This document shows positions 1 through 64,000 of a DNA stretch of 64,000 nucleotides, piece after piece; the stretch's first letter is position 1; each line of letters begins with the position of its first letter. A program made the position numbers and the translations under genes. Source of the stretch: Candidatus Omnitrophota bacterium (GTDB lineage Bacteria > Omnitrophota > Gorgyraeia > Gygaellales > Profunditerraquicolaceae). The stretch spans positions 64,043 through 128,042 of the forward strand of contig JAQURX010000005.1 in the NCBI GenBank assembly GCA_028715415.1, in the 5' to 3' direction. The notes under the pieces were generated by a model. The model worked only from the letters and a program-made list of their open reading frames with translations. It searched no databases and was not told where the DNA came from.

Positions 1-429
1 CGGGAGAACTGTCATATAAACAGTTGATACCAGAGGAGCTGTACCTGCAGGGATATAAACCCCCACCCTTTCAAGTGGAGTAAAATTCTCTCCCAAAATA
101 ACCCCATCCCCATCCTTAATTCTCCAGGATTTCTTGATAGTCTTACGATAAAAACGATTTACATTCTCAATAATTACTTTTAAAGTAGAGACAAAGTTAG
201 GGCTGATATTTTGATAAGCGCCACTAATTTCAATCTCCGAGACTTTAAGCTGCCTTAAGGATAATTTTACACGATCAAATTTTTTCGTATATTTCAATAA
301 TGCTTCATCCCCCAAGACACGCACATCATCAATAATCTTTTTGACTTTGTCTTCAACGCGTTTCTGCCTTTGGGACCCACGATTGTATATTTTTTCTAAT
401 TCTTTACTGGTAAACCTAATAACTTTCAT
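1..429 (-). CDS. hisD: Histidinol dehydrogenase, N-terminal part (gene continues beyond window start)
   Basis: Minus-strand translation from ATG at 429 gives MKVIRFTSKELEKIYNRGSQRQKRVEDKVKKIIDDVRVLGDEALLKYTKKFDRV...GVYIPAGTAPLVSTVYM, typical HisD N-terminus; start overlaps alaS stop (ATGA). Not in ORF track because partial. Confidence 0.6.
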   Translation of the reverse strand, partial: MKVIRFTSKELEKIYNRGSQRQKRVEDKVKKIIDDVRVLGDEALLKYTKKFDRVKLSLRQLKVSEIEISGAYQNISPNFVSTLKVIIENVNRFYRKTIKKSWRIKDGDGVILGENFTPLERVGVYIPAGTAPLVSTVYMTVLP

Positions 430-3044
430 TTTTTGTATTCCTTGACTAAAGTTTTAATTTTTTCAAAAACTAACTGCAATCCCGCTGGGTTATTGCCTCC
501 TGCCTGGGCAAAATCTTTTCTTCCACCGCCATTTCCCCCGATTTCTTTTGCTGCTTCCTTAATAAAAATTGAAGCATCAAAGCCTTTTTCACATAAATCT
601 GGAGTTACGCCAATAACAAGAAATGCCTTATCAGAACTTCCGGAACCTAAAACAATTATTGAATTATTAGTTTTTTCTTTAATTAAATCTACGTTTTTTC
701 TTAACAAATTCATATCTAAATTATCAATAATTTTAGTTATTACCTTTACCCCGTTTAAATCTTCAGCCTCATTAGCCAAAGAATCGATAGATGACTTAAG
801 ATTATCCATTTTTTGAGAATTAATCTGCTTTTCTAATTCTTTAATTTTATCAACTTTTTTCTGTGTTTCTACAGCAGCACTTTCAACTGAAGTATTTAAT
901 GAAGAGCAGATATCTTTAAGATAAGATTCCTCATTTTTAATTATTCTATAAGCATTTATCCCGGTTGTTGCCTCAATCCTTCGGATTCCGCTTGCAATAG
1001 AGCCTTCAGAAATAATCTTAAATAAACCTATTTGGCCGGTTGCGTTAAGATGAGTCCCGCCGCAAAATTCTTTTGAAACCTTATCAACCGAAACTACCCT
1101 GACTTTTCCTTCATATTTTTCACCGAAGAACGCAAGCGCGCCTGTCTTTTTTGCCTCTTTTAATAACAATTGTTTAGTTTCAAGGGATAAATTTGATAAA
1201 ACATAACCATTAACCACTTCCTCAATCCTGCTTAACTCATCATTATTAATATTTTTAAAGTGGGTAAAATCAAAACGGAATTTAATATTATCAACCAGCG
1301 AACCCTGCTGCTGAACATGCGTACCTAAAACTTTTCTTAGAGCCGCCTGTAAAAGATGCGTTGCAGTATGGTTTCTTGCAATACTAAGCCTGCGCTCTAT
1401 ATCTACGTCAGCAGTTATGGAATCAGACTTTTTAAAACTTCCGGATTTTACCTTTCCAATATGAATAACAACTTTTCCACTCTTTTGCGTATCAGTAACT
1501 TCAAAAATATTTTTTCCTTTAATAATTAAACCTGTATCTCCAATCTGGCCGCCAGACTCAGCATAAAAAGAAGTCGTATCTAATATTATCTGCGCTTCTT
1601 CACCTGAAGAAATTGCTTTAACCTGGGTATTATTCTTAATAATCCTTAAAATCTTAGCTTTTGTAGAATATTCTTTGTAGCCAACAAATTTTGTTTCTTT
1701 AATATCAGAATCCAGGCCTTTTAAATCAAACACATCGCCTTTCATTGAACTTTGCGATTTTGAACGCGTCTTTTGCCCTTCTAACTCTTTATTAAAAGAT
1801 TCAACAGAAACCTGGATTTTGTGTTTTTCCAGCCAATCTTTTGTTAATTCAAATGGGATTCCGTATGTATCATGTAATACAAAAGAAATCTTCCCGGCTA
1901 ACTCAGGGTTTCCTTCTTTTGGCAATACGGAAAATTTCTCTTTAAATAAAGTTGAGCTGGAGTTTAAAGTATTAATAAAATTCTTTTCTTCCGAAAGAAT
2001 AATATCTGCGATATTTTCTTTACGCTTAGCCAAATCAGGGTATGGCTCTTTCATGATTTGAACAACAACAGGAACCAACTTGTAAAGAAACGGTTCTTTC
2101 TGGCCCAAAGACCTTAAATGAAGCAAAGACTTACGGATCATTTTTCTGACAACATAGCCGCGTGATTCATTTGAAGGCAAAATTCCATCATAAATTGAAA
2201 AGGTTACGGCGCGGATATGATCGCTGATTGCATAGATTAAATCTTTACGATTTTTATTCTCAACATGTGCCGCAATCTCTTTAGTCAGCGGTTTAAATAA
2301 ATCAGTCTCAAAATTATTCTGGACTCCTTCAATAACCGCGGTTAACCGCTCTAAACCCATCCCTGTATCAATATTTTTATTCGGCAAAGGCTCTAACAAA
2401 CCGCTTTCTTTACGGTTAAACTGCGTAAAAACCAGATTCCAGACTTCAACAAATCTTCCACAACTGCAGCTAGGATCACAAGTTGTTTTCTTACAGCCAA
2501 CATTGCTGCCAAAATCATAGAAAATTTCAGAGCAAGGCCCGCATGGCCCATTCGGGCCCTTTTCTTTTGCCTCTTGAGGCCAAAAGTTATCTTTATCACC
2601 CAACTTAATTATTTTATTAACCGGTATCTTTATTGAATCGCGCCAAATTCTGTAGGCTTCGTCATCATCTTTATAAACAGAAACCCATAATTTTGATTCA
2701 TCAATCTTCAGCTCTTTAGTCAAGAATTCCCACGCCCAGCCAATCGCCTCTTCTTTGAAATAATCCCCGAAAGAAAAGTTTCCCAGCATTTCAAAAAAAG
2801 TATGGTGGCCGATAGTTTTCCCTACTTTTTCCAAATCATCAGTCCTCAAACAGCGCTGAGAGGTAGCAGCCCTTTTAAAACCAGAATCGAATCCTAAAAA
2901 TTCTTTTTTAAACTGATTCATCCCGGCAGGAGTGAATAATACAGTAGGATCATCCTTGGGAGCGAGTGAATCGCTTTCAATTATCTTATGTTTCTTAGCT
3001 TTAAAAAAATCAAGAAACTTCTTTCGTAGGATATCTGCTTGCAT
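426..3044 (-). CDS. alaS: Alanine--tRNA ligase
   Basis: 872 aa; class II aaRS core, HxxxH/CxxxH zinc editing motifs (HTATHLL, CGGTH), C-terminal DHHA1-like region. Confidence 0.95.
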   Translation of the reverse strand: MQADILRKKFLDFFKAKKHKIIESDSLAPKDDPTVLFTPAGMNQFKKEFLGFDSGFKRAATSQRCLRTDDLEKVGKTIGHHTFFEMLGNFSFGDYFKEEAIGWAWEFLTKELKIDESKLWVSVYKDDDEAYRIWRDSIKIPVNKIIKLGDKDNFWPQEAKEKGPNGPCGPCSEIFYDFGSNVGCKKTTCDPSCSCGRFVEVWNLVFTQFNRKESGLLEPLPNKNIDTGMGLERLTAVIEGVQNNFETDLFKPLTKEIAAHVENKNRKDLIYAISDHIRAVTFSIYDGILPSNESRGYVVRKMIRKSLLHLRSLGQKEPFLYKLVPVVVQIMKEPYPDLAKRKENIADIILSEEKNFINTLNSSSTLFKEKFSVLPKEGNPELAGKISFVLHDTYGIPFELTKDWLEKHKIQVSVESFNKELEGQKTRSKSQSSMKGDVFDLKGLDSDIKETKFVGYKEYSTKAKILRIIKNNTQVKAISSGEEAQIILDTTSFYAESGGQIGDTGLIIKGKNIFEVTDTQKSGKVVIHIGKVKSGSFKKSDSITADVDIERRLSIARNHTATHLLQAALRKVLGTHVQQQGSLVDNIKFRFDFTHFKNINNDELSRIEEVVNGYVLSNLSLETKQLLLKEAKKTGALAFFGEKYEGKVRVVSVDKVSKEFCGGTHLNATGQIGLFKIISEGSIASGIRRIEATTGINAYRIIKNEESYLKDICSSLNTSVESAAVETQKKVDKIKELEKQINSQKMDNLKSSIDSLANEAEDLNGVKVITKIIDNLDMNLLRKNVDLIKEKTNNSIIVLGSGSSDKAFLVIGVTPDLCEKGFDASIFIKEAAKEIGGNGGGRKDFAQAGGNNPAGLQLVFEKIKTLVKEYKK

Positions 3045-3046
3045 TT

Positions 3047-3508
3047 TTAACTTAAAGCCTCATAAATTATTTCAGGAGAAAATCCACGCCTCAGAAGATA
3101 TCCGTAAATCCTTCTTTTAACTACTTGCGGGTCAATCCCCTTAAGCTTGCTCAGCCTTTCTTCAACAATTGACTTAACTACTTCGCTTTCCGAATAATCA
3201 GAAGCAACTTTTTTTACCTGGCTATCAATAATTTTTTTACTAATGCCCTTTAGTTTAAGCTCGCTACAAATTCTGCGTAATCCTAATTTGCGATTAATGC
3301 GGGACTTAATCCAAGCCTTACTAAACTTCTCATCGTCTATGAATTCTTTTTCTTTAAGGAAATCAACTACCTGAGAAATTACATTACTGTCAAATTGCTT
3401 TCTTCTTAACCTGTCACGCAATTCATTCTCGCTGCGCAAACGGAATTTGAGCAGTAAGAAAGCATATTCCTTTGCTTTTTGAATAGCCTCTTCGTTATTT
3501 ATTCTCAC
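3047..3508 (-). CDS. recX: RecX family regulatory protein
   Basis: 153 aa, three-helix repeat RecX-like sequence; sits in conserved recA...recX-alaS neighbourhood. Confidence 0.7.
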   Translation of the reverse strand: MRINNEEAIQKAKEYAFLLLKFRLRSENELRDRLRRKQFDSNVISQVVDFLKEKEFIDDEKFSKAWIKSRINRKLGLRRICSELKLKGISKKIIDSQVKKVASDYSESEVVKSIVEERLSKLKGIDPQVVKRRIYGYLLRRGFSPEIIYEALS

Positions 3509-4988
3509 TTTTTATCACATAGAATCCGCGAGAGGTCCTGATTAAACAATTGCCTTTTGAATCTTTAATAATTCTTTTATAATCAGCTAAATTCTTAACT
3601 GGCTGCTTATTAATTTCCAATATTATTTCGCCTTGGTTTAATCCGGAATCATCAGCAGGGCTCCCTGGCTCAACATCAGTAATTAAAACTCCAGCTCTTT
3701 CTTCTATCCCAAATCGCCTGCTCATTTCAGGGCTAAGATCTTGGACCTGCAAACCACGCCAGCTAGGCTCAGATTTTTCTTCCATGCCTTCAAATGAATC
3801 TGAAGTCAGGTTTGAAGGCCTTTCACTTATTACTACTTCAAAAACCATTTCCTTCTTATCCCTTAAAACAGCTACTTTTACCCTGCTGCCGACTTCAGCC
3901 TTGCCAACACTATCTAATAATTCTTTCACATTATTAATAGTCTTGCCGCCAAATGATTTTATAATATCTTTATCCTTTAAACCGGCTTTCATTGCCGGCC
4001 CATCTTCCAAAACCTTGGCTACCAAAACCCCATTCTTACTGGAAGCTCCGAAATAGCCCGCTAAATCTTCAGTTAAATCCTGGACAGTAATACCCAGCCA
4101 GCCATAGAGGATCTTTTTCCCCTCTTTTAACTTAGTCATAATTCTTTTTGCCCTGTTAGCAGGGATAGCGAAACCCACCCCTTGATAACCACCGCTCGTA
4201 GAGAATATCGCTACATTGATCCCTACAACTTCACCCTTAAGATTAACTAAAGGCCCCCCTGAGTTGCCGGGATTAATTGCAGCATCGGTTTGTATTAAAT
4301 CATTGTAATCCCTATCCCGGGAAAGCATATTTCCAAGGCTGCGGTGCAAAGCTCCAATCACCCCCGCAGTTACTGTCGGTTCGGGATTTTGCATTGCAAA
4401 ACCAAAAGGATTTCCTATTGCAACTACCCATTGGCCGATTTTTATATCATCAGAATTACCGAGAGAAATAAAAGGCAGATTATGTGCATTGATTTTAATA
4501 ACCGCTAAATCTGACCGCTCATCTCTTCCTTTAACTTCGCCTTTAAACTGCCTTCCGTCAGGAAGATTAACTGTGATCTTATCAGCACCATTAATTACAT
4601 GCTCATTAGTTAAAATATAACCTTCAGCGTCAATAATTACTCCTGAGCCTAAACCTGATTGCTTAAACTCTCTATCCGGCATTTCCCCGAAAAAATCGTC
4701 AAAAAAACTTCTAAAGGAATCGTTCTCTTCAAAAGGAGAACCGCGAAAAGGGCTGGACCGGTAAACTCTTTTTGTGCTTTTAATCTTCTCTGTATGTTCA
4801 GTACTTATCGACACAACTGCTTTCCCCGCTTTTTCCGCCACTTTAATTACCGCATTCTCAAAATCAGTAGAAACTGTTTCCGATTTGTTAAGGACAGTGG
4901 GTTCTGCGCCTTCAGCAAAACCAAAAAAGCCCAAACAAACCCCAATAGCCAAAAAGGATAAACCAAGCAAAAGGCTTCTTATTTTCAT
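3495..4988 (-). CDS. htrA: Periplasmic serine endoprotease DegP/HtrA family (trypsin domain + 2 PDZ)
   Basis: Signal peptide, catalytic triad context incl. GNSGGPL, two PDZ-like segments. Confidence 0.9.
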   Translation of the reverse strand: MKIRSLLLGLSFLAIGVCLGFFGFAEGAEPTVLNKSETVSTDFENAVIKVAEKAGKAVVSISTEHTEKIKSTKRVYRSSPFRGSPFEENDSFRSFFDDFFGEMPDREFKQSGLGSGVIIDAEGYILTNEHVINGADKITVNLPDGRQFKGEVKGRDERSDLAVIKINAHNLPFISLGNSDDIKIGQWVVAIGNPFGFAMQNPEPTVTAGVIGALHRSLGNMLSRDRDYNDLIQTDAAINPGNSGGPLVNLKGEVVGINVAIFSTSGGYQGVGFAIPANRAKRIMTKLKEGKKILYGWLGITVQDLTEDLAGYFGASSKNGVLVAKVLEDGPAMKAGLKDKDIIKSFGGKTINNVKELLDSVGKAEVGSRVKVAVLRDKKEMVFEVVISERPSNLTSDSFEGMEEKSEPSWRGLQVQDLSPEMSRRFGIEERAGVLITDVEPGSPADDSGLNQGEIILEINKQPVKNLADYKRIIKDSKGNCLIRTSRGFYVIKSENK

Positions 4989-5004
4989 ATATCCTCCTTT
5001 TTAA

Positions 5005-6069
5005 CTAAGCTGCAGATGCAACTTTTTTTCTTACTTCTTTTTCAATCTGATCTTGTATTTTCTGTTGTTCTTTTAATAATTTGATTGCGGCTTCCCGGCC
5101 CTGGCCAAGTTTTTCATTCTGAAAAGACAGCCAAGTTCCTGATTTTGCGATAATTTCCAGATTAATCGCAGCATCTAAAATTGCGCCGGTTTTAGATATT
5201 CCTTCATTATGCAAAATCTCAAATTCTGCCTCTTTAAATGGAGGTGAAACTTTATTTTTTACTACCCTTACTCTCACTCTTCCGCCGATAACGCTATCGC
5301 CTTCTTTCAAAGTTGCAATTCTCCTGACATCCAATCTTACTGAAGAGTAAAATTTAAGAGCGCGGCCACCCGGTGTTGTTTCCGGAGAACCAAACATAAC
5401 TCCAATTTTTTCTCTTAACTGATTGATAAAAATAACACAAGTCCTTGACTTACTGATTGCTCCAGTAAGTTTACGGAGTGCTTGAGACATAAGCCTTGCC
5501 TGAAGGCCGATATGAGAATCTCCCATTTCACCTTCAATTTCAGCTCTTGGCGTAAGGGCTGCAACTGAATCAATTACAACCATATCAACGGCGTTTGAGC
5601 GCACAAGAGTTTCTGCAATTTCTAATGCCTGTTCGCCTGTATCAGGCTGAGAAATTAAAAGATCATCCAAATTTACTCCGATTAACTTGGCATATGTTGA
5701 ATCAAAAGCATGTTCAGCGTCAATAAACGCGGCAACGCCACCTTTTCTTTGAATTTCTCTAATCGCAGTTAAAGTAAGCGTAGTTTTTCCCGAAGCTTCA
5801 GGCCCAAAGATTTCAACAACCCTTCCTCGCGGTAATCCACCTACACCTAAAGCCAAATCCAGAGTTAATGCTCCCGTAGGGATTGCATCTACATTAATCT
5901 TTACAGCTTGCCCAAGCTTCATAATTGAGCCTTTGCCAAACTGCTTTTCAATATGGCTTAAGGCTAATTCCAGCGCCTTTTGCCTGTCAGATAGATTCTT
6001 TGTTTCTTCCTTAACTGCAACATTAGAATTTTCCGTTTTCGCTGGATGCGTTTTCTTTTCTATAGACAT
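5005..6069 (-). CDS. recA: Recombinase RecA
   Basis: 354 aa; Walker [10 protein letters not shown], canonical RecA core sequence throughout. Confidence 0.97.
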
Positions 6070-6236
6070 TTAACTCCTCCAATTTTATATAGTTAATAGA
6101 AGATGATATTATATCTTAGACCGCTTTTCCTGTCAAACAAATTAAGGATCCATTTTGTTTTCCTCCTTCCTGCTATCAATAGACGAAAAGGTAGGCTAAA
6201 TCTAACAAAAAAACTAGTTTATCAGCTTCTGAAACA

Positions 6237-7436
6237 TTGACATTGTTCTTAAAATATGTTAGATTTACTGCTATGGACGAAATCACCAAATTAAAGCAGG
6301 AATTGGTTCAGACAAAAAACGAGCTTAATATTTTGTATGAAGTATCCAACGCAATGAGGACTACTTTAAAGCTCGATGAGATCCTTTATATTATCCTTAC
6401 AGGCGTAACAGCCCATACTGCCTTAGGGTTTAATAGGGCGCTCTTATTTCTCGTAAACGAAAAAGACGGCCTTATTGAAGGAAGAATGGGTATTGGGCCT
6501 GAAACTGGCGAAGAGGCCAATCGGATTTGGAATCAGATAGACCAGGAAAAGATGGATATGGATGACCTTATCAATAATTACAAATTCTCAAACCATGTTT
6601 CCGGATCGGGTTTTAATCGTCAAGTCCAACATTTAAGGATATCACTGCAAGAACGTAATAACGATTTACTTACTATGGCAGTCCTGGAAGGTATGCCCTT
6701 ACATCTTACAAGAGAAACTATACAAAGCTATAAAAGCTCTCCTATAATTCAAATACTTAAAAGCGAAGAATTAGTGCTTATCCCACTAAAAGCAAAAGAT
6801 AAAATCAACGGATTAATCGTAGCTGACAACTTTATAACTAAAAAACCAATCAGTAAAGACGATTTGCGCATGTTAATCATGCTTGCCAACCAGGCGGGCC
6901 TTGCAATTGAAAACTCCCAACTTTTTGAGAAAACATTCTTGCGCGCACACATGGATTCCTTAACTGAGCTTTGGAATCACGGGTATTTTCAGTTTCTTTT
7001 ACAGTCTGAAATTGAAAAATCAAAAATAATGTCTCTTCCCTTAAGCTTAATCATGCTTGATATTGATGATTTTAAGATTTATAACGACACTCTCGGGCAT
7101 CAAGACGGAGATAGGATACTTAAAGAATTAGCGATACTACTTAAAAACCAATCAAGAAAAATGGACTTTGTCTGCAGATACGGTGGAGAAGAATTTACTA
7201 TAATCCTACCAAAAACAGACAAAAAAGAAGCATACCTGATTGCAGAACGTATCAGAATGGATATTGAAAAACAGAAATTTATGCAAGAAGGAATTTTCCC
7301 TCAGAAGAAATTAACGGCAAGTTTAGGCTTGGCAAGCTTTCCTGAGGATGGGACTACACCCCAAGAATTACTCTCCGCAACAGATAAAACACTTTATATC
7401 GCTAAAAATAAAGGAAAAAACAGAACCTGCTGTTAA
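6237..7436 (+). CDS. GAF domain-containing diguanylate cyclase (GGDEF)
   Basis: C-terminal RYGGEEF active-site motif; N-terminal GAF-like region; true start may be the internal ATG at 6273 (MDEITKL). Confidence 0.85.
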   Translation: MTLFLKYVRFTAMDEITKLKQELVQTKNELNILYEVSNAMRTTLKLDEILYIILTGVTAHTALGFNRALLFLVNEKDGLIEGRMGIGPETGEEANRIWNQIDQEKMDMDDLINNYKFSNHVSGSGFNRQVQHLRISLQERNNDLLTMAVLEGMPLHLTRETIQSYKSSPIIQILKSEELVLIPLKAKDKINGLIVADNFITKKPISKDDLRMLIMLANQAGLAIENSQLFEKTFLRAHMDSLTELWNHGYFQFLLQSEIEKSKIMSLPLSLIMLDIDDFKIYNDTLGHQDGDRILKELAILLKNQSRKMDFVCRYGGEEFTIILPKTDKKEAYLIAERIRMDIEKQKFMQEGIFPQKKLTASLGLASFPEDGTTPQELLSATDKTLYIAKNKGKNRTCC

Positions 7437-10400
7437 ACAGGTTCTGCCACAGCAACATCAGGCGATTTTTCTTCTTTCTTCTTATCCTGCGAAAATTTTA
7501 CAGAAACAATCTTTGAAACTCCGGACTGCTGCATGGTAATCCCATACATGACATCCGCGTTAGCAATTGTCTTTTTGTTGTGAGTAATCACGATAAACTG
7601 TGAGCCGGTTGCAAATTCCTGAAGCGCCCTGCTAAACCTGTCTACATTTGCCTCGTCAAGAGCTGCATCAATTTCATCTAAGATGCAAAACGGCGACGGC
7701 TTTACCTTAAAAATCGCGAAAATTAAAGCAATTGCTGACATTGATTTTTCCCCGCCGGAAAGCAATAAAACATTCTGCAGCTTTTTACCCGGAGGCCTGC
7801 AGATAATTTCAATACCTGACTCTAAAGGATCCTGTTCATCAATGAGGAATACCTGTGCATCTCCACCATTAAAAAGCATTTTAAAGTAATTCCTGAATTC
7901 AACACTTACCTTCTCAAAAGTCTCCAAAAACATTTGTTTTGTTGTCCTATTAATCTTTAGAATAGCCTGATGCAATGATTCTTTGGCCGAAAGCAAATCT
8001 GTCTGCTGCTGGATCAGGAAATCATACCGCTTTTTTAGCTCATCATATTCTTCAATTGCAACTAAGTTAACAGAACCGTAAGAATTAACTTTTTCTTTTA
8101 ACTTCTCAATTTCCTGAGAAATTAAAGCTACATCCACTTCGTAAGTTAAATCTGGCTGCGCCTCCAGATCAACGCTATATGACTGTAAAAGCCTGTCTTT
8201 TATGGTTGAATATTTATAATCAATGTCTTTATCCTGCATCTGCAAACTATATAAACAGTCTTTTAGAGAATCCAATTCCCTCCTATCAGAATCAATCTTA
8301 GAGACAACTCCCGAAGTCCCCTCTGAAACCTCCCGGTACTTCTTTTCCACTTCAGTCAAAACCTTTGATTCTTCTTCAATCTTCTTGCTGCTGTCTTGAA
8401 TCTTTGCTTCACATTCACTAATCTCATTAATTAAAAAATCTTCTTTAGCTTTTGATTCAATTATCTGTTTTTCCGAATTAGCTAAGTTGTCCTTATCTCT
8501 TAAAAAAGCTTCGTTTAAAAGATTAAAGGTTGCCTCGTCAGAATAAATTCGCTTGTTTAACGAATCAAGTTCGGTTTTTATCTGAGTTATGGCTACCAAA
8601 AGCCCTTCTCTTGTCTTGGCGCTTTCTGAGATGTTGCCTTCCTCTTGCAAAATCAAATCTTCAGATTGACGCTCAAGGCTACAAAGTTCTTCAAGATGAA
8701 GTTTTGAAACTTCAATATTAGTAGTCAAAACAGTTATTTCTTTAATTACATCGCTTAACTCCAAAACAATAATATCTTCTTCCTCTTTAATCTTATTAAA
8801 CTGCTCTTTAATCGTTGAATAAGTAGTCTCTTTATTAGCAAGAGCAATCTCCTGATTACGCAATTCTTGCTGCAATCCGTTAATTGAAGAATTCAATTCA
8901 TTAATTTTAACTTCTTTGCCAGATTTGGAAATTTTTAAAGCATCCACATCCAATTGCAGCTTACTTATTTTTTCATCAATTTTCTGGGTATCTAACTCAA
9001 TAGGCTTTGCTTCTCCAGAAAGCTTGAAACTTGCTCCTTGAAAATTAGCCTTATCCTGCTCGCTTAAATTAACATTATCTTTAATTTTTATCACCAATCC
9101 ACTCACATTATCAACTGGAAGCTTATCTAAATAAATAACAGCATTCATTGCTTCGCTGATATCTTCATATTTAGTCTTGAATTTCTCTAGAAACTCACGA
9201 TGAGACTCAAGAGTCAATCTTTGGCGGTCTAATGCAAGAATATCCGCGTTAATCTTATCTAAAACCAAGTTCTCCTGGCCTAATTCATTCTTAGCTGTAT
9301 TTAATTTTAGGTTAATTTCATCAACTATCAAACGCAAGGCCTCAACTTCCTGGGTAACAGTCTCCAGGCTTGCATCAATAATAACCTTTTCTTCGTAAAC
9401 TTTTGCCTTCTCAATATCAAGCCTTTTTCTTCTTGCTGTAAAAATTTGCTCCTTTGAATTAAAGTCAGCTATTTCGTTCTTTGTATTTGAAATTTTTGCC
9501 GCCAAATCAATAATCTCCCTTTTTTTGCTGGCAATCGTTTCCAAGGCCTGTTTGATTTTTAAAGACAAATCGGTTAATAAGCTATCCTTTTCACTTAAAG
9601 TTAGGCTTTTCTCCTCAATAGTTTTCTTTAAACCGTCATATTCAATTTTTACGTTGTTTAATTTCTCCTCGTCAACAACCAACTTGTTTCTTGCCTGCTC
9701 AACTTGAGCTTCTAAGTATTCTTTATTAGCAACCAACTCGGCAATTTTTTCTTTATTAAAACTTATGCGTTCGCTATTCCTGATTACCTGATTTTCTAAA
9801 TTCAATATCTGGTTTTTTGACTGCATGATGCTGTCTTCAAAGCCTTTTAATTCAGCCTGCCGATTTGCTATCTTAGCTTCCAATTCCGAAATAGAATTTA
9901 TTAATTCTGCCTCTCTTAATTCAAGCTTCTTAAGCTGGTTAATGATTTCATCTTTTTTTAGTAAAAATTCTTTTTTCTTTACGACGGCTAAAGTTACGTC
10001 TTTAGATTTTAGCTCCTCAAATACCTCTTTATACCTGCGTGCTTTATTAGCCTGCCTCTCAAGGCTGCCTATTTGGCGCTTAACTTCAACAACAATATCA
10101 TTCACACGCAGAAGATTCTGCTCAGTTTCTTCAATCCTCCTAAGAGTTTCTCTTTTTTGAGCTTTATATTTAGTAATTCCGGATGCTTCATCAAAAACCA
10201 TTCTCCGGTCTTCAGGTTTTGAACTTAAAATTAAATCAATCTTCCCCTGAGCAATAATAGAATAACTCTCTGCTCCAATACCGGTACCTAATAATAAATC
10301 CAAAATATCTTTAAGGCGCACTACTGTTTTATTAAGCAAGTACTCGCTTTCCCCTGAACGAAAGATTCTCCGGGTGATCGCCAGTTCCGAGCAATCATAA

Positions 10401-10675
10401 TTAAAAAACTTTGACTCATTATCAAAAGTTAGTGTAACTTCCGCCATACCTAAAGGTTCTTTTAAATCAGTCCCGTTAAAAATTACATCTTGCATATCAG
10501 ACCCGCGTAAAGATTTCGCAGATTGTTCTCCCAAAACCCAACGAATAGAATCAAAGATATTAGACTTCCCGCAGCCATTGGGCCCAACTACGGCAGTAAT
10601 CCCAGGCTCAAAATGCAAAATTGTTTTATCGCAGAATGATTTAAAACCAACTAATTCTAATTTTTTAAAATACAT
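7433..10675 (-). CDS. smc: Chromosome partition protein Smc
   Basis: 1080 aa; N-terminal Walker A GPNGCGKSN, long coiled coils, hinge, C-terminal LSGGEKS signature and Walker B ILDEIDAALD. Confidence 0.9.
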   Translation of the reverse strand: MYFKKLELVGFKSFCDKTILHFEPGITAVVGPNGCGKSNIFDSIRWVLGEQSAKSLRGSDMQDVIFNGTDLKEPLGMAEVTLTFDNESKFFNYDCSELAITRRIFRSGESEYLLNKTVVRLKDILDLLLGTGIGAESYSIIAQGKIDLILSSKPEDRRMVFDEASGITKYKAQKRETLRRIEETEQNLLRVNDIVVEVKRQIGSLERQANKARRYKEVFEELKSKDVTLAVVKKKEFLLKKDEIINQLKKLELREAELINSISELEAKIANRQAELKGFEDSIMQSKNQILNLENQVIRNSERISFNKEKIAELVANKEYLEAQVEQARNKLVVDEEKLNNVKIEYDGLKKTIEEKSLTLSEKDSLLTDLSLKIKQALETIASKKREIIDLAAKISNTKNEIADFNSKEQIFTARRKRLDIEKAKVYEEKVIIDASLETVTQEVEALRLIVDEINLKLNTAKNELGQENLVLDKINADILALDRQRLTLESHREFLEKFKTKYEDISEAMNAVIYLDKLPVDNVSGLVIKIKDNVNLSEQDKANFQGASFKLSGEAKPIELDTQKIDEKISKLQLDVDALKISKSGKEVKINELNSSINGLQQELRNQEIALANKETTYSTIKEQFNKIKEEEDIIVLELSDVIKEITVLTTNIEVSKLHLEELCSLERQSEDLILQEEGNISESAKTREGLLVAITQIKTELDSLNKRIYSDEATFNLLNEAFLRDKDNLANSEKQIIESKAKEDFLINEISECEAKIQDSSKKIEEESKVLTEVEKKYREVSEGTSGVVSKIDSDRRELDSLKDCLYSLQMQDKDIDYKYSTIKDRLLQSYSVDLEAQPDLTYEVDVALISQEIEKLKEKVNSYGSVNLVAIEEYDELKKRYDFLIQQQTDLLSAKESLHQAILKINRTTKQMFLETFEKVSVEFRNYFKMLFNGGDAQVFLIDEQDPLESGIEIICRPPGKKLQNVLLLSGGEKSMSAIALIFAIFKVKPSPFCILDEIDAALDEANVDRFSRALQEFATGSQFIVITHNKKTIANADVMYGITMQQSGVSKIVSVKFSQDKKKEEKSPDVAVAEPV

Positions 10676-10687
10676 AATGGGATCCCC

Positions 10688-10867
10688 CTAGTTATGTTCA
10701 GAGATATTTTCAATCCAAGCGTCAATCTTATCTTTCTTAAATCGCCACTGGCCAACCAACTTAACTGCAGGAATTTTTTTATGTTTAAGCCAGTCATAAA
10801 TAGTCCTACGCGTGACTTTTAAATAATCGGACAAATCTTCAATAGTCATCAATCCATTATTAACCAT
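10688..10867 (-). CDS. Small HTH_17/excisionase-family DNA-binding protein (59 aa), immediately upstream of smc
   Basis: Minus-strand ORF not in track (<60 aa): MVNNGLMTIEDLSDYLKVTRRTIYDWLKHKKIPAVKLVGQWRFKKDKIDAWIENISEHN; classic LxVSxxTIYxW HTH; SD AGGTGA 4-5 nt upstream. Confidence 0.55.
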   Translation of the reverse strand: MVNNGLMTIEDLSDYLKVTRRTIYDWLKHKKIPAVKLVGQWRFKKDKIDAWIENISEHN

Positions 10868-10891
10868 ATTTTCACCTAACCTTTTGATATT

Positions 10892-10919
10892 ATTATATTA
10901 AGGCATGGTAAAATGTCAA
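10892..10919 (-). promoter_or_regulatory. Near-consensus sigma70 promoter (TTGACA-N16-TATAAT) for HTH-smc operon
   Basis: Minus strand reads cTTGACAttttaccatgccttaaTATAATaatatcaaaaggttaggtgaaaatATG. Confidence 0.45.
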
Positions 10920-11024
10920 GGAAAATCTTTACATTCTTTGACATTTATGTTCAGAAAGGATTGTTTCTTATGGTTTGGAGTCTATTTAGGTAATTACTTG
11001 TAGCAGAGACAGTTACAACAATAA

Positions 11025-11357
11025 CTAGATATTATTTTCTATTTCAAAAACCTCATTTTCATTAAAAAAATAGATTCTTTTATTAGCTTTTATTTTATCG
11101 GGAGTAATAACTAGAAATTCATTTGATTCAAAGATTGCTAAAACAGGCTCATGAATTATATCAGAAAGGTTTTCGTTAAGTTCCTCTCCGACACAAACAT
11201 TTGAAATTACAAATCTTTTTACACGATTACTAAACGAACGCACGCTGATCATTTTTATATCAGTATCTTTTACCTGCCAACCGGTAATTGACTCTGCAAA
11301 TTTTTTTAAAATCTCTCTTGAATGCTCAACAGCCGGCAACAACTGTGTCTCATTCAT
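11025..11357 (-). CDS. Hypothetical protein (about 110 aa from MNETQ start)
   Basis: ORF 11025..11399; internal ATG (MNETQLLPAVEH) preceded by AGGAGG, favoured over the track start, which lies in the repeat. Confidence 0.4.
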   Translation of the reverse strand: MNETQLLPAVEHSREILKKFAESITGWQVKDTDIKMISVRSFSNRVKRFVISNVCVGEELNENLSDIIHEPVLAIFESNEFLVITPDKIKANKRIYFFNENEVFEIENNI

Positions 11358-11373
11358 AATTACCTCCTTGCTA

Positions 11374-11481
11374 TTTGTCATTCCCTCTAACTTTGTCATT
11401 CCCGCGAAAGCGGGAATCTACGCTATAGCCTGGATCCCTGCTGGAGTTTATCCCTGCGAAAGCAGGGACAGGGATGACAAC
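11374..11481. repeat. Palindromic repeat element: half-site + hairpin A (ATTCCCGCGAAAGCGGGAAT) + complex hairpin-B variant
   Basis: tttgtcattccc...tgtcattcccgcgaaagcgggaatctacgctat...tggatccctgctggagtttatccctgcgaaagcagggacagggatgacaa; same B variant recurs at 24107-24160. Confidence 0.85.
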
Positions 11482-11630
11482 TCAATAAAAAAAGCAATTC
11501 CTCGTGATTGAAGAATTGCTTAAAAATCCAATTACTCTTTTTCCCATCACCACCTCCTCGTTTAACTGAGGACGTGCTATTTTATTGCCATTCTCATTAT
11601 ATGCTAATTTGAAAAAAAGTAAACAAAAAA

Positions 11631-11697
11631 ATAGGGACACATCCTATTTATTTTGTTAAATCGTCCTACAAAAAAACAACCTAGGATGTGTCCCTAT
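11631..11697 (-). terminator. Long stem-loop (15-bp stem ATAGGGACACATCCT / AGGATGTGTCCCTAT, ~37-nt loop) followed by a T-rich run on the minus strand; putative terminator of the PilZ gene
   Basis: Perfect 15-bp inverted repeat directly 3' of the 11703 stop; minus-strand downstream sequence is tttttttgtttacttttttt. Confidence 0.4.
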
Positions 11698-11702
11698 ATA
11701 TT

Positions 11703-12047
11703 CTAATATTTATTCTGGGAGGAGATTGTTCTTAAGACTAAGGGGATTGGTTTTAGTTTTTGGCCTTCTAACTTTACACCAAGTTTGAAAGAATCATTTC
11801 CAGTTGGATGTATCCAGATTACCTTGCCTTTTGTGCGGATAGACTCTCCATTATCAGGCATTGCCAACCATAAATCCAAAGTACTTCCTACGCTGACGTT
11901 ATCCTGAGTAATCAAACAAAGGCCGTCTTGGCTTATGTCGTTTGTTTTAGCAATACCGGAAGAATTTTCGTTGTTTAGACGGTAGGTGACAGACAATGGG
12001 ACCATGAATCTAACGCTTTCCCGTTTTTCATTAAAAAGGTGGCTCAT
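11703..12047 (-). CDS. PilZ domain c-di-GMP receptor protein
   Basis: RxxxR (RESVR) and DxSxxG (DISQDG) motifs at the spacing typical of PilZ. Confidence 0.7.
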   Translation of the reverse strand: MSHLFNEKRESVRFMVPLSVTYRLNNENSSGIAKTNDISQDGLCLITQDNVSVGSTLDLWLAMPDNGESIRTKGKVIWIHPTGNDSFKLGVKLEGQKLKPIPLVLRTISSQNKY

Positions 12048-12160
12048 CAGCTCCCCTTTCGTAATTCACCGTAGTAAGTTTAACTTGAATTTATACAGAT
12101 TACAAGGTAAAGAGGCCTTAAAAAGAAAACGCTTTCTTTTTACCTATTACATTGGCAGGC

Positions 12161-13363
12161 TTACTTATTAAGCCCTTCTTTAAATCTTTTTGTCAAGGCT
12201 GGAACAATCTCAAAAACGTCTCCCACAACTCCATATGTAGCAACTTTAAATATAGGAGCTTCGGGGTCTTTATTAATCGCAACAATGATTTTTGATGATT
12301 GCATTCCAACTAAATGCTGGATTTGGCCGGAGATTCCGCAGGCAATATATATTTTAGGGGCAACTGTCCTTCCAGTCTGGCCAACTTGATGAGAATACGG
12401 CATCCACCCGGCATCTACCGCAGCGCGAGACGATCCTACGGCAGCTCCAATTGCATGAGCAAGCTCTTCTAAAATCTTAAAATTCTCTTTTGCGCCCATG
12501 CCCCTTCCACCGGAAACAATGATATCCGCTTCCGCAATATTAACAAGCGATTCGATCTCTTCAACTATATCTATTAATTTCGTGCGGGAAGCATACAGTG
12601 TTTTATCAAAACTCTCCTTGATAATCTTTCCCTTGCGATGCTTATCAGGAGCCATTGGCTGCATTACTTTGTGCCTTACTGTTGCCATCTGAGGGCGGAA
12701 ATTAGGGCTAATGATAGTAGCCATAATATTTCCGCCAAAAGCTGGTCTTGTTTGAAGGAGTATTTTTTTCTCAGGGTCAATATCTAACCCTGTGCAATCT
12801 GCTGTAAGGCCTGCCTTAATATTAATCGCAACTCTTGAGATTAATGAGCGGCCGATTGCAGTTGCACCGCACAGCAGGATTTCTGGTTTGTACTTCTTTA
12901 TTAACTCAACAAGGATATTTGTATAAGGCTCGTCTTGGAAATTAGCAATCTCCGGCGCTTGGACAAGATAAATATTATCAGCACCATGCCAGACTAACTC
13001 ATCCAATTGATCATCAAGATCATTCCCGATCAAAACACCGCTTACCTGGCAATTTAATTTTTTGGAAAGCTCCTGCGCTTTTCCAAGAAGCTCATAGGAA
13101 ACAGACTGCACTTTACCGTTTTTCTGTTCAATAAAAACCCAAATTCCTTTGTAATCCTTGATATTCGGCAAAACACAAGTATTCTGAGGCTTCTCCAACA
13201 AAATTGCCTTAAATTTACATGCGCTTACGCAAGCTCCGCAAAGATTGCATTTATTAAAATCAATGACTGCTTTCTTATCTATTATGCGTATCGCACCAAA
13301 CGGACAAGTTTTTACACACAACGAACAACCAGTACATTTTTCAATAATAATTTGAATGGCCAT
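12161..13363 (-). CDS. etfA: Electron transfer flavoprotein alpha subunit with N-terminal 2x[4Fe-4S] ferredoxin domain
   Basis: CTGCSLCVKTCP and CNLCGACVSAC clusters, then ETF-alpha FAD-binding domain. Confidence 0.85.
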   Translation of the reverse strand: MAIQIIIEKCTGCSLCVKTCPFGAIRIIDKKAVIDFNKCNLCGACVSACKFKAILLEKPQNTCVLPNIKDYKGIWVFIEQKNGKVQSVSYELLGKAQELSKKLNCQVSGVLIGNDLDDQLDELVWHGADNIYLVQAPEIANFQDEPYTNILVELIKKYKPEILLCGATAIGRSLISRVAINIKAGLTADCTGLDIDPEKKILLQTRPAFGGNIMATIISPNFRPQMATVRHKVMQPMAPDKHRKGKIIKESFDKTLYASRTKLIDIVEEIESLVNIAEADIIVSGGRGMGAKENFKILEELAHAIGAAVGSSRAAVDAGWMPYSHQVGQTGRTVAPKIYIACGISGQIQHLVGMQSSKIIVAINKDPEAPIFKVATYGVVGDVFEIVPALTKRFKEGLNK

Positions 13364-13365
13364 AT

Positions 13366-14148
13366 TTAATGAACCTCATTCTTAAGTAAATCTACCAGCT
13401 GCTTAGCAATTTCAGGGGCTTCCCCTTTGAGCATCTGTCCGCCTTCTCTTTGAGGAGGCGTAAAGATCTTTACAACTTGGGTTGGCGAACCACAAAGCCC
13501 TATATTCTGAGCATCAAGCCCGAGTTCTTTTTGTGTTAAAACAGTAATTTTAGCACTTTTTGACTTCATTATCCCCTTTAATGAAGGAAGACGCGGCTCA
13601 TTTATCTCTTTAACTACAGTAAGAAGTGCCGGTAATGGAGTTTCAATTACTTCAAAACCTTCTTCCATCATCCTTTCAACGCGCATTATTTTTTCTTTTA
13701 CTTCTTCAATCTTTTTTACGTAAGTTACTTGAGGAATATTTAAATGTGTTGAGATTCCAGGGCCTACCTGCGCAGTATCTCCATCAGTAGCCTGTTTTCC
13801 ACAAAGCACTAAATCAAATTCTCCCAACTTTTTAATTCCACCCGCCAAAGTATAGCTGGTTGCCCAAGTGTCACTTCCTGCGAAAGCGCGATCGCATAAT
13901 AAAACACCTTCATCAGCACCTAAAGAAATTGCTTCTCTTAACGCAGCATCAGCCTGAGGAGGGCCCATAGTTATAACAGTAACTTTTCCGCCAAATCTTT
14001 CTTTAAGCCGGATTGCTTCTTCAATCGCATACATATCAAAAGGATTAATTATAGACTTAACACCTTCCCGGATTAAAGTATTTGTTTCCGGATTAATTCT
14101 TACTTCGGTTGTTTCAGGAACCTGTTTAATACAGACAATTATATTCAT
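13366..14148 (-). CDS. etfB: Electron transfer flavoprotein beta subunit
   Basis: 260 aa; MNIIVCIKQVPET... canonical EtfB N-terminus. Confidence 0.85.
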   Translation of the reverse strand: MNIIVCIKQVPETTEVRINPETNTLIREGVKSIINPFDMYAIEEAIRLKERFGGKVTVITMGPPQADAALREAISLGADEGVLLCDRAFAGSDTWATSYTLAGGIKKLGEFDLVLCGKQATDGDTAQVGPGISTHLNIPQVTYVKKIEEVKEKIMRVERMMEEGFEVIETPLPALLTVVKEINEPRLPSLKGIMKSKSAKITVLTQKELGLDAQNIGLCGSPTQVVKIFTPPQREGGQMLKGEAPEIAKQLVDLLKNEVH

Positions 14149-14149
14149 A

Positions 14150-15301
14150 TTACTTAGCCGCTTCCTTAATTACTTCTTTTCCAATAATATCACGCTGAAT
14201 CTGATTAGTTCCCTCGTATATCTGGGTGATTTTTGCGTCCCTGACATATTTTTCAATTGGATAATCTTTCATATAACCATAGCCGCCAAACAACTGCATT
14301 GCATCCAGCGTAACTTTCATCGCTACGTCAGATGCGTACATTTTTGCCATTGCTGACTCTTTTGAAACTCCGGTTATCCCCGCATCAACCATTCTTGCGG
14401 TTCCATAAACCAAACCTCTCGCAGCCTCAACTTCTGTTGCCATATCAGCAATCATCCATTGAATTCCCTGATTACTGGCAATTGATTTATCAAATTGGCG
14501 CCTTTCTTTTACATATTTTACCGATAAATCTAAAGCACCTTGAGCAATCCCTAATGCCTGAGCAGCAACTCCGGGACGCGACATATCAAAAGTTCTCATC
14601 GTCACAATAAATCCCATTCCTTCTTTGGATAAAAGATTAGTAGCTGGCACCTTGCAATCAGTAAATATCAATTCTCTGGTTGAGGAAGCGCGAATCCCAA
14701 ATTTATCTTCTTTTTTCCCAAAGGTAAAACCGGGAGTACCTTTTTCAACAATAAATGCTGAAGCTCCTCGTGCACCCTTAGCCTTATTAGTCATTGCAAT
14801 TACCACATAAGTTTCCGCATCCCCGCCATTAGTGATAAAATGCTTAAGGCCATTTATAACATAATGATCTCCCTCTTTTTTCGCGGTAGTTTTAATAGCA
14901 GAGGCGTCCGATCCTGCTTCCGGCTCAGTAATCCCAAATGCAGCTACCTTTTTCCCGCTGGCTAAATCAGGAAGATATTTTTTCTTCTGTTCTTCGTTTC
15001 CAAAAAGCACGATTGGAAAAGTACCTAGCGCAGATGCGGCATAGCAAACAGCAATCCCTCCGCAAGCCTTTGAAAGCTCTTCAGTCGCAAGGCATAAATT
15101 CATTACATTTATACCCATTCCGCCGTATTCTTCCGGGATAAATAAGCCAAAAAGGCCTGCTTCAGCAATAACTTTAATTACTTCCCAAGGATATTGTTCG
15201 GATTGATCATATTTAGCGGCAACAGGACGAATTTTTTCATCAGCAATCTTGCGTGCTAAATCTTTAACCATCTTTTGTTCTTCAGTCAGCAAATAATCCA
15301 T
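14150..15301 (-). CDS. Acyl-CoA dehydrogenase (butyryl-CoA dehydrogenase-like)
   Basis: 383 aa; ACAD N/M/C domains; YEGTNQIQ C-terminal motif; gene order bcd-etfB-etfA. Confidence 0.9.
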   Translation of the reverse strand: MDYLLTEEQKMVKDLARKIADEKIRPVAAKYDQSEQYPWEVIKVIAEAGLFGLFIPEEYGGMGINVMNLCLATEELSKACGGIAVCYAASALGTFPIVLFGNEEQKKKYLPDLASGKKVAAFGITEPEAGSDASAIKTTAKKEGDHYVINGLKHFITNGGDAETYVVIAMTNKAKGARGASAFIVEKGTPGFTFGKKEDKFGIRASSTRELIFTDCKVPATNLLSKEGMGFIVTMRTFDMSRPGVAAQALGIAQGALDLSVKYVKERRQFDKSIASNQGIQWMIADMATEVEAARGLVYGTARMVDAGITGVSKESAMAKMYASDVAMKVTLDAMQLFGGYGYMKDYPIEKYVRDAKITQIYEGTNQIQRDIIGKEVIKEAAK

Positions 15302-15351
15302 TACTCCCCCCTATGTTTAAATTTGAATTTATGATTTTATCACAGCGAACT

Positions 15352-15807
15352 TTAATTTGCAATATTTTTTACCAAAGCGATTTCCTGACAATTGGGGAAT
15401 TTGGGGCAGTTAATACACTCCGCCCAAATTTTATGAGGCAGGTCATCATGCTTGATTCTCTTAAACCCTAGTTTATTAAAATATTTCTGGTGATAAGTTA
15501 GGACAAAAACCCTTTTAGACCCAAGTTCCTTGGCCTCTTTGATACAAACTGATATTAATTCCTTCCCAATTCCTCTGCCCTGAAACCTTTCCTGGACAGC
15601 AAGTGATTTTATTTCTGACAAATCCGACCAGGAAATATGCAAAGCCGCACAACCTACAATTTTCTTCCCGTCAACATATACCCAGAAATCTCTTATACTT
15701 TCATAAAGCTCGTTTAAAGAACGAGGCAGCATCAAATCTTTATCTGCGAATGTATTAATTAAGCCCTGAATTTCTTTTATGTCACCGACTCTTGCTTTTC
15801 TTATCAT
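15352..15807 (-). CDS. GNAT family N-acetyltransferase
   Basis: 151 aa; acetyl-CoA binding motif region QGRGIGKELI. Confidence 0.7.
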   Translation of the reverse strand: MIRKARVGDIKEIQGLINTFADKDLMLPRSLNELYESIRDFWVYVDGKKIVGCAALHISWSDLSEIKSLAVQERFQGRGIGKELISVCIKEAKELGSKRVFVLTYHQKYFNKLGFKRIKHDDLPHKIWAECINCPKFPNCQEIALVKNIAN

Positions 15808-17051
15808 TTTTTTCCGTTTGCTTGTTTTATCTCAGTCTTTTTCGCTACAACAACTATCCCTGAATCAGAAACAGTAAATCGTTTCTTATCCTCTTCAGGA
15901 TCATAGCCGATAACCATGCCCTGAGGAATAATTACATCTTTATCAATGATTGCCCTTTTAATTTTTGCATAGCGCCCGACGTTCACGCCTTCCATTAAAA
16001 TAGAATCGTATACTTCGGAATAACTGTTAATGCGCACATTTGGCGATAAGATTGAACGCTGCACCCTTCCTCCGGATACAATACACCCCCCGGAAACTAT
16101 GGAATCAAGCACCAAACCGATTCTACCTGTGACCTCGTCTCCTGCAAATACCGTTTTAGCAGGCGGGAATTGTTCTTGAAGCGTTCTTGTCGGCCACTCT
16201 TTATCGTATAAATTAAATGTAGGATCAACCTGAACTAAATCCATATTTGCTTCATAATAAGCATCAATTGTCCCAATATCTCTCCAATAGGGCTGCAAAC
16301 CTCTTTTATTCTCATCGTCAAAATTGTAAGCTGCGATTTTCAAGTTCTTCTTTAACATCTGAGGGATAATATCCTTGCCAAAGTCATGGTTTGAAGCGCT
16401 TTTCTTTGCGTCTTCCTCCAATTCATGGACGATAACAGGATGCTTAAAGACATAAATCCCCATAGATGCATAAATCTTATCGGGTTTAGAGGGGATAGTT
16501 TTTGGTTTTGCTGGTTTTTCCTGAAAACCGATTACCATCCCTGATTTATCTACCTCAATTACGCCCAATTGAGAAGCCATTTCTTTTTCCACTTCAACAA
16601 CGCCTACGGTTAAATCCGCATCTTTTTCACGATGGAAATTAACCATTGTAAAATAATTCATTTTATAAATATGGTCTCCGGCAAGTATCAAAACATCTTT
16701 AGGATGGTCCATTTCAAGCGTATAGAGGTTTTGATAAATCGCATCCGCTGTTCCCAAATACCAGGAGTCCCCGATTCTCTGCTGGGCTGGCAGGATTTCA
16801 ATATATTCGCCTAACTCTGAAGAAAGGATATTCCATCCAAGACGTATATGCCTTTGCAAAGAAGCTGATTTGTATTGAGTAAGAAGGTAAATCTTGCGCA
16901 TCCCTGAATTAATACAATTGCTCAAAGTAAAATCAATAATCCTATAGATGCCTCCAAACGGAACTGCAGGCTTAGTGCGATCCTTTGTTAAAGGGTACAG
17001 CCTCTCTCCCTTGCCTCCAGCCATAATAAAAGTTAAAACGTTTCCTGTCAT
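15804..17051 (-). CDS. glgC: Glucose-1-phosphate adenylyltransferase
   Basis: 415 aa; GGKGERLYPLTKDRTKPAVPFGG nucleotidyltransferase motif plus left-handed beta-helix C-terminus. Confidence 0.85.
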   Translation of the reverse strand: MTGNVLTFIMAGGKGERLYPLTKDRTKPAVPFGGIYRIIDFTLSNCINSGMRKIYLLTQYKSASLQRHIRLGWNILSSELGEYIEILPAQQRIGDSWYLGTADAIYQNLYTLEMDHPKDVLILAGDHIYKMNYFTMVNFHREKDADLTVGVVEVEKEMASQLGVIEVDKSGMVIGFQEKPAKPKTIPSKPDKIYASMGIYVFKHPVIVHELEEDAKKSASNHDFGKDIIPQMLKKNLKIAAYNFDDENKRGLQPYWRDIGTIDAYYEANMDLVQVDPTFNLYDKEWPTRTLQEQFPPAKTVFAGDEVTGRIGLVLDSIVSGGCIVSGGRVQRSILSPNVRINSYSEVYDSILMEGVNVGRYAKIKRAIIDKDVIIPQGMVIGYDPEEDKKRFTVSDSGIVVVAKKTEIKQANGKK

Positions 17052-17647
17052 CTTATAAATGCCCCCATAATTCCGCGCCTGATCATCATAACTGCAATTG
17101 CGGCTAATAAGATATACATAATTTTAGAAAAAGCGCGTGTGCCACTTTCACCTGTATATTTAATTAGGATATCAGATTTCTCTAGAGTAATCCAGACAAT
17201 AAGCATATTAATCGCCAACGAAACAAAAGTAGCTAACGTTCCGTAGGTATCCAACACTATTAAGGTAGTTGTTAAAACAGCTGGCCCGGTGATTAATGGA
17301 GTCCCCAGAGGAAACACACCTACATCTTTATCATGATTGCTAACCATAAGCCCTTTACTTGCCCCGGGTAGGAGCAGACGGACAGAAATTACAAATAAAA
17401 GCATACCGCCTGCAATCTGGAAATCAGAGATAGTAATACTTAGCAGATTAAGCACCCACTTGCCGACAAACATAAAAGCCACAGCCATAAGCGTTGCGGT
17501 TACAACAGAATCAACTACAATTTTTTGTTTGTGTTTCTTATTGAGCCCTTCGGTAAGAGAAAGAAAAAGCGGAACATTGCCAATGGCATCCACAGCAACA
17601 AAGATCGGAATGAAGCTTAAGATGAATGGCTCTAATGATTTAAACAT
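17048..17647 (-). CDS. MarC family (UPF0056) integral membrane protein
   Basis: 199 aa, about six TM segments, MarC-like N-terminus. Confidence 0.6.
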   Translation of the reverse strand: MFKSLEPFILSFIPIFVAVDAIGNVPLFLSLTEGLNKKHKQKIVVDSVVTATLMAVAFMFVGKWVLNLLSITISDFQIAGGMLLFVISVRLLLPGASKGLMVSNHDKDVGVFPLGTPLITGPAVLTTTLIVLDTYGTLATFVSLAINMLIVWITLEKSDILIKYTGESGTRAFSKIMYILLAAIAVMMIRRGIMGAFIR

Positions 17648-17690
17648 ACTAATTATTTTAGTATAGTTTTAGAAAAAGGCAAGACTAAAT

Positions 17691-17924
17691 TTAGATGTCC
17701 AGCACATCTTTTATAAAAGGCTGCTCCCTTGGAAGCGGCCTAAGCGGCTCTTCATTTGACAAAGGCGGCTTAATGGTATTATTAAGATTTTCTATAGACT
17801 TATCCTGCTGCATACTTCTGATATTAACAGAAACCGGCTTCTTTTTGTTAATAGATAAACCGAGGATAAACAAGATTAATAAAGTAACTGTAATTACCCC
17901 AATAATAACATCTCTGCTTTTCAA
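17691..17924 (-). CDS. Small membrane-anchored hypothetical protein
   Basis: 77 aa, single N-terminal TM helix; last gene of the pilin-like operon. Confidence 0.3.
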   Translation of the reverse strand: MKSRDVIIGVITVTLLILFILGLSINKKKPVSVNIRSMQQDKSIENLNNTIKPPLSNEEPLRPLPREQPFIKDVLDI

Positions 17925-17928
17925 TTAA

Positions 17929-19614
17929 TTACCCTCCCATATCCTGCCATATTGGCCTAGTTGTCCAGGTTGGAGTAGCTGAATAATTTGTAAGATAAGG
18001 AAAGTATGGAGGGGCAGTCCCCGAAATCATTCTTGCATCATACACAAAATTCCTGCCATAACCATGCGTATTAGTTGTCCCGCTAAACTGGCCAAAGGCT
18101 CCATAATTATCAGTAATTACACCTCCAAGCAGAGTTGCAATTCCCTTAGGAGCTCCCGAATCATAATTTTGGACTGTAAAAACTCCGTTAGGCGCCATAA
18201 CTACTCCGTGTATTTCAATATTATTTGGGGCGCCAGAGCTTATTTCTACATTTCCATTCCAGGAAAGCAAACCTAATACATTAGAATACCCGCTAGCATT
18301 AAGCGAAGGCGAAGTATTATATTGTTCATACCTAATGTGGCTTGAAATAACTGCATTGTTATTAGCCGCAACAGTAAGATTAGAATTATGATTAACCGTT
18401 CCAGAAATAGCATTAATGCTTGATGCAGAATAAATCAACACACCTTCTCCTCCTGCCCCTTTTGGCAAACCACAATATGTATTCGTGCCGCTTCCATCAA
18501 CAACTGTAGTAGTATTTGCCGCATAATTAGCAGTAATTGTAGATATGTTTCCGCCCCGATTAATTGTATAAACTGCACTGTCTCCGGAACTACCCAATGT
18601 GATATTTGAATCGCCTCTAATATATATACCACCCGTTAAACAACTTCCATCATTAGGCACATATACTCCATTCGAACTTGGAACCGATAATGTTCCTAAA
18701 GCCTGATCTCGCATTTCAGTTTGAGTAACCGATGTAGGAAGCGTATTTACCGGAGAATTCCTTTGAAAGCCATTGGAGAAATTTGGCACATCAATAGTAC
18801 CATTGTGATCATTGGCAAGCGATTTTGTATTCCCGTTATTGTAATAATTAGCCAGATTATCAACCTGTGTAACAACTCCTCCGGAAAACTGCGGATTGTA
18901 AGCAAAAGAAAAACGCGTGTTAGTGGAAACTGGGCCGGAAAATTGGGTATTACCTGTAAACCATACCAATCCTCCATTTTGCATAGTATGGTTATTTGTA
19001 AAAAGCGCAAAACGCGCGAAATTGTTTCTTGTGATATCTACAAAAAAAGAACCTTGCGCCAATCTGACGGATTTTTGTATTGCGGTAAGAAAATTATTTG
19101 ATGTTCCTATAGATTCTATTCTATAGTTGTAAAAAAACCTATAAGCAACAGACCCATTATTAATCGGATTAGCACCGGCAGTTACAACCAACGTAGCTGC
19201 ATAACTGCCATTTACTCCTGTATTAAGCCCTGCCATTGTATTAATAGTAAGCCTTGCTTCTCCTCCTGCAACTGTAAACGCGGGATTAGGAGCATTTGTC
19301 CCATAATCCCTTAAAAAACCCAATGGATCATTATTAGTAACATAGGCGGTCAACAGCGCCCCGTTTGTCACATTAAGCATGTTCGCATTTAAATTTACCC
19401 CTGATCGAATTCTCAGCTCTGCATAAGCATTAGCTGCTCCTGCATCAGCAAGGTTTTGGGCTTGGATAACTGCTTTTTCTACACGAGCATACCTGCTTTC
19501 AGAAAGGATATTAGAAAAGTAAGCACCAACTAAAATAAGAATTCCGGTTATAAGCAAAAGGCTTATTATCAAAACCATCCCTTTTTTATTAGTTTTTCTT
19601 TTCATGGGAGCCAA
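17929..19614 (-). CDS. PilX-N-domain-like pilus-associated protein, large N/G/T/S-rich extracellular domain
   Basis: N-terminus KKGMVLIISLLLITGILILVGAYFSNILSESRYA resembles PilX_N; 561 aa, low-complexity Asn/Thr/Gly-rich body. Confidence 0.5.
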   Translation of the reverse strand: MAPMKRKTNKKGMVLIISLLLITGILILVGAYFSNILSESRYARVEKAVIQAQNLADAGAANAYAELRIRSGVNLNANMLNVTNGALLTAYVTNNDPLGFLRDYGTNAPNPAFTVAGGEARLTINTMAGLNTGVNGSYAATLVVTAGANPINNGSVAYRFFYNYRIESIGTSNNFLTAIQKSVRLAQGSFFVDITRNNFARFALFTNNHTMQNGGLVWFTGNTQFSGPVSTNTRFSFAYNPQFSGGVVTQVDNLANYYNNGNTKSLANDHNGTIDVPNFSNGFQRNSPVNTLPTSVTQTEMRDQALGTLSVPSSNGVYVPNDGSCLTGGIYIRGDSNITLGSSGDSAVYTINRGGNISTITANYAANTTTVVDGSGTNTYCGLPKGAGGEGVLIYSASSINAISGTVNHNSNLTVAANNNAVISSHIRYEQYNTSPSLNASGYSNVLGLLSWNGNVEISSGAPNNIEIHGVVMAPNGVFTVQNYDSGAPKGIATLLGGVITDNYGAFGQFSGTTNTHGYGRNFVYDARMISGTAPPYFPYLTNYSATPTWTTRPIWQDMGG

Positions 19615-19637
19615 CCTTTCATTTTTATAAATCTTAA

Positions 19638-20252
19638 CTAATGAGTTTCTATAACAGGGTTATTAGTTAAAGTTGTATCATAATTACGCAACATAACCCT
19701 TGAAGTTAAGGTAAACGGTAATCTATTCCTGTCAGATGCCGGCCTGTCTGAAGTTGAAATCGTAACAAGTATAATCGGGCAATCAGCTGCTGGAGTAGTG
19801 CAGGTATATGTAGCACAAGTAGCGCAACCAGCCCGGAAACTAACTGCACTAACGTAATTTGCCACAACCAACTCGGCATCCGTTCCCTCTTGATAAAGCA
19901 ACTGCTGAGAATTATTAGGATCAATCCTAAAAGTCGCTAATCTAAGAGTGGTAATATTTCCTGTTGCATCTAAAACAGGCACATAAAAATCAATCTGCTG
20001 ATTAGCATTAGAAATATTAACGCCATATATACCGCCAGCAGTCCATTGCCTACATGATTGCCTTAGGGCTTGAGCAATTCTATCCATACCCTTTCTGGCT
20101 TCTCTTTGCTCTGCAGATTGATGCATCCCAACTCTCCAACTCGTATTAGACATAGTAAATATGCCAAGCGCCGCAACTAACAGAGCAACAACTATGCCCA
20201 CCGAAATCATTAACTCAATTAAAGTATGCCCTCTATTCATATTAAACACCAT
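19638..20252 (-). CDS. Type IV pilin-like protein (prepilin N-terminal cleavage/methylation motif)
   Basis: MNRGHTLIELMISVGIVVALL = G|HTLIELM class III signal peptide. Confidence 0.6.
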   Translation of the reverse strand: MVFNMNRGHTLIELMISVGIVVALLVAALGIFTMSNTSWRVGMHQSAEQREARKGMDRIAQALRQSCRQWTAGGIYGVNISNANQQIDFYVPVLDATGNITTLRLATFRIDPNNSQQLLYQEGTDAELVVANYVSAVSFRAGCATCATYTCTTPAADCPIILVTISTSDRPASDRNRLPFTLTSRVMLRNYDTTLTNNPVIETH

Positions 20253-20748
20253 AATTTGGAACCAATGTTATTAATTCTATCGGAGAATCATACCTGCCGT
20301 TTCCATTTGTATCTTCAGCACCTGTGACATCTCCATCTAAATTTGCATCTTCTCCAATAATGCTATTTTTATTCCTAAATGAAGCCACTACCCTGACACG
20401 CAGAAGTAACCGGTCAATTACCACACCAACTTCAATCCTTCCTATTCCGATATTGTCCCCTGCAACACCGCTACCGCTCGGGATAAGAAAAGTTGTCCCA
20501 TTTAGCGCAGTAATGGCATCATAGCTTAAATTTTGCATCTCTTCCATGCGGGACTGGCAAGTATTAATTGCGATAGTTGAGTTTTTGCTTAACGTAGAAA
20601 GTAAAGAGGTATTTGCCAGCACAAGCAGGATGCCACTCATCGTGAAAGCTAAAATTCCAAGGGCCAAAAGTACCTCTGCCAATGCAAAAGCCCTATTCCC
20701 AGCTTTCTTCTTTCTTATTCTACTGCAAGCAGTTAAATTATCCTTCAT
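20242..20748 (-). CDS. PilV-like minor pilin / pseudopilin
   Basis: NRAFALAEVLLALGILAF N-terminal hydrophobic segment with Glu at +5, similar to PilV GFSLIEVLVAL. Confidence 0.5.
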   Translation of the reverse strand: MKDNLTACSRIRKKKAGNRAFALAEVLLALGILAFTMSGILLVLANTSLLSTLSKNSTIAINTCQSRMEEMQNLSYDAITALNGTTFLIPSGSGVAGDNIGIGRIEVGVVIDRLLLRVRVVASFRNKNSIIGEDANLDGDVTGAEDTNGNGRYDSPIELITLVPNYGV

Positions 20749-20793
20749 AATAAAAGTATACCATGAAAAAATACCGTTTTAAACTACTAACTG

Positions 20794-21546
20794 TTAAATT
20801 ATCGATTTTAATAGGTTCTGTGTATATTCTTCCATAGGCGCGCTGAATATCGCCTTAGATGAATTCTGCTCAACAATCCTGCCATTCTGCATGACAATTA
20901 CTTTATCGGATAGATACTTAATCACCGCTAAATTATGACTGATAAAGATATAGGTAAGGCTTAATTCTCTCTTTAATTTAGTAAATAATTCCAACATTTC
21001 AGCCTGAATTGTCAAATCAAGTGAAGAAATCGGCTCATCCAAAACAAGGAACTTTGGATTACTGGCAAGTGAGCGCGCGATACAAATCCTCTGGCGTTGG
21101 CCACCGGAAAATTCAATCGGGTATCTGCCAAGAACGGAATTTTCCAAACCAACCATATTTAACAATTCCATTGCTTTTGAGTGGAAACGCCCCTTCTCAA
21201 CAATCTTGTGGATTAAAAGCGGCTCAGACAATATATCAATAATTCGCATTTTAGGGTTAAGGCTATTATAAGGATTCTGAAAAATTATCTGTACGTCCTT
21301 CCTGAAATTATTTATCAATGAACTGTTAAAAACCACTTCTCCGCTGGTCGGTTTGATTAAATCAAGGATGACCTTTGCAAGGGTAGTTTTTCCAGATCCG
21401 GATTCTCCAACGATTCCTAATGTTTCAAATTGCCCTACCTCAAAGCTTATGTTATCAAGCGCCTTAACTATACCGCCTTCAGATTTAAATAATCCACGCT
21501 CAACTATAAAATCTTTGGAAACATTCTTTATCTGGACGATATTCAT
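20794..21546 (-). CDS. oppF: Oligopeptide/dipeptide ABC transporter ATP-binding protein
   Basis: Walker A GESGSGKTT, LSGGQRQR signature, Walker B. Confidence 0.85.
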   Translation of the reverse strand: MNIVQIKNVSKDFIVERGLFKSEGGIVKALDNISFEVGQFETLGIVGESGSGKTTLAKVILDLIKPTSGEVVFNSSLINNFRKDVQIIFQNPYNSLNPKMRIIDILSEPLLIHKIVEKGRFHSKAMELLNMVGLENSVLGRYPIEFSGGQRQRICIARSLASNPKFLVLDEPISSLDLTIQAEMLELFTKLKRELSLTYIFISHNLAVIKYLSDKVIVMQNGRIVEQNSSKAIFSAPMEEYTQNLLKSII

Positions 21547-22337
21547 AATCTACCGATTAATTGATAAGCCCGAATTAATTCTTTTGTATGAAAATGCACG
21601 GGCGAATTAAAAATCCTCTCTGTTTGGCCGGACTCAACAATTTTGCCTTTATACATTATATAAACCCTATCCGCTATTTTACGCGCGATTGCCAAATTAT
21701 GAGTAATAAAAAGAAGCGAAAACCCGAATTCTTTTTTCAGATTAACCAATAAATCAAGTATCTGGGATTCAATTGTTACATCAAGTGAAGTGGTCGGCTC
21801 ATCTGCAATCAGAAGTTTTGGTTTTAAGGCTAACGCCATTGCGATAAAAGCCCTTTGGTTCATCCCTCCAGAAAGCTGATGCGGATAATCATACATAACT
21901 CTCTCCGGGTCCTTAATCCTTACCAGCCTAAGCAAATCAAGTGCCACATAATAAGCTTCTTCTTTAGGCTTATCATTATGAAGCATTATTGCTTCCATTA
22001 TTTGATTGCCGATTGTGTAAACCGGATTTAAGTAGCTCACTGGCTCTTGGAAAATATAAGCAATTTCCTGCCCCCTTACTTTTACCAGTTCGCTTTCCCT
22101 TAACCCTGATAAATCTACGCCATTAAAAATGATACTTCCACTGGTTAACTTTGCATTCTTAGGTAAGATTTTAGTTACCGACAAAGCGCTTATGGTTTTA
22201 CCCGATCCCGATTCCCCTGCTAAAACAACAATTTCATTATTTCTAATACTTAGATCAACTCCATCAACAGCGCTGATAGACTGCCCTCCTAAATCAAATT
22301 CCACTTTTAGATTATTAATATCCAATAGATTAGCCAT
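21543..22337 (-). CDS. oppD: Oligopeptide/dipeptide ABC transporter ATP-binding protein
   Basis: Walker A GESGSGKT, LSGGMNQR signature. Confidence 0.85.
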   Translation of the reverse strand: MANLLDINNLKVEFDLGGQSISAVDGVDLSIRNNEIVVLAGESGSGKTISALSVTKILPKNAKLTSGSIIFNGVDLSGLRESELVKVRGQEIAYIFQEPVSYLNPVYTIGNQIMEAIMLHNDKPKEEAYYVALDLLRLVRIKDPERVMYDYPHQLSGGMNQRAFIAMALALKPKLLIADEPTTSLDVTIESQILDLLVNLKKEFGFSLLFITHNLAIARKIADRVYIMYKGKIVESGQTERIFNSPVHFHTKELIRAYQLIGRL

Positions 22338-23128
22338 TATCCGATCTTCTTTTTTAAACCTTCACTTAAGAAATTAAAACCTAATATAGTAACAAGAATT
22401 GCCAAACCCGGGAAAACCGTAATCCACCAGGCGACTCCTAATGTTGATTTTGCCTCAATAAGAATATTACCCCAGCTGGGGACAGGCGGTTGAACACCAA
22501 GTCCTAAGAAACTTAAACCCGACTCTAGAAGAATTGCTCCCGCAATACCCAAAGTTGCATTAACTAATACCGGCCCAATTGCATTCGGGATTAGGTGCCG
22601 AGATATTATCCTAAAATTTGAGGCTCCGATTGCTCGCGAGGCTTGGATAAACTCTCTTTCTTTCAGCGTCAGTATTTCAGCTCTGACAAGCCGTGCGACA
22701 CCCATCCAACTGGTTAAACCGATGATAATCATAATATTAAAAATCGACGGCTCAAGCATTGCCACAACAGCCAAGATTAAAAAGAACGTCGGAAAACAAA
22801 GCATAATATCAACAAAGCGCATAATAATCATATCAATTAACCCGCCGTAAAAACCAGCTATTGAGCCTAAAATCAGCCCAAGCAGAGTTGCAATGCCAAC
22901 TGCAATTAAACCGATGCTTAAAGAAATTCTTGCCCCATAGATAATCCGGCTTAATATATCCCTTCCTAAGCTATCAGTCCCCAATAAATGTTTGGATGAC
23001 GGAGCCATAAGTAGATTATTCTGGTCAATAATTGAAGGTTCATATGGACTGATTATCGGCGCAAAGATTGCAATCAGGCTAAAAAAACCAATAATTATTA
23101 TTCCCGCTAACAAAGCTTTGTTTTTCAT
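22337..23128 (-). CDS. oppC: Oligopeptide ABC transporter permease
   Basis: 263 aa, BPD_transp_1 permease with EAA-like loop. Confidence 0.85.
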
Positions 23129-24099
23129 TTTTTAAACCTTACCCTTGGATCAACATACGCATAACTGATATCAGCGATTAAATTCCCAAGCATTGTTAAA
23201 ACTGCACCCAAAACAACTTCAGCCATAATCAATGGATAGTCACGCGTCATTACAGCTTCATAAAATAAACGGCCGATACCCGGAAGAGCAAAAATTGACT
23301 CAAAGATAACACTTCCTCCTAAAAGCCCGGGAATTGATAAACCTAAAATAGTAACAATCGGCATAATTGCATTTCTAAGCGCGTGTTTATAAAGAACCAC
23401 ATTTTCCGGTAAACCTTTTGAACGGGCTGTATAAATATACGGCTGATTCAAAACTTCAATCATACTTGAACGCATATATCGGGAAATTCCCGCCAAGCCT
23501 CCGATGCATGAAACAAAAACAGGCAGCATCAAATGCCTGCTTAAATCTGCAATTTTCCCCCAAAAGCTATAATATTCAAAATCCAAAGAAGTGATTCCGG
23601 AAATTGGCAGCCATCCTAATGTTATCCCGAATAAATTCATCAGAAGCAAAGCCAGCCAAAAAGTAGGCATGGCAAAACCGATAAAAACAAAGATAGTCGT
23701 GATTTTATCAAATGCCTGATTTGGCCTGATTGCGCTTCTTACTCCCAATGCAATTCCAAGAATAAGAATTATTATTAAAGATAGGACATTTATAACTAAA
23801 GTTATGGGGATTTTTTCCAGGATTTTATTTAAGACTGGGCGGCCATCGCTAAATGAATTGCCAAAATCAAATTTAACCAACTTTTTAACCCAATTAAAAT
23901 ATTGTTCATGCAGAGGCTTATCAAGGCCATATAATTTCTCAAGCCTATGGCGGACCTCTAAAGAAACCTTAGGGTTAAGCGATTGCTGAATCTCAGTAGG
24001 CTTTCCCGGGGCAAGATGAATAATAAAAAAACTAATAATCGTAATGCCGAAGAAAATCGGCAGAAGCATCAATAATCTTTTCGCTAAATATTTAATCAT
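23125..24099 (-). CDS. oppB: Oligopeptide ABC transporter permease
   Basis: 324 aa DppB/OppB-type permease. Confidence 0.85.
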
Positions 24100-24106
24100 A
24101 TTTTAC

Positions 24107-24284
24107 TGGATCCCTGCTGGAGTTTATCCCTGCGAAAGCAGGGACAGGGATGACAATCGCATGTCATTCCCGCGCCCTTCTGTCATTCCCGCGTTCTTCA
24201 TGTCATTCCCGCGAAAGCGGGAATCTACGCTATTTAGTGGATCCCTGCTTTCGCAGGGATGACATTGCCCTGCAGGGATGACAG
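24107..24284. repeat. Composite palindromic element filling the oppA-oppB intergenic region
   Basis: B-variant hairpin + three TGTCATTCCCGCG(CCCTTC) half-sites + hairpin A + hairpin B + extra CCCTGCAGGGATGACA. Confidence 0.85.
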
Positions 24285-24288
24285 CTTC

Positions 24289-25911
24289 TTATCTACTAGA
24301 TATTACCGTCTTATATCTTTGCTTTCCTAGAGGCACCCACCAATCAATGAAATTATATCCAATGCCAATCGGCTCAAGTTTCACACCTTGGAAACGGCTG
24401 TGCAAAACAGACAATCCATCCGGAACATACAAAAACATATAAGGCTGTTCATCGTAAAGTATTTCCTGGATTCTATGGTAACAAGCTTTTCTCTCTTCCT
24501 GATTAAATGTCCTGCGCGCGGAAGTTAATAAGTTATCAACCTCTTCATTTTTATAGCCGATAAAATTAAATTCACCTTCTTTTGTTTTTGATGAATGCCA
24601 AATATCAAAATTATCCGGCTCGCGACCCAGCCCCCAGCCAAGCAAAACCGATTCAAAATTTTTCTTATCAATAAATTCTGTTAAAAATACACTCCATTCC
24701 AAAACTTTTACATTAACTTTTATTCCTACATCCTTGAGCCTGCGCTGAATAATTTGCGCAACTTTCAGTCGTTCTTCATTGCCCTGATTGGTAATAATTG
24801 TAAATTCAAACCTTTTCCCATCTTTTTCAAGCCAGCCATTCTTATTAATCCAACCGCACTCTCTTAATAATTCTTTTGCTTTTTTAGAATCAAATTGAGC
24901 GGGTTTTACCTTATCATTAAATGCCCATGAATTTGGGACAAACGGCCCTGTGCAAATCTTGCCTAATCCTAAGAGCACAATATTGATTATTTCATTTTTG
25001 TCTACAGCATAATTAAGCGCCTGCCTGACTCTTTTATCCTTAAACTTAGGATTGTTCAAATTAAATCCTAAATAGATATAAGTAAAACTCGGCACTTTAA
25101 ATTTGCGATAATTCTTCTGGAAGAAAGGCGTGTCTGTTTGACGGGTAAATTGCAATGGGGTAAGCCCGGCAGAATCAAGCCCTTGCGTCTGCAGCTCTAA
25201 AAAAATAGTTGATTCATCAGGAATTACCCTGAATATTTCACGGTCAAGATAAGGCCTGTGTTCAAAATAATTTCGGTTTGAAGCTAATTCTATCTTCTCC
25301 TGGCTTTTCCATGATTTAAATTTATAAGGGCCGGTGCCGATAGGATGACGGGAGAATTTCGTTGTATTTAAATCCTCTTTTTCTAAAAGATGCTTCGGGA
25401 TAATTGACATCCCCCAGCTGGCAAGGCCCGGAGCAAATGGTTCTTTGTAAGTAACTTTAACGGTATAATCGTCAATCACCTCTAAAGACTTAATCCTTTC
25501 AAAATCCCCACTGTAGGGCGTCCTGATTTTAGGGTCAATTAATTTCTGGTAGGTAAACTCCACATCCGAGGCAGTAAAAGGAAACCCATCGTGCCACTTA
25601 ACATTTTTTCTTAAATGAAAAATTATGGTTAACCCGCCGTCTTTTATCTCCCAGCTTTCCGCCAGATCTCCAACTAAATTTATATCTTTATCATACTTAA
25701 CTAACCCGTTAAAAATCAGCCCGCTTGCTGACTGGGAAGCGGAATCGGAAGCAAGTAACGGCAAAAGATTCCTTGCGTCAGCAATTGAACCTGAAACAAT
25801 AGCATCACCATAATCTTTTGCAAAACTTTGGGAAAGAAATACAAACAAAAAAGCTACCAAGAAAATCGGTAGCTTAAATTGTTTTATTACTGTAACCTTT
25901 GAGTTATTCAC
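24289..25911 (-). CDS. oppA: ABC transporter substrate-binding protein, family 5 (OppA/DppA-like)
   Basis: 540 aa, signal peptide, SBP_bac_5 sequence features. Confidence 0.85.
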   Translation of the reverse strand: MNNSKVTVIKQFKLPIFLVAFLFVFLSQSFAKDYGDAIVSGSIADARNLLPLLASDSASQSASGLIFNGLVKYDKDINLVGDLAESWEIKDGGLTIIFHLRKNVKWHDGFPFTASDVEFTYQKLIDPKIRTPYSGDFERIKSLEVIDDYTVKVTYKEPFAPGLASWGMSIIPKHLLEKEDLNTTKFSRHPIGTGPYKFKSWKSQEKIELASNRNYFEHRPYLDREIFRVIPDESTIFLELQTQGLDSAGLTPLQFTRQTDTPFFQKNYRKFKVPSFTYIYLGFNLNNPKFKDKRVRQALNYAVDKNEIINIVLLGLGKICTGPFVPNSWAFNDKVKPAQFDSKKAKELLRECGWINKNGWLEKDGKRFEFTIITNQGNEERLKVAQIIQRRLKDVGIKVNVKVLEWSVFLTEFIDKKNFESVLLGWGLGREPDNFDIWHSSKTKEGEFNFIGYKNEEVDNLLTSARRTFNQEERKACYHRIQEILYDEQPYMFLYVPDGLSVLHSRFQGVKLEPIGIGYNFIDWWVPLGKQRYKTVISSR

Positions 25912-25913
25912 CC

Positions 25914-26288
25914 TTAAGGAGTTTTTTTAGGTGTTTCCTGTGTTGCTGGTGTTTTAGGCTCTTCTTTTTGCGGTGTTACTTGCTGGGTTGTTGTTGCTGC
26001 TGTTGCTGCTGGCTGAGCAGCCTGTGTTACAGCTGCAGGCTTTACCCCTCTCATCAACGATTTGCTCTGCCTAACAGACATAATCGCTAAAGATAAACAG
26101 GTTATAAAGAAAATTACACTTAAAACACTTGTTGAGCGCGTAAGGAATTCATTGGTTTTTGTACCAAACATAGACTCAACACCCGCGAAACTCTCAACTA
26201 AACCGCCGCCTCTTCCTCTTTGAACCAAAACCAAAACAATCAATAATATACAAACAATTACATGGACCGCAATAATCAAAATTATCAT
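25914..26288 (-). CDS. secG: Preprotein translocase subunit SecG
   Basis: 124 aa, two TM helices with QRGRGGG loop; conserved tpiA-secG order. Confidence 0.75.
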   Translation of the reverse strand: MIILIIAVHVIVCILLIVLVLVQRGRGGGLVESFAGVESMFGTKTNEFLTRSTSVLSVIFFITCLSLAIMSVRQSKSLMRGVKPAAVTQAAQPAATAATTTQQVTPQKEEPKTPATQETPKKTP

Positions 26289-27058
26289 TTTCTAACCTCA
26301 CTCGCTTTCTTTACAATTTCGGTAAATGACTCTACTTTAAGGCTTGCACCACCTACTAAAGCCCCATCAACGTCAGGCTGACTCATCAACTCAGTAGTAT
26401 TTTCCGGTTTTACGCTTCCGCCATATTGAATTCTAATCTCATTAGCTGTGTTTTCATTATACATCTTTTTTAACAAATCACGAATATATTTATGTGCTTC
26501 CTGAGCCTGTTGAGGCGTTGCAGTCTTTCCAGTGCCAATTGCCCACACAGGTTCATAAGCGATAACAACTTTTAAAGCATCGGTTGCGCTAACATCTTTA
26601 AGCCCGCCTTTAACATGATCTTCTAAAACTTTAAAGGTAAGATTCTTTTCTCTTTCTGCTAAAGTTTCCCCTACGCACATAATTGGCGTCAAGCCATGTT
26701 GCAAGATAGCTTTTAATCTCTTATTTACTGTCTCATTGGTCTCGCCGAAGAACTGCCTGCGCTCGGAATGCCCTATGATAATATATTTACAACCGGCATC
26801 TTTCAACATCTTACAAGAAACTTCCCCTGTAAATGCGCCTTCATCCTGCCAATAAGCATCCTGTGCCCCTAAAGCAATATCAGTTTCAATTATTACTTCA
26901 TTAACTTCGCTTAATGCGGTATATGGAGGGCATAAAACTACATCGACATTAAGGCTGTCAACCTTAAAAATCTCTCTTTTTAAGCCATTTGCCAGCTCAA
27001 TTGCTTCATTAATTGTTTTGTACATCTTCCAGTTTCCCGCGATAATTATTTTTCTCAT
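26285..27058 (-). CDS. tpiA: Triosephosphate isomerase
   Basis: 257 aa; [11 protein letters not shown] and GHSERR motifs. Confidence 0.95.
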
Positions 27059-27059
27059 C

Positions 27060-28241
27060 TTATTTCTCCGTAAGTGCCGCGACCCCGGGAAGAACCTTGC
27101 CCTCTAAGAATTCAAGGCTTGCGCCTCCGCCGGTTGAAACATGAGACATTTTATCATCAACTTTAAACTTAGCAACTGCAGCAGCAGTATCTCCCCCGCC
27201 GATAATTGAAGTGCATTTAAGAGTAGCGATAAATTTAGCGACTTCCGCTGTCCCTTTACTAAAAGCATCCATTTCAAAGATTCCTAACGGGCCATTCCAA
27301 ACTATTGTTTTTGCATTCTTTAGCTCAGATTCAAATAATACAATTGTCTTTGGGCCAATATCAACAGCGATTTTACCATCAGGAATATTCTCGCCTACAA
27401 TTTCAGACTTCGCATTAGCATCAACAGTTTCAACAACCAAGTTATCTATGGGTAACAAAATCTTCTTCTTTAATGAATCTGCTTTTGCAAGAATTGATTT
27501 TGCTAAATCAATCTTATCTTTCTCTAATTTTGAATTTCCTATCGGTTTACCCTGGGCTTTTAAGAAAGTATATGCCATACCGCCGCCGATAATAATCGCA
27601 TCACATTTTGGCAATAAATTCTCAATCATTCCTATTTTATCCGAAACTTTAGCTCCACCTAAAATTGCTACATACGGATGGGCTGGATTCTGTGTGGCAT
27701 CTCCTAAATATTTAATTTCCTTCTCTAAAAGAAAACCTGCGGCAGCCTTCAAGTAATGAGCAACACCCTCAGTTGAGGCATGGGCGCGGTGTGCAGTCCC
27801 AAAAGCATCATTAACATAAACATCTCCTAAGCTTGCCAGCTGTTTGGCAAAATTCGCATCGTTAGCTTCTTCTTCAGCGTGAAATCTTAAATTCTCTAAA
27901 AGGATAATTCTCTCTTTAGCAGCATCAATTTCTTTTTTAACTGCATCGCCAACACATTCATTAATAAATTTAACCGGTTCACCCAATAAATCCTTTAACC
28001 TGTCAGCAACCGGCTTAAGGCTGTATTTTGCAACAACTTTGCCATCCGGCCTGCCTAAATGACTCATTAAAACTAATTTTTTTGCTCCATTTTGTAAAAT
28101 GTATTTTATGGTTGGAATTGTGGCTTTAATTCTTGTATCATCGGTAATCTTTAACTCAGCATCTTGCGGGACATTAAAATCAGCACGCATTAAAACAGTT
28201 TTATTCTTTAAGTCTAAATCTTTAATCGTGATTTTTGCCAT
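27060..28241 (-). CDS. pgk: Phosphoglycerate kinase
   Basis: Canonical PGK sequence. Start set at [11 protein letters not shown] (ATG 28241), preceded by GGAGGATAAACAA; the track start 28256 adds MEDKQ and would leave almost no leader after the predicted promoter. Confidence 0.93.
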
Positions 28242-28267
28242 TTGTTTATCCTCCATTTGAAGCGTTT

Positions 28268-28343
28268 AATATATATTAAATACAATAATTTGTCAAGAAA
28301 AAACCTCAATATACCTTGACAAAGCCCTGCAATAGGATATACT
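28268..28343. promoter_or_regulatory. Back-to-back divergent sigma70 promoters (pgk on minus, exosortase on plus) whose -35 hexamers form the palindrome TTGTCAAG-N18-CTTGACAA
   Basis: Minus: TTGACA(28296-28291)-N17-TATATT(28273-28268). Plus: TTGACA(28316-28321)-N16-TATACT(28338-28343). Confidence 0.45.
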
Positions 28344-28383
28344 TATATTCCTATTAAAATAGTTTAAAAAGTTCAAATTTACC

Positions 28384-29202
28384 ATGATAAATCTTAACTA
28401 TATAATCTGGGCACTTATCGCAACCCTATATGCCCCAACATTCTACTTCCTTTATCGTTCAGGCTGGGAATATATTGACTATACCCATGCTTATTTCATT
28501 TTACCTGTCTCTTTAGGGCTTATTTGGTATAAGCGGGCTTACCTAAAGAAAGCTTTTGATAAATCAATCCCTACTGTTGTTTCAAAAACAGGCCTGGCGC
28601 TTTTTATTGCTTCAGCTGCGCTCTTTATTATTGGCTATAGAAATGGTTTTAATTTTATTGCTACATTCTCCCTCATACCTCTTTTATTCGGCTTATCACT
28701 TTATTTATATGGCAGAAAAGTAACCAGAGCCTTAGTTTTTCCTTTTTCCTACCTTTTCTTGCTTGTTCCTATTCCAAGCGGGATATTAGACAGTATTACT
28801 GTTCCCATGAGATACGGAATTTCAGTTCTCACCGAAATTATACTTAAAACATTTAACTATCCAATAACCAGAGAGGGCTTGCTTTTAAAACTACGAAGCC
28901 ATGAAATTTATATGGGCGCTCCTTGCAGCGGGTTCCGATCGCTTATCACAATGATTTCTTTAGGGCTTGTATACGTATATTTAAGCAAGAATAACCGGAA
29001 AAATAAGATTCTTCTCTTATCATCAATTATTCCGTTTGCTTTAATCGGAAATCTCATAAGAGTAGTCTCAATGTGTTTGGTAACTTTTTATTTTGGCGAT
29101 TCAATTGGCCAAAAATACCATGACATAAGCGGATATATGATTTTTGTTTTCCTTATTCTTGGTTTAGTCGGTTTGGAAGCATTACTTAATAAACGAAAAT
29201 GA
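28384..29202 (+). CDS. Exosortase family protein (EpsH/XrtA-like polytopic membrane transpeptidase)
   Basis: 272 aa, ~8 TM; conserved Cys in APCSGFRS and downstream Asn/Arg in GNLIRV, as in exosortase/archaeosortase active sites; adjacent to four PEP-CTERM genes. Confidence 0.6.
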   Translation: MINLNYIIWALIATLYAPTFYFLYRSGWEYIDYTHAYFILPVSLGLIWYKRAYLKKAFDKSIPTVVSKTGLALFIASAALFIIGYRNGFNFIATFSLIPLLFGLSLYLYGRKVTRALVFPFSYLFLLVPIPSGILDSITVPMRYGISVLTEIILKTFNYPITREGLLLKLRSHEIYMGAPCSGFRSLITMISLGLVYVYLSKNNRKNKILLLSSIIPFALIGNLIRVVSMCLVTFYFGDSIGQKYHDISGYMIFVFLILGLVGLEALLNKRK

Positions 29203-29834
29203 AAAATAAAAAAGAAATTCTAGTTATAGCAGTTCTTTTATTCTCCGTCGCTGTAAGCTTCGGGATTCCAAAACCAAAATACGAAAGCCTTAATATATTA
29301 TCAAAAATTGACGTGCCATGGAGAACCAATTACTGGATTAGCCAAGACGTATCAAATAAATTTGACACTCGGGACCAGCGATATAACTTTATCGGTAATA
29401 TCTTCGGCCGCGCTTACGTTAACAGGTTAGGCGAGAGATTGCTTTTCTTAATCTTAGATGCGGGGAATTTCCATAATCCAAAGGTTTGCTTTGGAGGTTC
29501 AGGATATAAAATTAGTGACTTCGCTGACACTCAACTAAAAGTTGGAAACAAGGTTTTTGTAGCTAAAACACTTTATGTTCAAAAAGAATCAGAAAATACG
29601 CTACTTGTTTACTGGATCTGCATTGATAAAAAGATTGTAAACTGGGGTGGACAAAAGATACTTGAATTCTGGAATACATTATTGAATAAAAAGAAAGCGG
29701 GATTAATGCTGCGGCTTGAAATCCCTACAACCGAAGGAAACATTCCAAACGCTCAAAGACTTGCCAATGAATTCCTCAACGAAATCGCTTCAAACATCAA
29801 ACCCGACCAAGCCGAATACCTCTTTGGTAAATAG
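29199..29834 (+). CDS. EpsI-like exosortase-associated periplasmic protein
   Basis: 211 aa, N-terminal TM anchor, translationally coupled to the exosortase (ATGA overlap). Confidence 0.4.
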   Translation: MKNKKEILVIAVLLFSVAVSFGIPKPKYESLNILSKIDVPWRTNYWISQDVSNKFDTRDQRYNFIGNIFGRAYVNRLGERLLFLILDAGNFHNPKVCFGGSGYKISDFADTQLKVGNKVFVAKTLYVQKESENTLLVYWICIDKKIVNWGGQKILEFWNTLLNKKKAGLMLRLEIPTTEGNIPNAQRLANEFLNEIASNIKPDQAEYLFGK

Positions 29835-29860
29835 CATTTCTTAATTAGTATAATAATTCT

Positions 29861-30037
29861 GGATCCCTGCTTTCGCAGGGATGACAAACTATACTCCAAA
29901 TCTTAACTGTTTTTTATGCCATCTAAGCGTCTTTTATGTCATTACCTGAACCTTGTCATTCCCAGAACCTTGTCATTCCCTGAACTTTGTCATTCCCTGA
30001 ACTTTGTCATTCCCGCGAAAGCGGGAATCTACGCTAT
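29861..30037. repeat. Repeat element: hairpin B, 47-bp spacer, four tandem CTTTGTCATTCCCTGAA half-site units, hairpin A
   Basis: ggatccctgctttcgcagggatgacaa ... cttgtcattcccagaaccttgtcattccctgaactttgtcattccctgaactttgtcattcccgcgaaagcgggaatctacgctat. Confidence 0.85.
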
Positions 30038-30328
30038 ATCCTTATATAAATCTCTCCAATGGGAATTTCTTTTCTCAATCAACTCAATCTTCCAAACTCT
30101 TTTCCACTTTTTTATACATTTCTCACGAATAATCGCACTATTGATATCTTCCGCTATTTCATAGTAAACTAAATCGTGGACACGATATTTTTTAGTAAAT
30201 CCTTCAATAATATCATTTTTATGTTCGTATACCCTTAACAACAAATTATTAGTAACCCCAGTATATAACGTACCTTTCTTTCCGCTTGCCATAATATATA
30301 CATAATAACTTTTATCCATATCTGTCAT
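30029..30328 (-). CDS. GIY-YIG nuclease-domain protein (UPF0213-like, ~96-99 aa)
   Basis: YYVYIMASGKKGTLYTGVTNNLLLRVYEHKN = GIY-YIG motif with conserved R and E. Last three codons and TAG lie inside hairpin A; annotated ATG lies inside a TGTCATTCCC half-site, so the true start may be the M at 30319. Confidence 0.75.
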   Translation of the reverse strand: MTDMDKSYYVYIMASGKKGTLYTGVTNNLLLRVYEHKNDIIEGFTKKYRVHDLVYYEIAEDINSAIIREKCIKKWKRVWKIELIEKRNSHWRDLYKDIA

Positions 30329-30425
30329 TCCCGCGCCCTTCTGTCATTCCCGCGCCCTTCTGTCATTCCCGCAAAAGCGGGAATCTACGCTATATAGTGG
30401 ATCCCTGCTTTCGCAGGGATGACAA
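30323..30425. repeat. Repeat element: 3x TGTCATTCCCGCGCCCTTC + hairpin A (GCAAAAGC loop variant) + hairpin B
   Basis: tgtcattcccgcgcccttctgtcattcccgcgcccttctgtcattcccgcaaaagcgggaatctacgctatatagtggatccctgctttcgcagggatgacaag. Confidence 0.85.
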
Positions 30426-30428
30426 GAG

Positions 30429-30941
30429 TTAATTTAACCCAAACCTTGGCTTAGGTGGCTCAGGTGGTGGCTCAAGCAGCTTCTTTATTGCTTCAAAGAT
30501 TACTTGGATATCTGTTTCGTGCAGCTGATACTTTCTTTCTAATTCTTCCAACTTCTCTGCTAATTCTTTATGCGTAAGAAGCAACTCTCGAATTCTTACA
30601 AAAGCCCGCATTATAGCGATATTAACCTGAACCGCTCTTTCAGAATTAAGAACACTTGAAAGCATCGCTACTCCTTCTTGAGTAAAAACATACGGTGTGC
30701 TTGAAGAATGTTTTAATAGCTTAAACCGGTCACAATTTGTGACCAGTTCGTTTTTCTCTTTTTCTGATAAACTAAACATAAAATCTCCTGGGAAACGATT
30801 ACGATTTCTCTTTACTGATTGATTCAATACCTTTGTTCCAATCCCATACAACTCCGCCAAGTCTCTATCCAGCATAACCTTTTTACCTCTTATCACTAAA
30901 ATCTTCGCAGCTACTGCCTCAACAATCAATTCTTTTCCCAT
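30429..30941 (-). CDS. ORF6N-domain (KilA-N-related) DNA-binding protein, paralog 1
   Basis: Start moved to MGKELIV (ATG 30941) with AAGGAGGAAGAAAAT upstream; shares VMLDRDLAELYG...RFP.DFMF...PYVFTEQGVAMLS.VLNS..A.QVNIAIMRAFV..RE.LLTHKELA.KLEELERKY with paralog 2. Confidence 0.65.
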   Translation of the reverse strand: MGKELIVEAVAAKILVIRGKKVMLDRDLAELYGIGTKVLNQSVKRNRNRFPGDFMFSLSEKEKNELVTNCDRFKLLKHSSSTPYVFTQEGVAMLSSVLNSERAVQVNIAIMRAFVRIRELLLTHKELAEKLEELERKYQLHETDIQVIFEAIKKLLEPPPEPPKPRFGLN

Positions 30942-31087
30942 ATTTTCTTCCTCCTTATGCCCAGCAAGGGCACACTGGCGCAAATCCGATAAGCGCCAGG
31001 TGCTACAACAATAGACGAAGAAACTTGCAAAATCTAACACAAAAAAAGCAAAAAAAAGCGGAGAGAATTTCTTCTCTCCGCTAATAT

Positions 31088-31168
31088 TTCATTCCCGCGA
31101 ACGCGGGAATCTACGCTATTTAGTGGATCCCTGCTTTCGCAGGGATGACAACTTCTACAGGGATGACA
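31088..31168. repeat. Repeat element: hairpin A (GCGAACGC variant) + hairpin B + 2x CAGGGATGACA
   Basis: tcattcccgcgaacgcgggaatctacgctatttagtggatccctgctttcgcagggatgacaacttctacagggatgacagttg. Confidence 0.85.
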
Positions 31169-31174
31169 GTTGTA

Positions 31175-31825
31175 TTAAGCTTTCTTTCTTTTAATACGTG
31201 AACCTACAGCTAAAGCTCCACTACCTAACAAAAACAACGCCGAGCTAATTGGCTCTGGAGTTGTTACTACATTTGCATCATGTGAAGGTGGATTAAAATA
31301 CCAGCCGTTTTGATTATTTTCATCAGAGCTTCCATAAGCATCAAAATGGAATTTTAAACCTGAATTAATGAAATCGGTGATTGAAACCGGTATTCCAATC
31401 GTTGTACCAGCAGCTACATCACCAATGGTATATTCTGTCCATTTTGCTGTCCCCTCTGGCCAAAAGATACTATGTGGAGGCAAATAAGTGTGACTTCCTG
31501 TATTAGTAAAGCTGGAATAATAATATGGTGTGGTATTAACAGTTAATTTCCAAGGCTCTGTTGGAGATGAAGTCCCCGGAATAGACAAAACAAGATGTGC
31601 ATCAAAAATAGTAGCGTCGGCAGTATTCTGGAAATTTAGAGTAAAACTCGGATTATGAGTTAGGTCACTTTCTTCTAGCCAAGGGTCACTTGAAATACCG
31701 ACTTCCTCAGCTCCCGGAATACTTAACCAAATCTTAGCCTTACCACCGTTATTATCAGGAGGAGTTGCCCAAGCTGAACCAGCAACAAAAAACAAACATA
31801 CAAGCGTTAAAAATAGTTTTTTCAT
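31175..31825 (-). CDS. PEP-CTERM sorting-domain secreted protein
   Basis: Signal peptide; C-terminus TTPEPISSALFLLGSGALAVGSRIKRKKA (PEP motif, TM helix, basic tail). Confidence 0.7.
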   Translation of the reverse strand: MKKLFLTLVCLFFVAGSAWATPPDNNGGKAKIWLSIPGAEEVGISSDPWLEESDLTHNPSFTLNFQNTADATIFDAHLVLSIPGTSSPTEPWKLTVNTTPYYYSSFTNTGSHTYLPPHSIFWPEGTAKWTEYTIGDVAAGTTIGIPVSITDFINSGLKFHFDAYGSSDENNQNGWYFNPPSHDANVVTTPEPISSALFLLGSGALAVGSRIKRKKA

Positions 31826-32490
31826 CTTACACCTCTTCGTTTTCTTAATCCAACTAATGCGGCTCCGCCTAACAAAAACAACGCACTGCTAATCGGTTCA
31901 GGAGTTGCGGTAATTTTAGTCGTAAAAAATCTCTGGCAATATAAATCATTTCCGCCATTTGTCCAAATCCATTTAGCATTATTATCAATATTAGGATAAT
32001 CTATGTTCCATTTTCCACCATAACCCTGCCCATCATAGGCAAGCTCATCTATAACTCCAAAATTATGAAAATCAAATTGCTCAAGGCGCACTGTCCAATC
32101 AGTTGCGTTGGACAATAAATATTGCGTTCCATTTGCAAACTTAAACCCGCTGCCAGACAATGTAAAATCGCCAATAAAGCCAGCTAAATTAGTTATAGTA
32201 GCAGCACCCAAAACAGTCAAATAATAATCGTGTCCCGGAGTAAGCTGTGTGCTGAAATGAGTTTGAGCGGAATCAGGATCGGGATTAGCGCTTGAACCGC
32301 CGGTTATTAATTGAGCATTCAAGAAATTGGCATCCGTATCATTAATCCAGACGGTAAATTGCCTATCAACAACTACATCCCCTGATAATGTTACTGTAGA
32401 AGCATAAACTGGAGTAAATACGACGAGGGAAATCAATGCAACTAAAAATAATTTAAATTTCATTGGAACCTCTTTGTTTCGGGTTATCAA
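31822..32490 (-). CDS. PEP-CTERM sorting-domain secreted protein
   Basis: C-terminus TATPEPISSALFLLGGAALVGLRKRRGVR. Confidence 0.7.
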   Translation of the reverse strand: MITRNKEVPMKFKLFLVALISLVVFTPVYASTVTLSGDVVVDRQFTVWINDTDANFLNAQLITGGSSANPDPDSAQTHFSTQLTPGHDYYLTVLGAATITNLAGFIGDFTLSGSGFKFANGTQYLLSNATDWTVRLEQFDFHNFGVIDELAYDGQGYGGKWNIDYPNIDNNAKWIWTNGGNDLYCQRFFTTKITATPEPISSALFLLGGAALVGLRKRRGVR

Positions 32491-32618
32491 TTTAGAATTA
32501 CGAAAATCCCGGAAGGATATTTCAACTTTATTATACTAAATCTGACGTACCTGTCAACACTTTTTTAATCTATTTATAAACGAATTTATAAATCAAATTA
32601 GGAAGGAATATCCCTCGC

Positions 32619-32741
32619 TGTCATTCCCGCAGAAGCGGGAATCTACGCTATATAGTGGATCCCTGCTTTCGCAGGGATGACAACTTCTACAGGGATGACA
32701 ACTTCTACAGGGATGACAACTCCTGCAGGGATGACAAATAG
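32619..32741. repeat. Repeat element: hairpin A (GCAGAAGC) + hairpin B + 4 tandem CTTCTACAGGGATGACAA units
   Basis: tgtcattcccgcagaagcgggaatctacgctatatagtggatccctgctttcgcagggatgacaacttctacagggatgacaacttctacagggatgacaactcctgcagggatgacaaatag. Confidence 0.85.
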
Positions 32742-33398
32742 TTAAACCTTCTTTTTTAACCTCACCCCAATCGCCAGCGCCCCGCTTCCTAACAAAAATA
32801 ACGCACTGCTTATCGGCTCAGGCGTAGCTTTAACAGATAAATATGCAGATGGAGGATATTCTAACGATCTAAATGCTACAAAAGGCTGCCCAGGAGCAAG
32901 AATATCCTGCTCCTCTTTCCTTATATTAAAACCAACATAACTTTTACCAGAGCTAATTAAATCATGAACAACAGAAGTAACATCATAATTAAGCGTAGAT
33001 TGATCATTGAATGTAATTGAACCAATGATGTTGCCGCGGGCGTAATCATCAAAGTCTAAGTATCCATCGCCAGCATAAGAATAGATACCTAACGTGTATG
33101 GAAAAGGCCCAAGGCACTCTTCAACCGTTAAATTCAGGCTTGCAGCAATAAATGAATTTTCAATACTTGAAAGAGGAAATTCAAAAAGCGCTCGTGAAGC
33201 AGAACCATTCATATTCATTGCCTGCGGATAACCAGTTGAATTTATATAATCCCCTTGCCCGTCAAACAGATTTGGATATTTACCATCAAAAACAGTTCCA
33301 TCAACCACTGGCGAAACATCAAAAGCCTGTGCATGCAATATAGGTAAAAATATTAAACTACAAAATAATACTGCTATATTTAGAATTCTTGAATTCAT
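32742..33398 (-). CDS. PEP-CTERM sorting-domain secreted protein
   Basis: C-terminus KATPEPISSALFLLGSGALAIGVRLKKKV. Confidence 0.7.
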   Translation of the reverse strand: MNSRILNIAVLFCSLIFLPILHAQAFDVSPVVDGTVFDGKYPNLFDGQGDYINSTGYPQAMNMNGSASRALFEFPLSSIENSFIAASLNLTVEECLGPFPYTLGIYSYAGDGYLDFDDYARGNIIGSITFNDQSTLNYDVTSVVHDLISSGKSYVGFNIRKEEQDILAPGQPFVAFRSLEYPPSAYLSVKATPEPISSALFLLGSGALAIGVRLKKKV

Positions 33399-33400
33399 AT

Positions 33401-34243
33401 TTATCCTTGTTTTCTTTTTCGTAATTTACGCGCTGCAAACAATCCGCTTCCCAATAAAAATAACGCACTGCTTACCGGCTCGGGAGTAACTGAAACATTA
33501 AAATTATCAAAATAAGCTTTACTTGTTCCACCTTCCAAACCAAAACCTGCGCCGAAAGTTTCTGCGGCAAGTAAAATCTTAAAGTCAGTTATATCCGGAT
33601 ATTGCACCTTAAAATCAGTTACTGTATCTTGGACCAAATCACCTTCTTGATCAACAATAGTATTCCCCGAAAGATCAGTAATCCTCATTGTTAAAGTTCC
33701 ACTTCCAGAAGCATCATAATCATACCAAATAGTGCCATCCGTTTCACTTCCTAATCTGGGATAAAGATAACCATTTCCGCTTCCACCTTCTAAAATATAA
33801 TTAGCAAATGTAGTCTGGCCTTTATTTACTTCTGGCCCGGCGCAGAAAATATATGCAGGACTTTCTAAATCACTCGGCCAAAATGCCAGCCCCATCCACA
33901 AATCGCTATCTTTGGTTGTCAAGGGGTTAAAATGAAAATCAGTTCTTGCCGAGAAATTATTATCTAATCCAAATGAAGACTGAGACCTTATCAATGACAA
34001 AGCAGTCTCGTATGTCTTGCTCCAGCCATTTTCATAGCCCGAAGGATTGACGAATTCAAAATGTCCATTTTGATCAACAGAATACAATCTCTCAGGTGTG
34101 CTCCCGCCGTAAAAACCATCCTCCCAAACCGCGGAATTAAAGAGATTATCATTAAAATCATCCGACCAGCCGCTTGTTGCCATTGCCGTTGCAGGTAAAA
34201 CAAATAAACCGCACAATATTAAACCAAAAACAAATCTTTTCAC
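33401..34243 (-). CDS. PEP-CTERM sorting-domain secreted protein
   Basis: C-terminus SVTPEPVSSALFLLGSGLFAARKLRKRKQG. Confidence 0.7.
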   Translation of the reverse strand: MKRFVFGLILCGLFVLPATAMATSGWSDDFNDNLFNSAVWEDGFYGGSTPERLYSVDQNGHFEFVNPSGYENGWSKTYETALSLIRSQSSFGLDNNFSARTDFHFNPLTTKDSDLWMGLAFWPSDLESPAYIFCAGPEVNKGQTTFANYILEGGSGNGYLYPRLGSETDGTIWYDYDASGSGTLTMRITDLSGNTIVDQEGDLVQDTVTDFKVQYPDITDFKILLAAETFGAGFGLEGGTSKAYFDNFNVSVTPEPVSSALFLLGSGLFAARKLRKRKQG

Positions 34244-34344
34244 TGTTCCTCCCTTAGTTGATTGAAAAAGTATTTATAAAGTTTTTTAATAATTCAAAAG
34301 TTATTATAAGAATTTACTGCTCAGTGTCAAGAAAATATTTTTTT

Positions 34345-34410
34345 CTGTCATTCCCGCACCCTTCTGTCATTCCTGCATCCCATCTGTCATTCCCGCGAAA
34401 GCGGGAATCC
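34345..34410. repeat. Repeat element: 2 degenerate half-sites + hairpin A (no B partner)
   Basis: tgtcattcccgcacccttctgtcattcctgcatcccatctgtcattcccgcgaaagcgggaatcc. Confidence 0.8.
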
Positions 34411-34434
34411 ATCTTGAAGTCACAATTTGTGACC

Positions 34435-34989
34435 TCAAGAATGAAACCCTATCTTAGGCTTCTCTGGTACCGAAGACGTAGTCATAAGCTGCTTGATAAC
34501 CTCGAGTATCATCTGAACATCTTTCTCGTGTAAGTTATACTTTCTCTCTAGTTCTTCAAGCTTTTGCGCTAATTCTTTGTGTGTCAATAAAAACTCCCGC
34601 AGCTTAACAAATGCACGCATAATCGCAATATTAACCTGAATAGCCTTATCTGAATTTAATACAGTAGAAAGCATTGCCACACCCTGCTCAGTAAATACAT
34701 AAGGAAGATATTTGATATTTCTCCCTCTTGTTATTGTAATAACTTCTTTATCTTCAATATGTTCGTTCAAGGTCGCAATTTGCGACCTTGAAACTCCTAC
34801 CTCCTCTTTATTCAACTGGAACATAAAATCTGCTGGGAATCTTTTTGCATTTCTTTTTACCTGCTCATTAAGTCTTTTTACCGACACCCCATACAACTCC
34901 GCCAAGTCCCTATCCAGCATCACTTTTCTTCCTCGTATAAACAGAATCTTTGTCGCCACCACCTCTGCACTAACTATGTCTTTTGTCAT
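34435..34989 (-). CDS. ORF6N-domain (KilA-N-related) DNA-binding protein, paralog 2
   Basis: 184 aa; GGAGG SD upstream of ATG at 34989; ORF6N core conserved with paralog 1. Confidence 0.65.
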   Translation of the reverse strand: MTKDIVSAEVVATKILFIRGRKVMLDRDLAELYGVSVKRLNEQVKRNAKRFPADFMFQLNKEEVGVSRSQIATLNEHIEDKEVITITRGRNIKYLPYVFTEQGVAMLSTVLNSDKAIQVNIAIMRAFVKLREFLLTHKELAQKLEELERKYNLHEKDVQMILEVIKQLMTTSSVPEKPKIGFHS

Positions 34990-35067
34990 AATAATTCCTC
35001 CTTATACACCAATAGACGTAAAAACAACCAAAATCTAACTAACTTTTTTATGAAGGGACTGGTCCCG

Positions 35068-35137
35068 ACTGTCATTCCCGCCCCTTCTGTCATTCCCGCC
35101 CCTTCTGTCATTCCCGCGAAAGCGGGAATCTACGCTA
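35068..35137. repeat. Repeat element: 2x TGTCATTCCCGCCCCTTC + hairpin A
   Basis: tgtcattcccgccccttctgtcattcccgccccttctgtcattcccgcgaaagcgggaatctacgctattt. Confidence 0.85.
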
Positions 35138-35173
35138 TTTCATTTTAACCCAATCTATGTTATAATCCTCTCC

Positions 35174-36850
35174 ATGAAACTTAAAACAACCCTACTTCTA
35201 ACTCTTCTAGCGCTTCTACTCCCAGTCCTCACAACCGCCTCTGATACAGACGAATGGTATCCTTACGTCATTCCTGAAAAATTAGACCAAAACTCACCCC
35301 TTAATATAGGTAAGCTCGTCTTAGACGCCCCTGCAGGTAAACATGGCTTTGTTAAGGTAAAAGAAGGACATTTTTATTTTGAAGATGGTACTAGGGCAAA
35401 ATTTTGGGGGACAAACCTTTGTTTTGATGCAAACTTTCCTACTAAAGAACAAGCAAAAATATTAGCCGACCGCATCGCCTATTTTGGCTTTAATGCTGTG
35501 CGCCTGCATCATATGGATTTTTACTTTGAACCTCGGGGGATTTTCGAAGACGTCTGCCCTGCCTTTAAAGACCCACAAATGAAAAAAACAGACGTCTTAA
35601 GCAAAAAACAGTTAGAAAAACTTGATTATTTTATTTACCTATTGAAACAACGAGGAATTTACATTGATATGAATTTATTGGTTGCTCGCCACTTTACTGA
35701 AGCTGATGGCGTGGTTGATGCGGCAATGTTAGGCATGGCTGCAAAACCATATTCAATGTTTGACAAAAAGTTAATTGAGTTACAGAAAAAATACGCCAAA
35801 GATTTACTCACTCACTACAATCCTTACACCAAACTACGCTACTGTGATGATCCTGCAGTTGCGCTTGTGGAGATTATTAATGAAACTACTCTTTCTAAAA
35901 AGGATCCAAAAACAATGCCAGATTATTATAAGAATCAACTAACTCAAACAACAGAATCTACAGATAACATTGAAAAGAGATATTACACTGAAATAATGAA
36001 ATCCTTAAAAAAAGATATCGGAGTAAAATGCCCTATTACTGGATCTCAATATTCCAGCACAAATGCATTAGAACCCTGCGACTTTATTGACAAACACGCA
36101 TATTGGGATCATCCCAAATTTCCCAACAAACCTTGGGATAAAAATGATTTCCGAATCCATAACAAATCTGCTCTTCTTGATAAAAAACTTGGCATTATTA
36201 AACTATTAATTGAGAAATCGCCTTGTAACTTGAAACCTGAAACTTGCAACCGTAAACCCTACACAGTTACTGAATGGAATCATTGCTACCCTAACCAATA
36301 CGCTTATGAAACACCAATTATCTTAGCATCTGAAGCCCTAAGAAACAATTGGGATGGATTATTTCAATTTAATTTTAGTGGAGGATGGAAACTTGAACCG
36401 GATTTTACTAAAATTGAAAGTCATTTCAACACTATTGCTAACCCCCAACAATTAATCCTGAACTCATTAAGCAGTTTAATTTTTCTTAAAAATGAAGAAA
36501 ATGAAACTTCTCTTAATAATGGAGCATATACTATCAATTCTCCTGATTTAAACGCTATCATCGGCTTTATAAAAGATAAACCTCAAGCACTTGGTCCCTT
36601 CACTATAACCACTGATCAAGATGGCGTAGTTGCACTTCTTAAGAATAATAATCAATATATATTATTTGCGATAAGCGAAGTAAAGAATACTGATTCTGGA
36701 TGGAACAAAGAAGGAAAATTTAACTGGGGCAAACCACCTGTGCTTCTTAAACGAATCAACGTTACAGTTCAATACAACGGTAAAACCATTCCTACAGATT
36801 TCTCAAAATCTCCCTATTGCGTAATTCCTACAATAACTGACACACAATAA
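35174..36850 (+). CDS. Secreted clan GH-A (GH5-like) TIM-barrel glycoside hydrolase
   Basis: Signal peptide; NAVRLHHMD, IINET (candidate acid/base NE), HAYWD and TVTEWNH (candidate nucleophile E) resemble GH5 signature regions; family assignment tentative. Confidence 0.45.
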   Translation: MKLKTTLLLTLLALLLPVLTTASDTDEWYPYVIPEKLDQNSPLNIGKLVLDAPAGKHGFVKVKEGHFYFEDGTRAKFWGTNLCFDANFPTKEQAKILADRIAYFGFNAVRLHHMDFYFEPRGIFEDVCPAFKDPQMKKTDVLSKKQLEKLDYFIYLLKQRGIYIDMNLLVARHFTEADGVVDAAMLGMAAKPYSMFDKKLIELQKKYAKDLLTHYNPYTKLRYCDDPAVALVEIINETTLSKKDPKTMPDYYKNQLTQTTESTDNIEKRYYTEIMKSLKKDIGVKCPITGSQYSSTNALEPCDFIDKHAYWDHPKFPNKPWDKNDFRIHNKSALLDKKLGIIKLLIEKSPCNLKPETCNRKPYTVTEWNHCYPNQYAYETPIILASEALRNNWDGLFQFNFSGGWKLEPDFTKIESHFNTIANPQQLILNSLSSLIFLKNEENETSLNNGAYTINSPDLNAIIGFIKDKPQALGPFTITTDQDGVVALLKNNNQYILFAISEVKNTDSGWNKEGKFNWGKPPVLLKRINVTVQYNGKTIPTDFSKSPYCVIPTITDTQ

Positions 36851-36904
36851 TGTCATTCCCGCGTCCCTTTTGTCATTCCCGCGAAAGCGGGAATCTACGC
36901 TATT
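36851..36904. repeat. Repeat element (half-site + hairpin A) filling the 50-bp gap between convergent genes; candidate bidirectional terminator
   Basis: tgtcattcccgcgtcccttttgtcattcccgcgaaagcgggaatctacgctattt; TagA stop codon (36900-36902) lies inside the element. Confidence 0.8.
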
Positions 36905-37649
36905 TCTTCCCAACCTTCTGCTTCAACACCAACCAAAAAAACTGCATATCATCAATTAAATATCGTTTCCAAAGCCTTTTAGGCTCCATAAGAATACGCC
37001 AAAACCACTCAAAACCAACTTTCCTCATCCACAAAGGAGCCCTTTTAACAACTCCTGCCTCAAAATCAAAACTCGCTCCTATCCCTATCGACAAAGGAAC
37101 TTTGTATTCATCTCTATACCTATAAATCCATTTTTCTTGCTTAGGAGTCCCTAAACCTACAAATAAAATATCCGGTTGAACCTCTTTAATCAATTCAATA
37201 ACTTGCCTATTCTCGACTTCATCTTTTTCAAACCCAAAAGATGGACAATGCGCTCTTACAATATTTATCCCACGGTATCTATTCTTAAAAGCCTTCTCCA
37301 CGCTTTCAACTGATCCCAGCCTGCCACCTAAAAAGAAAATTCTCAGTCCTTTATCGCTTGCTACTTCGCATAATTTTGGTAAAAGATCTGAACCGGATAT
37401 CTTCTCTTTTATTCCTTTCCCAAGAAATTTAGATAGCCAAATAATCGGCATTCCGTCAGTCAAAACCAATGCAGCATTATCGTAAACCATTTTTAAATCA
37501 GAATCTCTCTGCAACTGCATTAAATGATCAACATTAGGAGTTACAATAAAATGATACTTATCTTTACAAAAAGATAAACTAATACTTTCCTCTATGGCCT
37601 CAATAAAAGTAACATTATCTATTTTTGCTCCACAGATATCTATTTTCAT
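36900..37649 (-). CDS. WecB/TagA/CpsF family glycosyltransferase
   Basis: 249 aa; RIFFLGG...PKQE motif region typical of TagA/WecG. Confidence 0.8.
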   Translation of the reverse strand: MKIDICGAKIDNVTFIEAIEESISLSFCKDKYHFIVTPNVDHLMQLQRDSDLKMVYDNAALVLTDGMPIIWLSKFLGKGIKEKISGSDLLPKLCEVASDKGLRIFFLGGRLGSVESVEKAFKNRYRGINIVRAHCPSFGFEKDEVENRQVIELIKEVQPDILFVGLGTPKQEKWIYRYRDEYKVPLSIGIGASFDFEAGVVKRAPLWMRKVGFEWFWRILMEPKRLWKRYLIDDMQFFWLVLKQKVGKK

Positions 37650-38377
37650 TAATTTCTACTAAATTTGTATTTAATAACTAAAATAAATAACTTAAATCCA
37701 TCAATAATATATCGCTTAAACATCCTTTTAGGTTCAATAATTATGCGCCACAGCCATTCGAGGTGTATCAAACGCATGAATTTGGGAGCACGTGGGATGG
37801 TTCCAGACAAAAAATCCAATAATGCACCCACACCTAAACATAATCTAGGATTTAAATGTTCTCTATTTCTTGCAATCCATTTCTCTTGCAATGGTACACC
37901 CATAGCAACAAAGAGAACATCTGCTCCAGAAGAATTTATCTTCTCAATAACTTGATTATCATCCTTAAAATATCCTGAATGAGTCCCAACAATGGTAATA
38001 TTGGGAATTTTCTTACGCATATTGTCTGCTGCTTTTTTTGCAACCCCTTCCTTACCACCAAGGAAGAAAATTTTATATCTAAATTCGGTTAATTTTTCCA
38101 TTAAAACTGGACAGAAATCTGTTCCATTACAATTATCCAGCATTTTCTTGCCAAAAAACCAAATGATAAGTCGTAAACCTACGCCATCAGGGAGAACCAT
38201 GTCAGCGTTATTAAGCACATTAATATACTCATTATCTGTAAAAGATTTATAAACACAATCTGAATTCAAAAAGAAAACGGTTGACCTTTTTTTCAGCTTT
38301 ATGAAATTCATCACCGAATCAATGGCTTCCGAAAAATGTAAAATATTGCAATTTAGCAAAATAAATTTTACCATCAT
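37649..38377 (-). CDS. WecB/TagA/CpsF family glycosyltransferase (second tandem paralog)
   Basis: 242 aa; KIFFLGGKEGV, GVPLQEKW. Confidence 0.8.
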   Translation of the reverse strand: MMVKFILLNCNILHFSEAIDSVMNFIKLKKRSTVFFLNSDCVYKSFTDNEYINVLNNADMVLPDGVGLRLIIWFFGKKMLDNCNGTDFCPVLMEKLTEFRYKIFFLGGKEGVAKKAADNMRKKIPNITIVGTHSGYFKDDNQVIEKINSSGADVLFVAMGVPLQEKWIARNREHLNPRLCLGVGALLDFLSGTIPRAPKFMRLIHLEWLWRIIIEPKRMFKRYIIDGFKLFILVIKYKFSRN

Positions 38378-38378
38378 T

Positions 38379-39491
38379 TTATGTTCGCCATCCTGAAATA
38401 AATTTAAAAAACTTTGGAGAGAATTTTTGGATTAAAAATCCAAAAATCAAACAAATAGATATTGTAAAAATTATGTTTAAACAAAACAATAAAAATAAAT
38501 CTAAACTACAAGTAGGTAAGTATAATCTAAATAAAAGCTTGCGCATTATTGTCATGATTGGTTCATGTGTAGCAAATATAAAAAATGAAAAAAACGAAAG
38601 TTTTCTCAATAGGCCAACGTCTTTCAACCCACTATTCATCAAATTCAAGAAAAAAAGAACCCAAATTATAACAAACAAATTATGTAAGATTCGGCTAAAA
38701 CCAAACTTACCAAAAATTGCTATTAAATGAGCCTCAAACAAAGCAGAAACAACACTTAAAAACAATATCTGTTTCTTAAACCTTAGAATTTTTTTAAAAT
38801 CGAATTTGCTTATAGTTAAATAACCTCCTACCGCGAAAAAAAATAGTGGCGTAAAATGCCCAAAACCACTAAGAAACAATCTAAAAGGAATAGCCACTCT
38901 CGATAACCATAGTATTCCTAGAATAATAAGTGTAATCCTAGAGAAATTCTTTAATAAGTACTGTAGAATAGGAGCAATTAATACACACAAGAATAAATCC
39001 CTAAGAAACCAGAATTGGGAAACAAACGGCCATCTAGTAATACCAAGAATAGCATTTATAATAGAAAATATATTTGCATCCGGTAGCTTCCAATGACCTT
39101 GAGTAAAAAAATTACTGAGGCATGGTGTTTTATTGCAAAAATAAAGAAAAATAAGGATAATCGAGTTCCAGAATACTAAAGGAACTATAATGGTAGAAAC
39201 GCGTGATCTAAGCTTTCTAAAATAATCATCTTTTGTTAAATAATTTCTAAAAAAAAGTAACCCTGAAATAATAAAGAAAACTGGAACTGCAGCCCTAACT
39301 ACAGTATTAGTTATTAACGCAACCAAATATAAAAGCCAATAATCTTGTTGAAACGAATATGTAACATCAGAAAATCTAATTTTAAAATTGTTAGAATGAA
39401 TTAACACTATACAAATAATAAGTAAAAACTTCAAAACATTTATATTCCATAAATATTCAGTCTCGGGTGAATGATCAAATTTATTTTTCAT
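38379..39491 (-). CDS. Acyltransferase family 3 (OatA-like) membrane protein
   Basis: 370 aa, ~10 TM, N-terminal FLLIICIVLIHS motif. Confidence 0.6.
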   Translation of the reverse strand: MKNKFDHSPETEYLWNINVLKFLLIICIVLIHSNNFKIRFSDVTYSFQQDYWLLYLVALITNTVVRAAVPVFFIISGLLFFRNYLTKDDYFRKLRSRVSTIIVPLVFWNSIILIFLYFCNKTPCLSNFFTQGHWKLPDANIFSIINAILGITRWPFVSQFWFLRDLFLCVLIAPILQYLLKNFSRITLIILGILWLSRVAIPFRLFLSGFGHFTPLFFFAVGGYLTISKFDFKKILRFKKQILFLSVVSALFEAHLIAIFGKFGFSRILHNLFVIIWVLFFLNLMNSGLKDVGLLRKLSFFSFFIFATHEPIMTIMRKLLFRLYLPTCSLDLFLLFCLNIIFTISICLIFGFLIQKFSPKFFKFISGWRT

Positions 39492-39493
39492 TC

Positions 39494-40708
39494 TTAATTA
39501 TTTAGCTTTTCATATAAGTCATTCAAAACTTTTTCTGGAACAAATTCAGCAATTGAAGACACACAATTCACTTTCGAATACCTTTCTCTATTTATCACTA
39601 CTTTATTAATACTATTTGTCAATTCTTCAACAGTCCCTGAATAAGCAATCTCTCCTGAGAAACCCGCTGTTATTACTCTCTCGACCTCTCCTACGCAAGT
39701 TGAGACTACTGGTAACCCAGAACCTAATGCCTCTAAAACACTAATTGGCATACCTTCAAAGTTACTTGTTAAGACAAAAACATCGGAAGCCCTATAAAAA
39801 TCCGCAACAATCATTTGCGTCAAATTTCCTAGTAAATAAACACAGTTTCTTAAATTATGCTTATCAACGTAGCACTCTAATTGACCACGTAAATTTCCAT
39901 CTCCTACTATAATAAGTACTGCATTATCATTTTTTTCTCTAAATTCAAGGAAGGTTTCTACCAATTTCATAGGGGCCTTTTGAAGCTGAAGCCTACCAAC
40001 AAATAAAACCCAAGGACCATTACTAGTTATAATTTTAAACTCCTTTTCCAAACGGTTCTTTATTAATTCGCTTTTTTCAACGTTCAATGGAAAAAATACT
40101 TTACTATCTACCCAAGTAGGAATAAATTTCATTTTATTCTTTAGTTTAGGGTATCGTTTATTATAGAAGTTTAAACTATTTATATTAACTGAAAAAATGA
40201 AATTAAACTTATCTAAAATTATACTTTCCAAAAAGTAATAAAGTTTAGGAAAATTACTCCACAAAACCTCACTATTGCCTTTTTTAAGTTGCTTTAACAT
40301 ATCATTATGGATAACAAAAACTTTTTTTGACTTCCATTTCAAAAATAAAATTGCTGGTTCAATTCTATTAAAGAATAATACCGATTTTGGAATAAGCTTT
40401 AAATGGAAAAGTAGAAAAAGAGTAAAACGTAATGACAAAGGAACTAATGATTTAATATTTTCGTTTTCTTCAATAAATAATGGATAAAAATAAATACTTT
40501 TACCATCAAGCTCAATTTTTTGTAGAATCCTAACTTTTCGTATATTATTATCTGAAGTAACACCAATGTAAAAAAACGTAAAATTCGATGGTGCATATTT
40601 TATTATGCCTTTAATAAAAGACTCAACCCCACCAACCTTAGGACCCAAAGGGTCAGCAGGATGAATAACTGTAACAATATTTCTATTATTTAATTGCGGA
40701 AATCTCAT
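39494..40708 (-). CDS. Glycosyltransferase family 4 (GT-B)
   Basis: EGMPISVLEALGSGLPVVST EX7E-type motif. Confidence 0.8.
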   Translation of the reverse strand: MRFPQLNNRNIVTVIHPADPLGPKVGGVESFIKGIIKYAPSNFTFFYIGVTSDNNIRKVRILQKIELDGKSIYFYPLFIEENENIKSLVPLSLRFTLFLLFHLKLIPKSVLFFNRIEPAILFLKWKSKKVFVIHNDMLKQLKKGNSEVLWSNFPKLYYFLESIILDKFNFIFSVNINSLNFYNKRYPKLKNKMKFIPTWVDSKVFFPLNVEKSELIKNRLEKEFKIITSNGPWVLFVGRLQLQKAPMKLVETFLEFREKNDNAVLIIVGDGNLRGQLECYVDKHNLRNCVYLLGNLTQMIVADFYRASDVFVLTSNFEGMPISVLEALGSGLPVVSTCVGEVERVITAGFSGEIAYSGTVEELTNSINKVVINRERYSKVNCVSSIAEFVPEKVLNDLYEKLNN

Positions 40709-41837
40709 TAAATATCCTTGGAATTTGAATTTTCCAATTCAAAATATTAAAGTTTTCGTTAACCCTACAAAATCCCTTTTCACCCATAACTTTCCTTAAC
40801 TCATCGTTCTTTAATATATTTGATAACCTTGAAGAAAACAATTCAACATCTCCAAAAGGCACCAAATATCCGGTTTCATTATCCTTAATAATTTCTGCAG
40901 GTCCACCGTTATTAAAAGACACGACAGGCAAAGAATAGCTCATGCCTTCTATAATACAATTTCCAAATGGCTCATTAAAAGAAGTTAACATTAAAACATC
41001 AGCTACCAACAAAAACTCTTCAATATTATTAACATGACCGGGCATCATAACATTATCTTGAAGATTAAGATTATCAACAAGTTTTAGAAAGAATTCTCTT
41101 AACTCGCCATTTCCAAGGAAAACAAAACAAACATCTTTTCTTTGCAACAAAATCCTTTTCAATATTTCAATTGCTAAATCGTATCTTTTTTCACTTCTAA
41201 ATGCTGCAATCATCAAAACAATATATTTAAAATTCTCTAAGTTCAATTTTAATTTCAACAAATTCTTTTCTGTTTTATCAAGATTTGTCATTTTTTTAAC
41301 TTCAATACTATTTTGCAAAATAAATATTCTCTTGTTTCTTGGTAAAGTTTTCGCGGTAAATTCAGAATTAGCTATAAAAAAATCAACGAATAAATGATAA
41401 AATATTTTTTTAAGAAACCAAAACTTACTATGTAGAGATGCCCATCTTTCATACCAAATAACTTTTACTCCAAAAATTTTCGAAAACATTGCAGCATAAA
41501 AACGTTCTAGCCCAAACTGAACAATTACACAATCAATCTTATAATTTTTTATAATTTCTTTAAATATAAAATAATCTTTTATTAAATTGAATTTATATAA
41601 CTTTTTAGTAACAAAAGTTATCTTACATTTCTTAAGCTCAGTAACATAAACAGGTTCATTCAAAGAGCCTACATTAATACTGTTTTTGTATACATTGAAA
41701 CAAGAACGTACATCTTGAACCAGCCAAACAACAGAATAACCCTCCTCCTGCAAAATCTCAGTCAAATGAAAAGAAAGTTTTTCAACAGTTGAAAAAGTAT
41801 CACTTAAAAAACCAGGTATCAATAAGACATTTTTCAT
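40686..41837 (-). CDS. Glycosyltransferase family 4
   Basis: EPFGNCIIEGMSYSLPVVSFNNGGPAEII. Confidence 0.8.
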   Translation of the reverse strand: MKNVLLIPGFLSDTFSTVEKLSFHLTEILQEEGYSVVWLVQDVRSCFNVYKNSINVGSLNEPVYVTELKKCKITFVTKKLYKFNLIKDYFIFKEIIKNYKIDCVIVQFGLERFYAAMFSKIFGVKVIWYERWASLHSKFWFLKKIFYHLFVDFFIANSEFTAKTLPRNKRIFILQNSIEVKKMTNLDKTEKNLLKLKLNLENFKYIVLMIAAFRSEKRYDLAIEILKRILLQRKDVCFVFLGNGELREFFLKLVDNLNLQDNVMMPGHVNNIEEFLLVADVLMLTSFNEPFGNCIIEGMSYSLPVVSFNNGGPAEIIKDNETGYLVPFGDVELFSSRLSNILKNDELRKVMGEKGFCRVNENFNILNWKIQIPRIFNEISAIK

Positions 41838-42922
41838 CTCTTAATAATCCCTATCTCTTTATAAAAATTTAGAGTTTTGGTAGCTACTTCAATCCATGAC
41901 AACTCATTTTTAGTCATATGAAAAGAATTCTTACCCATAAGAAGTCTTTTTTCTTTGTTTTTAATCAAAAAAATCACTTTTTCTGCCAAAGAATTAATAT
42001 CGCGAGGAGAAATAATAAAACCAGTAACTCCATCTTTAACTACTTCCGGAAGACTCCCTACGCTTGTAGCTATAACAGGTTTTTTAAAAGCGTAAGCAAT
42101 CGGGACAATTCCACTTTGAGAAGCTTCAATATAAGGCAAAACAACTAAACAGCATTTCTGAAAGAGTTGAGAGACTTTATTATTATCTATATAAGAATTT
42201 ATTATTTCAAAGCTTGTTCTGTTTACAATTAGCTTTTCATACTCCTTAAGCAATTCTCCTTCACCAGCTATACAAATCTTAATATTTGGAATTTCTTTTT
42301 TTATCAACGGTTCTGCTTTAATTAAATATTGGAGCCCTTTGTATTCGAGAATCCTACCAAAAAAAAGAACTGTTGCTTCCTCCTCTTCAATAAGCTGATT
42401 ATCAATCCTACTAAAAATTGAGAATTCGCCATGCGGAATTACTGCAACTTTTTTTAAATCTGCCTTATATTTACGTATAAACTCATCTTTTATCTTATTT
42501 CCATGGACAATAAATCCATCGGCAAACCTAATTATTCTTTCCCTTAAAGGCAAAATAGATGTCATCTTATCTCCTTCATGCGGAGTAACATCATGTATAG
42601 TTACAATTAATTTACTTTGTTTATTAAGCAGAGGAAGAAGAAAATTAAACCATACATTTCCACCTTGAACATGAATAATACTGGGTTTCAATTTATTAAG
42701 CTTTAAAAAAACACCGCTTATTACAAAGAAATTTATAGGATTACTCATTCTCCGATATTTAAAAGTTTTTAGCTTCAATAAACTGCTAATCTGACTAGAA
42801 TATTTACACGCTAATCTTTCAGGTACAAACAAGACTATTTCAGTCCCTTCCAAATCAGCTAAAGCATTAGCTAATTCAATAGTATACTCAATATACCAAA
42901 AAGCTACCAATGCCACTTTCAT
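41834..42922 (-). CDS. Glycosyltransferase family 4
   Basis: EASQSGIVPIAYAFKKPVIATSVGSLPEVV. Confidence 0.75.
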   Translation of the reverse strand: MKVALVAFWYIEYTIELANALADLEGTEIVLFVPERLACKYSSQISSLLKLKTFKYRRMSNPINFFVISGVFLKLNKLKPSIIHVQGGNVWFNFLLPLLNKQSKLIVTIHDVTPHEGDKMTSILPLRERIIRFADGFIVHGNKIKDEFIRKYKADLKKVAVIPHGEFSIFSRIDNQLIEEEEATVLFFGRILEYKGLQYLIKAEPLIKKEIPNIKICIAGEGELLKEYEKLIVNRTSFEIINSYIDNNKVSQLFQKCCLVVLPYIEASQSGIVPIAYAFKKPVIATSVGSLPEVVKDGVTGFIISPRDINSLAEKVIFLIKNKEKRLLMGKNSFHMTKNELSWIEVATKTLNFYKEIGIIKR

Positions 42923-44175
42923 GAAAAATCCTCAATTAATCTCAAAAGTTTAAATCTTAACTTAGCTAGTATTCTAAAATATATATTTCCAAAATAATTT
43001 AGTAAAAAATACTTGAAAAAAACATTTTTTGACAAAAAATTATTAGACAAAATTAATGAATTATACCCCAAACTTGAATCAATATTTAAGAACTTTTTGT
43101 ATTCACCTAAGAGAAAGGCTTTGCGCCATCCGTATGCACCAGTTTTGAATTTTACCTTTTCTAACTGAGAACGCAAAACTTCTTTTTTCTCGATATGATT
43201 TAAATAAATACACCCATTTTCAACACATTTATCTAACAACTGTGACCCTTTAGACGTTCGGGCGATACCAATTGAAGTACCTTGATTATCTTCGCTAAAT
43301 CGTGGCAACCAAGCATCTCCTATTGAAATATCACCTTCTCGTCCAAATAAATCATCACAAACAAAACAGTAATCAGAAATAAAATAATAATTAGCAAAAT
43401 ATTTATTCCAATACTCTTTTGAAGGCAAAAATCTATCCTGTCCAGAGCAAGAAATAGACATTCCTCCCGGCCAGCCCCTGCCCCTATAATCTAACTTTTT
43501 TACCGATTCTTTTTTGATTTTATATTTATCCAAAATAAAATCGGTTCCTTTAAAATTAGGAACGTTTCCACAAAAAATCGTAATAACGTATTTAATTTTA
43601 GTATGTAGTTCGGGCAGAAATTCCATTGCTTTTTTTAGTCCCTTTACGTGACACGGTAAACCTATATAAAGACAATCCTCACTTTTCCTCTTAGCAATCT
43701 CTTTAAGAATTACATTTAAAGAGACAGGGCAATATTTTGCGCCCTTATTTTTCATAATATCCTTTACTGTAGTACTTAGCGTGGCTCGATACCGCAATGG
43801 ATTATCTTCATTTGGAATAACATTAACAACGCTACTTACGATTCCTTGTTCAAGACAAAAACTACTTATAGCTGTAGCTAATCCTCCAGAAGTTGATTCA
43901 ATCCGTAAATGATAATTTGCTGAGCATCCGTAAAAACAATACTGCATAGAACCAAAAAAATCATTAGGGTTTTCAATTCCTTTTAAGAGCGAATTCTGAG
44001 GGCAAATATTTAGACATAGACCACACTCTGAACAAATAGATTCATCAATTTTAGGAAGATTGATTCCCTGCTCAAAATCTTCCTTTATTTGAATAGCATC
44101 GAGTGGACACACACTGTAACAAGTACCACAACCAGTACAAATTCTTTTTTTTGTAATCTTATCTAAAATACTCAT
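42919..44175 (-). CDS. Coenzyme F420 hydrogenase/dehydrogenase beta-subunit-like Fe-S protein (polysaccharide-locus type)
   Basis: N-terminal CTGCGTCYSVCP and CSECGLCLNICP ferredoxin motifs plus FrhB-like C-terminal domain; the usual partner of a pyruvyl transferase. Confidence 0.65.
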   Translation of the reverse strand: MSILDKITKKRICTGCGTCYSVCPLDAIQIKEDFEQGINLPKIDESICSECGLCLNICPQNSLLKGIENPNDFFGSMQYCFYGCSANYHLRIESTSGGLATAISSFCLEQGIVSSVVNVIPNEDNPLRYRATLSTTVKDIMKNKGAKYCPVSLNVILKEIAKRKSEDCLYIGLPCHVKGLKKAMEFLPELHTKIKYVITIFCGNVPNFKGTDFILDKYKIKKESVKKLDYRGRGWPGGMSISCSGQDRFLPSKEYWNKYFANYYFISDYCFVCDDLFGREGDISIGDAWLPRFSEDNQGTSIGIARTSKGSQLLDKCVENGCIYLNHIEKKEVLRSQLEKVKFKTGAYGWRKAFLLGEYKKFLNIDSSLGYNSLILSNNFLSKNVFFKYFLLNYFGNIYFRILAKLRFKLLRLIEDFS

Positions 44176-45440
44176 TTAAAAATTCCCATATTCTCAAAAA
44201 TATGACTGATATTCTCTAAAGCTCTTCCTTTTTGAGTAGCTGCATTTTTTTTTAAAGAATAAGTAATGTTTTGGTAATCATTTTCAACTTGTTCCACCAA
44301 AATTAAAGTTTTTTTCATAACCTCGCTTAAATTATTTTCTCTTATGTTTACAATATATTGAGATAGACCCATTTTATCTCCTATTAACCCCTCAAATTTA
44401 TCGTTATATGACCAACAAATAACTGGAACTCCCGAACTAATTGCTGCAACTGCGGCATGCATACGAAAAGTAATTAAAAAATGCAACCTTGCAATTATGC
44501 CTTTCAAAATTGCTCCATTATAATATTCTGGTAACAACGTAATATCGTTTTTATTTTTAACAGCTTTATAGATTTCTTTACAGACTTCTAGATCATCATT
44601 ATCTACAGAAGAAATTACATGAGGAATCAATAAAACTTTAAACTTGTAATTCTCAATTAGAATATCAATGACACCAGCAACGGAACGTATATACTCTTTT
44701 TTCATATCTGCATTACTAGCATTATCAGGAAACCATTTATATACTATAGCGCTAGGAGACAAACCAATTAACTTGGAGTTTGGTAAAATAACATTCTTAA
44801 ATAAAACATTTTCCGCTCCCTCAATATCAGGTTCCAATAATAAAGCATTATCGGTTCCCAAAACTAAATTTTTTCTTAAAAACTTGTGTCTAATCATATA
44901 GTCGAAACTTCTTTCTTCTCTTAACACAATTACATTTGCTTTAGACAATATAAAACGAGTTAAAAATAAATTGATTCTTCCTTTGATAGGACCGATAGTT
45001 TGACCCAGTAGAATAATTTTCTTTTTAGCAATCATTCCACAAAAAAGAGAATAAAGACGCAGATACAAAGATAAAACCGTATAATCTGTACTAATACCAT
45101 CACCACTTAAATCAACAATAATATCACAATCATTATAAGCGTTTAGTGATTCATGTTTTGATTTCATCTTAACAAAGCGAGAAAATACGAGAAAAACAAT
45201 ATTCCAAATTACGCTTCTAATAAAAACTAACTTATTTTTCTTTTGACCTACCCAATAATCGTTTAAGAAATTTATTTTCTTATTTTTTATAATTTTTTTG
45301 CATTCCTCTTTCTTATTTGTAAGCACATTAAGTTCAAAATCACAAAAATTATTCGAAATCCCTTCATAAACTCCAAGTAACATTGCAAACTCGCCGTTAT
45401 TGAAAATATTACCTGTTCCAGTTATTAGTATTTTCTTCAT
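44172..45440 (-). CDS. Polysaccharide pyruvyl transferase family protein (CsaB/WcaK-like)
   Basis: 422 aa; PS_pyruv_trans-like sequence; co-located with the FrhB-like gene. Confidence 0.6.
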   Translation of the reverse strand: MKKILITGTGNIFNNGEFAMLLGVYEGISNNFCDFELNVLTNKKEECKKIIKNKKINFLNDYWVGQKKNKLVFIRSVIWNIVFLVFSRFVKMKSKHESLNAYNDCDIIVDLSGDGISTDYTVLSLYLRLYSLFCGMIAKKKIILLGQTIGPIKGRINLFLTRFILSKANVIVLREERSFDYMIRHKFLRKNLVLGTDNALLLEPDIEGAENVLFKNVILPNSKLIGLSPSAIVYKWFPDNASNADMKKEYIRSVAGVIDILIENYKFKVLLIPHVISSVDNDDLEVCKEIYKAVKNKNDITLLPEYYNGAILKGIIARLHFLITFRMHAAVAAISSGVPVICWSYNDKFEGLIGDKMGLSQYIVNIRENNLSEVMKKTLILVEQVENDYQNITYSLKKNAATQKGRALENISHIFENMGIFK

Positions 45441-46891
45441 TATAAATTATTTTTTTTAATCGAGATAAGCTTAAAAACTGCAGCACTAAATAAGCATAAA
45501 AACCCAGAAAAAACGAGCGTAAGCCGAAATCCCCACCCTATTAAACCGTGCAACCAACAACACGCTATGCCTATCCCAATCGAACGAGAAAGTAACCATA
45601 TTGTAGAATCATTACTAAAAGGAAACTTGAAATACGCAAAAATTGTTCTCAAAAGAAAAAGCAAAAACATCAAAAACCCTAATAAACCGGCTTCTGCAGC
45701 GTATAGTAAATATATATTGTGAACCGGATCGGGGATCCTAACTGAAACCCTATCTGAAGTAGTATCATACTTGGGTGCCACAAGAACATAATTATTCATC
45801 CCTACACCTAAAATTGGATTATGAGCTATAATATTGAAAGCGACAGAATACATTTTTGGCCTAGCAGAAATTGATCCCAAATCGTTATTAAAACGACTAA
45901 TAATCCTCTTTCCACCTAAAGAAACTGATAAAATAACTGCAAAGAAACAAATCAATAATACAAATTTTGGCAAAGCGATTTTGAAAGAACGTTGTATAAT
46001 AATTAAAAAAATAAAGTAGAATAAACCAATCGAAGTAAACAAGATACCCGCGCGCGAAACGGTAAGAATTAAAGCAAAGCAACCAAGAATAAAAGAAACA
46101 AAAGAAATAACTCTCCATTTTCTTTTTTCGTAAATCATTGAGGCAAAAGCTATAGGAATAACCAAAGAAGAAAACTTTGCAAAACCACTTGAATGACCAA
46201 ATGTACCTGAGGGTCTAAAAATATCTCCAACTACATCAAAAATGTGTACGCCAGCAGGAATTCTAAAAACCGGATGACCAACTAAGAACTCAATTAAAAT
46301 AAAACAAGATTGCAATATAAAGGCAATTAATAAGTTTCTTATAACAAATTTTAAATCATTAAATTCATCAAATAAGATTATAGCCAATAAAAATAACCAA
46401 ATAACTCTAAAAGTATCGATAATTTCAAGCCAAGGCAAAGTCTTATTAACAGCAGGAATCAAAGAAAGTAGTTCAAAAAAGGCAAGACCAAGTAATGGGA
46501 TGATACCACCAAGCACAGAAGAAGAAAATATTTTCTTCTTCTTATAAAAATTACTTCGCGCCAAAACAAAAAAAGAAACAAATAAAAATAAAAAATCGCT
46601 TGTATATATAACTAGCCTGTGTTCAAAAAAATTAATAGGGAATCCTGGATTTATCATTAAATTAAATACAATTAGACCTAGAATCATATTCTTACTATGT
46701 TTAAAGAATAAAGCTATAAACAAAGGAATAAACAATATACCCATGAGAACAAATTGAAAATATTTAAAACGATAAAATAAAGCATTAAAAACAATATTAC
46801 CAACGAACCAAGAAAATATAATAACGATAACGATATTCAAAAAATTATTTTTATTAATCATTTTCGAATGCGATTTGAGGTTTACCTTCAA
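45440..46891 (-). CDS. O-antigen ligase/polymerase (Wzy-like) membrane protein
   Basis: 483 aa, ~12 TM, large periplasmic loop; position in the locus. Confidence 0.5.
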   Translation of the reverse strand: MKVNLKSHSKMINKNNFLNIVIVIIFSWFVGNIVFNALFYRFKYFQFVLMGILFIPLFIALFFKHSKNMILGLIVFNLMINPGFPINFFEHRLVIYTSDFLFLFVSFFVLARSNFYKKKKIFSSSVLGGIIPLLGLAFFELLSLIPAVNKTLPWLEIIDTFRVIWLFLLAIILFDEFNDLKFVIRNLLIAFILQSCFILIEFLVGHPVFRIPAGVHIFDVVGDIFRPSGTFGHSSGFAKFSSLVIPIAFASMIYEKRKWRVISFVSFILGCFALILTVSRAGILFTSIGLFYFIFLIIIQRSFKIALPKFVLLICFFAVILSVSLGGKRIISRFNNDLGSISARPKMYSVAFNIIAHNPILGVGMNNYVLVAPKYDTTSDRVSVRIPDPVHNIYLLYAAEAGLLGFLMFLLFLLRTIFAYFKFPFSNDSTIWLLSRSIGIGIACCWLHGLIGWGFRLTLVFSGFLCLFSAAVFKLISIKKNNL

Positions 46892-48293
46892 TAAATACTA
46901 TTTGTTTAAAATATACCAAACTAAAAATATAAACTAACAATCCAAAAACAATTAGAATTACAAGCGTAAAAATGTTACTTTGTTTTAGAAAAAGCAAAAC
47001 TATGGAAATCGATAAAACCATTACCAAGCTGCTTAAAAAGATTGATTTTAAAGAAGAAAAATACTTTCTCATTTTTAAGTTAATTAAGGGCAATGTAATA
47101 TAATTAGTATAAAACGACCAAGCAACATTAAACAAAGTCAAAGTAAAAACAATCCAAAATATTCCGTTGGCTAAAGCAACGATAATAGAAGCAGCAGTTA
47201 ACAAAGCATGTAATAAACCTAGCCTAAAATGGAGGCCTGCTCTACCTTTAGACAATCTAATATTACCGGTTAGTTGTCCTCCTATAGCCTGCGCTAATCC
47301 ACTAAAACATAACAACTTAACTATAGGAGTGATAGCAATCCATTTATCTCCAAAAACTACTTTCACAAAAACATCTGTTAAAACAAATAATCCAAGCATT
47401 ACTGGAAAAGCAAGAATTGAAACAGCTTTTAGTAAATGAAGATAACCTAAAATTAACTTTTTTGCATCATTTTGAACCTTTGAAAAAACGGGAAAAATAA
47501 CTCTGGTAATAACACCAGAAACATTTTGCAAAGGTACTAACATAAGCTTATAGGCTAGCGAATAAAATCCTAAAGGACCATCGCCAAGAAATTTCCCTAT
47601 TAAGAGGAAATCTAAATTACGAGCAAAATAATTTATTGAGTTAAATCCAACCATAAAAATACTAAATTTAGATATTTCTTTGAGCGCCATCCAAGAAAGA
47701 ATAGCCCTTGGGCGCCAACTCGTAAGCAACCATAAAGAAAAACAATTTACCAAAGTAAAAACGAGAGATTGAATTACTAGACTCCAAACTCCATAACCTT
47801 TAAATGCCAATAATACCGCAAACAAACCAGATATTATTACTGAAACAAGATCGCGAATCATTAAACGTTTAAAATCAAGATTTTTAGTTAATATTGCTTG
47901 AGGAACGACCATTAAGGACGAAAACAAAAAATTAAAAGAAATTATTTTTATAATTAATGTTAACTCAGGCTTATTATAAAAAGCTGCTATAAATGGCGAA
48001 CAAAGAATAAAAAATAAAGTTAATAAAATACCAAAAATAATATTTACCCAAAAAGATGAAGAAAGGTGAATCTCGGTAATTTCTTGTTTTTGAATTAGTG
48101 CGCTACTAATTCCAAATTCTGATATTACAGCTGCAAAACCTGTAAATACTGTTGCCATACCTAGCAATCCAAAATCACTTGGTACTAATAATCTTGCTAA
48201 AATAGCAGTAATGATTAGCTGAAAACCTTGTTTCGAAACTTGAGAAATACCAGCCCAAGTAATTCCTTGCACCGTTTTTTTTCTAATGCTCAT
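46854..48293 (-). CDS. Polysaccharide flippase (Wzx, MOP superfamily)
   Basis: 479 aa, 12-14 TM, N-terminal GISQVSKQGFQLIITAILARLL typical of polysaccharide biosynthesis protein family. Confidence 0.65.
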   Translation of the reverse strand: MSIRKKTVQGITWAGISQVSKQGFQLIITAILARLLVPSDFGLLGMATVFTGFAAVISEFGISSALIQKQEITEIHLSSSFWVNIIFGILLTLFFILCSPFIAAFYNKPELTLIIKIISFNFLFSSLMVVPQAILTKNLDFKRLMIRDLVSVIISGLFAVLLAFKGYGVWSLVIQSLVFTLVNCFSLWLLTSWRPRAILSWMALKEISKFSIFMVGFNSINYFARNLDFLLIGKFLGDGPLGFYSLAYKLMLVPLQNVSGVITRVIFPVFSKVQNDAKKLILGYLHLLKAVSILAFPVMLGLFVLTDVFVKVVFGDKWIAITPIVKLLCFSGLAQAIGGQLTGNIRLSKGRAGLHFRLGLLHALLTAASIIVALANGIFWIVFTLTLFNVAWSFYTNYITLPLINLKMRKYFSSLKSIFLSSLVMVLSISIVLLFLKQSNIFTLVILIVFGLLVYIFSLVYFKQIVFIEGKPQIAFEND

Positions 48294-48451
48294 TTTAAAA
48301 AAAATGAATTAATTTTGGTAGAGTTTATTCTAAACAAAATAACTTTGTTCTATACAATCTGTTTTAAAGTTTAACTCGTTTATTAATTTAGGATTATTTA
48401 AACTATCACAACATCAATATGAAATTTTTATATCTACCTTAACAAGCTTAA

Positions 48452-49528
48452 TTAGATAAAACCAATTTTTTTTAAAATTTGTGAATTATTTCTTAAAATA
48501 ACCCTAAGAAATTTTATTAATGACCAACTCAAAAAAATAATTATACATACCCTAGCAAATATGATTCCTAAATGAACAATAAAAGAATGATCTATACCTG
48601 GAAGAATTTTCTTTACTAAATTCATAAACAATAAATGTGTTAAGAAAATACCGAAAGATATTTGACCTAAATTCGAAACAATATTTTTTCGCATAAATGA
48701 CTTTCTATAAATAATAAATAATAAAATTATACTATTCGCATATAAAAATGAAGAAATCTTTATCTGAGATAAAGCGATTTGCAACAATTTGAATTTAGAA
48801 TTAATCAATTCTGCCTCTATGATTGAGCTCAAAAGAGTAATTATTAAAATAGTAAATAAAAAATACCTTAACCGCAAAAAGGGGTGTAGAATTAGTTCAT
48901 CATTATTTATCCCAATATAAATCCCTAAAGAATAGAAAAATATCCATCCCATGAAAGGAACAGCATAATAAGGAAATGATATTTGAATATTTAGACTAGC
49001 TAGAAAATAGATTAAGATTATATAACTTAGGTTAATAAATAATGCTACCTTTAAAAGCAATTTATTATAATAGAGAAAGAAAATTAACCGAGTCAATAAA
49101 AACAATTGTATTAATACAGGAATAAAGTATAACTGACCTGAAGCCTTACCAAAGAATATCGAAGAACATATATACTTTAGTGAAATTGTATTCTTTCGAG
49201 CAAAGATCAACAAATAGAATGTAGTCCAAATTAAGTACGGAACAAAAACTCCACTTAAGCGTCTCTTTAATAAACTTAATTTAGGAGATATGGATTTTAA
49301 CGAACTAAATCCCATCCAATACCCAGCCACCCATATAAAACCAGCAACTGCAAAATTAAAGACTTGTCTAAAAGCAATATCAAAATTAGCAAAGACATCA
49401 GAATTATTGCTACTATCAAAAGAATGAATACAAACCACAGAGATAATACAAATCCCTTTAAAAAAATCTAATGAAATATCTCTATCTTTCATGTTACGAA
49501 TTCCTGATTTTACAGAAATAACAGTCAC
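48452..49528 (-). CDS. Acyltransferase family 3 membrane protein
   Basis: 358 aa; FFKGICIISVVCIHS. Confidence 0.6.
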   Translation of the reverse strand: MTVISVKSGIRNMKDRDISLDFFKGICIISVVCIHSFDSSNNSDVFANFDIAFRQVFNFAVAGFIWVAGYWMGFSSLKSISPKLSLLKRRLSGVFVPYLIWTTFYLLIFARKNTISLKYICSSIFFGKASGQLYFIPVLIQLFLLTRLIFFLYYNKLLLKVALFINLSYIILIYFLASLNIQISFPYYAVPFMGWIFFYSLGIYIGINNDELILHPFLRLRYFLFTILIITLLSSIIEAELINSKFKLLQIALSQIKISSFLYANSIILLFIIYRKSFMRKNIVSNLGQISFGIFLTHLLFMNLVKKILPGIDHSFIVHLGIIFARVCIIIFLSWSLIKFLRVILRNNSQILKKIGFI

Positions 49529-49890
49529 CTTTTATAATCATCCTCTAAGCGCTCAATATCATCTTCACCGAAATAATCGCCGGTTTGGATTTCAATAAAT
49601 ATTAAATCTGTGGAACCGATATTTTTAATACGATGCTCGCAATTACGGGGGATATCAATATATTGCCCGACTGAAAGCTTATGTACTACACCATTTATTT
49701 CAACTTGCGCTTCTCCATGATGAATGAACCAATGCTCTTCGCGCTTTTTATGCCTCTGAAGGCTAAGGCGGCAGCCCTTAGAAACAGTGATTTCCTTAAC
49801 CTTGTGGTCTTCGCCGTTTAAAAGAACCTTATAATTGCCCCAAGGCCTCTCACCAATAGAAACTAAATATTCTCTTTGATATTCTTCCAT
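49525..49890 (-). CDS. Cupin domain protein (mannose-6-phosphate isomerase type II C-terminal-like)
   Basis: 121 aa; cupin motifs H..H.....E.....G and ...H around HKKREEHWFIHHGEAQVEINGV...CEHRIKNIG. Confidence 0.6.
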   Translation of the reverse strand: MEEYQREYLVSIGERPWGNYKVLLNGEDHKVKEITVSKGCRLSLQRHKKREEHWFIHHGEAQVEINGVVHKLSVGQYIDIPRNCEHRIKNIGSTDLIFIEIQTGDYFGEDDIERLEDDYKR

Positions 49891-49904
49891 AATTTATATA
49901 TTCT

Positions 49905-49983
49905 GGATTCCCGCTTTCGCGGGAATGACATTATTAATAGATTCCCGCTTTCGCGGGAATGACAGCCGCTGCGGGAATGACAA
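49905..49983. repeat. Repeat element, reverse orientation: 2x hairpin A (ATTCCCGCTTTCGCGGGAATGACA) + partial
   Basis: ggattcccgctttcgcgggaatgacattattaatagattcccgctttcgcgggaatgacagccgctgcgggaatgacaatag. Confidence 0.85.
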
Positions 49984-49996
49984 TAGAATAAAGACT

Positions 49997-50263
49997 TTAC
50001 CGCGGAGGTTGAGCGGGCCTTGCAGCATTTCCCTGCTGAACTGGCTGACGCATATTTCTTCCCGATGGCTGATGCGAAAGTATCATAAACATAATGAATA
50101 AAGTAAAAATTATGCATAACGCGCTCAAAGAAACCATCGCTAAACCGATAATTTTGCCAATCTTTTGCAGTTGATTGCCGGGTTTATTAGCAAGATATAG
50201 AACTATGTAACCTAAGCCTAAGACAACTAACGAAAATAGTAACTGCGTAATGGTAAAGCCCAT
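49997..50263 (-). CDS. Small two-TM membrane protein (88 aa) with Pro/Gln-rich C-terminus
   Basis: Start moved to MGFTITQ (ATG 50263), directly preceded by AGGAGGCTGT; the track N-terminus is repeat translation. Confidence 0.5.
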   Translation of the reverse strand: MGFTITQLLFSLVVLGLGYIVLYLANKPGNQLQKIGKIIGLAMVSLSALCIIFTLFIMFMILSHQPSGRNMRQPVQQGNAARPAQPPR

Positions 50264-50281
50264 ACAGCCTCCTTTATTAAT

Positions 50282-50358
50282 AGATTCCCGCTTTCGCGGG
50301 AATGACACCGCTGCGGGAATGACACACTTACTGAATCCCTGCTTTCGCAGGGATGACA
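50282..50358. repeat. Repeat element, reverse orientation: hairpin A + partial A + hairpin B
   Basis: agattcccgctttcgcgggaatgacaccgctgcgggaatgacacacttactgaatccctgctttcgcagggatgacatt. Confidence 0.85.
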
Positions 50359-51948
50359 TTATATCCGCTGATAGATTTTTTCAGGGATTGGGAATGTGCG
50401 ATTATTAAGAATAACTCCCAATATATTAGCTTTCTTCTGCTCTAAAGGCACAATAGCAGCCTTAACAACCTGCCTTCTGGTCTTATTTTCATTAACCACA
50501 AGCACTGTTCCGTCAACATACGCAGAAAGCACAGCTGCATCTTTAAAGCTGATTAAATCCGAGCAGTCAATCAAAACTATCTCATACTTTTCTTTTACGT
50601 GTTTAATTAAATCCTGCATTGCCACAGAATCAAAGAATGTAATTGGATTAAGCTCTGTTTCGCCAGCGCTTAAAACATGAAATTTTGCGTTTAAAGCATG
50701 CACTGCTTTTTCAAACGTAACCTTCCCTTCAATTACATCAGTTAAGCCCGGGCCTTTTAGCGTTTTAGCCTTAACCCCAACTGAAGTAGTATTTCTCAAA
50801 TTAGCGTCAATAATTAAAACTTTATGCCCTGCAGAATTAGACAAATACATCCCCATGTTATGGGCAATTGTTGATACGCCCTCTAACCGCAATGCCGAGG
50901 TTAAAAGAAGCGACTTAAAATTTCTATCTCTCATTATCAGATATATCTGCTCGGAGAGATTATTATAAGCACGCGCAAGCATTGCCTCTCTTTTTGTATT
51001 AACAATTGAAGATTTATGCTTTTTCAATCTTCTCGGGATAAACCCTAAGAATGGCAGGTTTAAATATCTCTCTACTTCAACAGCTGATTTAAAAGTCTGG
51101 TCCAGATATTCACAGGTAAACGCAAGCATGACTCCTAAGAAAACACTCATCACAAAAGCTAAAAGCAAAGTAGTGCTTTTTGGAAGCCCAACCGGCCTTA
51201 AAGGAACAGTTGCCTGCTCAATAATCTTTACTGATGCCGGGCCAATTGCTTCTACGTCTGGAAGCGGCTTTCCATCTAAATTCTTAATCATTCTTTCAAT
51301 ATTATCCTTAAGCTGGATAACTGACTGGTGCTTTTCGCCGTATTTAAGCTGCTGCTCAGCCATTTGCTGTTCAAGGTCAAAGATGACATATGAACGGCTG
51401 ACAACGTTAGCAATGATTGCAGCTCCAACAGGGCTAAAATCCCTTGCGCTTAAGATAAACAGATTCGTGTCTCTTATCGGCTCAACATCTACATGCTGTT
51501 TTAAATCTTCAACAGCAATCCTATATAAAAAAGCCCTTCGCTGGTCTTCAGGCAAGTGCTTAAGTTTAGCGTTAAAGGCTTTTGCACTTAAAATAACATA
51601 CGGCTTCTTTATCAAAGAACAAAAGTTCTTCTCATAATCTAATGGCCGCTGATACAGCCCGATTGCTTTAACCACGCGTTCCATTACCGGATTTGATTTC
51701 ATAATTTCGCTTTGAGTAATTGTAATAGGTGTGTTACGGTCAAGCAGTAATTCCCGATAATAAGTAGCTTCCACCTGTTTTTCCGCAGACACTAACATCT
51801 TTACCTGAGACTGATATACAGGTGTTTTAAATATAAGCCCTACGATAACAGTCGCCGTTACTGTAATAATGGCTGTCAAAACCACCACAATATGGCGGAA
51901 TATTATACGCAGGTAATCCCGCAGTGTTGTTTCGCTATAATTTTCCAT
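50359..51948 (-). CDS. Polysaccharide co-polymerase (Wzz/GumC-like) fused to a BY-kinase-like P-loop domain with degenerate Walker A
   Basis: N-terminal Wzz-like TM and periplasmic domain, second TM, C-terminal ParA/MinD-like domain; Walker A reads LEGVSTIA (Lys to Val); no C-terminal Tyr cluster. Confidence 0.7.
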   Translation of the reverse strand: MENYSETTLRDYLRIIFRHIVVVLTAIITVTATVIVGLIFKTPVYQSQVKMLVSAEKQVEATYYRELLLDRNTPITITQSEIMKSNPVMERVVKAIGLYQRPLDYEKNFCSLIKKPYVILSAKAFNAKLKHLPEDQRRAFLYRIAVEDLKQHVDVEPIRDTNLFILSARDFSPVGAAIIANVVSRSYVIFDLEQQMAEQQLKYGEKHQSVIQLKDNIERMIKNLDGKPLPDVEAIGPASVKIIEQATVPLRPVGLPKSTTLLLAFVMSVFLGVMLAFTCEYLDQTFKSAVEVERYLNLPFLGFIPRRLKKHKSSIVNTKREAMLARAYNNLSEQIYLIMRDRNFKSLLLTSALRLEGVSTIAHNMGMYLSNSAGHKVLIIDANLRNTTSVGVKAKTLKGPGLTDVIEGKVTFEKAVHALNAKFHVLSAGETELNPITFFDSVAMQDLIKHVKEKYEIVLIDCSDLISFKDAAVLSAYVDGTVLVVNENKTRRQVVKAAIVPLEQKKANILGVILNNRTFPIPEKIYQRI

Positions 51949-51971
51949 TACATTCTCCTTTTAAATTTTAA

Positions 51972-52823
51972 TTAAAATATGCCTTCTGAAACGACAATAA
52001 TATCCCCCGGCTGGATAACAGGATCGGCCTTGGGGTTTCCTGACATTGCAGCACTAATATTTATTTTAACAGCGTCGTATCCGCTGCCATCTTTTTTCTG
52101 GCGCAAAATCTTAACTCGGCTGGATGAGCCGTATTTTGTAAACCCGCCTGCGAAAGATATAGCTTTAATAACAGTTGTGCTTTCATCTGCCAAATATGGG
52201 CCCGGACGGTTAACTTCTCCGTAAACAAAAAACTTTCTGCTGCGGGATTCTCTTAATGCAACAGAAACAATCGGGTATTTCATATATCCATCAGCAAGCC
52301 TCTTTTGAACTAAATCCTGAACCTGCGCTAAAGTTAAACCTTTAACTATAACATTACCGATATAAGGAAAATTAATTGAGCCATCGGAAGCAACGGTTAC
52401 TGTATTTAACATCTGGTCAGGGGAAATTATAGATATATCAAGGACATCATCAACACCAGTAACATATTCAGTTGAAGCTGCTTCTTGCGGTTTTACAGCC
52501 TCAGCTACTGCAACAGGCGCTGCAGGCGCTTTAACCTCGCCTAAAGATTGCTCCGGCATGGTTAGAGCTTTTATTTTAGCTGGTGCCTCAAGAGTTGTTA
52601 TTTGCGCAGGAGGAACCTGGCTGGTGATAGCTTGAGCAACCACAGGCTCCTTAGCCTTGGCTTCCTCGCGGACAATTACAGGCTCCTTAAGATTCTTTAT
52701 TTTTTCTGCTACTGCATCCTTGGCAGGGGCTGTCCTGTCAGTTGGCGCTTGCGCGTTAATAGCTTTTGAAAAAACTAAAATCGTCAATAAAACCATAGTT
52801 AATACTAAGAACTTTCTCATCAC
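51972..52823 (-). CDS. Polysaccharide export protein (Wza/EpsE-like, Poly_export + SLBB)
   Basis: Signal peptide, Ala/Pro-rich linker, PGDIIVV SLBB motif. Confidence 0.65.
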   Translation of the reverse strand: MMRKFLVLTMVLLTILVFSKAINAQAPTDRTAPAKDAVAEKIKNLKEPVIVREEAKAKEPVVAQAITSQVPPAQITTLEAPAKIKALTMPEQSLGEVKAPAAPVAVAEAVKPQEAASTEYVTGVDDVLDISIISPDQMLNTVTVASDGSINFPYIGNVIVKGLTLAQVQDLVQKRLADGYMKYPIVSVALRESRSRKFFVYGEVNRPGPYLADESTTVIKAISFAGGFTKYGSSSRVKILRQKKDGSGYDAVKINISAAMSGNPKADPVIQPGDIIVVSEGIF

Positions 52824-52842
52824 ATCCTCCTATTTTTAAAGG

Positions 52843-54249
52843 CTATTTAGCGCCTACGCCAAACACAACTACCGGCATTGTTTTAAAGAATATCTTAAGG
52901 TCAAGCCACAGCGACCAGTTATCTATATATTCCAAATCAAGTTTTACCCATCTATCAAATTCATTAATATTGTTTCTCCCGCTTGCCTGCCACAAACAAG
53001 TTAAACCCGGGCGCATGCTAAGCCTTCGCCTCTGCCACGTCTGGTATTCTTTAACCTCTTTGGGAAGCGGCGGACGCGGCCCAATCAAGCTCATATCGCC
53101 CTTAAATACATTCCAAAGCTGGGGAAATTCATCCAAACTAAATTTCCTTAAAAACTTTCCAATCGGAGTAACCCTCGGGTCATTTTTCATTTTAAAAACA
53201 GGGCCTTGCATTTCATTATGGATGCTTAACTCTTCCAATCTTTGCTCAGCATCCTTATACATTGTCCTGAATTTATATAGCGTAAACGTCCTGCCATTGA
53301 TGCCGCATCTTTTCTGGTTAAAAAATACAGGGCCTTTTGAAGACAGCTTTATAATTATAGAAATTACTAATAAAAACGGGAATAGGACTATAATACCTAC
53401 ACCGGAAACTACAATATCAAAAATCCTCTTTATCAAAAGGTGCCAGACTTTATCAGGAGTTGATTCAAAAGTAAGCATTGGAAAGCCCTGAAGCTCTGTT
53501 TGTTTTGCTTTTGATAATTTAAGCTCAAAGTAATCAACAGCCACGCTTACTTTTAACCCCAGGTTCTCGCAATAAAGCATTATCTCTTCAATTTCATCCA
53601 ACCAAGACCTCGGAGTGATAAAGACTACTTCATCAACTACATGCTTTTTTAATATCTCAGGGATATTCTCAAAAGAACCGATAATTTTACAACCAGAAAC
53701 TTCCTGCCCGATTTTTTCTTTGTCTTTATCAATTAAGCCCAAAATTATTAAGCCCCATTCATCACGCTCTTTAACCAAATCAATAAAATGCTGAGCGCGT
53801 TTACCTGTCCCCACAACCAGCATATTCCTTGTGTTAAAACCTTTTTTTCTAATTGATCTAAAAAACAACACTAACAGAATCTTCTCCGCGCTAACAAGGA
53901 TTGTGGAGAATATTACAATTGAAAGGATAAAAATCCTGCTTATATGGGGAATTTTAAAAACATACGTTATTCCAGCAAATATTAAAAAACCAACGATAGT
54001 AGCTTTATAAACGTTAGAAACGACCTCATAGATTGACTTGGTGCGGATTGATTTATACACACCGAATTTATACAATAACCAGCTTAAAACTAAAGTTATA
54101 ATGGGAAGAAGCCAAAGAAGATCATCAATCTTCCCTTTATAGATGGCTTGCCCTCTAACAAGATAAGCAATAAAGAAAGCCGCGATAATTAAAAAATAAT
54201 CGCAGATAATAATTAAATAAGTTAGAACTTTGTTGTGTTCCTTAAGCAT
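52843..54249 (-). CDS. Exopolysaccharide polyprenyl glycosylphosphotransferase (WbaP/EpsB-type sugar transferase)
   Basis: 468 aa; C-terminal bacterial sugar transferase domain KRIFDIVVSGVGIIVLFPFLLVISIIIKLSSKGPVFFNQKRCG...LYKFRTM. Confidence 0.85.
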   Translation of the reverse strand: MLKEHNKVLTYLIIICDYFLIIAAFFIAYLVRGQAIYKGKIDDLLWLLPIITLVLSWLLYKFGVYKSIRTKSIYEVVSNVYKATIVGFLIFAGITYVFKIPHISRIFILSIVIFSTILVSAEKILLVLFFRSIRKKGFNTRNMLVVGTGKRAQHFIDLVKERDEWGLIILGLIDKDKEKIGQEVSGCKIIGSFENIPEILKKHVVDEVVFITPRSWLDEIEEIMLYCENLGLKVSVAVDYFELKLSKAKQTELQGFPMLTFESTPDKVWHLLIKRIFDIVVSGVGIIVLFPFLLVISIIIKLSSKGPVFFNQKRCGINGRTFTLYKFRTMYKDAEQRLEELSIHNEMQGPVFKMKNDPRVTPIGKFLRKFSLDEFPQLWNVFKGDMSLIGPRPPLPKEVKEYQTWQRRRLSMRPGLTCLWQASGRNNINEFDRWVKLDLEYIDNWSLWLDLKIFFKTMPVVVFGVGAK

Positions 54250-54250
54250 C

Positions 54251-55393
54251 CTAAAATTCCATCCTCAAACCACAAGTAACAGCAGTTCTGATATATTCTC
54301 TTGTTGGAACATTTGAACTTGTATCTGAATAGGTATAATTTAGAGTGGCTTTTAAATTTTTAGTTAAGTCGTAAGTTAAGCCTGCAGCAGCACCCACCAT
54401 TTTATCCGTTGTTTTGGTTGACTCATATTTTCCATTGCCATAAAAAGCAGTAATTGCTGTTCCGAGCCTGCGGGTAAGCTGGCGGCTAAAATTAAGCGAA
54501 CATCTCCAGGAATCAAGAATCTCCTTCGTATATGAATTAGTGTCGTAAAGCTTGGTAAAAGTAAAGGTGTTTGTGGTTGCTTCATCTATTTCATTCGTCA
54601 AAGACAGGAAAATATTCGCTCTTGTGTACTTTGTCCCATCGTAACCCTTAATAAAATCAATCCCCGGCCTTAAATCAGCGTAAAGCTGCCTTGTAAAATA
54701 CTGCCTTAACGCAGGCGCAATTGTATTCTTGCTGGACTTTGGCCCATTTTTAAACTTTCTTTGAGAATAATCATAGTTCATGTAAACAATTGAAGAAGAA
54801 TTAATGGCATAGTTAAGCCCCAGCCCACCTGAATTAAGATATGAATCAGAGATTGAATCCGTAGAATAGGTATACATATTATTTGAATACCTGACGTCTA
54901 AGTTAAGCTGCTTTGAAATATCGCGAAGATAATCAAAATTAATAGCGTTATTATAAAAACTATACCTTCCATCAAGCCTGCCGAATTCGTCTTCAAAACT
55001 GCGCGGCTCAAATGAATGATAAAAACTATCGGCTAAAGTTATCCTTTCATTTTTAGAAAGCTCCAAGAGGTAATTACCCCTTGCTCTTTCTGAAGTATTA
55101 TCAAAATTATGGTTTTTTACATAAAACTGGTGGGTTACATCTGCGCCTAATGATAAGCTTTGGATTCTTCCTTCATAAGTCAAATCTCCGCCTGCAGTAA
55201 CATTGGTGATATTATCATTGATTTTATTGATTGACTCATAGGTTATGTTGTCATCATAAGTCTGGCCAACATTAAAGCGGAATTTCTTATCAATTTTGGC
55301 AAAACAAACTTCTGAAAAACTCATAAATATTATGACAAAAAGACAAAACCGGGTAACCCTTAAAGCGACAGATTCAAAGTAAGCCTTTTTCAA
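54251..55393 (-). CDS. Outer-membrane beta-barrel protein (EPS-locus associated)
   Basis: Signal peptide, alternating amphipathic beta-strand pattern rich in Y/T/N, C-terminal ...GLRMEF aromatic terminus. Confidence 0.5.
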   Translation of the reverse strand: MKKAYFESVALRVTRFCLFVIIFMSFSEVCFAKIDKKFRFNVGQTYDDNITYESINKINDNITNVTAGGDLTYEGRIQSLSLGADVTHQFYVKNHNFDNTSERARGNYLLELSKNERITLADSFYHSFEPRSFEDEFGRLDGRYSFYNNAINFDYLRDISKQLNLDVRYSNNMYTYSTDSISDSYLNSGGLGLNYAINSSSIVYMNYDYSQRKFKNGPKSSKNTIAPALRQYFTRQLYADLRPGIDFIKGYDGTKYTRANIFLSLTNEIDEATTNTFTFTKLYDTNSYTKEILDSWRCSLNFSRQLTRRLGTAITAFYGNGKYESTKTTDKMVGAAAGLTYDLTKNLKATLNYTYSDTSSNVPTREYIRTAVTCGLRMEF

Positions 55394-55520
55394 GATTCCA
55401 TCCTTTTTTTAAGAAACAAAAACCCTTGACTATTATAGAGTTAAGTAAGTTTAGAAATTGGATTAAGAAGTTAAAGTATAACATTTCCAGGCGAAATGTC
55501 AACCTTTTTGTGCTAAATCT

Positions 55521-56015
55521 TTACCTATAATTGCAGAAGCTCAGTGGCAGGGAGAACTCAATACTTCTTAGATGATTGATTACTGCCTGCAAATCATCCT
55601 TTTTTGGAGAAGAAACGCGGATTTTCTCTCCTTCAATCTGGGTTTGGACCTTGATTTTTGACTCTTTTATGATGCCTACAAGCTGCTTTGCCTTATCTTG
55701 GGCAATTCCCATGGTAATTTCAGCAGACTGCCGGATAGTCCCTTCAAAAGCCTTCTCAGGATCACTAAAAACCAAAGATTTAAGCGACACTCCTCTTTTT
55801 GCAAGGCGGGTTGCCAGGATATCCTTGAGCGCCCGGAGCTTGAAGTCGTCGTCGGCAACAAGGATAATCTTATTCTCGGCCTTATCAAAATTAATGCTGG
55901 ACTTTGAATCTTTAAAGTCATAACGCTGAGAAAGCTCTTTTATAGCTTGATTAACCGCATTGTCAACTTCCTGAAGATTGACTTCTGAAACTATATCAAA
56001 TGAAAAATTTGCCAT
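55521..56015 (-). CDS. yajQ: YajQ family (UPF0234) nucleotide-binding protein
   Basis: 164 aa; MANFSFDIVSEVNLQEVDNAVNQAIKE... conserved YajQ N-terminus. Confidence 0.8.
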   Translation of the reverse strand: MANFSFDIVSEVNLQEVDNAVNQAIKELSQRYDFKDSKSSINFDKAENKIILVADDDFKLRALKDILATRLAKRGVSLKSLVFSDPEKAFEGTIRQSAEITMGIAQDKAKQLVGIIKESKIKVQTQIEGEKIRVSSPKKDDLQAVINHLRSIEFSLPLSFCNYR

Positions 56016-56042
56016 TTAATACTCCTTTTATATTTGTCATTC

Positions 56043-56230
56043 CCGCCCCTGCTTCCGCAGGGGTAAACTGCAGCGGGAATCTACGCTATTTAGTGGATCC
56101 CTGCTTTCGCAGGGATGACAATCACATGTCATTCCCACATTATTTGTCATTCCCGCCCCTGCTTCCGCAGGGGTAAACTGCAGCGGGAATCTACGCTATT
56201 TAGTGGATCCCTGCTTTCGCAGGGATGACA
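56043..56230. repeat. Two tandem copies of a variant composite element in which hairpin A carries a nested hairpin (CCCCTGC-TTCC-GCAGGGG) in its loop
   Basis: tgtcattcccgcccctgcttccgcaggggtaaactgcagcgggaatctacgctatttagtggatccctgctttcgcagggatgaca x2, separated by a degenerate half-site (catgtcattcccacatta). Confidence 0.85.
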
Positions 56231-56231
56231 T

Positions 56232-57089
56232 CTATTGCGAAGCAATAAACTTCTTCGGCCTTCTTTTGCTGGTAAACAGCCCCCAATGAGGCTCAACTGA
56301 GGTATCATTCTTCCAAAACTGATCAAATGCCTCAAAATATACAAATGTTACATTCATATCTTCCATAGCCTTAAAGAATTCATTTTGTTTTGCCTCAGAA
56401 GCCTTATGGTCTCCCTGCGTAGGGAATCCGACTTCTTTAAAAATTACAACCCTGTCAGATTGGCAATGTTTATTAAGCCGGTTAAAATATTTCTCTATCC
56501 AAGCTACAGCTTTCTTTGGTTCTTTTACATTGCTTAAAAAAGGATGGCAATTCGGGAAAACCCAGTCCCCTAAATTATAAACTTGATCATTGGAATAATC
56601 GGTTAAGTGTTCTGTTGTTGTCACGGGTTTTTCGGTTAATTCTTTAATCTCCGCAATTGAATTATTTAAAGTTTCTAAATCATATCTAAAATTCAACCCT
56701 TCATTTCCCACGCAATAACCATCAACATAATCTCTTGCCAAAACCGCGCTCATTATCTCTTCTCTTTCGTCAATATCCCAAATACCCATTATAACGCCTT
56801 CAAAACCGGCTTCTTTTGCCAAGCGTGGAATTTGAGCCAAAATTCCGTCGGAACCATAAGTAACAATCCCGCGGAATCCATATTTGTACAAAACATTAAG
56901 GTCAGCAATGATTGATTCTTCTGAAGGAAAACTATTCCTGTTAGGGTCAAAATTAGTAGGGGTATAAGCGACCCACTTTAAATTGTTAATTTTATCTTTA
57001 AACTCCTCAGGTATCCCAGAAAAAGCTAAACCAAAAGAATAAAACAAAACTAACAAGAATAATAAAAAAACTTTATTATATTTTTTCAT
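56232..57089 (-). CDS. Secreted TIM-barrel protein, GH17-like glycoside hydrolase
   Basis: Signal peptide; VGNEGL (NE acid/base-like) and KEVGFPTQG (resembles GH17 ETGWPS nucleophile region); assignment tentative. Confidence 0.4.
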   Translation of the reverse strand: MKKYNKVFLLFLLVLFYSFGLAFSGIPEEFKDKINNLKWVAYTPTNFDPNRNSFPSEESIIADLNVLYKYGFRGIVTYGSDGILAQIPRLAKEAGFEGVIMGIWDIDEREEIMSAVLARDYVDGYCVGNEGLNFRYDLETLNNSIAEIKELTEKPVTTTEHLTDYSNDQVYNLGDWVFPNCHPFLSNVKEPKKAVAWIEKYFNRLNKHCQSDRVVIFKEVGFPTQGDHKASEAKQNEFFKAMEDMNVTFVYFEAFDQFWKNDTSVEPHWGLFTSKRRPKKFIASQ

Positions 57090-57092
57090 TAA

Positions 57093-57830
57093 TTAGATAT
57101 GGAGGCGGCGATAAATTAGATATAGGCCCTTAAGGGTTAGATCTGGATCAATTTTATCAATTTTCTTGCAATATCTGGAAATTAGTTTGATATTCCCACC
57201 GGTTGCGATAACTTTTGCATTCCTCCCAATTTTAGCTTTTATTCTTTGCGAAAGATCATCGGTTAATGAGGCCATGCCGAATATCAAACCGCTTAAAACA
57301 CTTGTTTTTGTTTCCTTGCCGATAAATTCAGTTGGAGCTTCTAATTTAATCTCCGGCAATAACGCCGTCTTTTCAGCCAAGGCTTCCAAAGAAATCCTTA
57401 ATCCCGGCAAAATCATGCCGCCAAGATATTCCTTATTCTTTGAAATCACATCAAAAGTTATTGCTGTGCCAAAATCAATCGCAATTAAAGGCGCTCCATA
57501 CAGGCTTGACGCGGCGAATGCATTTACCAAACGGTCCTGCCCTACCTGCTTTGGCTTGCGGTAGAGATTCTTAATCGGTACTTTTATACTCTTTCCGACG
57601 ACAAAAGGATTGTGCCCAAGGATTTTTAAAATCCCCGATTCCAGCATCTTCTCTGCTTTAGGGACAACGCTGCAGATAATTGCATCATTGAATTCAATAT
57701 CCAATAAATGCTTTTTTAATAAACCAAAATCGTATCTTTTGGTAGGGATAACAAATTTATTTACGATCTTTGAATTCTGAAAAATCGCAAAGTTAATATT
57801 TGTATTTCCGATATCTGCGGTTAATAGCAT
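57093..57830 (-). CDS. coaX: Type III pantothenate kinase
   Basis: 245 aa; MLLTADIGNTNINFAIF and DFGTAITFD motifs. Confidence 0.85.
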   Translation of the reverse strand: MLLTADIGNTNINFAIFQNSKIVNKFVIPTKRYDFGLLKKHLLDIEFNDAIICSVVPKAEKMLESGILKILGHNPFVVGKSIKVPIKNLYRKPKQVGQDRLVNAFAASSLYGAPLIAIDFGTAITFDVISKNKEYLGGMILPGLRISLEALAEKTALLPEIKLEAPTEFIGKETKTSVLSGLIFGMASLTDDLSQRIKAKIGRNAKVIATGGNIKLISRYCKKIDKIDPDLTLKGLYLIYRRLHI

Positions 57831-57831
57831 G

Positions 57832-59805
57832 TTATTTCTTTAACACTCCCATTAGTTCTTTAACCTTATCTCTTAATTCTGCTGCTTTTTCAAATTGCAA
57901 ATTTCTTGCTGCTAATTCCATTTCATATTCCAAATCAGCAATGTACCTGCGCAATTCATATTCGTCTTTCTTCTCACCTGTTAATTCTGCTACGTATTCT
58001 TCTGCCTCAATCAACCCTTCAATCCCTTCTTTAATTGCTTTCTGGATTGAGCGAGGAGTTATATTATTTTTTTTGTTAAATTCTAACTGAATCTTTCTAC
58101 GGCGCAAACTTTCCGAGATTGCCCGTTTCATTGAGCCAGTAATTGTATCAGCGTACATTATCACTGTCCCATTAATATTTCTTGCAGCTCTGCCGGATAC
58201 CTGGATAAGGCTTGTCTCTGAACGTAAAAAACCTTCCTTATCAGCGTCGAGAATTGCAACCAGGGAAACTTCCGGAAGGTCAAGCCCTTCTCTTAACAAA
58301 TTAATCCCGACTAAACAATCAAAATCTTTTTGCCTGAGTTCCTTTAAAATCTTTGTCCGGGTTAGCGTATCAATATCCGAATGTAAGTATTTTACTAACA
58401 AACCCTTCTCTTGTAAATAGGTAGTTAAATCTTCCGCCATTCTTTTGGTTAAAGTTGTAACTAAAACCCTTTCGTTCTTCTTAGCCCTGATTTTCACTTC
58501 ATTAACCAAATCATCAACCTGATTCTCTAAAGGCCTGACAATTATCTCAGGATCGATTAAACCCGTAGGCCGTATTATCTGTTCAATAATTTTTCCTTCA
58601 CTTTTTTTAATTTCATAATCGTTAGGAGTAGCTGATACGTAAATTGTCCGCTTAATCAAAGAATTGAATTCATCAAATTTTAAAGGACGGTTATCAAGGC
58701 AAGATGGCAGCCTAAACCCATACTCAACCAAAGTCTGTTTACGCGCCTTATCCCCTTCATACATTGCCCCTATCTGCGGAACTGTAACATGCGACTCGTC
58801 GATAACCGTAAGAAAATCTCCCTGAAAATAATCAATCAAAGTATAAGGCCTGCTTCCCGAGGGCCGCCCCGAAAGGATACGCGAATAGTTTTCTATGCCG
58901 TGGCAGTATCCAATTTCCTTTAACATCTCCATATCGTATTTTGTGCGCGATTCCAGGCGCTGCGCTTCTAATAATTTGTTCCTGCTGCGCAGATTCTGAA
59001 GCTGTTCTTGAAGCTCAGCCTCAATTGCTTTAATCGCAGAATCAACCCTATCCCCTGAAACAATAAAATGTTTTGCCGGGTAAATTGCAATTTTTTCAAG
59101 CTTTACCAAAATCTCTCCGGAGACAGGGTTAATCTCTGAAATCTTTTCAACCCTATCGCCATTTAATTCAATCCTAAGCGCCTTTTCCTGATAAGATGGA
59201 AACACTTCAACTACATCCCCTCTTACTCTAATTCTTCCGCGGATAAACTCATAATCATTTCTTTCGTATTGAATCTGGACTAATTTTAAGATTAGCTCAT
59301 CGCGGGAAACTGTTTGCCCCTTTTCGACAAAAACAAGCATATCCTTGTAATCTTCCGGGCTTCCTAAATTATATATACAAGAAACCGAAGCAACTATAAT
59401 GACGTCACTACGGGACATTAAAGATGTAGTCGCAGATAAACGCAGGCGGTCAAGCCTATCGTTAATTGCCGAGTCTTTTTCGATATAAGTATCCGTTGAA
59501 GGGATATATGCTTCTGGCTGGTAGTAATCGTAGTAGCTTACGAAATACTCAACCGCGTTTTCCGGGAAAAATTCTTTAAATTCAGAATATAGTTGTGCGG
59601 CTAAAGTTTTGTTGTGAGAAATTACTAATGTAGGAAGGTTGGCTTTTGCAATTACATTGGCAAGGGTAAACGTCTTTCCGGAACCGGTTACACCCAGTAA
59701 AGTTTGCCCAGCCCTGCCGGAAGAAATAGATTCGGTTAATTCTTTGATTGCCTTTGGCTGGTCGCCGCAAGGCTTATAACTTGAAACAAGCTTAAAACCA
59801 GACAA
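57832..59805 (-). CDS. uvrB: Excinuclease ABC subunit B
   Basis: 657 aa; [10 protein letters not shown] Walker A, helicase motifs, C-terminal UvrB/UvrC interaction domain. Confidence 0.95.
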
Positions 59806-60690
59806 TTATTCTACCTCTAAACTCATATCAATTGATTTAACAGAATGAGTTAAATCACCGACAGAGATAATGTCTACTCCGGTTGCGGCAATATCTTTTA
59901 CAGTATCCAGATTAACCCCTCCGGAAGCCTCCAGCTTGGTAGGTGGATGATGGCTCTTAAACTCTGTATTGTTCCTAATCTTAACTGCTTCTTTAATATC
60001 GCTAAGAGACATATTATCCAACATTATTACGTCAGGTTTAAAATAAATTGCGTGTTTAAATTCATCCAGATTCTGGACCTCTACTTCAATTTTAAACCCT
60101 TTTGGCACGCTGGGCAGTTTAGTATAGCCTTCGGTAACTTTTAAATGGTTGTCTTTAATTAAAATCATTTCATCAAGCCCCATCCTATGGCTATATCCGC
60201 CTCCAATCCTGACCGCATATTTCTGCAATTCTCTTAAACCGGGGATAGTTTTGCGCGTATCGGTAATCTTTGTTTTATATGGCTCAATCTTCTCTACATA
60301 TTCTTTTGTCTTAGTAGCAACTGCAGAAAGAAGCGACAAGAAATTAAGCGCGACTCGCTCTGCCGTTAGGATGCTCGCAGCATTCCCTGAAATTTCAGCG
60401 ATAACCTTGCCTTTTTTTAACGGCTTTCCTTCTTTCGCCAAAGCTTTAAACTCAATATTCTTATCGCTTGCCTTAAAAGCCCTCTCTGCAAGCAAAAGCC
60501 CGCAAACAATACAATCTTCTTTAAGTAAAATCTTGGCTTTAATCTCTTTATCTTTAGGGATGGTAAGAAGCGTGGTGATATCTCCATGGCCGATATCTTC
60601 AATTAAAGCATGCTTAAGGATTGAATCAATCTTCTCAACACTCAAAATAGGCAAAGCTTCCTGCAAAAAAGTTTTCTTATTTGAGTCCAT
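59806..60690 (-). CDS. nadC: Nicotinate-nucleotide pyrophosphorylase (carboxylating)
   Basis: 294 aa; QRPRTase N and C domains (TDTRKTIPGLR, MLDNMS). Confidence 0.85.
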   Translation of the reverse strand: MDSNKKTFLQEALPILSVEKIDSILKHALIEDIGHGDITTLLTIPKDKEIKAKILLKEDCIVCGLLLAERAFKASDKNIEFKALAKEGKPLKKGKVIAEISGNAASILTAERVALNFLSLLSAVATKTKEYVEKIEPYKTKITDTRKTIPGLRELQKYAVRIGGGYSHRMGLDEMILIKDNHLKVTEGYTKLPSVPKGFKIEVEVQNLDEFKHAIYFKPDVIMLDNMSLSDIKEAVKIRNNTEFKSHHPPTKLEASGGVNLDTVKDIAATGVDIISVGDLTHSVKSIDMSLEVE

Positions 60691-63346
60691 CTCTGACTCC
60701 TTTTAGTTTTTTGAGCGCGTCGTTAAGCTCAATTAATTTTGCCTTTTCTTTTTCAACGATATCAGCAGGCGCCCTTTTGACAAAATCACTGTTTGAAAGC
60801 ATTTTTTCTTTTGACTGGATATCCGCTAAGGCCTTTTGAATCTTCTGCTCAATTTTTTGCCGGTGCTTATCTATGTCAACAATACCTGCTAAAGGAATAA
60901 CAATGTGCATTCCCTTAACAACGCTGGTAAATTCTCCGCTTGAATGAACATAATGTTCATCAAGAGTTAATTCGTTTACCTTTGCCAAATTCTTTATATA
61001 TCCGGCTAAAGGCTCTAATTGCAATTTATTTGCTTTGGTTCCTGAGAAAATCTTAACCGCAATTAAATCCTGCAATGGAATTTCTAATTCCGAACGCATA
61101 TTCCTGATGGCGTTTACCGCTTCAAAGAATAATTCCATTTTAGCTTCAGATTTCTTATCAATAATATTTTCCTGAATATGCGGCCATGGAGAAACCATAA
61201 TACTGACATCCACTGATTCAGGTGAAGTGTGATTTTTAAGCATCTGCCAGACTTCTTCGGTAACAAACGGCATAAATGGATGCAATGCGCGCAAGAATTT
61301 CTCTAAAATTTTAAACATTACCACCTGATTATGAGCGCTTTTTATCTCGGGCTTGATTAATTCAAGGTACCAATCACAGAATTCATGCCAGAAGAATGAA
61401 TACAAAGCATTTGCCGCTTCATTAAATTTAAAATTTTCTAAATCTTTGTTTACTTCCTTTAACGTTGAGTAAAAACGGCTTAAAATCCAGCGATTAACTA
61501 AATCAAGCTCTTCTTCTTTAAAATAGACGCATAAATCATGCTTTGAAGCGGAAGAGTCAAGATTCATCAAGATAAAGCGCGAAGCATTCCAGATTTTATT
61601 GGCAAAGTTTCTTCCCTGCTCAAACCTTTCTTTTGACAAAAATACGTCTTGGCCCTGGGCGGTGGTTGAAATTAAGCTAAAACGCAGCGCATCTGTGCCA
61701 TATTCATTGATAATATCAAGCGGGTCAATAATATTGCCCAGTGACTTTGACATCTTTTTTCCTTCAATGTCGCGCACAGTGCCGTGGATATAGACATCGC
61801 TAAATGGCTTATCGCCCATAAACTCAAAACCCGACATAATCATACGCGCAACCCAGAAGAAAATTATTTCAGGTGCGGTAACTAACGCTGAGGTCGGATA
61901 GAAATATTTTAACTCATCCTGCTGCTCTTTAGAAGCTTGCGGCCAATAAAATGTTGCAAATGGCCATAACCAACTCGAAAACCAAGTGTCTAACACATCT
62001 TCGTCCTGAATTATATTAGTTGAGCCGCATTTTGTGCACTTATCAGGATGCAGCTTAGAAACCATTATTTCATTACAATCTTTGCAATAATACACTGGAA
62101 TCCTGTGCCCCCACCAAATCTGGCGTGAAATACACCAATCCTGAATATTCTCCATCCAATTTAGATAAACTTTTGTCCAACGCTTTGGATGAAATTTAAT
62201 TTTGTTCTTTTTGACTGCTTCAATTGCCGGCTTTGCCAAAGGCGCCATTTTAACAAACCACTGTTTTGACAAATATGGCTCAATTATGGTATGGCAGCGA
62301 TAACAATGGCCTGCTGATAATGCATGCGGCTCCACTTTTTCTAATAATTGTTTTTCTTTCAAATCTTCCAATATTACTTCACGCGCTTCAAATCTATCCA
62401 TATCCTTGTATTCTCCGGCAAGTTCATTCATGCGGCCATCCGGATACATGACATTGATAAATTCAAGGTTGTGTTTTTTTCCAAAAGCATAATCATTTGG
62501 GTCATGCGCAGGAGTCACCTTTACAGCGCCAGTTCCAAATTTCATATCAACCAAATTATCCGCAATGATTTTTATTTCACGGTTGACTAAAGGCAAGATC
62601 AAAGTTTTACCGACGAGATTCTTATAACGCTTATCCTTAGGATTAACTGCAACTGCAGTATCCCCAAGCATAGTTTCCGGACGGGTTGTTGCGACAGTAA
62701 TAAATTGCTTAGGATTTTCTTTTAAAGGGTATTTTAAATAATAAAGATTTCCTTGAAGGTCATGATGAGGAGCTTCTTCATCAGATAATGCTGTCTGGCA
62801 GCGCGGGCACCAGTTAATAATACGATTTCCCTGATAGATAAGCCCTTTATCATACAGATGCACAAAAGCCTCTTTAACTGCCTCTGAATAGGCTTCATCC
62901 ATGGTAAAACGCGTTCTCGACCAGTCACAAGAAGAGCCTAATTTCTTAAGCTGGCGGATTATTGTAGAGCCATACTGCTCTTTCCAAGTCCACACCCGCT
63001 CAATAAATTTATCCCGTCCTAAATCCTGGCGTTTTAACCCTTCTTTCGCAATGGATTTTTCAACAACGTTTTGCGTTGCAATACCGGCATGATCAATCCC
63101 CGGCATCCACAAGGACTCATCGCCATTCATACGGTGAAACCTGATTAGAATATCTTGTATTGTATTATTTAAAGCATGCCCCATATGTAAAATTCCGGTT
63201 ACATTGGGCGGAGGGATAACTATGCTAAATGGTTTTTTCTTAAGATCGGGCTTTGCCGAGAAATAATTCTTTTCTTCCCAGATTTTATACCATTTATCCT
63301 CAACATCTTTAGGATTGTAACGGCTTGGTATGTCATTAATGTTCAT
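60677..63346 (-). CDS. valS: Valine--tRNA ligase
   Basis: 889 aa; HMGHALN (HIGH), KMSKSLGN (KMSKS), C-terminal coiled coil. Confidence 0.95.
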   Translation of the reverse strand: MNINDIPSRYNPKDVEDKWYKIWEEKNYFSAKPDLKKKPFSIVIPPPNVTGILHMGHALNNTIQDILIRFHRMNGDESLWMPGIDHAGIATQNVVEKSIAKEGLKRQDLGRDKFIERVWTWKEQYGSTIIRQLKKLGSSCDWSRTRFTMDEAYSEAVKEAFVHLYDKGLIYQGNRIINWCPRCQTALSDEEAPHHDLQGNLYYLKYPLKENPKQFITVATTRPETMLGDTAVAVNPKDKRYKNLVGKTLILPLVNREIKIIADNLVDMKFGTGAVKVTPAHDPNDYAFGKKHNLEFINVMYPDGRMNELAGEYKDMDRFEAREVILEDLKEKQLLEKVEPHALSAGHCYRCHTIIEPYLSKQWFVKMAPLAKPAIEAVKKNKIKFHPKRWTKVYLNWMENIQDWCISRQIWWGHRIPVYYCKDCNEIMVSKLHPDKCTKCGSTNIIQDEDVLDTWFSSWLWPFATFYWPQASKEQQDELKYFYPTSALVTAPEIIFFWVARMIMSGFEFMGDKPFSDVYIHGTVRDIEGKKMSKSLGNIIDPLDIINEYGTDALRFSLISTTAQGQDVFLSKERFEQGRNFANKIWNASRFILMNLDSSASKHDLCVYFKEEELDLVNRWILSRFYSTLKEVNKDLENFKFNEAANALYSFFWHEFCDWYLELIKPEIKSAHNQVVMFKILEKFLRALHPFMPFVTEEVWQMLKNHTSPESVDVSIMVSPWPHIQENIIDKKSEAKMELFFEAVNAIRNMRSELEIPLQDLIAVKIFSGTKANKLQLEPLAGYIKNLAKVNELTLDEHYVHSSGEFTSVVKGMHIVIPLAGIVDIDKHRQKIEQKIQKALADIQSKEKMLSNSDFVKRAPADIVEKEKAKLIELNDALKKLKGVRDGLK

Positions 63347-64000
63347 GATTATCTTTCAAAAGCTTATATTCAACTGAATCAACCAGCGCCAACCAGGTGG
63401 CTTCAATAATATTTTCCGAGACTCCGATTGTATTCCATGACTCTTCCTCGTCCTGCGACTGGATAAGAACTCGAACTTTTGCCGCAGTTCCGGCTTTTCC
63501 TTCCAAAACACGCACTTTAAAATCAGCAAGGTGCATTTTTGATAGCGCTGGATAGAAATCCTTTAAAGCTTTTCTTAAAGCATTATCAAGGGCGTTTACT
63601 GGGCCATCGCCTTCTGCAGCTGTGTGTTCTTTGGCGCCTTTGACTTTAACCTTCATAATCGCTTCTGAAGTAATCTTCTTGTCGGATTCCTTTTCCACAA
63701 CAACCCTGAATCCTTCTAATTCAAAGAATTTAGTATATTTCTTAAGCGCTCTTTTAATCAAAAGTTCAAAAGACGCTTCTGCTGCTTCAAAATGATAACC
63801 CTGATATTCCAAATCCTGAAGAAGTTTTAAAATTTTTTTGGTTTTGGGATCCTCTTTACTTAAATCAAGCTCCATTGCTTTGGCGCGCAGGAAAATCCCT
63901 GTCTTTCCGCCTAACTCTGAAACAAGCATTCTCCGATGATTTCCCACTAAACTTGGCTCAATGTGTTCGTAGGTTTTTGGATTCTTCATTACCGCATTGA
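63336..64000 (-). CDS. C-terminal part of citramalate/2-isopropylmalate synthase (LeuA-dimer regulatory domain); gene continues beyond window end
   Basis: No stop upstream of the track ATG before the window edge; GDGPVNALDNALRKAL typical of the LeuA/CimA C-terminal domain. Confidence 0.6.
   Translation of the reverse strand, partial: NAVMKNPKTYEHIEPSLVGNHRRMLVSELGGKTGIFLRAKAMELDLSKEDPKTKKILKLLQDLEYQGYHFEAAEASFELLIKRALKKYTKFFELEGFRVVVEKESDKKITSEAIMKVKVKGAKEHTAAEGDGPVNALDNALRKALKDFYPALSKMHLADFKVRVLEGKAGTAAKVRVLIQSQDEEESWNTIGVSENIIEATWLALVDSVEYKLLKDNHEH

Follow-up and report, generated by a model that had tools for sequence, protein, structure and literature searches.

In the 64 kb of Omnitrophota DNA analysed here (the window), a small single-domain GIY-YIG ORF very probably encodes a site-specific ssDNA endonuclease of the Ssn family, with the two recurrent hairpins of the window (hairpins A and B) as its cognate SRMs. 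The pairing of nuclease and hairpin in the window is supported, and the nuclease-repeat partnership proposed in the preliminary description of this DNA is an already published system, namely Ssn/NTS (SRM) of Chenal et al. (2025, Nat Commun 16:2388, March 2025; PMC11893778). A full-text literature search with the hairpin sequence was used to make this link; searches of the literature on GIY-YIG with REP, REPIN, RAYT or MITE, and on COG2827/UPF0213/YhbQ, gave nothing relevant. The window gene (hereafter ssn) is an Omnitrophota member of the system, and this phylum is absent from the main text of PMC11893778. We infer the membership in Ssn (cd10448) from the domain, the catalytic residues, the SRM match and the inverted flanks.

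The ORF at 30029..30319 on the minus strand has 96 aa, and its longest-ORF version (30029..30328) has 99 aa. GIY-YIG (PF01541, E 1.6e-13, residues 8-80) is the sole Pfam match, an NCBIfam search gave no match, and tblastn found no second ssn copy in the 64-kb window, which agrees with the earlier statement that this is the only GIY-YIG ORF present. The annotated 96-aa protein P0001 is 100% identical to the window protein and starts at the second ATG (30317-30319, MDKSYYVYIM...), the equivalent of which is found in all homolog N-termini (MxKxYYVYIL...) among the 120 matches listed. Since P0001 and the homologs begin at this ATG, the preceding one at 30326-30328, inside a TGTCATTCCC half-site, is most likely just the start of the longest ORF. 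The preliminary description had put the annotated ATG within the half-site; this holds for the longest-ORF start, but the annotated and homolog start lies 3 nt outside. It may be noted that several homologs carry spurious N-terminal extensions (e.g. MSFPRKRES, PAEAGIQ) that are translated palindrome. The gene is chromosomal and intergenic in setting, its neighbours include exosortase and glycolysis genes, and its public annotation reads just "GIY-YIG nuclease family protein".

Family-invariant residues in the ssn protein include Y8, Y19, R29, H33, E66 and N85. Among these, Y8, Y19 and E66 are invariant across 32 homologs and have the spacing of the catalytic Y6/Y17/E64 of SsnA, the offset of +2 residues being consistent with the lengths of 96 aa and 94 aa respectively. 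The AlphaFold2 model of the 96-aa protein is one compact GIY-YIG domain (pLDDT 95), and the solved structures nearest to it are those of uncharacterised UPF0213 proteins and, with Foldseek E about 1e-2 and 14-21% identity, the nuclease domain of Slx1. In line with this, the minimal GIY-YIG proteins of prokaryotes were earlier assigned to the Slx1 cluster (PMC1564403). The UPF0213/Slx1-like proteins BH0048 (1ZG2) and EF2693 (1YWL) are the closest of these structures and share the same minimal domain; however, the UPF0213 proteins are only about 24% identical to the window protein and have no known substrate. An Slx1 orthologue was rejected because 96 aa leaves no room for the C-terminal RING/zinc-finger domain.

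Hairpin A consists of TGTCATTCCCGC-GAAA-GCGGGAATCTAC and the tail GCTAT, with an 8-bp stem (stem sequence ATTCCCGC), and hairpin B reads TGTCATCCCTGC-GAAA-GCAGGGATCCAC on the other strand, with the stem ATCCCTGC. The window has 28 copies of TGTCATTCCC against 0.10 expected and 8 copies of hairpin B (GGATCCCTGCTTTCGCAGGGATGACA) against 0 expected, and repeat clusters occupy 12 of its intergenic gaps, so that the repeat family does pervade the window as had been described. Often A and B are joined tail to tail through a 12-nt linker and form a 63-bp composite, present in 7 copies. Half-sites of the 5′ type (TGTCATTCCCGC and a C/T-rich spacer, repeated in tandem every 17-20 nt) can precede A or B on the outer side only, and nested hairpins are found in loops at 11433-11478, 24109-24154, 56036-56084 and 56146-56194. 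Folding as ssDNA gave -9.0 kcal/mol for A (z about -4.2) and -8.6 kcal/mol for B (z about -4.5), while the composite at 30361..30424 forms two 8-bp hairpins with -17.5 kcal/mol (z -5.4). The hairpins are intergenic and clustered, and some are beside surface-protein genes (exosortase, PEP-CTERM). No T-run is present in the sequence 3′ of hairpin A or B, and the Rfam scan of the window gave no match. The coordinates of all the elements are given in Table 1.

Table 1. Coordinates in the window of the ssn gene, of the elements around it and of the other hairpin clusters.
Feature	Position	Strand	Composition and remarks
ssn gene	30029..30319	minus	Single-domain GIY-YIG nuclease; basis PF01541, identity to P0001 and AlphaFold2 model
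Hairpin A at the ssn stop	30005..30037	plus	TGTCATTCCCGCGAAAGCGGGAATCTAC + tail GCTAT; stem 30009-30028; predicted cleavable strand plus
One-sided 5′ half-site array	29937..30004	plus	TGTCATTCCC + 7-nt spacer, period 17 nt; first copy degenerate
Solo hairpin B	29859..29886	minus	SRM-like, stem ATCCCTGC; predicted cleavable strand minus
Two 5′ half-sites	30323..30360	plus	TGTCATTCCCGC + GCCCTTC, period 19 nt; 3 nt off the ssn start at 30319
Composite	30361..30424		A 30361-30388 (+), 8-nt spacer GCTATATA 30389-30396, B 30397-30424 (-)
Putative SRM cluster	11376..11478		One half-site, A, B with nested hairpin in loop
Putative SRM cluster	24109..24282		Nested B, two half-sites, A+B composite, one B half-site
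A+B composite and one B half-site	31087..31167		Upstream of ORF6N gene
A+B composite and three B half-sites	32619..32737		Between PEP-CTERM genes
Two half-sites and A	34346..34412	plus	
Two half-sites and A	35070..35133	plus	
One half-site and A	36851..36898	plus	
Two A copies and one half-site	49903..49981	minus	Copy at 49903 with 1 mismatch to Neisseria NTS
A, one half-site and B-like hairpin	50280..50357	minus	All in the same orientation
Two A+B composites	56035..56229		A loop carries nested hairpin in each

Read on the minus strand, the order around the gene is B, linker, A, two half-sites, ATG-ssn-TAG, A (30032-30005), four half-sites and solo B. At the 3′ end the hairpin A at 30005..30037 overlaps the final two ssn codons and the stop, and this copy fits the published SRM pattern. 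The TAG stop, which reads CTA at 30029-30031 of the plus strand, is part of the conserved tail CTACGCTAT, and so are the two codons before it. Thus the gene end is within the element, as the preliminary description had it, but in the tail and outside the stem. Four half-sites (29937..30004) lie on the outer side of this stop-codon hairpin, separated from the solo B by about 50 nt of other sequence. Upstream, the B at 30397-30424 is the SRM of ssn on the gene strand and is 78 nt from the ATG because two half-sites and an additional hairpin A come in between; the usual SRM place, 5-40 nt upstream of the start, holds no SRM, which speaks against the Ssn reading. The 12-nt linker of the composite is made up of the 8-nt spacer and the CTAC flank of A. 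The gene is bounded by repeats on both sides, as had been pointed out, but this is not special by itself, for the same repeats are found in the 12 gaps. As the repeats bracket so many genes of the window, the local picture cannot separate a functional pairing from a hotspot.

In the published system, the N. meningitidis enzyme SsnA, with 94 aa and GIY-YIG as its single domain, belongs to CDD family cd10448; its ligand is the NTS hairpin CGTCATTCCCGCGMAVGCGGGAATCYRG as ssDNA only, and not as dsDNA, RNA or the reverse strand. Its affinity for NTS (Kd 4.5 nM, i.e. 4.5e-9 M) shows that the single domain binds its site, contrary to the premise that such small proteins have no DNA-binding capacity of their own. 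SsnA cuts a few nt 5′ of the motif, and cutting is abolished by Y6A, Y17A and E64A; in the palindrome flanks, the three 5′ nucleotides matter most for cutting and the 3′ C most for binding. The binding and cutting of ssDNA only, the strand specificity and the position of the cut come from experiments on four homologs. Typically the ssn genes have hairpins of their own at their flanks: one or more SRMs are close by in 71% of the homologs, and SRMs are on both sides in 42%. Of the genomes with >200 SRMs, 81% encode Ssn. When ssnA is deleted, N. meningitidis is transformed about 5-fold more by NTS-bearing DNA, and in Neisseria the demonstrated function is the restriction of hairpin-carrying transforming ssDNA. 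That the system resembles insertion sequences and REP/RAYT, and that it may have been domesticated, are ideas raised as hypotheses only (all from PMC11893778). We searched the window with the published degenerate SRM pattern, HGTCWYN(0-2)YYVSBRHN(0-5)WNVSBRGN(0-2)RNCYNB, with 100 shuffles of the window as control. The 64 kb gave 10 matches, each of them a hairpin A, and the shuffles 0.03 on average. Also, the Neisseria NTS is matched at nine sites with no more than 2 mismatches in 28, the best being that at 49903 (minus) with 1. Hairpin B falls outside the published pattern, though its architecture is the same, and this too speaks against the Ssn reading. The 96-aa protein is a single domain of about 94-100 aa without an extra DNA-binding domain, as expected of Ssn, and its gene has inverted flanking SRMs, with A over the stop codon and B in the opposite orientation 78 nt upstream.

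Homologous loci were collected by a homolog scan with one genome per species, giving 80 loci (445 kb) from >15 phyla, including MAGs labelled Patescibacteria/CPR groups, Caldiserica and Elusimicrobia, among others. The family is large (7,996 of 8,000 scored candidates pass E 0.001), and proteins of MAGs labelled Caldiserica, Elusimicrobia, Nitrospirae, Nitrospinae and Daviesbacteria (CPR), among others, show about 65-75% identity. Upstream of the gene in nearly all 80 loci we find tGTC|ATTCCCGC-loop-GCGGGAAT|CCAg, and downstream the inverse, cTGG|ATTCCCGC-loop-GCGGGAAT|GACa. Using a strict definition of the hairpin (perfect stem of at least 7 bp plus asymmetric flanks), 44 hairpins of the expected type against 4 of the opposite type occur within 60 nt upstream, and 57 against 11 within 60 nt downstream, whereas the about 342 kb lying farther than 500 nt from the gene contain only 47 of the two types combined. 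The enrichment beside the gene is therefore roughly 100-fold or more, and the bias in orientation is strong. At least one correctly oriented cognate hairpin is near the gene in 67 of the 80 loci, and 48 of the 80 have them on both sides. Together with the cutting of the hairpin by four homologs (PMC11893778), this supports the idea of a trans-acting nuclease for the palindromes with a logic like that of RAYT/REP. The pairing is significant because it recurs in unrelated genomes.

The stems vary by genome (CCCGC, CCTGC, CCGGC, CCCCGC, GCCGG and others) yet they stay paired. The arms are more alike within a locus than between loci, with mean Hamming distances of 1.29 and 2.48 respectively (0 of 10,000 permutations as low). 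The correlation between protein distance and hairpin distance is weak (Mantel r 0.17, p 0.0045). A Planctomycetales MAG (L022) has the same A/B combination as the window (upstream ATCCCTGC, downstream ATTCCCGC), and the unusual order of composite, half-sites and gene recurs in one other locus (L103). One-sided half-site arrays with a period of 17-21 nt occur in 14 of the 80 loci as well as in the window. L017, although from another phylum, has a C/T-rich spacer (GCCCCTTC) similar to those of the window (GCGCCCTTC and GCCCCTTC).

By homology, the window protein most likely recognises the folded ssDNA strand of A and probably also that of B. The DNA would become single-stranded as incoming transforming DNA or during replication or repair, whereupon the strand reading GTCAT...CC may fold into a hairpin with 8 bp in the stem and GAAA in the loop. 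The Ssn protein would bind this hairpin together with its asymmetric flanks (GTC 5′, C 3′) and hydrolyse the strand a few nt 5′ of the motif; it is predicted not to act on dsDNA, RNA or the complementary strand. The A sites would be cleavable on one strand and the B sites on the other, so that each composite, and also the flanked ssn gene, has predicted cuts at its outer ends on opposite strands. The role here would most likely be that of fragmenting hairpin-bearing ssDNA and thereby modulating recombination or gene transfer around the flanked genes. In Neisseria the NTS cluster near surface-protein genes, a parallel to the window hairpins by exosortase/PEP-CTERM genes.

With the published Ssn/NTS system the window shares the single-domain GIY-YIG protein of about 95 aa, the catalytic spacing, the NTS-like hairpin A and the inverted flanks, as well as hairpins that are intergenic, clustered and beside surface-protein genes. 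It differs in that the host is an Omnitrophota MAG, for which cutting is predicted from the homologs, and in having a fixed pair of variants, A with stem ATTCCCGC and B with stem ATCCCTGC. The 63-bp composites, one-sided half-site arrays and nested copies of the window are absent from the main text of PMC11893778; the text has no "tandem", "Correia" or "NIME", and MITEs are apparently not discussed ("mite" occurs twice, counted anywhere in a word). The palindrome core ATTCCC-N8-GGGAAT is in common with Neisseria dRS3, although the phylum is another and the window units are minimal, i.e. hairpin pairs plus half-sites. In the REP/REPIN-RAYT systems, too, each repeat family goes with a single gene, which lies between inverted copies of a short, asymmetric hairpin whose other copies are dispersed over intergenic regions; recognition is likewise at the ssDNA level, and the repeats occur as doublets. 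However, RAYT is an HUH/Y1 transposase, whereas Ssn is a GIY-YIG hydrolase without covalent intermediate and with no known transposition chemistry; a RAYT by membership was rejected, as there is no Y1_Tnp (PF01797) and GIY-YIG is the only Pfam match. IS200/IS605 elements likewise have subterminal hairpins that are read as ssDNA on one strand and cut shortly 5′, and no target-site duplication, but the Ssn unit has neither TnpA (Y1) nor TnpB, is only about 0.4 kb and has a hypothetical mobility.

An unrelated GIY-YIG gene that happens to sit in an intergenic repeat hotspot would explain the local arrangement too, given that the repeats bracket many other genes and occupy 12 intergenic gaps. Such a coincidence is extremely unlikely, for the pairing and the orientation rule recur in 67 of 80 loci of unrelated genomes at roughly 100-fold enrichment or more, and homologs cut this hairpin in experiments (PMC11893778). 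The preliminary description's own alternative, a mere hotspot bracketed by insertions, is similarly disfavoured by the 67 and 48 of 80 loci (one and both sides, respectively) and by the likeness of the arms within a locus. That the hairpins act as RNA (terminators, mRNA stabilisers or processing sites), the nuclease being irrelevant, would suit their intergenic position, stability and proximity to gene ends, but it seems very unlikely to us since neither hairpin is followed by a T-run, Rfam has no match in the window and SsnA does not bind RNA (PMC11893778). Moreover, the GTC/CC flanks outside the stem are conserved and the orientation around ssn is strict, and both fit recognition by a protein. 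On these grounds an RNA terminator in particular was rejected. A classical GIY-YIG homing endonuclease, which would cut dsDNA at an empty allele and be copied in by repair, might be considered as GIY-YIG domains are common among such enzymes and the gene is small and free-standing. Yet the 96 aa are the catalytic domain alone, without a DNA-binding extension, the gene is not in an intron or phage, and the homologs are inactive on dsDNA (PMC11893778), which leaves hardly any probability for it; the I-TevI type was rejected on the lack of a linked DNA-binding module and the chromosomal intergenic setting.

Compatible with the Ssn explanation, and adding to it a claim on how the repeats spread, is the possibility that the SRM-ssn-SRM unit is, or was until recently, a selfish element able to move autonomously, with the composites, half-site arrays and solo hairpins as its MITE-like non-autonomous derivatives. 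Ssn would free these by cutting opposite strands at the two outer ends, and functions of the host would insert them again. We consider this conceivable, if rather doubtful; a mobiliser role for Ssn is an unproven hypothesis raised in PMC11893778. The architecture resembles that of an insertion sequence, with inverted ends in >15 phyla (a point also made in PMC11893778), and proteins of distant phyla are about 70% identical. A complete SRM-ssn-SRM cassette is found inside an unrelated unit, a diversity-generating retroelement (DGR), between avd (bAvd) and RT (L088-L097), hairpins are nested within the loops of other hairpins, and in one natural population a 53-nt hairpin unit by the downstream SRM is present in L081, L085 and L086 and not in L082, L083 and L087. 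Against mobility, hydrolysis by a GIY-YIG enzyme passes through no covalent intermediate, and such an enzyme is not known to transfer strands. The search for an empty site of the cassette (DGR slot, via Avd homologs) gave no clean one, and no consistent target-site duplication was seen at the cassette ends of the several loci inspected. In related DGRs the same slot holds other small genes (NYN, 23S_rRNA_IVP, Bro-N) or a solo hairpin, and a precise empty site or target cannot be defined there because the flanks diverge. Also, one protein (P0057) is identical on 24 contigs and has the same genomic surroundings in each, and two Thiobacillus MAGs have the locus in common, which points to vertical inheritance in Thiobacillus. 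The tail of the A copies bears on both sides of the question. Every A copy in the window has the tail CTACGCTAT, the reverse complement of which (ATAGCGTAG) is the last two codons and stop of ssn. A tail with the last 9 nt of the ssn ORF fits a descent of solo and composite hairpins from the gene-adjacent A by internal deletion, but it is equally possible that an A copy overwrote the 3′ end of the gene. The composite at 30361-30424 and the end of the ssn gene have 11 nt in common, and the L103 composites contain no gene remnant beyond the SRM flank. The more specific proposal takes the composites, solo hairpins and half-site arrays for non-autonomous descendants, by internal deletion, of a parent element moving as ssDNA after Ssn cuts at its outer ends; in our judgement this is unlikely.

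The identification as Ssn, at the strength given above, explains the repeat family that dominates the window, and it provides a concrete predicted biochemical activity for a gene annotated only as a GIY-YIG nuclease family protein. It also extends the Ssn/SRM system to Omnitrophota, where the pair of variants A and B could be a natural test of Ssn specificity. The composites with the gene remnant, the half-site arrays and the nested copies are material on how the hairpins multiply, a question left open in 2025, to which the DGR cassette and the unit that is polymorphic in a population add further material. If the elements did move as ssDNA, the ATAGCGTAG remnant in every A copy would be a trace of descent, the origin of dRS3/NTS-type repeats across bacteria would be explained, and Ssn elements would be a new class of prokaryotic mobile elements driven by a hydrolytic GIY-YIG nuclease.

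Tandem arrays of half-sites, each unit consisting of the outer half of a hairpin and a C/T-rich spacer of 5-9 nt, were found on one side only, with a period of 17-21 nt. In every case the array lies 5' of the motif, i.e. on its cleavage side, and the spacers are alike between loci, even between phyla. Also, at 4 sites in the window the hairpin loops hold further hairpins of the same family. One population with an identical Ssn protein (the GIY-YIG protein) throughout is polymorphic for a hairpin unit of 53 nt, with GAATGACA at its end, directly after the downstream hairpin (L081:2093-2180 vs L082:744-780): L081, L085 and L086 carry it, and it is missing from L082, L083 and L087; GAATGACATTG is common to both junctions.

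Half-site arrays, nested hairpins and genes in the avd-RT slot
Feature	Location	Remark
Half-site array	window 24163-24201	
Half-site array	window 29937-30004	
Half-site array	window 30323-30360	
Half-site array	window 32682-32737	
Half-site array	window 34346-34385	
Half-site array	window 35070-35106	
Half-site arrays	L016, L017, L018, L022, L074, L103	outside window
Nested hairpin	window 11433-11478	
Nested hairpin	window 24109-24154	
Nested hairpin	window 56036-56084	
Nested hairpin	window 56146-56194	
NYN-domain gene	L098:730-1470	in slot
23S_rRNA_IVP four-helix-bundle gene	L101:2870-3260	in slot; own flanking inverted repeats AACTTATAACCT / AGGTTATAAGTT
Bro-N	L102:1540-2450	in slot; preceded by solo GTCATTGCGA-type hairpin

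An ORF6N-domain gene adjoining ssn (window 30429-31040, minus strand; Pfam E 1.4e-29) has an A+B composite, the tail-to-tail hairpin pair, exactly at either side. Hairpin clusters also flank genes for an exosortase (EpsH), a DUF3485 protein and four surface proteins of the PEP-CTERM type (window 28384-34243), which is reminiscent of the reported clustering of Neisseria NTS repeats near surface-protein genes. It may be noted that gene callers read through the hairpins, so that Ssn homologs (P0024, P0026, P0086, P0098, P0109, P0121) are annotated with false N-terminal extensions (MSFPRKRES..., ...PAEAGIQ...) and the genes next to them with hairpin-encoded C-termini.

The unusual order of composite, half-site and ssn gene seen in the window recurs on a CPR-like contig (L103:1940-2500). 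Five repeats of 20 nt (GATTAAAATTATGAATGACA) come after ssn there, and the fifth merges with the sequence around the start codon of avd, the gene that follows. At L088:2140-2500, and likewise in L089-L097, a diversity-generating retroelement (DGR) has a full hairpin-ssn-hairpin cassette lodged between its genes for bAvd and reverse transcriptase, and the upstream hairpin is translated as the end of the Avd ORF (C-terminus ...DVIPAKAGIQ). In related DGRs other small genes take this avd-RT slot instead (see table). The slot appears to be a hotspot where small cassettes bordered by inverted repeats collect.

Follow-up and report, generated by a model that had tools for sequence, protein, structure and literature searches.

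A conserved palindrome within ORF6N genes: a family-wide DNA element and candidate autoregulatory site

The window, a 64-kb stretch of a Candidatus Omnitrophota contig, contains two genes of the ORF6N family (PF10543) of predicted DNA-binding proteins, which match the full 86-position profile with 103.2 and 113.4 bits (gathering cut-off 27.8). Paralog 1 (Pfam E=9e-30) starts with an ATG at 30941-30939, as read from the sequence, and paralog 2 (E=6e-33) shows 57% identity to it; for each, an annotated protein of Candidatus Omnitrophica gives a 100% match. Upstream of both genes lie similar motifs, identical at approximately 25 of 31 positions, which, judged from their shared sequence, possibly represent the promoters; the motif at 31009-31039 is not detected in a sigma-70 scan. 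Direct reading and searching of the window locates three copies of a palindrome, all within or touching these genes:

30429-30941, minus strand: ORF6N paralog 1, coding sequence, 170 aa, identical to database protein P0121
30724-30748, no strand: palindrome copy 1, with a perfect 8+1+8 core at 30728-30744, GGTCACAATTTGTGACC; core arms GGTCACAA-T-TTGTGACC, centre 30736, VTNCD frame
31009-31039, minus strand: upstream motif of paralog 1, plus-strand sequence CAATAGACGAAGAAACTTGCAAAATCTAACA, without the palindrome
34412-34440, no strand: palindrome copy 3, 14+1+14 with one mismatch, mostly non-coding, 29-mer TCTTGAAGTCACAATTTGTGACCTCAAGA
34435-34989, minus strand: ORF6N paralog 2, coding sequence, 184 aa, identical to P0001
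34766-34792, no strand: palindrome copy 2, perfect 13+1+13, TTCAAGGTCGCAA-T-TTGCGACCTTGAA, centre 34779, RSQIAT frame
35010-35040, minus strand: counterpart of the upstream motif at paralog 2, plus-strand sequence CAATAGACGTAAAAACAACCAAAATCTAACT

A sequence-only reading of the window had reported the same three copies, and all are present, with the position of copy 3 corrected by one nucleotide to 34412-34440, where it contains one mismatch. Copy 1 is the perfect palindrome reported at 30728-30744, and copy 2 lies at 34768-34790 (CAAGGTCGCAATTTGCGACCTTG) as described, its perfect symmetry extending further, to 34766-34792. Extension of copy 1 to 30724-30748 includes one C·A mismatch on the plus strand, equivalent to U·G on the gene strand; the A·C mismatch of copy 3 on the plus strand is equivalent to G·U on the gene strand. 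The intragenic copies occupy equivalent positions, about 205 and 210 nt past the start codons of paralogs 1 and 2, respectively, and the A/G difference on one arm is complementary to the T/C difference on the other, both in agreement with the earlier description. They also encode different amino acids, as had been stated, because they are read in different frames: copy 1 as G GTC ACA AAT TGT GAC C (VTNCD, within ...NELVTNCDRFK...) and copy 2 as AGG TCG CAA ATT GCG ACC (RSQIAT, within ...VSRSQIATLN...). Copy 3 encloses the TGA at 34435-34437 that terminates paralog 2, directly adjoins a REP-like repeat (34386-34409) and precedes a consensus promoter of the next gene by about 80 nt. It matches a family unit inside locus L012 (TCTTGAAGTCACAATTTGTGACTTCAAGA) and belongs to the class of copies located at most 150 nt past ORF6N stop codons. 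The REP-like family of the window is separate from, and unrelated to, the ORF6N palindrome. The 17-mer, allowing up to two mismatches, is not matched once in 100 dinucleotide-preserving shuffles of the window, and a looser 13-mer search (two mismatches) of the window itself adds just two matches, at chance level.

The three copies are members of a family-wide DNA element of approximately 27 bp (13+1+13) with consensus TTYRAGGTCRCAA-W-TTGYGACCTYRAA, located about 210 nt into ORF6N genes; the palindrome is found at the same spot in nearly every gene of this widespread family. Across many phyla, 103 non-redundant homolog segments have best perfect stems with a mean length of 10.0 nt, versus 4.5 nt after synonymous resampling. 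Stems of 9-16 nt, 16 nt being the longest arm, are present in 61 of the 103 segments, and in 59 of these none of 200 synonymous resamples reaches the observed stem (1 and 5 resamples in the other two). Codons on opposite arms covary in instances chosen by peptide alone: the pairs TCA-GTG (89) and TCG-GCG (41) occur with 2 discordant cases (p=4e-32), TTC-GGA occurs 28 times and TGC-GGC 10 times (p=3e-7), and in the second frame ACA-TGT (15) and GCA-TGC (11) show no discordant cases (p=1e-7). Arm pairing amounts to 87.8%, compared to 71.0% in shuffles, with 0 of 500 shuffles reaching the observed value, and 377 double-sided changes are observed versus 132 in shuffles. The earlier proposal that the constraint acts on the nucleic acid and not on the peptide is thus strongly supported across the family, by resampling, pair counts and codon covariation alike. 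It could be argued that the palindrome reflects chance, or purely protein-level conservation of a peptide with codons that are self-complementary by accident; in favour of this, S-Q-I/F-V-T is inherently half-palindromic, as the codon table alone dictates 3 of its 6 core pairs. This reading is refuted by the synonymous resampling, by the covariation of synonymous codons with the opposite arm, and by the persistence of identical DNA in a second frame and in non-coding flanking copies, and its probability is negligible.

The nucleotide symmetry is the conserved feature, and the encoded peptide is largely a by-product. The family signature peptide L-R/K-S-Q-I/F-V/A-T-S is the translated palindrome, as is E-L/V-V-T/A-N/I-C-D in the other frame, and the encoded peptide lies in the least confident and most variable stretch of the ORF6N domain. 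Synonymous sites are approximately tenfold more conserved within the palindrome than in its flanks, and only k=2, 3, 6, 9 and 12 are broadly conserved across the family. In distant homologs the stem sequence is altered while its symmetry is retained, as in Treponema (GGTCGAAA.A.TTTCGACC) and Segatella (GAGGTTATCAAA.AAA.TTTGATAACCTC), whereas among close relatives the stem is frozen, with 2 double changes in 90 pairs. Symmetry is upheld at the expense of protein sequence, even over two reading frames. No earlier description of the ORF6N palindrome was found in the literature.

A survey of 1.28 Mb of sequence yields 260 family palindromes near 266 genes, of which 212 fall inside a gene, 39 are no more than 150 nt from a start or stop codon and 9 lie farther away, so that 251 of the 260 are inside an ORF6N gene or at most 150 nt from one. 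Upstream of ORF6N starts, 26 copies within 150 nt cluster at -60 and at -28 to -34 and stop just 5' of the ribosome-binding site (RBS), while downstream copies are found 12-90 nt past the stop codon. An upstream copy is present in only about 10% of the genes, and about 85% lack any flanking copy; as read from the sequence, neither gene of the window has an upstream palindrome. Of 43 flanking copies, about 30 have neighbouring sequence without any recognizable ORF6N homology, and a few sit within ORF6N gene fragments (L218, L235). Units are locally multiplied in tandem, with 1-3 units in coding sequence and multiplication also in the flanks. Rickettsia palindromic elements and REP/BIME sequences are scattered through one genome, in intergenic regions as well as in many genes that are unrelated to each other. 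The ORF6N palindrome resembles them in being a short, in-frame palindromic DNA that adds a peptide segment and in its variable copy number and tandem clusters, but 97% of the palindromes in cellular loci are tied to ORF6N. A dispersed repeat of the REP/BIME, Rickettsia or MITE-like type was also rejected for the window, where each of the three copies in 64 kb overlaps or touches an ORF6N gene.

Genes of the ORF6N family are present in multiple copies and move horizontally, being found on plasmids, phages and integrative modules. This mobility, together with perfect symmetry and an A/T-rich centre that are ideal for cruciform extrusion, would suit a DNA hairpin or cruciform serving recombination, integration or mobility, with ORF6N halves exchanged, or cassettes inserted, at resident palindromes. 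Truncated ORF6N fragments that end at the palindrome directly upstream of complete genes (L235, L051, L218) fit such a scheme as well. The breakpoints do not: mosaic gene pairs such as L111/L139 and L106/L138 switch identity at a distance of about 130 to 150 nt from the palindrome centre, on its 3' side, at the boundary between domain and coiled coil. Moreover, the 4 kb on either side of the gene in 80 genome loci show no consistent linkage to a recombinase, transposase or nuclease, and at no locus do copies flank the gene on both sides, as insertion would leave them. A recombination or resolution site, one of the functions suggested from the sequence, is therefore quite improbable.

The constraint looks to act at the DNA level rather than at the RNA level. 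Arm mismatches, counted on the sense strand, comprise 26 G·T, 43 A·C and 83 others in coding copies, and 12 G·T, 9 A·C and 14 others in flanking copies; a preference for G·U over A·C is seen in neither coding, upstream nor downstream ORF6N copies. Terminator-like phage copies of the 17-mer, which serve as a positive control, have G·U in 10 of 10 mismatches. The central base is A in 74 cases, T in 64 and G in 1; it differs in 42 of 90 close pairs, and all 42 changes are A↔T. Three-nucleotide centres likewise occur in both orientations (AAA 14 and TTT 7; A[AT]C 12 and G[AT]T 6). It is the combination of absent G·U preference and a centre found in both orientations that points to DNA. Searches of Rfam 15 in E-value mode return chance-level matches alone (E=0.1-0.7, far under the gathering scores). 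A structured RNA element, as suggested by the sequence-only reading, is accordingly not favoured, since the strong covariation comes without G·U tolerance and without a match to a curated family.

Despite these observations, a hairpin on the ORF6N transcript, placed in the 5' leader, at about +210 or at the 3' end and affecting stability, processing (e.g., by RNase III) or translation, has points in its favour. The gene-strand RNAs of copies 1, 2 and 3 are predicted to fold with -16.6 (z=-5.2), -18.5 (z=-5.7) and -20.4 kcal/mol, respectively, the z-scores of the window hairpins being about -5 to -6, and on the gene strand both copy 1 and copy 3 have a G·U mismatch. Upstream copies lie directly 5' of the Shine-Dalgarno sequence, and in Butyrivibrio such a copy would belong to the leader, given that the most promoter-like site is situated about 80 nt further upstream; the location of downstream copies shortly past the stop codon and the terminator hairpins formed by the 17-mer in phages also speak for this reading. 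ORF6N itself would possibly be the binder, and DNA-level template switching, which can keep RNA hairpins perfectly paired (PMC8794818), would erase G·U intermediates. Against this stand the lack of a G·U excess in ORF6N copies where the terminator class shows it clearly, a loop that is orientation-free (AAA and UUU, AUC and GAU), pairing that is conserved up to a 1-nt centre, unusable as an RNA loop, and the missing Rfam match and gene-strand T-run. We consider the transcript hairpin unlikely.

Coding-region RNA structures and terminators share with the palindrome a stable stem-loop located inside an open reading frame or at its end, but differ in the G·U tolerance, T-run, Rfam family and fixed loop orientation that ORF6N-linked copies lack. 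None of the three window copies is followed by a T-run on the gene (minus) strand, so that an intrinsic terminator is rejected; the terminator scan flags a single site, which has a weak tail and corresponds to copy 1 read on the antisense strand. In phage contigs the 17-mer acts as an RNA terminator hairpin: it is enriched as terminator-like hairpins with no ORF6N nearby, many copies qualify as intrinsic terminators (a GC-rich hairpin, then a T-run), and the bare 17-mer is also found away from ORF6N in viral contigs. The autoregulation model set out below leaves this phage enrichment unexplained.

The half-sites do resemble those of CRP/FNR, as had been remarked, but their arrangement and spacing do not fit. 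CRP recognizes TGTGA-N6-TCACA and FNR TTGAT-N4-ATCAA, while the palindrome has its half-sites in the opposite order, TCACA-AWT-TGTGA, with a 3-nt spacing, and many family members contain GCGA, GGAA or GGCA instead; a site of this type was rejected. Closer parallels are the parS centromere site inside parB/spo0J and the pac sites inside small-terminase genes, where a palindromic site is embedded in the gene of the protein that binds it; for ORF6N such recognition is presumed. A site inside the gene of its binder keeps the two genetically linked. The sequence of parS is conserved and not upheld by arm covariation, whereas the ORF6N stem drifts with its symmetry kept and is read in two frames, its binding being putative. 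Intragenic auxiliary operators or roadblocks, such as lacO2 in lacZ and the gal OI operator in galE, are also similar in that a dyad site downstream of the start codon can be joined by further sites close to the promoter or RBS. The main operator of the lac and gal examples is the one next to the promoter; in the ORF6N family the intragenic copy is universal and most genes have no flanking copy.

The symmetry may originate from template switching during replication, which homogenizes the arms of inverted repeats and inverts their spacers (PMC8794818, PMC8604942, PMC7202029) and which creates, extends and maintains perfect inverted repeats, also in coding DNA (PMC8794818, PMC8604942, PMC13100816). 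The ORF6N palindrome shares with quasipalindrome template-switch events its perfect arms, seemingly compensatory double changes, A↔T and AAA↔TTT inversion of the centre and local expansion (PMC7202029, PMC8794818, PMC8604942). Arm homogenization and spacer inversion are thus both represented, by the perfect arms and the A↔T centre, which is consistent with the mechanism and is not proof of it. The symmetry is less likely to stem from independent compensatory point mutations. Template-switch events are generic and occur at scattered loci, unlike this single palindrome at one position in one family across phyla, with extra copies at gene boundaries.

Template switching might even suffice by itself, in which case the palindrome would be self-perpetuating and without function, an ancestral quasi-palindromic peptide-coding stretch having been perfected and extended, with the flanking copies as the last recognizable relics of decayed ORF6N fragments. 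Third codon positions are, by sequence geometry, always paired to second positions of the opposite arm; since synonymous sites pair with non-synonymous ones, purifying selection combined with fast arm conversion would freeze the synonymous sites. The mismatch spectrum resembles random mutation rather than structure-tolerant wobble, the A↔T-only changes and both orientations of the 3-nt centres form a spacer-inversion signature, and the copies in gene fragments, the tandem multiplication in coding sequence and flanks and the published behaviour of template switching (PMC8794818, PMC8604942, PMC13100816) all agree with this explanation. Nevertheless, one fixed position is kept in at least 10 phyla and in homologs with as little as 33% protein identity, even though the sequence of the peptide is clearly dispensable, as is evident from the two frames, the S-V/S-A/F-G/C-G/K-S swaps and the 1-3 copies. 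In addition, the flanking copies without ORF6N trace are clustered before the RBS or shortly past the stop codon, and the stem is frozen among close relatives though the family at large tolerates many stems. On balance, a functionless palindrome appears rather doubtful.

Considered from sequence, the most plausible functional reading is that of a candidate autoregulation operator, which is favoured by the predicted winged-helix fold and coiled coil of the product, by the solitary gene and by the extra copies just before the RBS. Apart from ORF6N, no recurrent partner gene is found within 4 kb on either side in 80 genome loci, so that the gene's own product is the sole protein consistently linked to the palindrome. 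Several observations complicate this reading. Although the dyad symmetry is perfect, the universal copy lies at +210, inside the gene and away from the promoter, and upstream copies are confined to a minority of genes that does not include the window pair. A 4.1-kb Segatella plasmid with an ORF6N gene likewise carries the internal copy only and none near rep. Contrary to what an operator would predict, flanking copies match the internal copy of their own gene no better than those of other loci (7.78 versus 7.75 of 13 positions; 928 of 2000 permutations reach the observed own-locus similarity). As copies within a locus are no more alike, the variable positions are not readable by a sequence-specific protein, and perfect symmetry at these unread positions requires either the extra assumption of template switching or recognition of a hairpin or cruciform form. 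Since some flanking copies lie in gene fragments, a part of them may be relics instead of operators.

Taken together, the palindrome looks like a DNA signal hidden within the ORF6N gene. Our tentative proposal is that it constitutes a dyad DNA site for the gene's own product, a putative dimeric winged-helix protein with a coiled coil that is predicted to bind it, and that its symmetry is maintained by template switching. Hairpin-templated copying between the arms during replication would preserve the symmetry at variable positions and produce the A/T flips of the centre. The internal palindrome would serve as a roadblock, and the role of operator would fall to the copies next to the RBS. In this way, the ORF6N gene would carry a self-contained negative feedback that travels with a solitary and horizontally mobile gene.

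The window holds three copies of the palindrome, as the sequence-only reading had described, and no match was obtained in 100 shuffles of the window, which places the element above chance level. The site reported for copy 1 was confirmed, and the coordinates reported for copy 3 proved to be off by one. The genes carrying the two intragenic copies match the Pfam ORF6N family (PF10543) with E-values of 9e-30 (paralog 1) and 6e-33 (paralog 2), and their proteins are 57% identical. The two intragenic copies are on the coding (minus) strand, approximately 205 and 210 nt past the start codons, and are translated in different frames:

30429-30941, minus strand: ORF6N paralog 1
30728-30744: copy 1, perfect 8+1+8 palindrome (30724-30748 with one mismatch), inside paralog 1, read GTC ACA AAT TGT GAC (VTNCD)
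34435-34989, minus strand: ORF6N paralog 2
34766-34792: copy 2, perfect 13+1+13 unit, inside paralog 2, read AGG TCG CAA ATT GCG ACC (RSQIAT)
34412-34440: copy 3, 14+1+14 unit with one mismatch, which includes the paralog 2 stop codon and lies otherwise in non-coding sequence

Each search returned at least 8000 ORF6N homologs, from bacteria, plasmids and phages. Between the anchors DFMF and PYxFTE the homologs carry the peptide L-R/K-S-Q-x-V/A-T in 1, 2 or 3 tandem units, which in one subfamily is replaced by E-L/V-V-T/A-N/I-C-D. Homolog DNA was taken from viral contigs, metagenomes and species-representative genomes, the latter covering Omnitrophota, Planctomycetota, Verrucomicrobiota, Nitrospirota, Bacteroidota, Pseudomonadota, Patescibacteria, Acidobacteriota and other phyla. 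The best perfect hairpin in each of 103 non-redundant segments has a stem of 10.0 nt on average, compared with 4.5 nt when the same peptides were re-encoded with synonymous codons, 200 times per segment. Perfect stems of 9–16 nt are found in 61 segments; for 59 of these the observed stem was matched by no resample out of 200, and for the remaining two by 1 and 5. The longest palindrome, CCAACTTGAAGTCACAAACTGTGACTTCAAGTTGG, encodes the peptide A-N-L-K-S-Q-T-V-T-S-S-W. The best-known ORF6N peptide motif is thus a translated palindrome.

Cultured organisms and homologs with as little as ∼33% identity retain the symmetry with a different stem sequence. The Treponema stem, GGTCGAAA.A.TTTCGACC, is read as RSKIST, and the identical stem in Legionella geestiana is read in the other frame, as VENFD, while a Segatella plasmid carries GAGGTTATCAAA.AAA.TTTGATAACCTC, read as VIKKFDN. 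The 4140-bp Segatella copri plasmid NZ_CP152486.1 has one palindrome (centre 936), within its ORF6N gene; its only two annotated genes encode a replication initiator and the ORF6N protein. In Treponema saccharophilum plasmid pTS1 (positions 1-1513 of the fetched stretch) the ORF6N gene is located within a type I restriction-modification operon; the methyltransferase and a small winged-helix regulator are on one side of it and the S subunit is on the other.

In instances picked by peptide pattern alone, the synonymous codon used in one arm follows the residue encoded in the opposite arm. When the palindrome is translated in the frame giving RSQ, Ser and Val/Ala are encoded as TCA-GTG (89 instances) or TCG-GCG (41), with 2 discordant cases (Fisher p=4e-32), and Phe/Cys and Gly as TTC-GGA (28) or TGC-GGC (10), with 3 discordant (p=3e-7); in the frame giving VTNCD, Thr/Ala and Cys are encoded as ACA-TGT (15) or GCA-TGC (11), with none discordant (p=1e-7). 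In 138 aligned units, 87.8% of the cells are paired versus 71.0% in shuffles (reached in 0 of 500), 377 double-sided changes are observed versus 132 expected, and pairing falls to 29–44% when one partner is slid; as these units were pre-selected as largely paired, their counts corroborate the unbiased evidence from resampling and codon covariation. Pairing is strong up to position 13 from the centre, amounts to ∼47–49% at positions 14–15 and is at background beyond. In 90 moderately diverged, non-independent pairs, drawn mainly from a single gut-virus cluster, divergence at third codon positions is 0.00–0.13 inside the palindrome versus 0.3–0.5 in the flanks, and total divergence is 0.031 within versus 0.135 outside. 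A conserved DNA-level palindrome thus overrides codon choice and reading frame. The earlier proposal of selection on DNA or RNA structure is borne out across the family by resampling and codon covariation, as a constraint on the nucleic acid rather than the peptide.

Around 266 ORF6N genes (1.28 Mb of surrounding sequence), 260 non-redundant family palindromes were located. Most (212) lie within the coding sequence, at a median of +210 nt (IQR 207–210); 26 lie at most 150 nt upstream of the start, in clusters near -60 and at -28 to -34, 13 lie at most 150 nt past the stop, and 9 are more distant. The upstream copies terminate directly 5' of the Shine-Dalgarno sequence. Flanking copies occur in small tandem arrays (at -59 and -28 in locus L001; at +21, +55 and +85 in L194), which resemble the 1–3 tandem units of the coding regions. 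In ∼30 of 43 flanking copies the far side has no ORF6N homology; a few lie within short gene fragments (L218, L235). Loci L235 (1501-2158), L051 (3-695) and L218 (∼2400-2590) have truncated ORF6N fragments whose end is at the palindrome or just past it and which lie directly upstream of complete ORF6N genes; in L235 the gap to the complete gene is only 5 nt. Over-long tblastn matches that might have indicated insertions into ORF6N genes at the palindrome are adjacent gene fragments. Every copy is self-symmetric, and a flanking copy resembles the internal copy of its own gene no more than those of other loci; paralog-specific recognition through locus-matched copies is absent overall, identical arms being found only in L066, L408 and L409. 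Among 80 loci no recurrent partner gene, including nuclease, recombinase and GIY-YIG genes, was found beside ORF6N. The palindrome is tightly cis-linked to ORF6N, which stands alone as a gene and probably encodes a DNA-binding dimer.

In the window, the intergenic spaces between 11395 and 56230 are filled by two REP-like hairpin repeats, GTCATTCCCGCGAAAGCGGGAATC in 12 copies and GGATCCCTGCTTTCGCAGGGATGACA in 8, frequently accompanied by short tandem units of CTGTCATTCCCGC or CAGGGATGACAA. One repeat immediately adjoins copy 3. Features near the ORF6N genes are:

30006-30029, 30362-30385, 31088-31111, 32620-32643, 34386-34409 and 35107-35130: REP-like repeats
30029-30328, minus strand: stand-alone GIY-YIG nuclease-domain ORF (99 aa, Pfam E=1.6e-13), adjoining paralog 1 and flanked on both sides by REP-like repeats
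31057-31082: bidirectional terminator-like hairpin AGCGGAGAGAA...TTCTCTCCGCT, with T8 after it on the minus strand, a short distance upstream of the promoter region of paralog 1
31175-34243, minus strand: four consecutive genes between the paralogs, for secreted proteins with a C-terminal PEP-CTERM-like sorting signal (...TPEPISSALFLLGSGALA...RKKA)
34330-34303 and 32557-32530: perfect 12/12 sigma-70-type promoters

Viral contigs were scanned with the ORF6N 17-mer GGTCRCAAWTTGYGACC as a DNA-only query, and the matches were de-replicated by flanking context. The 17-mer occurs in at least 76 context clusters, and two composition-matched control palindromes occur in 37 and 8 stretches (23 and 7 clusters). 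Among the matches listed, an ORF6N gene lies at or beside the site in just 21 of 109 distinct contexts, and 36 context clusters resemble intrinsic terminators, versus 5 and 3 for the controls. The terminator-like hairpins, such as AAAAAGAGGTCGCAAATTGCGACCTCTTTTT, lie between A- and T-runs (viral contigs L241-L360); examples at ∼10730 in L278, ∼5426 in L305 and ∼7135 in L257 have no ORF6N gene in the fetched stretch. An ORF6N regulon in annotated phages was not substantiated: just 5 weak records were obtained, and L406 and L407, read whole, have no free-standing copy.

These terminator-like copies served as a positive control for distinguishing DNA from RNA as the selected form. At each of the 10 sites where an R/Y pair is discordant, the strand with the T-run shows G.U, so the mismatch test is able to reveal RNA selection where present. 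At the ORF6N genes, sense-strand arm mismatches comprise 26 G.T, 43 A.C and 83 others in coding copies, 7, 7 and 6 in upstream copies, and 5, 2 and 8 in downstream copies, which is the spectrum of random point mutation; a helix under selection as RNA would be rich in G.U. The centre base is A in 74, T in 64 and G in 1, all 42 centre differences in close pairs are A↔T flips, and 3-nt centres occur both ways round (AAA and TTT, A[AT]C and G[AT]T); the element thus lacks strand polarity. An Rfam scan for known RNA families gave nothing significant. A role as an mRNA hairpin is conceivable if homogenisation at the DNA level masks G.U intermediates.

The suggestion that the palindrome is a recombination or resolution site did not hold, as no junction falls on it. 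In the mosaic pairs L111/L139 and L106/L138, from gut viral contigs, the N-terminal domain is 90–100% identical and DNA identity drops to 20–40% where the C-terminal coiled coil begins, the switch lying at ∼+130 to +150 nt relative to the centre of the palindrome. This pattern points to module exchange at the ORF6N domain boundary. Two genes in gut phage contig L406 (MT835728.1) appeared to be split at the palindrome; one probably contains a recoded stop codon and the other is a decayed copy. At 8000-8630 (minus strand) an otherwise intact ORF6N gene reads EET*NWKSQ where homologs have EETQNWKSQ, which suggests stop-codon reassignment in this contig.

The top-ranked explanation is a putative dyad site for the ORF6N protein itself. 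The ORF6N product would bind its own palindrome and form a portable autoregulatory module, and symmetry at unread positions would be preserved by hairpin-templated copying from arm to arm. Template switching is known to homogenise arms and to invert spacers (PMC8794818, PMC8604942, PMC7202029). In its main rival, template switching and protein-level selection are the whole story and the palindrome is functionless, an account that the geometry allows, since each synonymous site has a non-synonymous partner in the opposite arm; however, symmetry is retained deeply although the peptide changes freely, and isolated copies are placed at gene boundaries. The autoregulatory proposal in full is put forward tentatively and at low confidence: the palindrome may be an ancient, portable, in-frame cis-acting DNA site, of 27 bp, that dimeric ORF6N binds as duplex or extruded hairpin for self-control wherever the gene lands, with the signature peptide as its shadow and hairpin-templated repair keeping the symmetry.

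In the AlphaFold models the N-terminal domain is compact (pLDDT 87.9) and a long helix comes after it. The palindrome-encoded residues are the least confident and most variable part of the domain, and in paralog 2 a disordered insert lies directly behind them. No solved structure related by sequence to ORF6N was found.

In the literature searched no prior description of the ORF6N palindrome was found: papers on ORF6N nowhere mention it, searches with its core sequences gave only a spurious CRISPR-finder entry, and those on KilA-N with palindrome and operator gave nothing. The nearest precedents are the parS site within parB, pac within terminase genes, operators located inside genes, in-frame palindromic repeats (RPE, for example) and inverted repeats maintained by template switching; the ORF6N palindrome shares features with all of these, yet belongs to none.

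In a very large family, a peptide that protein databases treat as a conserved motif is the read-out of a DNA palindrome, and the reading of ORF6N alignments and profile models changes accordingly. The family is a clean natural example of nucleotide-level constraint over codon choice and reading frame, and possibly a natural showcase for palindromes maintained by template switching over deep time. The palindrome also offers a concrete handle on the function of ORF6N proteins, and cultured hosts exist in Legionella pneumophila (on a plasmid), Butyrivibrio proteoclasticus (pCY186) and Bacteroides. If the autoregulatory proposal is true, ORF6N would represent a widespread instance of a conserved 'protein motif' that is dictated by a signal in the nucleic acid and not by the protein, with a single DNA element kept in two reading frames.
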